NCBI GenBank assembly: GCA_963771275.1
Contig: CAVYSW010000007.1
Coordinates: 1 to 26,908 of the forward strand
Direction of reading: 5' to 3'
Length of the DNA: 26,908 nucleotides
DNA from: an uncultured Gemmatimonadales bacterium
GTDB taxonomy: Bacteria > Gemmatimonadota > Gemmatimonadetes > Gemmatimonadales > GWC2-71-9
The notes beneath the pieces are model-generated. The model did no database searches, was not told the origin of the DNA, and saw nothing but the letters and a program-made list of their open reading frames with translations. Positions 1 through 26,908 of this stretch are shown piece by piece. The translations under genes were made by a program, and so were the position numbers. The first letter of the stretch is position 1. Each line of letters begins with the position of its first letter.

Positions 1-109
1 CTGTCGCGTACCTACTGGTTCGGTTGGTCTTGCTGCATCAGGTCCTCACCGGAGCGGGTACTCGCAACGCTCGTCATAACGTCTCCCTCGGCTGGTGGCC
101 CTCGGCGCT

Positions 110-244
110 GGCTAACGGACATGCGGTTCTGCTGCGGGCGCACTCCTCCCAGCAGCAGGGAATCCCGATTCATGCTCAATCTCGCCAGCATCGCGTATCC
201 ACCGCCAGCGCTGCGCGCCCGCCAGCAGCAAGCGCCTGTTAGAC
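110..244 (-). repeat. attC site, family C
   Basis: Minus strand GTCTAAC-AGGCG-CTTGCTGC...GCAGCAGAACCGCATGTCC-GTTAGCC; imperfect palindrome, interior differs from families A and B. Confidence 0.8.
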
Positions 245-266
245 GGCCGCTTGTAGCTGCGCAGGC

Positions 267-482
267 CTAATCAGCAGTCGTGCTCAAGAGCCGCGTTGCC
301 TCAGCGACATTGCCAGGACGCACCAAGAGGCGCACACCCCTGACGAAAGGCTGCCCGGGTTGCCAACCGCCGGCGTCATCAGCCGCCACGACCGCCTCGA
401 TGTCGGCTGCCGCCAACCTGGCCTTCGCGGCTTCAGCTTCGGGGCGATCCCGGAACACTCGGACGGAGATGAGCGCTGGCAT
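267..482 (-). CDS. DUF2007-like putative signal-transducing protein (cassette)
   Basis: 71 aa with EAEAAKARLAAADIEAVV...GVRLLV...A..LL pattern; AGGA-rich RBS; fills the cassette 116-505. Confidence 0.75.
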   Translation of the reverse strand: MPALISVRVFRDRPEAEAAKARLAAADIEAVVAADDAGGWQPGQPFVRGVRLLVRPGNVAEATRLLSTTAD

Positions 483-499
483 GGTCCTTTCCTGCGGCC

Positions 500-642
500 G
501 TCTAACGGACTTGCGCTTAAGCTGCCGGCCCTAGCTCGCCAGCAGCAACGTAGCATGAACGTACCCGGGAATTCACCACGCGAGCAAAGATCCGTTCCTT
601 TGTGAACGTACAGGGCCGGCCAGCTTCAAGCGCTTGTTAGGC
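500..642 (-). repeat. attC site, family A
   Basis: Minus strand R'' GCCTAAC, AAGCG, L'' CTTGAAGC (extra G) ... L' GCTTAAG ... R' GTTAGAC. Confidence 0.95.
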
Positions 643-1082
643 AGCGAGTCGTGCGGGAGGGAATCCGTCTGCGCGGCCCGGTGTCGGATGATTGGTTGGT
701 CGACGAGGACACGTACCGGCTGTCCCTTGAACGTCCCAGGCTGGTATTGCCACTGTGAGACGGCATCTCGCACCTGGTCGAGAAAGCCGGGTGCTTGCGG
801 GAATGCCCGCTCGCGACGGTGGGCGTCAAGGATTCGAATGGTTTCACGTTCCGGCCGCCCATCGAGCCCGACGACGAATTCCAGGAGGAAGAGGGTGTCC
901 TGAATCGTGGGCGGCACACTGAACATCGGCTCCGCGCGTCGCAGGAGGCTATGGGAGGCCTCGGTGCCGAGCACGATGGGCTCTATGGAAGCAGGTGCTC
1001 GTGCTGACTGGCAGCCTGGCCCGAGAAGCATCAGACCGGTGGCGAGGAGGAGGGGCCGCTGCGCTGTGGTGAAGAGATGCAT
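573..1082 (-). CDS. Putative lipoprotein with TonB C-terminal-like domain (cassette; ORF reads into attC)
   Basis: Signal peptide ending LLGPGC; EFVVGLDGRPE..TIRIL and WQYQPGTFKGQPVRVLVDQPI resemble TonB_C. Confidence 0.6.
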   Translation of the reverse strand: MHLFTTAQRPLLLATGLMLLGPGCQSARAPASIEPIVLGTEASHSLLRRAEPMFSVPPTIQDTLFLLEFVVGLDGRPERETIRILDAHRRERAFPQAPGFLDQVRDAVSQWQYQPGTFKGQPVRVLVDQPIIRHRAAQTDSLPHDSLPNKRLKLAGPVRSQRNGSLLAW

Positions 1083-1090
1083 GGCTCGCT

Positions 1091-1230
1091 GCCTAACGGA
1101 TCTGCGCTTAAGCTGCCGGCGCTAACGTGCACCAGGCAGCCGTCTGGTCAATGACCTGCTCCTGGAGAGTACCAGGCGCTCAATGCTACGCCCGGCGGAG
1201 GCGCCGGTCAGCTTCAAGCGCCGGTTAGGC
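1091..1230 (-). repeat. attC site, family B
   Basis: GCCTAAC 1091-1097 and GTTAGGC 1224-1230; same L boxes as family A; interior gtgcaccagg...ggtcaatgac. Confidence 0.93.
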
Positions 1231-1557
1231 GGTGCCGCGCGAGGAGTCTAAGCCTGATTCGCCGCGGCGCGTGAGCCGGAGCCAAGGCGACCCGACAAAG
1301 TACCGTGTGCAATCGGTCCCAAGACGGTCGACGGGGGGGGTATGTCACCGATGCTGCGGGCCGCGCCCCACATGGCGCCGTCCGCGCCAACTGCAGCCAG
1401 CCGCGGCCAATCCACGTGTCAAGAAGGTGCCTGCCGGCCTTCAAGACCTCAGCATCGGAAGCGTGCGGGCGCTCGCCGCGGATGAGGCCGAAGACCTCCC
1501 AGAGCGAGTAATCGTCCTGGCGGAAATCCTCCAAGATGCGGGATCCCAGGCTTCCAT
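1225..1557 (-). pseudogene. Hypothetical protein cassette with ~3 frameshifts
   Basis: Protein-like segments MEAWD / RILEDFRQDDYSLWEV...WLQLA / DGAMWGAARSIGDI / VDRLG...PWLRLT...GTA* lie in different frames; final TAA sits in R''. Confidence 0.55.
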
Positions 1558-1580
1558 CTGAATCGGCCGGTCGGGCCGCC

Positions 1581-1720
1581 GCCTAACGGACTGCGCTTAA
1601 GCTGCCGGCGCGAAAGTGCACCAGGCGCACCGTCTGGTCAATGACCTGCTCATGGAGCCCCCCAGCCACTCATTTCTACGCCCGGCGGGAGCGCCGGCCA
1701 GCTTCAAGCGCTTGTTAGAC
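1581..1720 (-). repeat. attC site, family B
   Basis: GCCTAAC 1581-1587 and GTTAGAC 1714-1720; near-identical to 2935-3076. Confidence 0.93.
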
Positions 1721-1757
1721 GGCACGCGCGCACTAGCTTTCGGTCCGGGAGGACTTG

Positions 1758-1997
1758 ATGACCTGGACTGACCACATCACGGCTGACCCCAAGGTGCTCG
1801 GCGGCAAGCCCGTTGTGAAGGGCACCCGCCTGGCTGTGGACTTCCTGCTCGGCCTGCTGGCCGAGGGCTGGACGCGGGAGCAGCTCCGCGAGAACTACCC
1901 CCAGCTGACCGATGACGCACTGCGCGCCGTTTTCGCCTACGCGGCCGAGGTGCTGCACGAGCAAACGCTCGTGCCCCTACGGCCGGGCGCAGCCTGA
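1758..1997 (+). CDS. DUF433 family antitoxin (cassette, inverted relative to array)
   Basis: HITADPKVLGGKPVVKGTRL...ENYPQLT.D..RAVFAYA signature; GGAGG RBS; TGATG overlap with the next gene. Confidence 0.9.
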   Translation: MTWTDHITADPKVLGGKPVVKGTRLAVDFLLGLLAEGWTREQLRENYPQLTDDALRAVFAYAAEVLHEQTLVPLRPGAA

Positions 1998-2350
1998 TGC
2001 GCCTCCTTGCCGACGAGAACATCCCCCTTACTACCGTCCGTGCTCTGCGTTCCGCAGGGCACGATGTGTATTCGGCCACGGAGGCGAGCCCGGGGGCTGC
2101 GGATCGCAGGTTGCTCGAGCGGGCCGTTACAGACGAGCGGCTGGTGGTCACCTTCGACCGAGACTTCGGCGACCTGATCGTGCGCGGGACCCAGCGGCCC
2201 GAAGCTGGGGTGCTCTTGCTGCGTTTCGTTCCGAAGAGTGCGGCCGAGGTGACTGAGCTGCTCGTCGCACTGCTTGCGCGTAGCGACGTGACCTGGCGGG
2301 CGCACGTGAGCGTGTTCGACGGGAGGCACGTCCGGCAGCGACCGCTCTGA
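1997..2350 (+). CDS. DUF5615 PIN-like toxin (VapC45-like)
   Basis: MRLLADENIP...L...GHDV...G..D..LL..A...R..VTFDRDFG motif; coupled to DUF433. Confidence 0.88.
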   Translation: MRLLADENIPLTTVRALRSAGHDVYSATEASPGAADRRLLERAVTDERLVVTFDRDFGDLIVRGTQRPEAGVLLLRFVPKSAAEVTELLVALLARSDVTWRAHVSVFDGRHVRQRPL

Positions 2351-2360
2351 TTTGCGTGCC

Positions 2361-2504
2361 GTCTAACGGACTTGCGCTTAAGCTGCCGGCCCCAGCTCAC
2401 CAGCAGCAACGCAGCAGTGAACGTACCCAGGAATTCACCACGCGGGCAAAGACCTCTTCCTTCGTGAACGTACAGGGCCGGCCAGCTTCAAGCGCCGGTT
2501 AGGC
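2361..2504 (-). repeat. attC site, family A
   Basis: GTCTAAC 2361-2367 and GTTAGGC 2498-2504; family A interior. Confidence 0.95.
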
Positions 2505-2505
2505 G

Positions 2506-2691
2506 TCACGGCTCCGGTACCTCCAGGTCGCGACAGATCTTCCGGGCCATAAAGTCATCGACCTCGCGATGCCGAGGCACCGTCGAGGTCTTGCGTCGTG
2601 CGCGATTCACGTAGACCGAGTGCTGGGCGCCTTCCCGCAGCAGCTCACACCCGTTGGCCTCCAGGTGGCGGATGAGATCGCGACGCTTCAC
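2506..2691 (-). CDS. hicA: HicA family toxin
   Basis: MKRRDLIRHLEANGCELLREG..HS.Y.N......TVPRH.E....ARKICRDL; GTG start overlaps hicB stop. Confidence 0.9.
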   Translation of the reverse strand: MKRRDLIRHLEANGCELLREGAQHSVYVNRARRKTSTVPRHREVDDFMARKICRDLEVPEP

Positions 2692-2905
2692 GCCGGCAGG
2701 CGCAGCGGCTCGCGAATCACCTCCTTGGTCCCGATCGCTTCCTCCGCGAGCACGCGGTTGGCCTCGAGCACGAGCCGGACGGCTTCGGCGAGGTTGGCCC
2801 GGGCCTCCTCGAGGGTGGTGCCCTGGGTATTGGCGCCGGGCAATTCCTCGACGAAGCCGATGTAACCGAGGGGCACCTTTGGAACACGGCGGTCAGTTCT
2901 GGCAT
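2688..2905 (-). pseudogene. hicB: HicB family antitoxin with a 1-nt deletion near codon 10 (real or sequencing error)
   Basis: MPELTAVFQ (from ATG 2905) and VPLGYIGFVEELPGANTQGTTLEEARANLAEAV are out of frame; adding one base to the T-run at 2878-2880 restores ...FQKVP.... Confidence 0.8.
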
Positions 2906-2910
2906 GCTTC

Positions 2911-2919
2911 AATCTAGCA
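2911..2919 (-). promoter_or_regulatory. Putative extended -10 promoter for leaderless hicBA
   Basis: Minus strand TGC-TAGATT, then 5 nt, then ATG 2905; no SD. Confidence 0.45.
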
Positions 2920-2934
2920 AGATCTTTCAGTGAC

Positions 2935-3076
2935 GCCTAACGGATTTGCGCTTAAGCTGCCGGCGCGAAAGTGCACCAGGCGCACCGTCTGGTCAATGAC
3001 TGCTCATGGAAGTCACCAAGCGCTCAATGACTACTGCCCGGCGGGAGCGCCGGCCAGCTTCAAGCGCCGGTTAGGC
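2935..3076 (-). repeat. attC site, family B
   Basis: GCCTAAC 2935-2941 and GTTAGGC 3070-3076. Confidence 0.93.
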
Positions 3077-3566
3077 GCGCTCGTCGCGATCGTCGCCAGT
3101 CATCGAAACGGTAAGGGCGATTCCCGCGTATCCGTGGCACCGACCCGTGCCGCGATGGCGGGCGAAGCGCACCAAGACATCGGCAGTGCGCGCCGAGCGT
3201 CAAGCTATCGACGAACGCGGTAAGGGAGTCCGCCGACATGACGGCCGCCGCGTGACGGCTTGCGGTATCGCCAGGCACGAGCGTTCGGTACTGCATCGCG
3301 AGCAAGTGAAACGCCCCGCACCGTGCCGAGTCTCGGCCACTGATGACGAATACCCCGAATCGCGCGGTCCAACCACGAGAACCACCCAGCCCGGGGCCAG
3401 CGGCCGATGGCCTGGGCGCTACCAGGACTGCACAGGCGACGGGCGGTGAAGTCGGCCCCAGTTGCCGTCGCACGGTGCCGGGCGCCAAGAACGTCGCTGC
3501 AGGCCGCGACGGCGAGTGCCGCCGCCAGCGAGGGCAAGATTAGGGGATCAGGTCTTGATCGCTCAT
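3071..3566 (-). pseudogene. Probable frameshifted lipoprotein cassette
   Basis: Lipobox-like LILPSLAAALAVAAC-SD is out of frame with ATG 3566; the downstream protein-like text switches frame. Confidence 0.4.
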
Positions 3567-3575
3567 TGGCGAGGC

Positions 3576-3718
3576 GCCTAACGGACTTGCGCTTAAGCTG
3601 CCGGCCCTAGCTCACCAGCAGCAACGCAGATTGAACGTACCCAGGAATTCACCACGCGCGCAAAGACCTCTTCCTTCGTGAACGTACAGGGCCGGCCAGC
3701 TTCAAGCGCCGGTTAGGC
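3576..3718 (-). repeat. attC site, family A
   Basis: GCCTAAC 3576-3582 and GTTAGGC 3712-3718. Confidence 0.95.
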
Positions 3719-4227
3719 GGCGACCTGCGATGACGGATCCCGTCAGCGCGCACAGTGGACGATGCCAAGACGATGTCGACGCGGCCGAGCATCCGCCGAC
3801 GACCCAGTTCCATGCTTACGCGCTCGGTCGAGTTCCTCGACGCAGTGCCTCGTGACAGCGCTGCAAGTCGGCGAGCGCCTGGGATTCCACGGAAGACGAT
3901 AGCAGACGACCTCGAGACCCCCTGTGAGTGGCGCGACTCGGCCACGCGCTGGTGGCGTCGCTCTCGAGCTGCAGATCCGGGACCATGACGGCGTCGGCTG
4001 ATTGACCGTGACCTCGGCCGGAGGGCCCGCTGTCGACCGGAGCTCATGCGCGGCTCTGCACTGCCGTCGGAGTCGATAATCGCGAGCCGCAGTCGGGTCA
4101 CGCGCAACAGCTCCTCGGTGGGCAACTGCCGATACCGGCCAACTGAGTTCGTCGAGCTACGCGCATCGGCGCTCAGGAGCGATTCGCGACTGGCCTGGCA
4201 ATGAGCATCCGATGTGCAGCTGTCGCC
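3719..4227 (-). other. Cassette body without a convincing ORF (decayed gene or non-coding)
   Basis: Bounded by attC sites; 5' ATGs give only short peptides and no ORF fits the cassette ends. Confidence 0.5.
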
Positions 4228-4370
4228 GCCTAACGGACTTGCGCTTAAGCTGCCGGCCCCAACTCACCAGCAGCAACGTCAGTTGAACGTACCCAGGAAC
4301 TCACCACGCGGACAAAGACCCCTTCCTTAGTGAACGTACAGGGCCGGCCAGCTTCAAGCGCCGGTTAGGC
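4228..4370 (-). repeat. attC site, family A
   Basis: GCCTAAC 4228-4234 and GTTAGGC 4364-4370. Confidence 0.95.
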
Positions 4371-4871
4371 GGCTGCTGGTGCGATTGGATCCCAAGGGCA
4401 CCGTACCGGAGCCATCACGTGCTTCCGGCAGGTTTCCACGAACGTTCCCTCCTCCACGGGCGGGTAGTAGCAGGAGTGCTGCCCCCAGTCGATACGATAG
4501 TGACCGCTCAGCGTGGCGGTGAACGCCTGAAGACGAAAGGGCCAAAGCCAGTCGTTGAGGAGAACCTCCCTGGCGGTCGCGGGCCGAATGCCGGTTATGT
4601 CGTCCCAACGCACGAAGGTCGGTGGACCGGCGGCCCGCACGAATCGGATGCCTCGCGGGGTCAGTTCGAGCCGGCGGACGAGGAACCGCCGAATAAGGAA
4701 GGGGAGGAGGAGGAGCACGAACCACAAGGAACGGAGCTCTGGCAGGAGACGCGTCAGCGGTACGAGAAGCGTGACGAGGACTAGGAGGAACGCGACACTT
4801 ACCGCCGCGGCCGCCGCGACATCGCGTGCATCCCGGGGGGCGTGAACCGGCGCGATGATTGTCGCTTCCAT
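4365..4871 (-). CDS. Hypothetical membrane protein (2 TM + possible bacterial PH-like domain), cassette
   Basis: Two hydrophobic helices then LELTPRGIRF...VRWDDITGI; stop TAA lies in R'' as is typical of cassettes. Confidence 0.7.
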   Translation of the reverse strand: MEATIIAPVHAPRDARDVAAAAAVSVAFLLVLVTLLVPLTRLLPELRSLWFVLLLLPFLIRRFLVRRLELTPRGIRFVRAAGPPTFVRWDDITGIRPATAREVLLNDWLWPFRLQAFTATLSGHYRIDWGQHSCYYPPVEEGTFVETCRKHVMAPVRCPWDPIAPAAA

Positions 4872-4891
4872 AGCAACCCCCACTTGCAGCC

Positions 4892-5038
4892 GCCTAACGG
4901 ACTCTGCGCTTAAGCTGCCGGCCCTAGCTCGCCAGCAGCAACGTGTGTCAATGAACGTACCCAGGAATTCACCACGCGAGCAAAGACCTCTTCCTTCGTG
5001 AACGTACAGGGCCGGCCAGCTTCAAGCGCCGGTTAGGC
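4892..5038 (-). repeat. attC site, family A
   Basis: GCCTAAC 4892-4898 and GTTAGGC 5032-5038. Confidence 0.95.
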
Positions 5039-5194
5039 AGCGCCGGACGTGCGCCGTGCATGGCGACTCAGATAGCTGTCCGCCCGGCGGCCTGGCCGTC
5101 GATCCCGGACACGCCCACGCGCTGCCGGATGCCGCGGTGCAGCCGAGCTCCGGCAGGCCACGCAGGCGAAGCTGGACCGACGTTGACCCGCAGG

Positions 5195-5257
5195 ATCTGC
5201 CAGACATCGCGTCTCCCGCCGAGCCATCGCGCCCGTCACAGCAAGCGCCTGTTAGAC
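5195..5257 (-). repeat. Truncated attC (family C; R''/L'' half only)
   Basis: Matches the first ~60 nt of attC 110-244 on the minus strand, then diverges; no AAC (R') between 5039 and 5250. Confidence 0.75.
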
Positions 5258-5569
5258 GACGCCCGTGGTGCGTGAGGGGCCGCGCCGCTGCCGCGGCACA
5301 GTGCCCGGGGCCACCGGCTGGAAACCCACCGCCGACTCCTGGTGCGCCGACGGCGCGGCCCCGAACGCGGTGGGACCGGGCGCGCCGGAACGCGCGGGGC
5401 CGCGCGGCGCAGCGGAGCGATTCCTCGGGCAGCGAGGAGGAGCTGGTTGCGTTGTGTGGTGCGCGGAGCGGCGAGCGCGGCCCGAGAGTGAGGAGCGTGA
5501 CGGGCCGCCACCCGGATCCTGCTTTGCTCACCACCCTGGTTCATGTCGTTGTGCCTGGCGACGTCTAAC
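5251..5569 (-). other. ORF-less cassette, copy 2
   Basis: ~96% identical by manual alignment to 5700-6018; two compensating indels, no credible protein. Confidence 0.75.
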
Positions 5570-5706
5570 GGACTTGCGCTTAAGCTGCCGGCCCTAGCTC
5601 GCCAGCAGCAACGTCAGTATGAACGTACCCAGGAATTCACCACGCGGGCAAAGACCTCTTCCTTCGTGAACGTACAGGGCCGGCCAGCTTCAAGCGCCGG
5701 TTAGAC
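5563..5706 (-). repeat. attC site, family A
   Basis: GTCTAAC 5563-5569 and GTTAGAC 5700-5706. Confidence 0.95.
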
Positions 5707-6018
5707 GACGCCCGTGCTGCGTGAGGGGCCGCGCCGCTGCCGCGGCACAGTGCCCGGGGCCACCGGCTGGAAACCCGACCGCCGCCCCCGGGTGCCCCGA
5801 CGGCGCGGCGCCGAACGCGGTGGGAACGGGCGAGCCGGGACCGCGGGGCCGCGCGGCGCAGCGGAGCGATTCCTCGGGCAACGAGGAGGAGCTGGTTGCG
5901 TTGTGTGGTGCGCGGAGCGGCGAGCGCGGCCCGAGAGTGAGGAGCGTGACGGGCCGCCACCCGGATCCTGCTTTGCTCACCACCGTGGTTCATGTCGTTG
6001 TGCCTGGCGACGTCTAAC
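5700..6018 (-). other. ORF-less cassette, copy 1 (first position after attI)
   Basis: Bounded by the attI core and a family A attC; frames are Arg/Ala/Pro-rich and not conserved between copies. Confidence 0.75.
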
Positions 6019-6045
6019 TCATAGTAGACTGACGCATCCCCTACT
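6012..6045 (-). other. Putative attI site (core GTTAGAC at 6018-6012)
   Basis: Last core site of the array; lacks the L-box/palindrome of attC on its intI-proximal side (minus: GGGATGCGTCAGTCTACTATGA-GTTAGAC). Confidence 0.75.
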
Positions 6046-6185
6046 ACACACCTCCGGCCAATCGGCCTCGGCGAAGTCCCTCGCAGGAGATGCAACCCTC
6101 CTACCAATATGCTCCTACGTCACTCGGCCAGCCAGATTGGTGGTGCCCTTGGGCGGACGGGGGGTCGGTGTAAGACGCGGTCGGC

Positions 6186-7247
6186 CTACGGGTTTTGGGG
6201 AGGATTGGAGGGGTGGACCTCAGCCGAGTGGGGCCGCAGGGAGGGCAGGGGAAGGGGGAGGAACCGAGTGGCGGGGAGCGGGGCAACCAGGAGGTCAGCG
6301 GGACTCCGCACCGCCAGCCCCCCGCGATTGAGCACGTGGGTGTAAATCATCGTGGTGCGGACGTCCTGGTGCCCCAACAGCTCCTGGACGGTCCGGATGT
6401 CGTAACCGGCTTCGAGCAGATGCGTGGCGAAGGAGTGGCGGAACGTGTGACACGTGGCCCGCTTGGGGATCCCCGCCGCCCGGACGGCCGCCCGCACGGC
6501 CTTCTGCACCGCCGACGGATGCCAGTGATGCCGGCACACGGCCCCCGACGCCGCGTTCACATAGCGCCGGGTCGACGGGAACACCCACTGCCACGCCCAG
6601 TCCAACACGGCACCCGGGGCCTTGCGATGCAACGCCCCCGGAAGCGGCGCCCCGCCGGCTCCCGCCTCCCGATCACGCTCCCACCGCATGCGCACCCGCC
6701 CGAGATGCACCCGCAGCTCGTCGGCGACCGAGAGGGCAAGCATCGTGACACGATCGCGCGCGCCCTTGCCACTCCGGACCCGGATCTCGCCGCGCACCAG
6801 ATCCACATCCTTGACACGCAGCTGAAGCGCCTCCATGAGCCGTAACCCCGACCCGTACAGCAGACCCACCACCAGCCGGTTCACGCCCTGCAACTGCTCG
6901 ACCACCCGCACGACCTCGACCGGCGAGAGCACCACCGGCACCCGCACCGGCTCCTTTGCGCGGACCACCCCATCGCCCAAGCGCAGCCGCCGACCGAACA
7001 GGTGCTCATAGAGGAACAGCAGCGCGCTCGCCGCCTGGTTCTGCGTGCCCGCACTGACCTTGCGCTGCACCGCGAGATCGGTGAGGAAGGCGGAGACCTC
7101 ACGCTCGCCCATCTCCCGCGGATGCTTCACGCCGCAGAACCGGACGTAACGACGCACCCACCCCGCGTACGCCTGTTCCGTCCGCGGGCTGTAATGCCGC
7201 GCCCGAATCTCGCGGCGCACCTGGGAGAGGAGACCACCCGTCACCAC
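6186..7247 (-). CDS. intI: Integron integrase (tyrosine recombinase)
   Basis: [36 protein letters not shown], IntI-specific insert LPGAL.RK.P.A...[40 protein letters not shown]. Start uncertain; GTG 7247 chosen because TATGGT lies 6 nt upstream. Confidence 0.97.
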
Positions 7248-7384
7248 GCCCGCACCATAACGGGCGACCCGGCAAGACCCGCAACCACCGCATCGCGGCA
7301 CGTGCCATTCCTCGGCACCACGCCGCGCCTCATAGCACCGTCACAGCCCTCATACCCACCGCCACACGTGTGCGGCGGCCCGGT

Positions 7385-8098
7385 CTACTTCCCGACCTCC
7401 ACCCGATCGTACACGCGGCGGAACTCCAGCGGCTCGGCCATGCGCGGAGTCTTGAACGACACGATCACGTACAGCTGCCCGGTCTCGGACGAGCGGAAAT
7501 ACGTCTCGCCCAGCTTGACGCCACTGCCCCAGTCCCGGTCGATCACCAGGTTCGCACCCTGCCACCTGGTCTTGATCTTCACCGCACCACGACCCGCCAA
7601 CTCCTTGATCACCTTGCCGTCGGTGCGGAATGAGCGGGACCAACCCAGGTCGGACGCGAACCTGACCGTCGAGTCGTTCTGGCTGAGCGTGAACGCCTCG
7701 GTCGCCTGACGCAGCATGGCCAGGCCCTCCTGCATCGACCCGCGATCGCCGCCGGGCCCGCTACCCGGCCCCGCGCCGCCGCCCGCGCCCCCGCCACCTC
7801 CCCGGCCGCCACGGCCCCCGCCGCCTGCCCACCCGCCGCGACCGGGACGAGCGCCGCCAGGCCTGCCAGCTCCCCCTTCCTCCCCACCGGACCGGCCTTC
7901 CTGCAACGCCCGGAGCCGGGCACCCGGGTCGTCACTCTCGTCATGATTGAGCTTCCAGGCGCCGGCGATGTTCCGCAGCTCGGGCGCCACGGCCACCTCG
8001 GGCTGCTTGCCGGCGCAGCCGTGGCCGACGACCAGCAATGCCACGAGCGCCACGGCGGGCAGCCACAGCCGGGCGGGATCGATCGAAGGGCGTTTCAT
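7385..8098 (-). CDS. Putative lipoprotein with Gly-rich linker
   Basis: Signal peptide ending VVGHGC; GAWKLN..ESDDP, Gly-rich loop, beta-rich C-terminus ending RRVYD. Confidence 0.75.
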   Translation of the reverse strand: MKRPSIDPARLWLPAVALVALLVVGHGCAGKQPEVAVAPELRNIAGAWKLNHDESDDPGARLRALQEGRSGGEEGGAGRPGGARPGRGGWAGGGGRGGRGGGGGAGGGAGPGSGPGGDRGSMQEGLAMLRQATEAFTLSQNDSTVRFASDLGWSRSFRTDGKVIKELAGRGAVKIKTRWQGANLVIDRDWGSGVKLGETYFRSSETGQLYVIVSFKTPRMAEPLEFRRVYDRVEVGK

Positions 8099-8240
8099 GG
8101 GCTCGTCTCGGGGTGGGGTGATCTGCGCCTCCTCGTACACCGGCGACCGGCGGGCGTTTCCGGCGAGCAGGACGCTCCCCCTGTCGCCCTGGACGACAGT
8201 CCGGGCCGAGTGGCGGCTCTCACGCCGCATCCTACGACCG

Positions 8241-8424
8241 CCGGATCGGAAGAACGGGCACGGGGATCCGACTCATCGGGAGCGCCGAGCGGCGGCGTGG
8301 AGTAGCCGATGCGCGACGTGGCTCTGTCACGAATGGGCCGGGTGGGCCCGGATTGGAAGGACGGGCACGGGGACCGATTCATCGGGAGGGCCGAGCGGCG
8401 GCGTGAAGCCGCCGATGAGCGACG
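8241..8424. repeat. Two ~78-bp imperfect direct repeats (8241-8318, 8348-8424)
   Basis: ccggatYggaagRacgggcacgggga.ccgaYtcatcgggagSgccgagcggcggcgtg.ag..gccgatg.gcgacg in both copies. Confidence 0.85.
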
Positions 8425-8463
8425 CCGCGGACCCGCACGCGCGGGTCCCGCCGCCACCGCGTG

Positions 8464-8850
8464 CTACAGCCGGTAGCGCGCGATGCCGAGTGCCCGCGCC
8501 GCCTCGGCGAGGCGGCGGTCGTAGGCGGCGAGCTGCACGGGCTGGCCATGCGCCCGGAGGAACTCGATCGAGGCGAGATGGAGGGCGTCGAGCGTGCGCA
8601 CGGCCAACGGGAACGGCTCGAGCGCGCGGGCCAGCACGGGCGGAACGAGCTCGAGCATCGCCAGGTGGCCCAGGGCGAGCCGGGCCGCGTCGCCCAGCGC
8701 AGCAGCCAGGCCGTGCGCGTGCAGCCGCGTCCAGACCTCGTACGAGGTGAGCCGGCTCGAGACGAGCGGTTCGTTCCAGAGACGGGCGGGTGGGCGCCGC
8801 CCTTCACCGAGCAGATGTGCCAAAATCACCGAGGTGTCGACGTAGATCAT
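8464..8850 (-). CDS. vapC: PIN-domain toxin (VapC family)
   Basis: MIYVDTSVIL...SS.LT.YE...RTLDALHLAS...AYD.RL..AA.ALG; ATGA overlap with the antitoxin. Confidence 0.9.
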   Translation of the reverse strand: MIYVDTSVILAHLLGEGRRPPARLWNEPLVSSRLTSYEVWTRLHAHGLAAALGDAARLALGHLAMLELVPPVLARALEPFPLAVRTLDALHLASIEFLRAHGQPVQLAAYDRRLAEAARALGIARYRL

Positions 8851-9146
8851 CGCGCATCCCGATCGGCCCGCAGCCCGGCGAGGACATCGTCGAGCGAAAC
8901 CGCGTCCGACACGGCCGGGGGCGCGGGCGGCGCCTCGCCCCCCGCGACCGGCGGCGTGAGCCACCCACGGCGCACCGCGTCCGCGAGCACGGCGTCGCCG
9001 ACCGCCGCGGCGCGCCCCGCCCGGGGCGGGCCCAGCTCAGCGACGACGGCGTCCCGATCGGTGACCAGCACGGTCTCGCCGCCGGCCGCCAGCCGCACGT
9101 ACTCGCTCAGCTTGTTCTTGAGCGCCTTGATGCCCACCGCACGCAT
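8847..9146 (-). CDS. Phd/YefM family antitoxin
   Basis: MRAVGIKALKNKLSEYVRLAAGGETVLVTDRD.VVAEL; upstream of the PIN toxin. Confidence 0.88.
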   Translation of the reverse strand: MRAVGIKALKNKLSEYVRLAAGGETVLVTDRDAVVAELGPPRAGRAAAVGDAVLADAVRRGWLTPPVAGGEAPPAPPAVSDAVSLDDVLAGLRADRDAR

Positions 9147-9155
9147 GCCGGCAAA

Positions 9156-9173
9156 GTAGCTACCGGTAGCTAC
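9156..9173. promoter_or_regulatory. Perfect 18-bp palindrome, probable TA operator
   Basis: GTAGCTAC-CG-GTAGCTAC overlaps a TACTTT -10 element 6 nt upstream of the antitoxin ATG. Confidence 0.7.
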
Positions 9174-9202
9174 CGACCGCAACCGCGGGACCGGCCGCGC
9201 GG

Positions 9203-9589
9203 CTACCGGTCCGATTCCCCGGCGCTGCCTTTGGGGAGCAGCGTGTCCAGCAGCTGCCACGTGTAGAACGACGCGCGGCCGCGGAGCGCGGCCAGCCGCT
9301 CGGCGACGTGCGCCGGCACCACGCCCCGCGCCTGGGCGATGGCGAGCTGGTAGGCGAATTCCGATAGATGGCCGGCGGCGCGCTCGGCGGCCCGGCGGAA
9401 CATCCCCCGGCTGCGCGTGCCCGACCCGAACGCGATTCGCCCCACCGCGCGGAGCGCCGACCGATGGAGCCGCGCGACCTGGGCCGCGTGCGGCGCGGCT
9501 CGCTGGGCGCTCGGCGGCAATGCCTCGTACAGCGCCAGCACCAACGCGTGCGTGCTCTTCCACGCATCGAGCTGCTCGTAGGCCAGCAT
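9203..9589 (-). CDS. Four-helix bundle protein (23S rRNA-IVP-like family), divergent
   Basis: YEQLDAWK..H.LVL.LY...P, ..L.RSA......IA.G.G..S...F.R....A.G.LSE..YQL.IA pattern. Confidence 0.7.
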   Translation of the reverse strand: MLAYEQLDAWKSTHALVLALYEALPPSAQRAAPHAAQVARLHRSALRAVGRIAFGSGTRSRGMFRRAAERAAGHLSEFAYQLAIAQARGVVPAHVAERLAALRGRASFYTWQLLDTLLPKGSAGESDR

Positions 9590-9763
9590 GCGGCGCCTCC
9601 CATCCCCGCGAGGTGGATCGATGCCCCAACCTCGCACGGGGGTGGCGAGACCGCAGTACCGGAACGTCGCCGAGTGGTGCAGAACAGCGCGGAGCGTGAA
9701 AGGAGACCGCTCAAGGCCAACGGGTGGAGCGCGTCAGGGCTTCGGGCTCCTGCGCGGTCTCGG

Positions 9764-9996
9764 TCAGCCTCCCAACCCGCGCGTGATCGCCGTGGCCAAG
9801 AAGATCATCACGATCAGGAGCCCGAGCTGCGCATCGCTGATCCGGGCGAAGGTCTTGGCCTTGGCCAGATCCACCGCCGCGCCGCGGCGTCGCGCCCCGC
9901 GCCACCTGATCAGCGTCGCCATGGGCCAGATCTCCAGCAGCAGGATGATGCGAGGGCGACCAGGTGGAACGCGGCGACGAGCCAGCGCAGCGTCAT
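9764..9996 (-). pseudogene. DUF2214-like membrane protein with internal deletion and frameshift
   Basis: MTLRWLVAAFHLVAL joined out of frame to IILLLEIWPMATLIRWR...FARIS..Q...LIVMIFLATAITRGLGG*; the middle of the family sequence is absent. Confidence 0.65.
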
Positions 9997-10033
9997 GGAT
10001 GGAAGCCGCGCCCTGAAGCCGGGTTGCCGAGCG

Positions 10034-11449
10034 TCACGTCGGCCGGATGTTCCGGTTCGTGCGGAACACGTTCTGCGGGTCCCACCGCGCCTTGACCTCC
10101 GCCAGGCGCTGGAGTCCCGCGCCGAGCGCCGCCGCCGTGCGATCGACGCCGTCGTCCTCCGTCAGGAAGTTGAGGTACGTGCCGCCGGTGGAGAACGACT
10201 TCATGTCGGCCCACGCCTCGCGGGCCCAGGCGATGTTGGCCTGGTCGTCGCCCGGCTGCTCCCACGCGCCGGCGACGTTGAGCACGTAGCGCGCGTCGCG
10301 GTTGCCGACCGGCGAGTGGTCCGCGGCGAGCCGGTTGAGCGCCCCGCCGAGCTGGAACAGGATCACCGCCGAGTGCGGCGAGCGGATCTTGGCCGCGTGC
10401 GCCATGACCTTCTCGCACAACGCCGGCTCGATGCGCGGCAGATACTCGCTCTTCCAGTAGTAACGCCGACCTCTGGGCTGGGTGGCGTCGAGCAGCGACT
10501 GGAGCTGGGCGTACGGCCGGCGCACCAGCACGTCGCCGATCGGCTTGCCGAACGTCTTGATGGGCGCGACCGCCTTCTCGCCGTCCTCGGGCTTGCCGGT
10601 GTGACAGGCGAGCATCGCCACGATCGGCTTCCCGTGCATGTCCTTTGGCAGCCACGGGGCCGGGGGCGCCGGGCGCAGCAGCACGACGAGCGTGAGCTCG
10701 GGCGGCGCCTGCTCGGCGAGCGTGCGGTACAGCTCGAGCACCTTGGGGGCCTCGCTCACGGGCCAGGCCACAAGGCCACCCACGACCTCCGGACCGACGG
10801 GATAAAGCGTGTACTCGATGCCGGTCACGACGCCGAAGTTCCCGCCGCCCCCGCGCAGGCCCCAGAAGAGATCCGGATTCTCGTCGGCGCTGGCCCGCAC
10901 CACGCGCGCGTCGGCGGTCACGAGGTCCATGCCGGTGACGTTGTCCGTCGTCCAGCCCCACCGCCTGGTCAGGTAGCCGAAGCCCCCGCCCAGCGTGAGC
11001 CCGGCGACGCCGGTGAGCGAGACGAACCCGAGGACCGCGGCGAGCCCGTGCAGCTGGGTCTCGCGATCCACGTCGCCCAGCAGGCAGCCGGCCTGCGCGC
11101 GGGCGAGCTTCCGCTTGGGGTCCACCCAGACGCCCCGCATGAGCGACAGGTCGAGCATCAGCGCGCCGTCGGCCGTGGCCAGGCCGCCGATGTTGTGCCC
11201 GCCGCCCTTGAGGCACAGCAGGATCCCGTGCTCGCGCGCGAACTGCACGCACGCGACCGCGTCGGCGACGCCCAGGCAGCGCGCCACGAGGGCGGGGTGC
11301 CGGTCGATCATGCCGTTCCAGACGGATCGGGATTCCTGATAGCCCGCGTCGCCGGGCACGAGCAGCGGGCCCCGAAGACGCGTCTTCAGACCGTCGACCA
11401 CGCCCTGCGCGAGGTCGATCTCGCGACCTTCCGCCGTTCTCACGTTCAC
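10034..11449 (-). CDS. FAD-binding oxidoreductase (FAD_binding_4 + BBE domain)
   Basis: WNGMIDRHP, KGGGHN, GLTLGGGFG, DLFWGLRGGGGNFGVVT, YLNF, KARWDPQNVFR.N.NI; GTG start with GAGGGA RBS. Confidence 0.93.
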   Translation of the reverse strand: MNVRTAEGREIDLAQGVVDGLKTRLRGPLLVPGDAGYQESRSVWNGMIDRHPALVARCLGVADAVACVQFAREHGILLCLKGGGHNIGGLATADGALMLDLSLMRGVWVDPKRKLARAQAGCLLGDVDRETQLHGLAAVLGFVSLTGVAGLTLGGGFGYLTRRWGWTTDNVTGMDLVTADARVVRASADENPDLFWGLRGGGGNFGVVTGIEYTLYPVGPEVVGGLVAWPVSEAPKVLELYRTLAEQAPPELTLVVLLRPAPPAPWLPKDMHGKPIVAMLACHTGKPEDGEKAVAPIKTFGKPIGDVLVRRPYAQLQSLLDATQPRGRRYYWKSEYLPRIEPALCEKVMAHAAKIRSPHSAVILFQLGGALNRLAADHSPVGNRDARYVLNVAGAWEQPGDDQANIAWAREAWADMKSFSTGGTYLNFLTEDDGVDRTAAALGAGLQRLAEVKARWDPQNVFRTNRNIRPT

Positions 11450-11563
11450 GCTATTCCCTCGGGAGTCAGTCCACCGACGCCGCGCTCGAGCTGGGGGGAA
11501 CGCGGCGGCCGCGGCGGGACGGGGCGCCGTGGCGTATGGGTCACGCACAAGATAACGGGGGCG

Positions 11564-11728
11564 GGCGCGATCGCCAGTCGCTGGCACGATGCCCGGGCAC
11601 TCGCTAGACTCCGCCGGCTCAGCCGCCGGGCGCCCCGACGGAAGCGGCGTCTCGACGCCGCGCCTGGTCGGGCTGCGAGAAAGCCGCGCAAGCGGCCAGT
11701 CGGCGCGCGCTGTCGCGCGAGGGCGACG
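11564..11728 (-). repeat. Dispersed, degenerate copy of the REP doublet flanking tnpA
   Basis: 11683-11728 reverse complement (cgtcgccctcgcgcgacagcgcgcgccgactggccgcttgcgcggc) aligns with 18114-18159; 11564-11592 weakly resembles the other REP end. Confidence 0.65.
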
Positions 11729-11779
11729 CGAACGCGGGCCCGTCTCATCGGGCAGACCGGGCTGGCCGTTCACGCCACA

Positions 11780-11848
11780 CTCTGCACCCTGCACTCTGCA
11801 CTCTGCATTCCGCACCCTGCACTCTGCATTCTGCACTCTGCATTCCGC
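11780..11848. repeat. Heptamer tandem repeat (YYCYGCA) x ~10
   Basis: ctctgca ccctgca ctctgca ctctgca ttccgca ccctgca ctctgca ttctgca ctctgca ttccgc. Confidence 0.92.
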
Positions 11849-11913
11849 CGTCCTTCTGGGTAGATTTTCCCTCTGAAATCGAAGCCTTCACCCCAACCGC
11901 TGTGGACGTCTTG

Positions 11914-13236
<1,323 letters not shown>

Positions 13237-13263
13237 CGCCGGAGCGCGAGGCCCTCAGCCCCC

Positions 13264-13695
13264 TTACAACACGAACGGGATGATCCGCTTCGTGCTCCGC
13301 GCGTACTCGGCGTAGTCGGGGAACCGCTGGCGGAGCAGCCGCTCCTCATCCGCCACGCGGATCGCCACCAGGGCCGTGACCACCAGCCCCACGACGACGG
13401 GCACCACGGACCAGTGGGCCACGATCCCGGTCCAGAGAAACAGCAGCGCGCCGGCGTACATCGGGTGGCGCATCAGCCGGTACGGCCCCCGCCGCAGCAC
13501 CGCGCCGGGGCCGGGATCGGGGGTCACGCGGAACTGGCGGTCGGCGAAGGCGCGCCGCGCCCAAACCGTGAGCGCCAGCGCCAGCAGCTGCAGGGCGATC
13601 ACGATCGGCGAGAGAGAGAACAGGCTGCCGCGCACTGCAAGGAACACCAGGGCGAGCAGCAGCACGGGGAACGAGAGCTTGGAGAGCAGCTTCAT
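13264..13695 (-). CDS. Isoprenylcysteine carboxylmethyltransferase / PEMT family membrane protein
   Basis: GPYRLMRHPMY, EE..L...F.DY.EY...TKRIIPF. Confidence 0.85.
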   Translation of the reverse strand: MKLLSKLSFPVLLLALVFLAVRGSLFSLSPIVIALQLLALALTVWARRAFADRQFRVTPDPGPGAVLRRGPYRLMRHPMYAGALLFLWTGIVAHWSVVPVVVGLVVTALVAIRVADEERLLRQRFPDYAEYARSTKRIIPFVL

Positions 13696-13790
13696 GGGCC
13701 GGGTGCCAAGGGCCGAGGGCCGGAACAGGGTCGAGGGAAGTACCCCTTTGCTGAGGCCACGATCCCGCAAACGGACCGGCCGGACCCGGC

Positions 13791-14318
13791 TCAGTCGTGC
13801 TGGGCGGTCTGGTCGAGCCAGAACCGGACCGGCAGGCGGAGCAGCATCGGCGCCGGCTTCCCCTGGAAGACGGCGGGCTTGAACTCGGCGCCGCGCACGG
13901 CCGTCTCCGCCGGCGCGGCGAAGACGCTGTCCGACACGGCGACCAGCCGCACGTGGCGCCCGTCCACCTTGCCGTTGGCGCCGACCACGAAGTCGAACAC
14001 GGCCCAGCCCTGGAGTCCGCGGTTCCACGCCTCGGACGGGTACTTGAGCTCGCCGAGCTGCACGAGGCTCGCCGCCTGCACGCCCACGCCGGAGGTGAGC
14101 ACGCCGACGATCGGGCGGGTGAAGGTGCGCACCTGCGAGAGGTCGGGGAGCGGCGGCATCGGCTGCGCCACCACGGGCGGTCCGACCGTGGTCTGCTGCA
14201 CCGGGGGCCGGCTCCCGCCGCAGCCCAGTGCCGCGATCGCCGCCACGGCCACCAGGCCGGTCAGGATCCGGCGCGCTCGAGGGAAGGTCGCGCCGACGCT
14301 CGCCGATGCCCTGCTCAT
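13791..14318 (-). CDS. TonB C-terminal domain (energy transducer TonB-like) lipoprotein
   Basis: Lipobox AALGC; YP.EA...G.QG....FVV...G.V....., F..A...AV....FKPA...GKP....P.RF; GGAG RBS. Confidence 0.8.
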   Translation of the reverse strand: MSRASASVGATFPRARRILTGLVAVAAIAALGCGGSRPPVQQTTVGPPVVAQPMPPLPDLSQVRTFTRPIVGVLTSGVGVQAASLVQLGELKYPSEAWNRGLQGWAVFDFVVGANGKVDGRHVRLVAVSDSVFAAPAETAVRGAEFKPAVFQGKPAPMLLRLPVRFWLDQTAQHD

Positions 14319-14432
14319 GTCCGCTCCACCAAAAAGGGTGCCGCAGGATCGCAAGGCGGACGGCGGCAGACAAGTGCACACATCACAACCGCGCGGCGGC
14401 GCGCGGGCTTGCGCGGTCAGCGACGGACGGCG

Positions 14433-14954
14433 TCAGGGGTGCCCCATCGAGTCGTGCTGGTGGGCTCCGGCGTGGTGCGCCGCGCGCTGGAACTCGAGGA
14501 ACGCGTGCACCGCCGCGAGGGCCTCGGGATCGGTGGTCGTGATGCGCACCTCGCCGCCGTTCGGCACCGTGCCGGCCGCGTAGCTGATACGGTCGCGCCG
14601 CGCGGCCATCACGGCCGTCCCCGGCACGGTCTGGGCGTGCACGAAGCCCGGAATCGCGAAGTCGCCCGCGGCGAAGCGCTCGGCGATCATTTGCATGTGG
14701 GCCCGGATTGCCGCGACGCCGGCGGAGTCGGGCACGTCGCGTTGCAGCACGATGCGGCCGCCGTCCGGCAGCAGCTCGAACACGTGCGACGACGTGTATT
14801 GATCCACCCCCATCGCCTCCGCCCCGCGCGCCTGCATGGCGGCGAAGGCGGTGTCCTGTCCGGCGGCGTTCTCCTGGTGGGCACCGGACCCGCCGCAGGC
14901 GGCGAGCAGGCTCCCCAGGAACAAGGACGCGAGCCGTGGAGTGATGCGCAGCAT
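14433..14954 (-). CDS. Conserved hypothetical lipoprotein, His-rich C-terminus
   Basis: Lipobox LLAAC; RG..AMGVDQ..S.H.F..LPDGG.I, IR.H...IA..F..GDF, VPGT..M, AVH.FL.FQ...H. Confidence 0.75.
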   Translation of the reverse strand: MLRITPRLASLFLGSLLAACGGSGAHQENAAGQDTAFAAMQARGAEAMGVDQYTSSHVFELLPDGGRIVLQRDVPDSAGVAAIRAHMQMIAERFAAGDFAIPGFVHAQTVPGTAVMAARRDRISYAAGTVPNGGEVRITTTDPEALAAVHAFLEFQRAAHHAGAHQHDSMGHP

Positions 14955-14977
14955 TGGCTTCCTCTCGTTGAGGGACA

Positions 14978-15406
14978 CTATGCGTTCCGTGCGCGCTCCA
15001 GCCGTTTCATGTCCCGCACCGACGCCACCACCAGGCGGCGCAGCACCGCGAGATCGAGATCGGCCAGGCGCTTGATGTAGACGCACGACTTGCCGTGCTT
15101 GTGCTTCCCCAGCTTGGCCTGGAGCTCGGGGTAGCGCTCGATCCCGGCCATGAGGTAGAGCGTGAGGTCCTGCTTGCGCGGCGAGAAGCCTGCGAGGAAC
15201 CACTCGCCCTCGCGCCCGCTGCCGTACTTGTAGCGATAGCTGCCGAACCCCACGATGCTCGTGCCCCACATCCGGGGCCGGGCCTTGGTCACCTGCTGCA
15301 TCAGCCTGGCCACGGTGCGGCAGTCCTCGCGCCGCGCCTCGTCCGGAATGCGGGCGAGAAACGCCGCGACGCTCGCGTTGGTGCGCTGAGTCTTGAGCTC
15401 GGCCAT
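14978..15406 (-). CDS. DUF1801 domain protein
   Basis: MAELKT..T.ASV..FL, P.MWG.SIVGFG.Y.Y.Y.SGREG.W...GFSPRK, LGKHK.GKSC.YIKRL.D. Confidence 0.9.
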   Translation of the reverse strand: MAELKTQRTNASVAAFLARIPDEARREDCRTVARLMQQVTKARPRMWGTSIVGFGSYRYKYGSGREGEWFLAGFSPRKQDLTLYLMAGIERYPELQAKLGKHKHGKSCVYIKRLADLDLAVLRRLVVASVRDMKRLERARNA

Positions 15407-15417
15407 GAAGCCTCCCC

Positions 15418-16731
15418 TTACCCTTCCCGCGCCGCGGCGATCCCGCGGCGCTCGTTCACGGTCGCCAGCAACAGCCCGCCCACGAGCAGGAACAGCAGCA
15501 CGGTGGCGACCCCCGCCCGCTGCGAGTGGAACATCGTCGCCGCGGTGCCGAGCAGAATGGGCCCGAGGAACGAGGTCACTTTCCCCGAGAACTGGAAGAA
15601 CCCGAAGAATTCCGCCTGGTGCTTCTCGGGCACGAACCGGCCCATGAGCGACCGGCTGGCCGACTGGTTCGGCCCGACGAACAGCCCGATCAGCACGCCC
15701 GCCACCCAGAGCCACGTCCGGGTGGGCGCCCACACGGCGATCCCGGTGGCGATGGCGAGCGCGATCAGCGTCAGCATGATCGTCCTCTTCCCGCCGATCT
15801 TGTCGTCGAGGAAGCCGAGCGCGAACGCCCCGACGCCGGAGGCGACGTTGAGCGCCACGCCGAACACGATCACGTCGGCCAGCGACATGCCGAACGTGCC
15901 GGCGGCGTAGATCCCGCCGAAGGCGAACACCGTGACCAGGCCGTCGTTGAAGATCAGCCGGGCCACGAGGAACTTGACGATCTCCTTGTACCGGCGGATG
16001 GCGCGGACCGTCCGGCCCAGCTCCCGAAACGTGCCGCGCACGTCGAGCCGGACAGCGCCGGTCTTGCGTTCCGGGATTGCGAAAAACAGGGGCAGCGCGA
16101 AGATGAGATACCACCCGGCGACGAGCAGGTTGGTGGCGCGGACGTTGAACCCCTCGGCGGTGGACAAGCCGAACCACGGGACTTCGGGCTTGACGAAGCC
16201 GACGAGCGCGATCCCCATGCAGACGAGCCCGCCGACGTAGCCCAGCCCCCAGCCATAGCCGGACACCCGGCCGATCCTCTCCGGCGAGGCGATCGCCGGC
16301 AGGAACGCGTTGTAGAACGTGTAGCCGGTCTCGAACGACCAGTCGCCGATCACGTACAGCGCGAGCGCGAGCATCGCCGCGTGCGGCAGGCTCGGGCTCA
16401 CGAAGGTGAGCGCCGCGGTGGCGAGCACGCACAGGCCGGTGGTCACCGCGAGGAACCGCTTGCGCGTGCCGGCCCGGTCGGCCGCCGCGCCGAGCACGGG
16501 GGAGAGCAGGGCGGTGAGCACCGCGCTGGTCGAGACGGCCCGCGACCACCACAGCGTGCCCGTCACCTCGTCCGGCGCCATCGCCTTGGTGAAGTAGGTC
16601 GAGTAGATGAACGTGACGACCAGCGTGGTGAACGCCGAGTTGGCCCAGTCGTACAGGGCCCACGACCAGATCACGCGCGGGATGTCGCGCGGCGCGGCGG
16701 CGGTGCCGGGTGCGGGCTCGGGCGGCGTCAT
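15418..16731 (-). CDS. MFS transporter, UMF1/Atg22-like
   Basis: WALYDWANSAF, FYNAFLP, GR.SG.GWGLGY.GG, NDG..T, SRSLM.RF.P....AEFFG; multiple TM helices. Confidence 0.9.
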   Translation of the reverse strand: MTPPEPAPGTAAAPRDIPRVIWSWALYDWANSAFTTLVVTFIYSTYFTKAMAPDEVTGTLWWSRAVSTSAVLTALLSPVLGAAADRAGTRKRFLAVTTGLCVLATAALTFVSPSLPHAAMLALALYVIGDWSFETGYTFYNAFLPAIASPERIGRVSGYGWGLGYVGGLVCMGIALVGFVKPEVPWFGLSTAEGFNVRATNLLVAGWYLIFALPLFFAIPERKTGAVRLDVRGTFRELGRTVRAIRRYKEIVKFLVARLIFNDGLVTVFAFGGIYAAGTFGMSLADVIVFGVALNVASGVGAFALGFLDDKIGGKRTIMLTLIALAIATGIAVWAPTRTWLWVAGVLIGLFVGPNQSASRSLMGRFVPEKHQAEFFGFFQFSGKVTSFLGPILLGTAATMFHSQRAGVATVLLFLLVGGLLLATVNERRGIAAAREG

Positions 16732-18062
16732 GCGGTCTCGCTCCCTCTGGTATGGCGATCGTACAGCGCCTGCAATCGGAGCCCAAGCTCGTGCTGGGTT
16801 TGTCGCAGGGTCTCGATCAGCTCGCCGCGCGAGCGGAGCAGGAAGAAGCGCCGGGCGTCGCTCCAGGCGCCGCGCCAGCGCTCCCGCACGGTGAGCCCGA
16901 GCATACCGAGCGCCGGGAGCCCGAGCAAGAGGGCGACACCCCCGACGAGCCCCCACCGGATCGCGCCGAGCACCGCAAGCAGCAGGACCCAGACTTTGTA
17001 CAGCGCGATGCCGACCAGGAGCTTCCAGGTGGAGGTCTCGTCGGGCTTGAGGCGCACGCGGTCCACCACCAGGCCGGTGGCGCGGTACGGCGGCCAGAAC
17101 GCGACGAAGCCGGCCACGGCGAGCAGGATCGCGAGCGGCATCAGCAGATGCATGCGGCGCACGCCCCAGAACAACCCGTGCGTGAGCCCGACGTCGGCCG
17201 CGAGGTCGCCGGGCCGGAGCCCGAGCCGCTCGAGCCGCGCGTCATGGGTGGTGACGTCGCGCACCAGATCGAGTCCGGTGGGGTCCGCCGCGCGGCGCAC
17301 GTCGGCGAGAATCGCCGTGGTCGCCTCGAGCCGGCGCACCCGCTCCCCGGGGTCGCGCGCCGCCGCCCGCTCCGTCTCCCAGATGCGCACGGCGCACTCG
17401 ACCAGCGGCCGGTCGGCCCACTGGTCGAGGTTGACCGTCACCTGACGCAGCGCGGCCGCGATGCGCTCGGTGAGCAGCCGCACGGCGTCGGCATCCGCGA
17501 TGCCGCGCAACACCAGGTCGTCCCATGCCACCCGGCTGCCGGTCACCACCAGGGCGGCCGAGCGGAACACGTCCTTCTCGCGGAACACGAGCCCCACGGG
17601 GACGATCGGGAACGCGCCGCCGGTGATGGCGGCGGCGCCGAGCGCGATGCGGGCCGCCCCCGTCTTCAACGGCGCGAGCGCCGGCTCGCTGTGGCTCAGG
17701 CCCTCGGGGAAGATCCCGACGGCGGCGCCCGCCGCGAGGGCGGTGTGCACCGCGCGGAACGTGTCGAGGTTCTTGTCCATCTGCGCCGGATCGTCGGCGC
17801 GCCGGTACACCGGGATGGAGCCCGCGCCCTTCACCAGCCAGGCGGTCTTGCGATCGGCGAACAGCGGTGCCTTGGCGAGAAACCGCACGGGGCGCCGGGC
17901 GCCGGCCGCGACGAGCGCGGGATCGAGTAGCGAATTGGGGTGGTTTGCGACGAGCAGGACGGGGCCGGCGACCGGCACCGCTTCACCCGTGTAGGTCACG
18001 CGGTAGTAGACGAACGCCGCCACGCGCGCCACGCGGGGCAGCAGACGCTGAAGCCAGGGCAT
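16728..18062 (-). CDS. PlsC-like glycerolipid acyltransferase with C-terminal TM domain
   Basis: ANHPNSLLD (HX4D), FLAK..LF, PVYR, IFPEG.SH, LKTG.AR. Confidence 0.88.
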   Translation of the reverse strand: MPWLQRLLPRVARVAAFVYYRVTYTGEAVPVAGPVLLVANHPNSLLDPALVAAGARRPVRFLAKAPLFADRKTAWLVKGAGSIPVYRRADDPAQMDKNLDTFRAVHTALAAGAAVGIFPEGLSHSEPALAPLKTGAARIALGAAAITGGAFPIVPVGLVFREKDVFRSAALVVTGSRVAWDDLVLRGIADADAVRLLTERIAAALRQVTVNLDQWADRPLVECAVRIWETERAAARDPGERVRRLEATTAILADVRRAADPTGLDLVRDVTTHDARLERLGLRPGDLAADVGLTHGLFWGVRRMHLLMPLAILLAVAGFVAFWPPYRATGLVVDRVRLKPDETSTWKLLVGIALYKVWVLLLAVLGAIRWGLVGGVALLLGLPALGMLGLTVRERWRGAWSDARRFFLLRSRGELIETLRQTQHELGLRLQALYDRHTRGSETA

Positions 18063-18134
18063 GCGCCAAAGTCTGGGGTCCGAGGGCCCGCCGCAAGAGC
18101 GGGCGGCGCCCGCCGTCGCCCTCGCGCGACAGGC

Positions 18135-18243
18135 CGCGCCGAGTAGCCGCTTGAGCGGCGTTCTAGAACGTGGGTCGTCATCGACGGCGTTGGTGCGAGG
18201 GTGGTCAGTATGTAGGAAGCTGCCAAGGCAGCCACTCGGCGCG
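18135..18243. repeat. REP doublet (REPIN/BIME-like), left
   Basis: cgcgccga-GTAG-ccgcttgagcggc ... gctgccaaggcag-CCAC-tcggcgcg: two short hairpins with outer GTAG/GTGG tetranucleotides in inverted orientation. Confidence 0.75.
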
Positions 18244-18641
18244 TTCTGCCCGGTGAGACGGGCCGCGCATCCCGGTTTCTCGATCGCTACCTGCGCGCGG
18301 TCGCGCGCCAGGAGCGGAGCCGCGTGATTGCCCTGGGTATCGTCGCCACCCACGTCCACGTGCTCGTCGAGTCGCACCCAACCACGTCACTGCCGCGACT
18401 GGTACAGCGATTCAACGGGGGGAGCTCAGTGCTGATTAACCGCGAAGGGCATGCGGGGAACGGGAGAGTGGTCCGGTGGTCCAAGGGCTACACGATTCAC
18501 ACGGTGGGACCGCGGGGCCTCGAACCGGCACGAGCCTACGTCCTGAGTCAGGAATCGCGGCACCCCGCGGAGCGCATCAGAGCTCCGGCGGAAGCGAGCC
18601 TGCCCGACGGTCGCCCTCGTGCGACAGCACGCGCCGAGTAG
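18244..18641 (+). pseudogene. tnpA: 5'-truncated IS200/IS605-like (Y1 HUH) transposase TnpA
   Basis: THVHVL (HUH), L..LVQRF.GGSS, W.KGY...V, catalytic YV..Q; lacks the N-terminal H-x-V-W-x-T region and a start; stop TAG lies in the right REP. Confidence 0.8.
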
Positions 18642-18704
18642 CCGCTTGAGCGGCATCCTAAGACCACAGCCACTCGGAGGCTGCCAAGGCAGCCACTCGG
18701 CGCG
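18630..18704. repeat. REP doublet (REPIN/BIME-like), right
   Basis: Same two REP hairpins as 18135-18243 in direct orientation with a different spacer; similarity extends ~28 bp further upstream in both copies. Confidence 0.78.
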
Positions 18705-18711
18705 ATCGCGC

Positions 18712-19353
18712 CTACGGCGTCACCACTTTCACCCCGCGCGGCACCGTGAACGACACCTCCGCCGGCGGGATGGTGGCGTTGGGGGAGAACGCGGTGAGCA
18801 CCAGCGTGCGCCGCTGGCCCGAGGTCTCGACGATCGCCAGACGGCGGAGCCAGCCGGTCCGGAGCGAGACCGCGATCGTCGCGCTGCGGAACGGCACGTC
18901 CCGGGCCGTGGGCACGAGCGCCACCAGCTCGACGGAGTCGCCGGCCACGACGTCCCGGCCCGCGTAGGTCGCCTCGTAGCGCTCGAGCGGCCGGTCGACG
19001 AACTGGGCGAACAGATTCGGCGTCGCCGCCCCCGCCTTCGGCATCGGCTGCCGGATCACCTGGCCCGGCACCGTGCTCGGCGTGTAGGCCCACAGCCAGC
19101 GGCCGTCCACCACGATGCGGTCGCCCGCCGGCTCGGCGAACCGCATGGCGAACCGGTCGGGCGGCGCGAGGTACAGCGTGCCGTGGCTCAGCTCCGGCGC
19201 GCCGAGCATCGGGTTGGTGATGGTCTGCTCGAACTCCGCGCGCACGGTCCGCAGCGCGCGGTAGGCGCGCTCGGCGCGCGCCAGCGCGGTGGGAGCGTCC
19301 TGCGCGAGGAGGGAACCCGGTGCCAGCAGCGCGGCGAGCAGCGCCGCCTTCAT
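18712..19353 (-). CDS. lolA: Outer-membrane lipoprotein carrier protein LolA
   Basis: Signal peptide; A.F.Q......G.L.L..P.RF..RF..P.G..IV.DG..LW.Y.P; F.F..P.GV.V; ATGA overlap with aroF. Confidence 0.85.
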
Positions 19354-20393
19354 CGCGCCGGCGCGTGCACCGGCTCGGCGATGCGGCGCCCGATCGCCTC
19401 CGCCACGCCGACGATCTCGCGCATCAGCGCCTGGAACTGCTCCGGGTAGAGACTCTGCTCGCCGTCGGACAGCGCGCGGTCGGGCTGCGGGTGTACCTCG
19501 ACCAGGAGCCCGTCGGCGCCGGCCGCCACCGCCGCGCGGGCCATCGGGATCACCTTGGTGCGGCGGCCCGTGCCGTGGCTCGGGTCCGCCACGATCGGCA
19601 GGTGCGACAGCTCCTTCACGACCGGGATCGCCGTGATGTCGAACACGTTGCGCGTGCTGCCGTCGAACCCGCGGATCCCGCGCTCGCACAGGATCACGTC
19701 GTGGTTCCCTTCGGCCAGCAGGTATTCGGCCGAGAGCAGCAGCTCGGTGATGGTCGCGGCCGGGCCGCGCTTCAGCAGAATCGGCTTGCCGATCCGGCCC
19801 GCGCGCTTGAGCAGCGAGAAGTTCTGCATGTTGCGGGCGCCGATCTGGATCACGTCGGCGACCTCCGCGACCGCGTCCACGCTCTCCGAGTCCATCGCCT
19901 CCGTCACGATCGGCAGGCCGGTCTCCGCGCGGGCGAGCGCGAGCAGCTTGAGGCCCTTCTTGCCCAGACCCTGGAACGAGTACGGCGACGTGCGCGGCTT
20001 GTACGCGCCGCCCCGCAGCATCGCCCCGCCCGCGTCGCGCACGATGCGCGCGGTCTCGAGGATCTGCTGCTCGGACTCGACGGAGCACGGGCCGCCGATC
20101 ACCACCACCTCGGGCCCGCCGATCTTCACCCCGCCTGCCAGCTCCACGATCGTCGGCTCGGGCCGCCACTCGCGGGACACCTGCTTGTACGGCTGGGTGA
20201 CGTGAATGACTTCCTTCACGCCCGGGAGGGCCGACAGCCGGCCGGCCTCGACGCGCCCGTCGTTGCCGACCAGCCCGACGGCGGTCCGCTGCGCCCCCGG
20301 CATCGGCCGCGCCTGGTAGCCCAGCTCCTCGATCGTCGTGACGACGCGCCGGACATCGTCCGCCGTCGCGTCGTGCCGCATCACCACCAGCAT
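19350..20393 (-). CDS. aroF: 3-deoxy-7-phosphoheptulonate (DAHP) synthase, class I-beta with N-terminal regulatory domain
   Basis: [55 protein letters not shown]. Confidence 0.95.
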
Positions 20394-20399
20394 GGTTCC

Positions 20400-21164
20400 C
20401 TACGCCTCGATGAGAAAGCGGTCACCGTCGCGCGCGGCGGTGACCCGGCCGTCGAAGACCTCGCCGGCCAGCCGGGCGGCATCGACCGCCTCGGCCGGAG
20501 GGTAGAAGTGCGTGAGCACCAGGCACTTGGCCTTCGCGTCCCGGGCCATCGCACCCGCCCGGGAGGGGGTTAAATGTACGTCGATCGCCCGCGCTTCGGG
20601 GAGCGAGCACTCGGCCAGCAGCAGATCGCAGCCCGCCGCCCAGCGGGCGAGCGCGTCGCTCGGCCCCGTATCCCCCGTGTACACCAGACGGCGGCCGGCG
20701 TGTCGCACCGCGTAGGCCAGGCTCTCGTCGGTGTGCGGGGTGGCGTGGCACTCGAGCGTGACGTCGTCGGCCAACGCCGCGCTGGCTCCCGGCGCCAGCT
20801 CGCGGATCGCGAGCGGGAATCCCGGCTCGAGCACCCAGTCGCCGAACGCGCGGGCAAGCGCCCCAAGCCGCTCGCGCAGCCCCACCGGCCCCCACAGCAC
20901 GAGCGGCGCCGACCGCGCCGGCTCGATCCCCCACCGGCACGCGAACAGGAAATGCGGCAGCTCGCCCCAGTGATCCACGTGGAAATGGGTGATCGCGACG
21001 TGCTGGACGGTGTGCCACGGCAGGTCGAGCGCTGCGGCACGGTGCAGCGTCCCGGCGCCGCAGTCGAGCAGCAGCCGCGTGGCGCCCGCCTCCACCCAGT
21101 GGGCGGGCGCGGTGCGCCGCGCCGACGGCGCCACGGTGCCGGAGCCGATCACCACGAGCAGCAC
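20400..21164 (-). CDS. MBL-fold metallo-hydrolase (RNase Z/BN-like)
   Basis: GSGT, LLDCGAG, THFHVDH, PH, YTGDT, EC, HL, LVLTHFYP. Confidence 0.88.
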   Translation of the reverse strand: MLLVVIGSGTVAPSARRTAPAHWVEAGATRLLLDCGAGTLHRAAALDLPWHTVQHVAITHFHVDHWGELPHFLFACRWGIEPARSAPLVLWGPVGLRERLGALARAFGDWVLEPGFPLAIRELAPGASAALADDVTLECHATPHTDESLAYAVRHAGRRLVYTGDTGPSDALARWAAGCDLLLAECSLPEARAIDVHLTPSRAGAMARDAKAKCLVLTHFYPPAEAVDAARLAGEVFDGRVTAARDGDRFLIEA

Positions 21165-21171
21165 GGTGGCC

Positions 21172-23454
21172 TCAGTTGCCGCGGAAGACGATGCGCTTGA
21201 AGAACGTGCCGGCGGGCGTCTCGAGCTTGGCGAGATAGATGCCGGCCGGAACGGTCGACCCGTCGGTCGCGCTGCCGTCCCACGTCAGTCGCGGATCGCA
21301 GCCGGTGCTGCCGGGCGGCGGGCGGCCGTACCGCCCGGCCTGGAGGAACGGGCCGAGGCCGGTGGTCGGGATCAGGGAGCGCACCAGCAGGCCCCGCACG
21401 TCGAGGATGTCGAGCGTCACGACGCCGGGGACCGAGAGGTCGAACCAGAGGCAGGTGGTCGGCTGCGCCACGCCCTGCGGGAACGGATTGGGGAAATTCT
21501 GGAACAGCGTGGTCACGGGCGGCACGCTGTCGTCCACGATGACGAACGTGCCGCTGCTCTGGACCGTCTCCTGATCGGGGCCGAGATGCGCGGTGACGCG
21601 CCAGCGGTACGGGGTGTTGCGCTCGAGGTCGATGGCGGGGACGTAGCTCGTGGTCGTGAGGCCGCTCACCGCGAGCTCGACCCGGCCGCCGTTGGCCCGC
21701 ACGATCACCAGGTCGTAGACGAACGGGCCGGGCGGCGCGGCGGCGCCCGGCGACGACCAGCGGAACTCGGGGCGGAACTCGCGGATCGTCGAGCCGGCGG
21801 GGTCGTTGAGCGTCTCGAGGGTGACCCACGCGGGCGTGCTGAGCACCGCGCTCGACCGGGCGCGGCCCCGGGCCGAGTCGGCGGAGACGGCGCTCACCTC
21901 CGCGAACAGGCCGAGTCCGCTGTGCTGCGGCGCCGCCAGCGTGACGCTCGTGTCGCTCAGCGTGGTGTCGAGCACGACGACGGCGAGCCCCGTGTCGCGC
22001 GCCACGCGCAGGCGGTAGCGCACCGGCCTGGCGAACGTCGGGATGTCGGGCACGCTCCACACGAAATCGGGGGTGACCGAGGTGAGCGGCGCGGCGGGGC
22101 GCACCAGCGTGACGCCCTGCGGATAGGTCGTCGCCTGGAGCAGATCGGGGCGACCCCAGCCGCGCGCGTTGTCGGGCGCGGCGCGGTTGTCGGCGGCGGT
22201 GCGGAACGCCGACCGCAGCGCGATGGGCCCGTACCCGGGGTGCGCCTCGAGGAATAGCGCGGCGCCGCCCGCCAGGATCGGCGTGGCGAACGACGTACCG
22301 CTCCCGCGCCCAAACGTCTGGCCGCCGCCCGGCACGGGCGACGCCACCCAGATGGCGACGCCGGGCGCGGCGAAGTCCGGCTTGATGCGACCGTCGGCGG
22401 TGGGCCCGCGGGAGCTGAAATTCGCCACCACGCCGAGCGAGTCTTCCGCGCCGATCCCCAGGGCGGAGTCGGCGTCGGCCGGCGTGATCAGGGTGCCGGC
22501 CGCCGGACCTTCGTTCCCGTTGGCGGTGAGCACGAGAATGCCACGCTGGGCGGCGAGGTCCACGGCCACCGTGGTGACGGCGACGTCGCCGTTCAGCTGC
22601 GCGTACGTGTAGCCGGTCCCGTCGTCGAACGTCGTATAGCCCAGACTGCTGGAGACGAGGTCGACGCCGATCGAGTCGGCCCACTCGAGCGCCGCCACGT
22701 AGTTGTCCTCCTCGACCCGCGTCTCGGACCGGACATCCTCGGTCTTGGCGAGCAGGTAGGCGGCCTCGGGCGCGATCCCCATCATCGTGTCCGGGACCTG
22801 GGCGGCGAGCAGCGACAGGACCGACGTGCCGTGCGACGACGCCGTGGCGGCGTCGTTGGCCTCGTTCCGCACGACGGAATCGTTGAACACGAAGTCGTAC
22901 TGTGCCACGATCAGCGTCTGCGCGAAGGCGGGCAGCCCGGTCTCGAACCCGGTGTCGAGCACGGCGATCCGGACGCCCGCGCCCCGGAGCCCGTGATCGA
23001 CCAGCGGGAACAGCTTGAGCCGGCGGAGCGGCATGGCCGAGGGGCCGAACAGCGTGTCCTGCGCCGGCCCGAGCGCCACCGGCGGCAGCGCGATCGGCTC
23101 CACGACGGCGGCGGTGTCGGGGCCCGGGCGGCGGCCGAACCGCGCGACGGGCTGGATCCGGGCGAGATCGCGCCGGTCGCGTGCGGCGGTGAGCGCGGCA
23201 GGCGGCAGCACCGCCGACAGGGCGTGGAGCCAGCGGCTCTCGCGCCGCACGGTCCCGCCGGCCCGGACGACGAACGCCCGCACGCTGTCGAGCGATCGGC
23301 CCGGGCGGACGAACAGCCACACGGGGGCCGTCGCGTCGCGGGCCAGCGCGGTGGCGAGGCGGCGCGACACGTCGGGGCGCTGCGCCGCCGCCGGCAGGGC
23401 CGGCAGGGCCAGCGCGCACCCCGCGGCGAGCAGCAGCAGGCCGCGCGCGCTCAG
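21172..23454 (-). CDS. Secreted S8 (subtilisin-like) serine peptidase with C-terminal FlgD-Ig / secretion-tail-like domain
   Basis: VLDTG, HGT, SSSLG, GNEG, SSRGPT.DGRIKPD, GTSFATP; C-terminal QNFPNPF...WDG....G..VPAGIYL. Start uncertain (CTG 23454 proposed). Confidence 0.88.
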   Translation of the reverse strand: MSARGLLLLAAGCALALPALPAAAQRPDVSRRLATALARDATAPVWLFVRPGRSLDSVRAFVVRAGGTVRRESRWLHALSAVLPPAALTAARDRRDLARIQPVARFGRRPGPDTAAVVEPIALPPVALGPAQDTLFGPSAMPLRRLKLFPLVDHGLRGAGVRIAVLDTGFETGLPAFAQTLIVAQYDFVFNDSVVRNEANDAATASSHGTSVLSLLAAQVPDTMMGIAPEAAYLLAKTEDVRSETRVEEDNYVAALEWADSIGVDLVSSSLGYTTFDDGTGYTYAQLNGDVAVTTVAVDLAAQRGILVLTANGNEGPAAGTLITPADADSALGIGAEDSLGVVANFSSRGPTADGRIKPDFAAPGVAIWVASPVPGGGQTFGRGSGTSFATPILAGGAALFLEAHPGYGPIALRSAFRTAADNRAAPDNARGWGRPDLLQATTYPQGVTLVRPAAPLTSVTPDFVWSVPDIPTFARPVRYRLRVARDTGLAVVVLDTTLSDTSVTLAAPQHSGLGLFAEVSAVSADSARGRARSSAVLSTPAWVTLETLNDPAGSTIREFRPEFRWSSPGAAAPPGPFVYDLVIVRANGGRVELAVSGLTTTSYVPAIDLERNTPYRWRVTAHLGPDQETVQSSGTFVIVDDSVPPVTTLFQNFPNPFPQGVAQPTTCLWFDLSVPGVVTLDILDVRGLLVRSLIPTTGLGPFLQAGRYGRPPPGSTGCDPRLTWDGSATDGSTVPAGIYLAKLETPAGTFFKRIVFRGN

Positions 23455-26400
23455 ACCTCCTCCAGCTCGCCCAGGCGCACGCCGACGATGGTGGAGACGC
23501 CCGGCTCCTGCATCGTGACGCCGTACACCGCGTCCGCCACCTGCATCGTCCGCGGGTTGTGCGTGATCACGATGAACTGGGTGTCGCGCTTGAACTCGCT
23601 GAGCAGCCGGATGAAGCGCACCACGTTGGCGTCGTCGAGCGGCGCGTCCACCTCGTCGAGCAGGCAGAACGGGCTGGGCTTGGTGAGGTAGATCGCGAAC
23701 AGCAGCGAGATGGCGACCAGCGCGCGCTCGCCCGACGACAGCAGGTGGATGCGCTGCGTGCGCTTGCCGCGGGGCGCGGCCTGGATCTCGATGTCGCTGT
23801 TCAGCGGGTCGCTTTCGACGGCCAGCCGCACGTCGCACTCGCCGCCCTCGAACAGCGTCTGGAACACCGTGCGGAAATGCCCGCGGATCGCGGCGAACGT
23901 CTCGACGAACATCGCGCGCGCGGTCTGCTCGATCTCGCGCAGCGCCTCGTGCAGCGTGGCGCGGGCCGCCACCAGGTCGTCGCGCTGGGTCGTGAGGAAC
24001 TCGAGCCGCTTCACCTCCTCGGCATGCTCCTCGACGGCGAGCGGGTTCACCGGGCCGATCGCCTCGAGCGCCTGGGCGATCCGTTCCGCCGCCGCGCGCA
24101 GCGTCGCGAGGTCGCCGGCCACCGGCTCGCAGCCCGCGAGCAGCTGCTCGAGCGGCTGGCGCCACTCGGCCTCGACCCGCTCGACCAGCGCCTGCCGCCG
24201 TCCGTGGAGCTCGGTGCCCTCGACCTCCGCGCGGTGCGCCTGCCCGCTCGCCGTCTCGAGATCGCCTCGCGCCACCGTCACGGCGCGCTCGACCTCGAGC
24301 AGCCGGGCCTCCGCCGCGCCGACGCCGGCCTCCGCGGCCGCGGCGGCGGCGGCGAGCTCCTGCGCGGTGACGCGGCGCTCCGCGAGTGTGTCGCGCCACA
24401 GCTGCTCCTGCTCGCCCACGCCGCCGGTGTCGCGCTCGATCGCGCGCAGCTCCTCGTCGAGCGCCGCGATCTCCTGCCGCGCCGCGGCGAGGGTGGTGGC
24501 CGCCCGCTCCTCGCTCTCGCGCGCGGCCGCCTCGCGGGCCGACACCTGGGCCTCCTCGACCTGCCAGTGCACGCGCCGCTCGCGCGCGGCCTCCTGCTGC
24601 GCCTCGAGCTCGCCCAGCACGGCGCGTTGGGTCGTGCGCTCGGCGTCGAGCCGCCCGCGCGCGGTCTCGGCGGCCTCGACCTGGCGCGCGGTGGCCGCCA
24701 GCCGGTCCGCCCGGTCGCTCACCTGCTCGCCGAGGCGCGTCGCGGCCTGCTCGGCCTCGAGCACCTCACGCTCCAGCCGCTGCAGCACGCGCTTGGCGTC
24801 GTCGGCCGCGGCCTGCGCCTCGCGCGCTGCGGTGCGCGCGGCGTCGAGCGCGCGGCCCGCACCGTCGAGCGCCGCGGTAGCCGCCGCGTGCGCCTGCGCC
24901 GCGCCGTCCTGCGCCGCCTGCAGGCGCGCCACCCGGCGCTGCTGCTCGGCGATCTCGTCCGTCAGCGCGGCAAGATCGGCGCGCCGCGCCAGCGGGCCCG
25001 CGCCCGCGCCGGCTGCGAGCACGACTGCGCCGTTGGGCCGCCGGATGCCGTGTCCCTGCGGGTCGAGCACTTCCTGGCCCGCGAGCAGGGCGCGCGCCCA
25101 GCCCGCCGCCGGGCCGGCGGCCTCGACCGGGAGCGCGGCTCCCGCGGCGGCGCCCACCGGCCCGCTCGCCGGCAGCAGCACCAGCGGTCCCGGCGCCTGC
25201 TCGTCGTGCCAGCGGCGCACCGCGTCCACCGCGTCGTCCCGCACCAGCACGGCGTGCAGCCATTCGCCGAACAGCCGCTCCACCAGGCCCGCCTCCGCCT
25301 GCGAGGTGCGCAGGAAATCGCTCAGCGGGCCGAGCACGGCCCCGTCCCCGAACCGGTCGCGCACCTCGAGCAGCCGGCGGGCGGCCGGGGCGAGGCCCTC
25401 GCGCTCCCGCTCCAGCCGCTCCAGCGCCTGCTGGCGCGCCGAGAGACCGGCGACGGCATCATCCACCGCGCGCCGCTCGCTGCGCAGCGCCTCCTCGTGC
25501 TCCCGGGCGGCCGCCAGCGCGTGCCGCGCGCGCTCCATCTCGGTGTCGGCGGCGCGACTCTCGTCGCCCCGCCGCTGGACGAGGCTCTCGGTCTCGCGCC
25601 GCCGCGCCTCCGCCGCCTCGCGCTCGGCCCGCCGCACGGTCCGGGCGCGGTCCGCGTCGCTGGCCCGCTGCCTGAGCTCGGCGAGGTCGCGCTCGAGCGC
25701 GCTGCGCTCGCCGGCGAGCGCCCGCAACCGCTCCGCCTCGCCGTGCAGGCGCTCTTCCAGCGCGCGGACGGCGCTCCGCGCCTCCCCCAGCCGGTGCCGC
25801 GCGTCTTCCTCGCTCTGCGTCCGCAGGTCCAGCTCGCCCTGCACCGACTGCCGCGCCTCGGCCGCGATCCGCCGCTCGGCCGCCGCCGCCTCACGCTCCC
25901 GCTCGGCGGCCGCGGCGCGTTCGCCCGCGGCGGTGCGCTCGGCCTGGGCGCGGGTGCGGCGCTCGGCGCCGTGCTGCAGCCGCTCACCCGCCAGCTTGAG
26001 ATCGCCTTCGAGCCGCTCCACGTCGACCCGCGCGGCGGCGAGCCGCCGCTCGAGATCGGTCCGCCGCGCTTCCGCGGCGTGCCGCGCCTGCGCCGCCGCC
26101 TCCCGCTCCCGCTCGCGCCCCTCCAGCGCGGCGCGCCGCGCCGGGAGCGCGTGCTCCAGCTGCTCGCGCGTGACGGCCAGCGCCCGGGCCTGCTCGTCGA
26201 ACCCGGCGAGCTCGCCCCGCGTCAGCGTCATCACGATGGCGAACCGCTCCGCCGCCAGCGTGCCGGAGCGCTCCGCGCGCCCCCGCTGCCGCGCCAGGCT
26301 CCGCACCTCGCGCTGCACCTCGTTGATCACGTCCTCGAGCCGCTGGAGATCCTCCGTCGTCCGCGCGAGCTGCCGCTCGGTGGATTCCTTCCGGTCGCGA

Positions 26401-26908
26401 TAGAGCCCGATCCCCGCGGCTTCCTCGAACAGCGAGCGCCGCTCGTCCGCCCGGTCGGACAGCAGCCGCTCGATCATCTGGGCCTCGATCACGACCCCGG
26501 CGTCGCTGCCGAGCCCCGTGCCGCGCAGCAGATCCTGCACGTCGCGCAGCCGCACGGAGCTCTGGTTCAGCAGGTAGTCGCTCTGTCCGCTGCGCGACAG
26601 CCGCCGCGTGATCTCGACTTCGCGGTACGACACCGGCAGCAGGCCCTCGTGGTTGTCGAACACGAGGGAGACCTCGGCCACGCTCACCGGCCGGTGCCGC
26701 TGCGCGCCGTGGAAGATCACGTCTTCCATCTTGGCGCCGCGCAGCAGCCGCGCCCGCTGCTCGCCCAGCACCCAGCGGACGGCGTCCGAGATGTTCGACT
26801 TGCCGCACCCGTTGGGGCCGACGATGGCGGTGATGCCCTCGTCGAACGGCAGCTCCACCGTGCCGGCGAACGACTTGAATCCCGTCAGCTGGAGGCGCGT
26901 GAGCTTCA
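23451..26908 (-). CDS. smc: Chromosome segregation protein SMC (first base of start codon just outside window)
   Basis: KLTRLQLTGFKSFA, Walker A GPNGCGKSN, long coiled coils, hinge, LSSGE, LLDEVDAPLD, ITHN, YGVTMQEPGVS. Confidence 0.96.
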   Translation of the reverse strand, partial: KLTRLQLTGFKSFAGTVELPFDEGITAIVGPNGCGKSNISDAVRWVLGEQRARLLRGAKMEDVIFHGAQRHRPVSVAEVSLVFDNHEGLLPVSYREVEITRRLSRSGQSDYLLNQSSVRLRDVQDLLRGTGLGSDAGVVIEAQMIERLLSDRADERRSLFEEAAGIGLYRDRKESTERQLARTTEDLQRLEDVINEVQREVRSLARQRGRAERSGTLAAERFAIVMTLTRGELAGFDEQARALAVTREQLEHALPARRAALEGREREREAAAQARHAAEARRTDLERRLAAARVDVERLEGDLKLAGERLQHGAERRTRAQAERTAAGERAAAAEREREAAAAERRIAAEARQSVQGELDLRTQSEEDARHRLGEARSAVRALEERLHGEAERLRALAGERSALERDLAELRQRASDADRARTVRRAEREAAEARRRETESLVQRRGDESRAADTEMERARHALAAAREHEEALRSERRAVDDAVAGLSARQQALERLEREREGLAPAARRLLEVRDRFGDGAVLGPLSDFLRTSQAEAGLVERLFGEWLHAVLVRDDAVDAVRRWHDEQAPGPLVLLPASGPVGAAAGAALPVEAAGPAAGWARALLAGQEVLDPQGHGIRRPNGAVVLAAGAGAGPLARRADLAALTDEIAEQQRRVARLQAAQDGAAQAHAAATAALDGAGRALDAARTAAREAQAAADDAKRVLQRLEREVLEAEQAATRLGEQVSDRADRLAATARQVEAAETARGRLDAERTTQRAVLGELEAQQEAARERRVHWQVEEAQVSAREAAARESEERAATTLAAARQEIAALDEELRAIERDTGGVGEQEQLWRDTLAERRVTAQELAAAAAAAEAGVGAAEARLLEVERAVTVARGDLETASGQAHRAEVEGTELHGRRQALVERVEAEWRQPLEQLLAGCEPVAGDLATLRAAAERIAQALEAIGPVNPLAVEEHAEEVKRLEFLTTQRDDLVAARATLHEALREIEQTARAMFVETFAAIRGHFRTVFQTLFEGGECDVRLAVESDPLNSDIEIQAAPRGKRTQRIHLLSSGERALVAISLLFAIYLTKPSPFCLLDEVDAPLDDANVVRFIRLLSEFKRDTQFIVITHNPRTMQVADAVYGVTMQEPGVSTIVGVRLGELEEV

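Follow-up and report, generated by a model that had tools for sequence, protein, structure and literature searches.

A G+C-rich, gene-less cassette family with differing attC partners in a Gemmatimonadota chromosomal integron

Analysis of the cassette array behind the integrase gene of an uncultured Gemmatimonadales bacterium unveiled two diverged copies of one cassette body in the first and second positions after attI, and a third copy deep in the array. Judged from its sequence, the body is not protein-coding, none of its frames behaving like a gene. It appears joined to at least three types of attC site: the house type of the array (copy 1), an outlier (copy 3), and family C (copy 2 and metagenome relatives). 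We regard the family as a further, G+C-rich instance of the described class of gene-less cassettes, in another phylum. On balance, we favor the view that the body is a passenger cassette, which the recombination of the integron itself maintains and copies and which homologous recombination has reshaped.

Anatomy of the tandem copies and their integron

The window, i.e., the whole stretch of DNA analyzed, is the entire contig C7 (26,908 nt, 71% G+C) of a 3.86-Mb genome assembled in 11 contigs. The features that bear on the tandem copies are as follows, in window coordinates.

6186..7301, minus strand: intI, the integron integrase gene (371-aa ORF from the ORF list; HMM match at 6294-7232), in the same direction as the cassettes
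6012..6040, minus strand: putative attI core, read from the sequence as GTCTACTATGAG|TTAGAC (minus strand), with the crossover between 6018 and 6017
5700..6018, minus strand: first cassette, holding copy 1 of the gene-less body (319 nt with the R' and R'' boxes counted)
5563..5706, minus strand: attC of copy 1, of the array's "house" family-A type; DNA hairpin z -3.63, bulges on the 3' arm of the plus strand
5251..5569, minus strand: copy 2 of the same body, 319 nt; second cassette position
5349..5410, no strand assigned: degenerate tandem repeat with a 25-nt unit (2.5 copies, 71% matches), located mid-body at the site of greatest divergence between copies 1 and 2
5225..5257 (about), minus strand: family-C attC stump, consisting of the R'' box GTCTAAC and part of the L'' arm (~25-30 nt), with a 1-nt deletion and no R' partner
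5040..5224, minus strand: unique GC-rich DNA of ~185 nt fused behind copy 2 (73% GC over 5040-5250)
4892..5038, minus strand: family-A attC closing the fused cassette (5039-5562 plus the site), from the pattern scan and attC comparison

The intI product matched Pfam PF13495 and PF00589 and scored 432.7 bits against TIGR02249, for which the cut-off is 265 bits. The attI boxes are putative, as deduced from the letters. The predicted crossover G|TTAGAC at 6018-6012 coincides with the start of copy 1, 167 nt past the intI stop codon, and the homology between copies 1 and 2 begins at the attI core position. Together with the adjacency of intI, this crossover confirmed the placement of the two copies in slots 1 and 2 after attI that an earlier note on this DNA had proposed. 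The array lies on the minus strand from 6018 downwards. Transcription of intI toward the cassettes, with attI 3' of its stop codon, identifies an integron of the "reverse" or inverted type. A pattern scan found 9 attC sites on C7 and 28 on positions 1-24000 of contig C3, and the two arrays probably join into one. With an intI gene and a long array of homogeneous attCs (median identity to the copy 1 attC, 92%), the locus is a sedentary chromosomal integron.

Two features set the top strand of the array as the minus strand of the window. First, a Pfam scan of 37 array ORFs placed all five cassette-borne matches (DUF4349, HicA, DUF4265, DUF2442, and TonB_C) on the minus strand; a sixth match, an IS110-type transposase, lies on the opposite strand. 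Second, the bulged bases of the folded copy 1 attC lie opposite the AAC triplet of the window plus strand, and the rule in the accessible text of PMC5027507 is that the strand whose bulges are placed opposite the AAC triplet is the bottom strand. Cassette duplication is ordinary in this array: 99% identity links the three copies of a HicA cassette, the two of a TonB_C-like cassette, and the two of a 255-nt cassette.

Copies 1 and 2 match each other well past chance (E 9e-146) and differ in 13 alignment columns, which comprise 11 substitutions and two 1-nt indels (columns 178 and 243). Ten of these 13 differences fall within 66 columns, a clustering equaled in only 9 of 20,000 random placements. 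These figures agree with the initial description of two 319-bp copies separated by about 11 substitutions and 2 compensating indels in the center. The further claim that the indels scramble every frame did not hold, as they cancel, so that just the 65 nt between them are shifted. In the attI-proximal columns 1 to 177, copies 1 and 2 are identical at 175/177 positions and copies 1 and 3 at 153/177; the near-invariance ascribed to the attI-proximal ~170 bp is thus a property of the tandem pair and not of copy 3, which differs in 24 of the 177 columns. In columns 178 to 243, copies 1 and 2 agree at 56/66 positions versus 61/66 for copies 2 and 3. The copies are mosaics, with identical flanks and a divergent center in copies 1 and 2. 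As the earlier note had stated, homology between the two stops at the R'' box, GTCTAAC.

The body proper (~305 nt between the R boxes) is 74% G+C. This is the highest value among the 35 cassette interiors measured, the others ranging from 0.60 to 0.71 (contig, 0.71). The interiors of copies 1 and 2 contain no TA dinucleotide, versus 3.3 expected from the genome frequency. Three minor traits were also recorded. The body ends can pair beyond the R boxes at 5 of 6 bases, which is ordinary, as 3 of the 37 attCs reach 5. The body contains four occurrences of GGGCCGCGC, a motif not enriched in the genome (525 occurrences versus a mean of 671 for shuffled 9-mers). A 39-nt segment at 72% identity weakly suggests an internal duplication.

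Coding, RNA, and promoter signals in the body

ORFs of 97 to 118 aa span the body, and stop codons hardly interrupt five of the six frames because the interior is devoid of TA dinucleotides. The ORFs of the body are accordingly longer than those allowed in gene-less cassettes (ORF of ≤150 bp in Boucher et al. 2006; ≤210 bp in Blanco 2023), which is due to base composition (74% G+C, no TA) only. By the evolutionary definition of Boucher et al. 2006, namely, relatives over the whole length, no synonymous pattern, and no protein match, it is non-coding. The body had been described at the outset as ORF-less and without a credible protein; the second part of this description stood, in that no frame is gene-like, but not the first, given the long ORFs.

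Relatives of the body were retrieved from JGI and ENA with the ATG-led frame, and then its profile, as the query. The search delivered nine "hypothetical proteins" (P0001 to P0009), all of which are read-through ORFs running from an attC across the body into the next attC. These and the three genomic copies allow the frames to be followed over evolution. G+C content by codon position is flat in the body (.76/.72/.75), in contrast to intI (.75/.51/.85). Substitutions specific to copy 3 in columns 26 to 177, i.e., before the first indel, distribute as 7/8/5 over the three codon phases. The changes at codon positions 1 and 2 inferred for P0001 to P0004 amount to 13:8, 12:9, 13:7, and 13:14, respectively. 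The earlier note had set a single frame kept by the homologues against its own non-coding reading; instead, P0007 switches from frame 2 to 3 and P0008 from frame 3 to 2, both P0005 and P0006 lose register at the 3' end, and P0007 lacks the ATG. Copy 3 is likewise shifted at its 3' end, as is copy 2 for 65 nt. Gaps were noted in 6 of the 13 Logan pieces listed over the body, and all of those itemized are one letter long. None of the five open frames in each of two copies had a Pfam match at E≤1. An exhaustive phmmer search with bottom frame 0, the frame it covered, against 1.84 billion proteins returned just two matches, both to ORFs over homologous cassettes. The non-coding character claimed for the cassette is thus upheld by the substitution phases, the frame switches, and the lack of Pfam and protein relatives.

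It seems highly improbable to us that the body encodes a small, Arg/Ala/Pro-rich disordered protein starting at the ATGs at 5993 and 5544 (minus strand), or that it is a recently decayed gene. The ATG-led frame does run uninterrupted through the body in copy 1 and in P0001 to P0004, the two indels of copy 2 cancel, and G+C at the middle codon position falls to 0.57 in the attI-proximal third. A hand count over the variant positions listed (40 of 217) also gave a slight lean toward the third position (13/27). However, such a protein would be out of frame in copies 2 and 3 and in P0005 to P0008, would lack its start codon in P0007, and would have accepted 1-nt gaps in relatives, even substitution across the codon phases, and non-conservative changes (e.g., G to W and R to W). 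Its only protein-level kin would be ORFs that run through flanking attCs.

No part of the body matched Rfam at E≤1. This null result and the absence of a helix excess over shuffled alignments set the body apart from known structured RNAs. Folding of the top strand was no better than that of shuffled sequences (z -0.55), and the bottom strand was somewhat more stable (z -2.26), with 2 of 100 shuffles equaling it. With the three copies as input, RNAalifold yielded 0 (top) and 2 (bottom) compensated pairs, with 14 and 17 predicted pairs, respectively, broken in at least one copy. In a set of 13 sequences, conserved helices numbered 17 versus 14.75 in column shuffles for the top strand and 23 versus 19.15 for the bottom strand, i.e., no excess, with power limited by the composition of the set (3 real sequences and 10 back-inferred from proteins, with third positions unknown). 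Readings of the body as a group II intron, a retron, or a bridge RNA were set aside, as there was no Rfam match and no similarity to the IS110 copy of the array.

We judge it quite improbable that the body encodes a structured small RNA acting in trans or in cis, comparable to sRNA-Xcc1 from a Xanthomonas integron cassette. The precedent, which is cited in the accessible text of PMC6557892, would be compatible with the high G+C content, the conserved length, and the bottom-strand fold of the body, and one 4-bp helix carries two covarying pairs (columns 241 to 244 with 255 to 258). This helix, the only covarying one, nevertheless coincides with an indel column, at which the alignment is uncertain. 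The frequent 1-nt indels, the lack of an Rfam match, the top-strand z value, the predominance of broken over compensated pairs, and helix counts not above those of column shuffles in the 13 sequences also argue against a conserved fold. A scan of 4800-6400 found no sigma-70-like promoter on either strand and no intrinsic terminator, which likewise speaks against such an RNA. No reads of the single RNA run mapped (X21) fell on this stretch, a count that says nothing on expression.

The same scan bears on the main rival explanation, which we consider rather unlikely, namely, that the body is a regulatory cassette that would act as a promoter (sense or antisense) or insulator and set the transcription of neighboring cassettes or of intI. 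Related classes speak for such a role. In the accessible text of preprint 10.1101/2023.11.21.568050, most of 29 gene-less Vibrio cassettes have sense-strand promoter activity; in that of PMC6557892, ORF-less Treponema cassettes, which are co-oriented with intI, are active as promoters, one of them in the first position. According to the same portion of the preprint, in silico prediction failed for the Vibrio cassettes, which makes our null scan weak evidence: a missing consensus does not exclude a promoter here. The conserved length of the family and its patchy conservation would also fit a regulatory element. On the other hand, 4800-6400 holds no sigma-70-like site on either strand, and a TANNNT -10 element is impossible inside copies 1 and 2 because they are devoid of TA. 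Furthermore, a G+C content of 74% is the opposite of that of typical promoter DNA, and the family is not bound to slot 1. Inspection by eye for ECF-sigma motifs, G-quadruplexes, and mini-ORFs revealed none conserved across the three copies. No coding or structural constraint was thus detected in the body by any of these comparisons.

attC partners, further copies, and relatives

The attC of copy 1 folds into a stable DNA hairpin (z -3.63) and is 97% identical to at least five other attCs of the array (median, 92%), in line with its original assignment to family A. The family-C attC credited to copy 2 turned out to be a remnant: merely the R'' box and ~25-30 nt of the L'' arm are left, which were assigned to family C by alignment to two whole family-C attCs. 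The stretch 5030-5275 shows no attC-like fold (z -0.08 versus -3.63 for the copy 1 attC). The DNA behind the stump (5040..5224) contains no recognizable ORF and has no second copy anywhere in the genome. Copy 1 (attC at 5563-5706) and copy 3 (attC at C3:10959-11092) each constitute an integron cassette. Copy 2 alone, with its attC stump, does not; it makes up the front half of a fused cassette that ends with the attC at 4892-5038. In resistance integron arrays, fused cassettes occur in which an attC is truncated. Like these, copy 2 no longer has the R' half of its attC and is predicted to move only as one unit with the DNA reaching to the next attC; unlike in these, both fused parts are non-coding here.

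The attC of copy 3 is an outlier, with at most 79% identity to any other attC of the array, and matches, by translation, the attC behind P0001 and P0004. Intact family-C attCs are run through by the metagenome ORFs P0002 and P0008. The occurrence of the same body with unrelated attCs had been taken to imply attC swapping at R'' or independent cassette assembly. Different attC types on one body are indeed present, but the copy 2 example is a stump. The overall pattern fits recombination or gene conversion between repeated attCs, and de novo cassette assembly is not needed to explain it. We infer that the mosaics, the swapped attCs (with identity ceasing at R''), and the fusion in copy 2 all arose by recombination or gene conversion among the bodies and the ~140-nt attC repeats.

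BLAST and nhmmer both gave three copies in the genome. Copy 3 (318 nt; contig C3:10648-10965 of the same genome, G000) is 89-91% identical to the tandem copies and is flanked by an attC on either side, far into the array. Beyond this genome, full-length relatives were absent from 101 related genomes (including G020), 30 of which contain matches of 22 to 90 nt only, and from 401 genomes of the phylum, where 4 others have short matches of 31 to 82 nt. Five of the short matches were translated and had nothing in common; we treated them as chance matches of G+C-rich DNA. Two Roseobacter matches from genome contigs were discarded, as flanking similarity was absent. Viral contigs and plasmids yielded 0 matches each.

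In metagenomes, a first search with exact 20- to 21-mers of the body found no match, likely because relatives differ in that block. A second search recovered a JGI contig (L043) whose terminal 60 nt match body positions 254-313 at 95% identity, and this match to the 3' block of the body sits directly behind an IS30-like transposase gene. Logan contigs from three runs of three studies (X1; X2, peat; X5, soil) supplied many pieces 85-95% like the body. Diverged relatives are thus present in peat, soil, and wetland metagenomes, and the family appears confined, as far as seen, to this Gemmatimonadota lineage and its close relatives in such metagenomes. Length is stable among relatives over 10-20% divergence, being 318-319 nt in the three copies and free of large indels in protein-level alignments. 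Variability is patchy, with a minor-allele fraction of 0.03-0.05 in columns 61-80, 201-220, and 261-300 versus 0.14-0.17 elsewhere, although two thirds of the bases of the metagenome relatives were back-inferred from proteins, a weak substitute for full DNA.

These relatives also bear on array position. Upstream sequence is visible in five metagenome relatives, and all five follow an attC and not attI. The same intI/attI was found on an X1 contig (0 differences in 222 nt) and on an X2 contig (4 differences in 387 nt), both of which depart from the window at the attI crossover (6012-6014); close relatives therefore carry another first cassette. The family thus also occurs outside the positions 1 and 2 initially reported, and the idea that it is repeatedly placed at the best-expressed slot found no support: copy 3 lies deep in the array, five of five relatives sit behind an attC, and the X1 and X2 contigs leave at the crossover.

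The behavior of these contigs is one reason to consider that the tandem arrangement might be an assembly artifact, in which strain variants of one cassette were laid end to end in a metagenome-assembled genome. Moreover, among the 24 metagenome pieces listed (378 more exist), none bridges attI into copy 1 and none spans copy 1, its attC, and copy 2, and the array is split over two contigs and contains several 99%-identical cassettes. The tandem order thus gains no independent support from these pieces, and none of the data speaks against it. We nonetheless hold this reading to be extremely improbable. Thirteen columns distinguish the two copies, their downstream partners are not the same (a whole attC versus a stump and unique DNA), and the junctions fall exactly at R boxes, like real cassette boundaries. 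An active integron is expected to yield related strains whose first cassettes differ, and Logan contigs break at repeats, so that absent bridges prove nothing.

Known gene-less cassettes and the probable history of the family

Presented initially as an undescribed element, the body belongs to a class already reported from Vibrio (PMC1382264), Treponema (PMC6557892), and Vibrionaceae (preprint 10.1101/2023.11.21.568050), as the accessible texts of these sources attest. According to the available portion of Boucher et al. 2006 (PMC1382264), the share of gene-less cassettes in Vibrio arrays is 6-49%. The non-coding ones are paralogous within arrays, alike over their whole length, and without protein match, with relatives of >80% identity only in other vibrios; selfishness or an unknown role is suggested for them, and attC (59-be) sites are proposed to undergo gene conversion. 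The family studied here resembles those cassettes, as that portion describes them, in the lack of a coding signal, in the several diverged copies per array (84-89% identity in Vibrio, 88-96% here), in whole-length likeness, and in having close relatives in kin only. It differs in belonging to the phylum Gemmatimonadota and in a body G+C content (74%) above that of the contig (71%), whereas the Vibrio array is A+T-rich and below its flanks. Its long accidental ORFs also break the Vibrio rule of no ORF of >150 bp, and it has 3 copies, in contrast to up to 45 in V. vulnificus.

Promoter activity from cassettes that lack a gene is documented for Treponema (PMC6557892) and Vibrionaceae (preprint 10.1101/2023.11.21.568050) in the accessible parts of both sources, the latter stating that the Vibrio promoters are not predictable in silico. 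A cis effect on neighbors thus appears to be the best documented function of the class. The body shares with the gene-less Vibrionaceae cassettes, as characterized in that part of the preprint, a gene-free interior within a large sedentary array. Unlike them, it has no promoter-like sequence and no TA in copies 1 and 2, and it exceeds their 210-bp limit on the longest ORF. Similarly to the Treponema system in the available text of Tansirichaiya et al. 2019 (PMC6557892), intI and the cassettes point in one direction, and the first position can be taken by an ORF-less cassette. By contrast, promoter activity was measured there in E. coli while the body is known here from sequence, the two are not related in sequence, and the first position is not typical of our family.

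The passenger reading that we favor would unfold as follows. The body would be a gene-less cassette with no protein and no conserved RNA fold found, which persists and multiplies, we propose, because it carries a working attC. The integron integrase would excise it and re-insert copies preferentially at attI, which may explain why copy 1, with its house attC, is in slot 1. Homologous recombination or gene conversion would act between the ~140-nt attC repeats and between paralogous bodies. Such events could have exchanged the attC partner (house type for copy 1, outlier for copy 3, and family C for both copy 2 and relatives in metagenomes) and turned copies 1 and 2 into mosaics with identical flanks and a divergent center. 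A deletion in copy 2 would have cost it half of its attC, leaving the body joined to the DNA downstream. The order of these events is conjectural, as is the passenger status itself, which would involve at most a cis effect, as a spacer or on transcription, on neighbors.

Near-constant length, the top G+C content (0.74), and patchy variability speak against pure drift and leave room for a function. The bottom-strand fold (z -2.26) is a further trait that sits uneasily with a mere passenger. Selection could have maintained the body as a GC-rich non-coding module of Gemmatimonadota chromosomal integrons, e.g., a cis-acting transcriptional or DNA-level element without a sigma-70 consensus, a possibility that we regard as unlikely. 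If this were the case, the length, the conserved islands, and the high G+C content would be maintained by selection, and the three attC types borne by this single body would document attC exchange in nature.

This family does not open a new kind of system, in a field where gene-less cassettes are only starting to be understood. It would extend the gene-less class to a high-G+C soil phylum, where the usual explanation by A+T-rich promoters fits poorly. It also provides a clean case of one cassette body with three attC partners, including a half-deleted one, which bears on how attCs are homogenized and exchanged in sedentary arrays.

Duplicated cassettes and possible further gene-less cassettes

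Comparison of the window with C3, another contig of the same genome, revealed cassettes other than the 319-nt gene-less body that occur in more than one copy. A cassette encoding a HicA toxin domain is present three times (window 2505-2934, C3:632-1062 and C3:13603-14034) at 99.3-99.8% identity; HicA is the toxin of a bacterial toxin-antitoxin system. The cassettes at window 643-1090 and 245-499 each have one copy on C3, with 99% identity. Codon-position G+C periodicity was nearly absent in the cassette interiors at window 3077-3575 (spread 0.02) and 3719-4227 (spread 0.06), and the longest ORFs of both had no match in Pfam. These interiors may represent additional gene-less cassettes or, alternatively, two genes in different frames.

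Insertion sequences, a split integrase-like gene and other repeats

Features outside the cassettes just described are as follows.
C3:4583-5590, minus strand: IS110-family transposase gene (L044; PF01548 and PF02371)
C3:964508-965328: second integron-integrase-like gene, in two overlapping pieces in different frames
Metagenome contig Ga0055466_10007381 (L043), locus positions 451-1530: IS30-like transposase gene, inverted ends matching over 10 nt
Window 11778-11842: tandem heptamer CACTCTG, 9.3 repeats, 82% matches
Window 18098-18246 and 18593-18707: direct-repeat pair, spaced by about 495 nt

The IS110-family gene lies within the cassette array, in the orientation opposed to that of the cassettes. 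A second copy of this element (1190 nt, 99.8% identity) was found at about C3:836189-837378, in another cluster of attC-like repeats (C3:834-854 kb). The pieces of the second integrase-like gene scored 188 and 151 bits, both below the cut-off; because it is split into overlapping pieces in different frames, this gene has probably become a pseudogene by frameshift. It is adjoined by an attC-type motif at C3:965370.

On L043, a 60-nt stretch matching the body's 3′ block at 95% identity lies at most about 40 nt past the IS30-like transposase gene, and the contig terminates right after it. Upstream of the insertion sequence, the contig carries an inverted repeat (GCTAAC...GTTAGC) as well as a small gene encoded on the opposite strand. 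The direct repeats of the window share 68 nt at 81% and 32 nt at 94% identity.

The first cassette in close relatives

The same intI/attI region was identified on contigs from two metagenome runs, X1 and X2 (peat), which differ from window 6012-6400 at 0 of 222 nt and 4 of 387 nt, respectively. The attI crossover is precisely where both contigs part from the window, so close relatives carry different first cassettes, as would be expected of an active integron.
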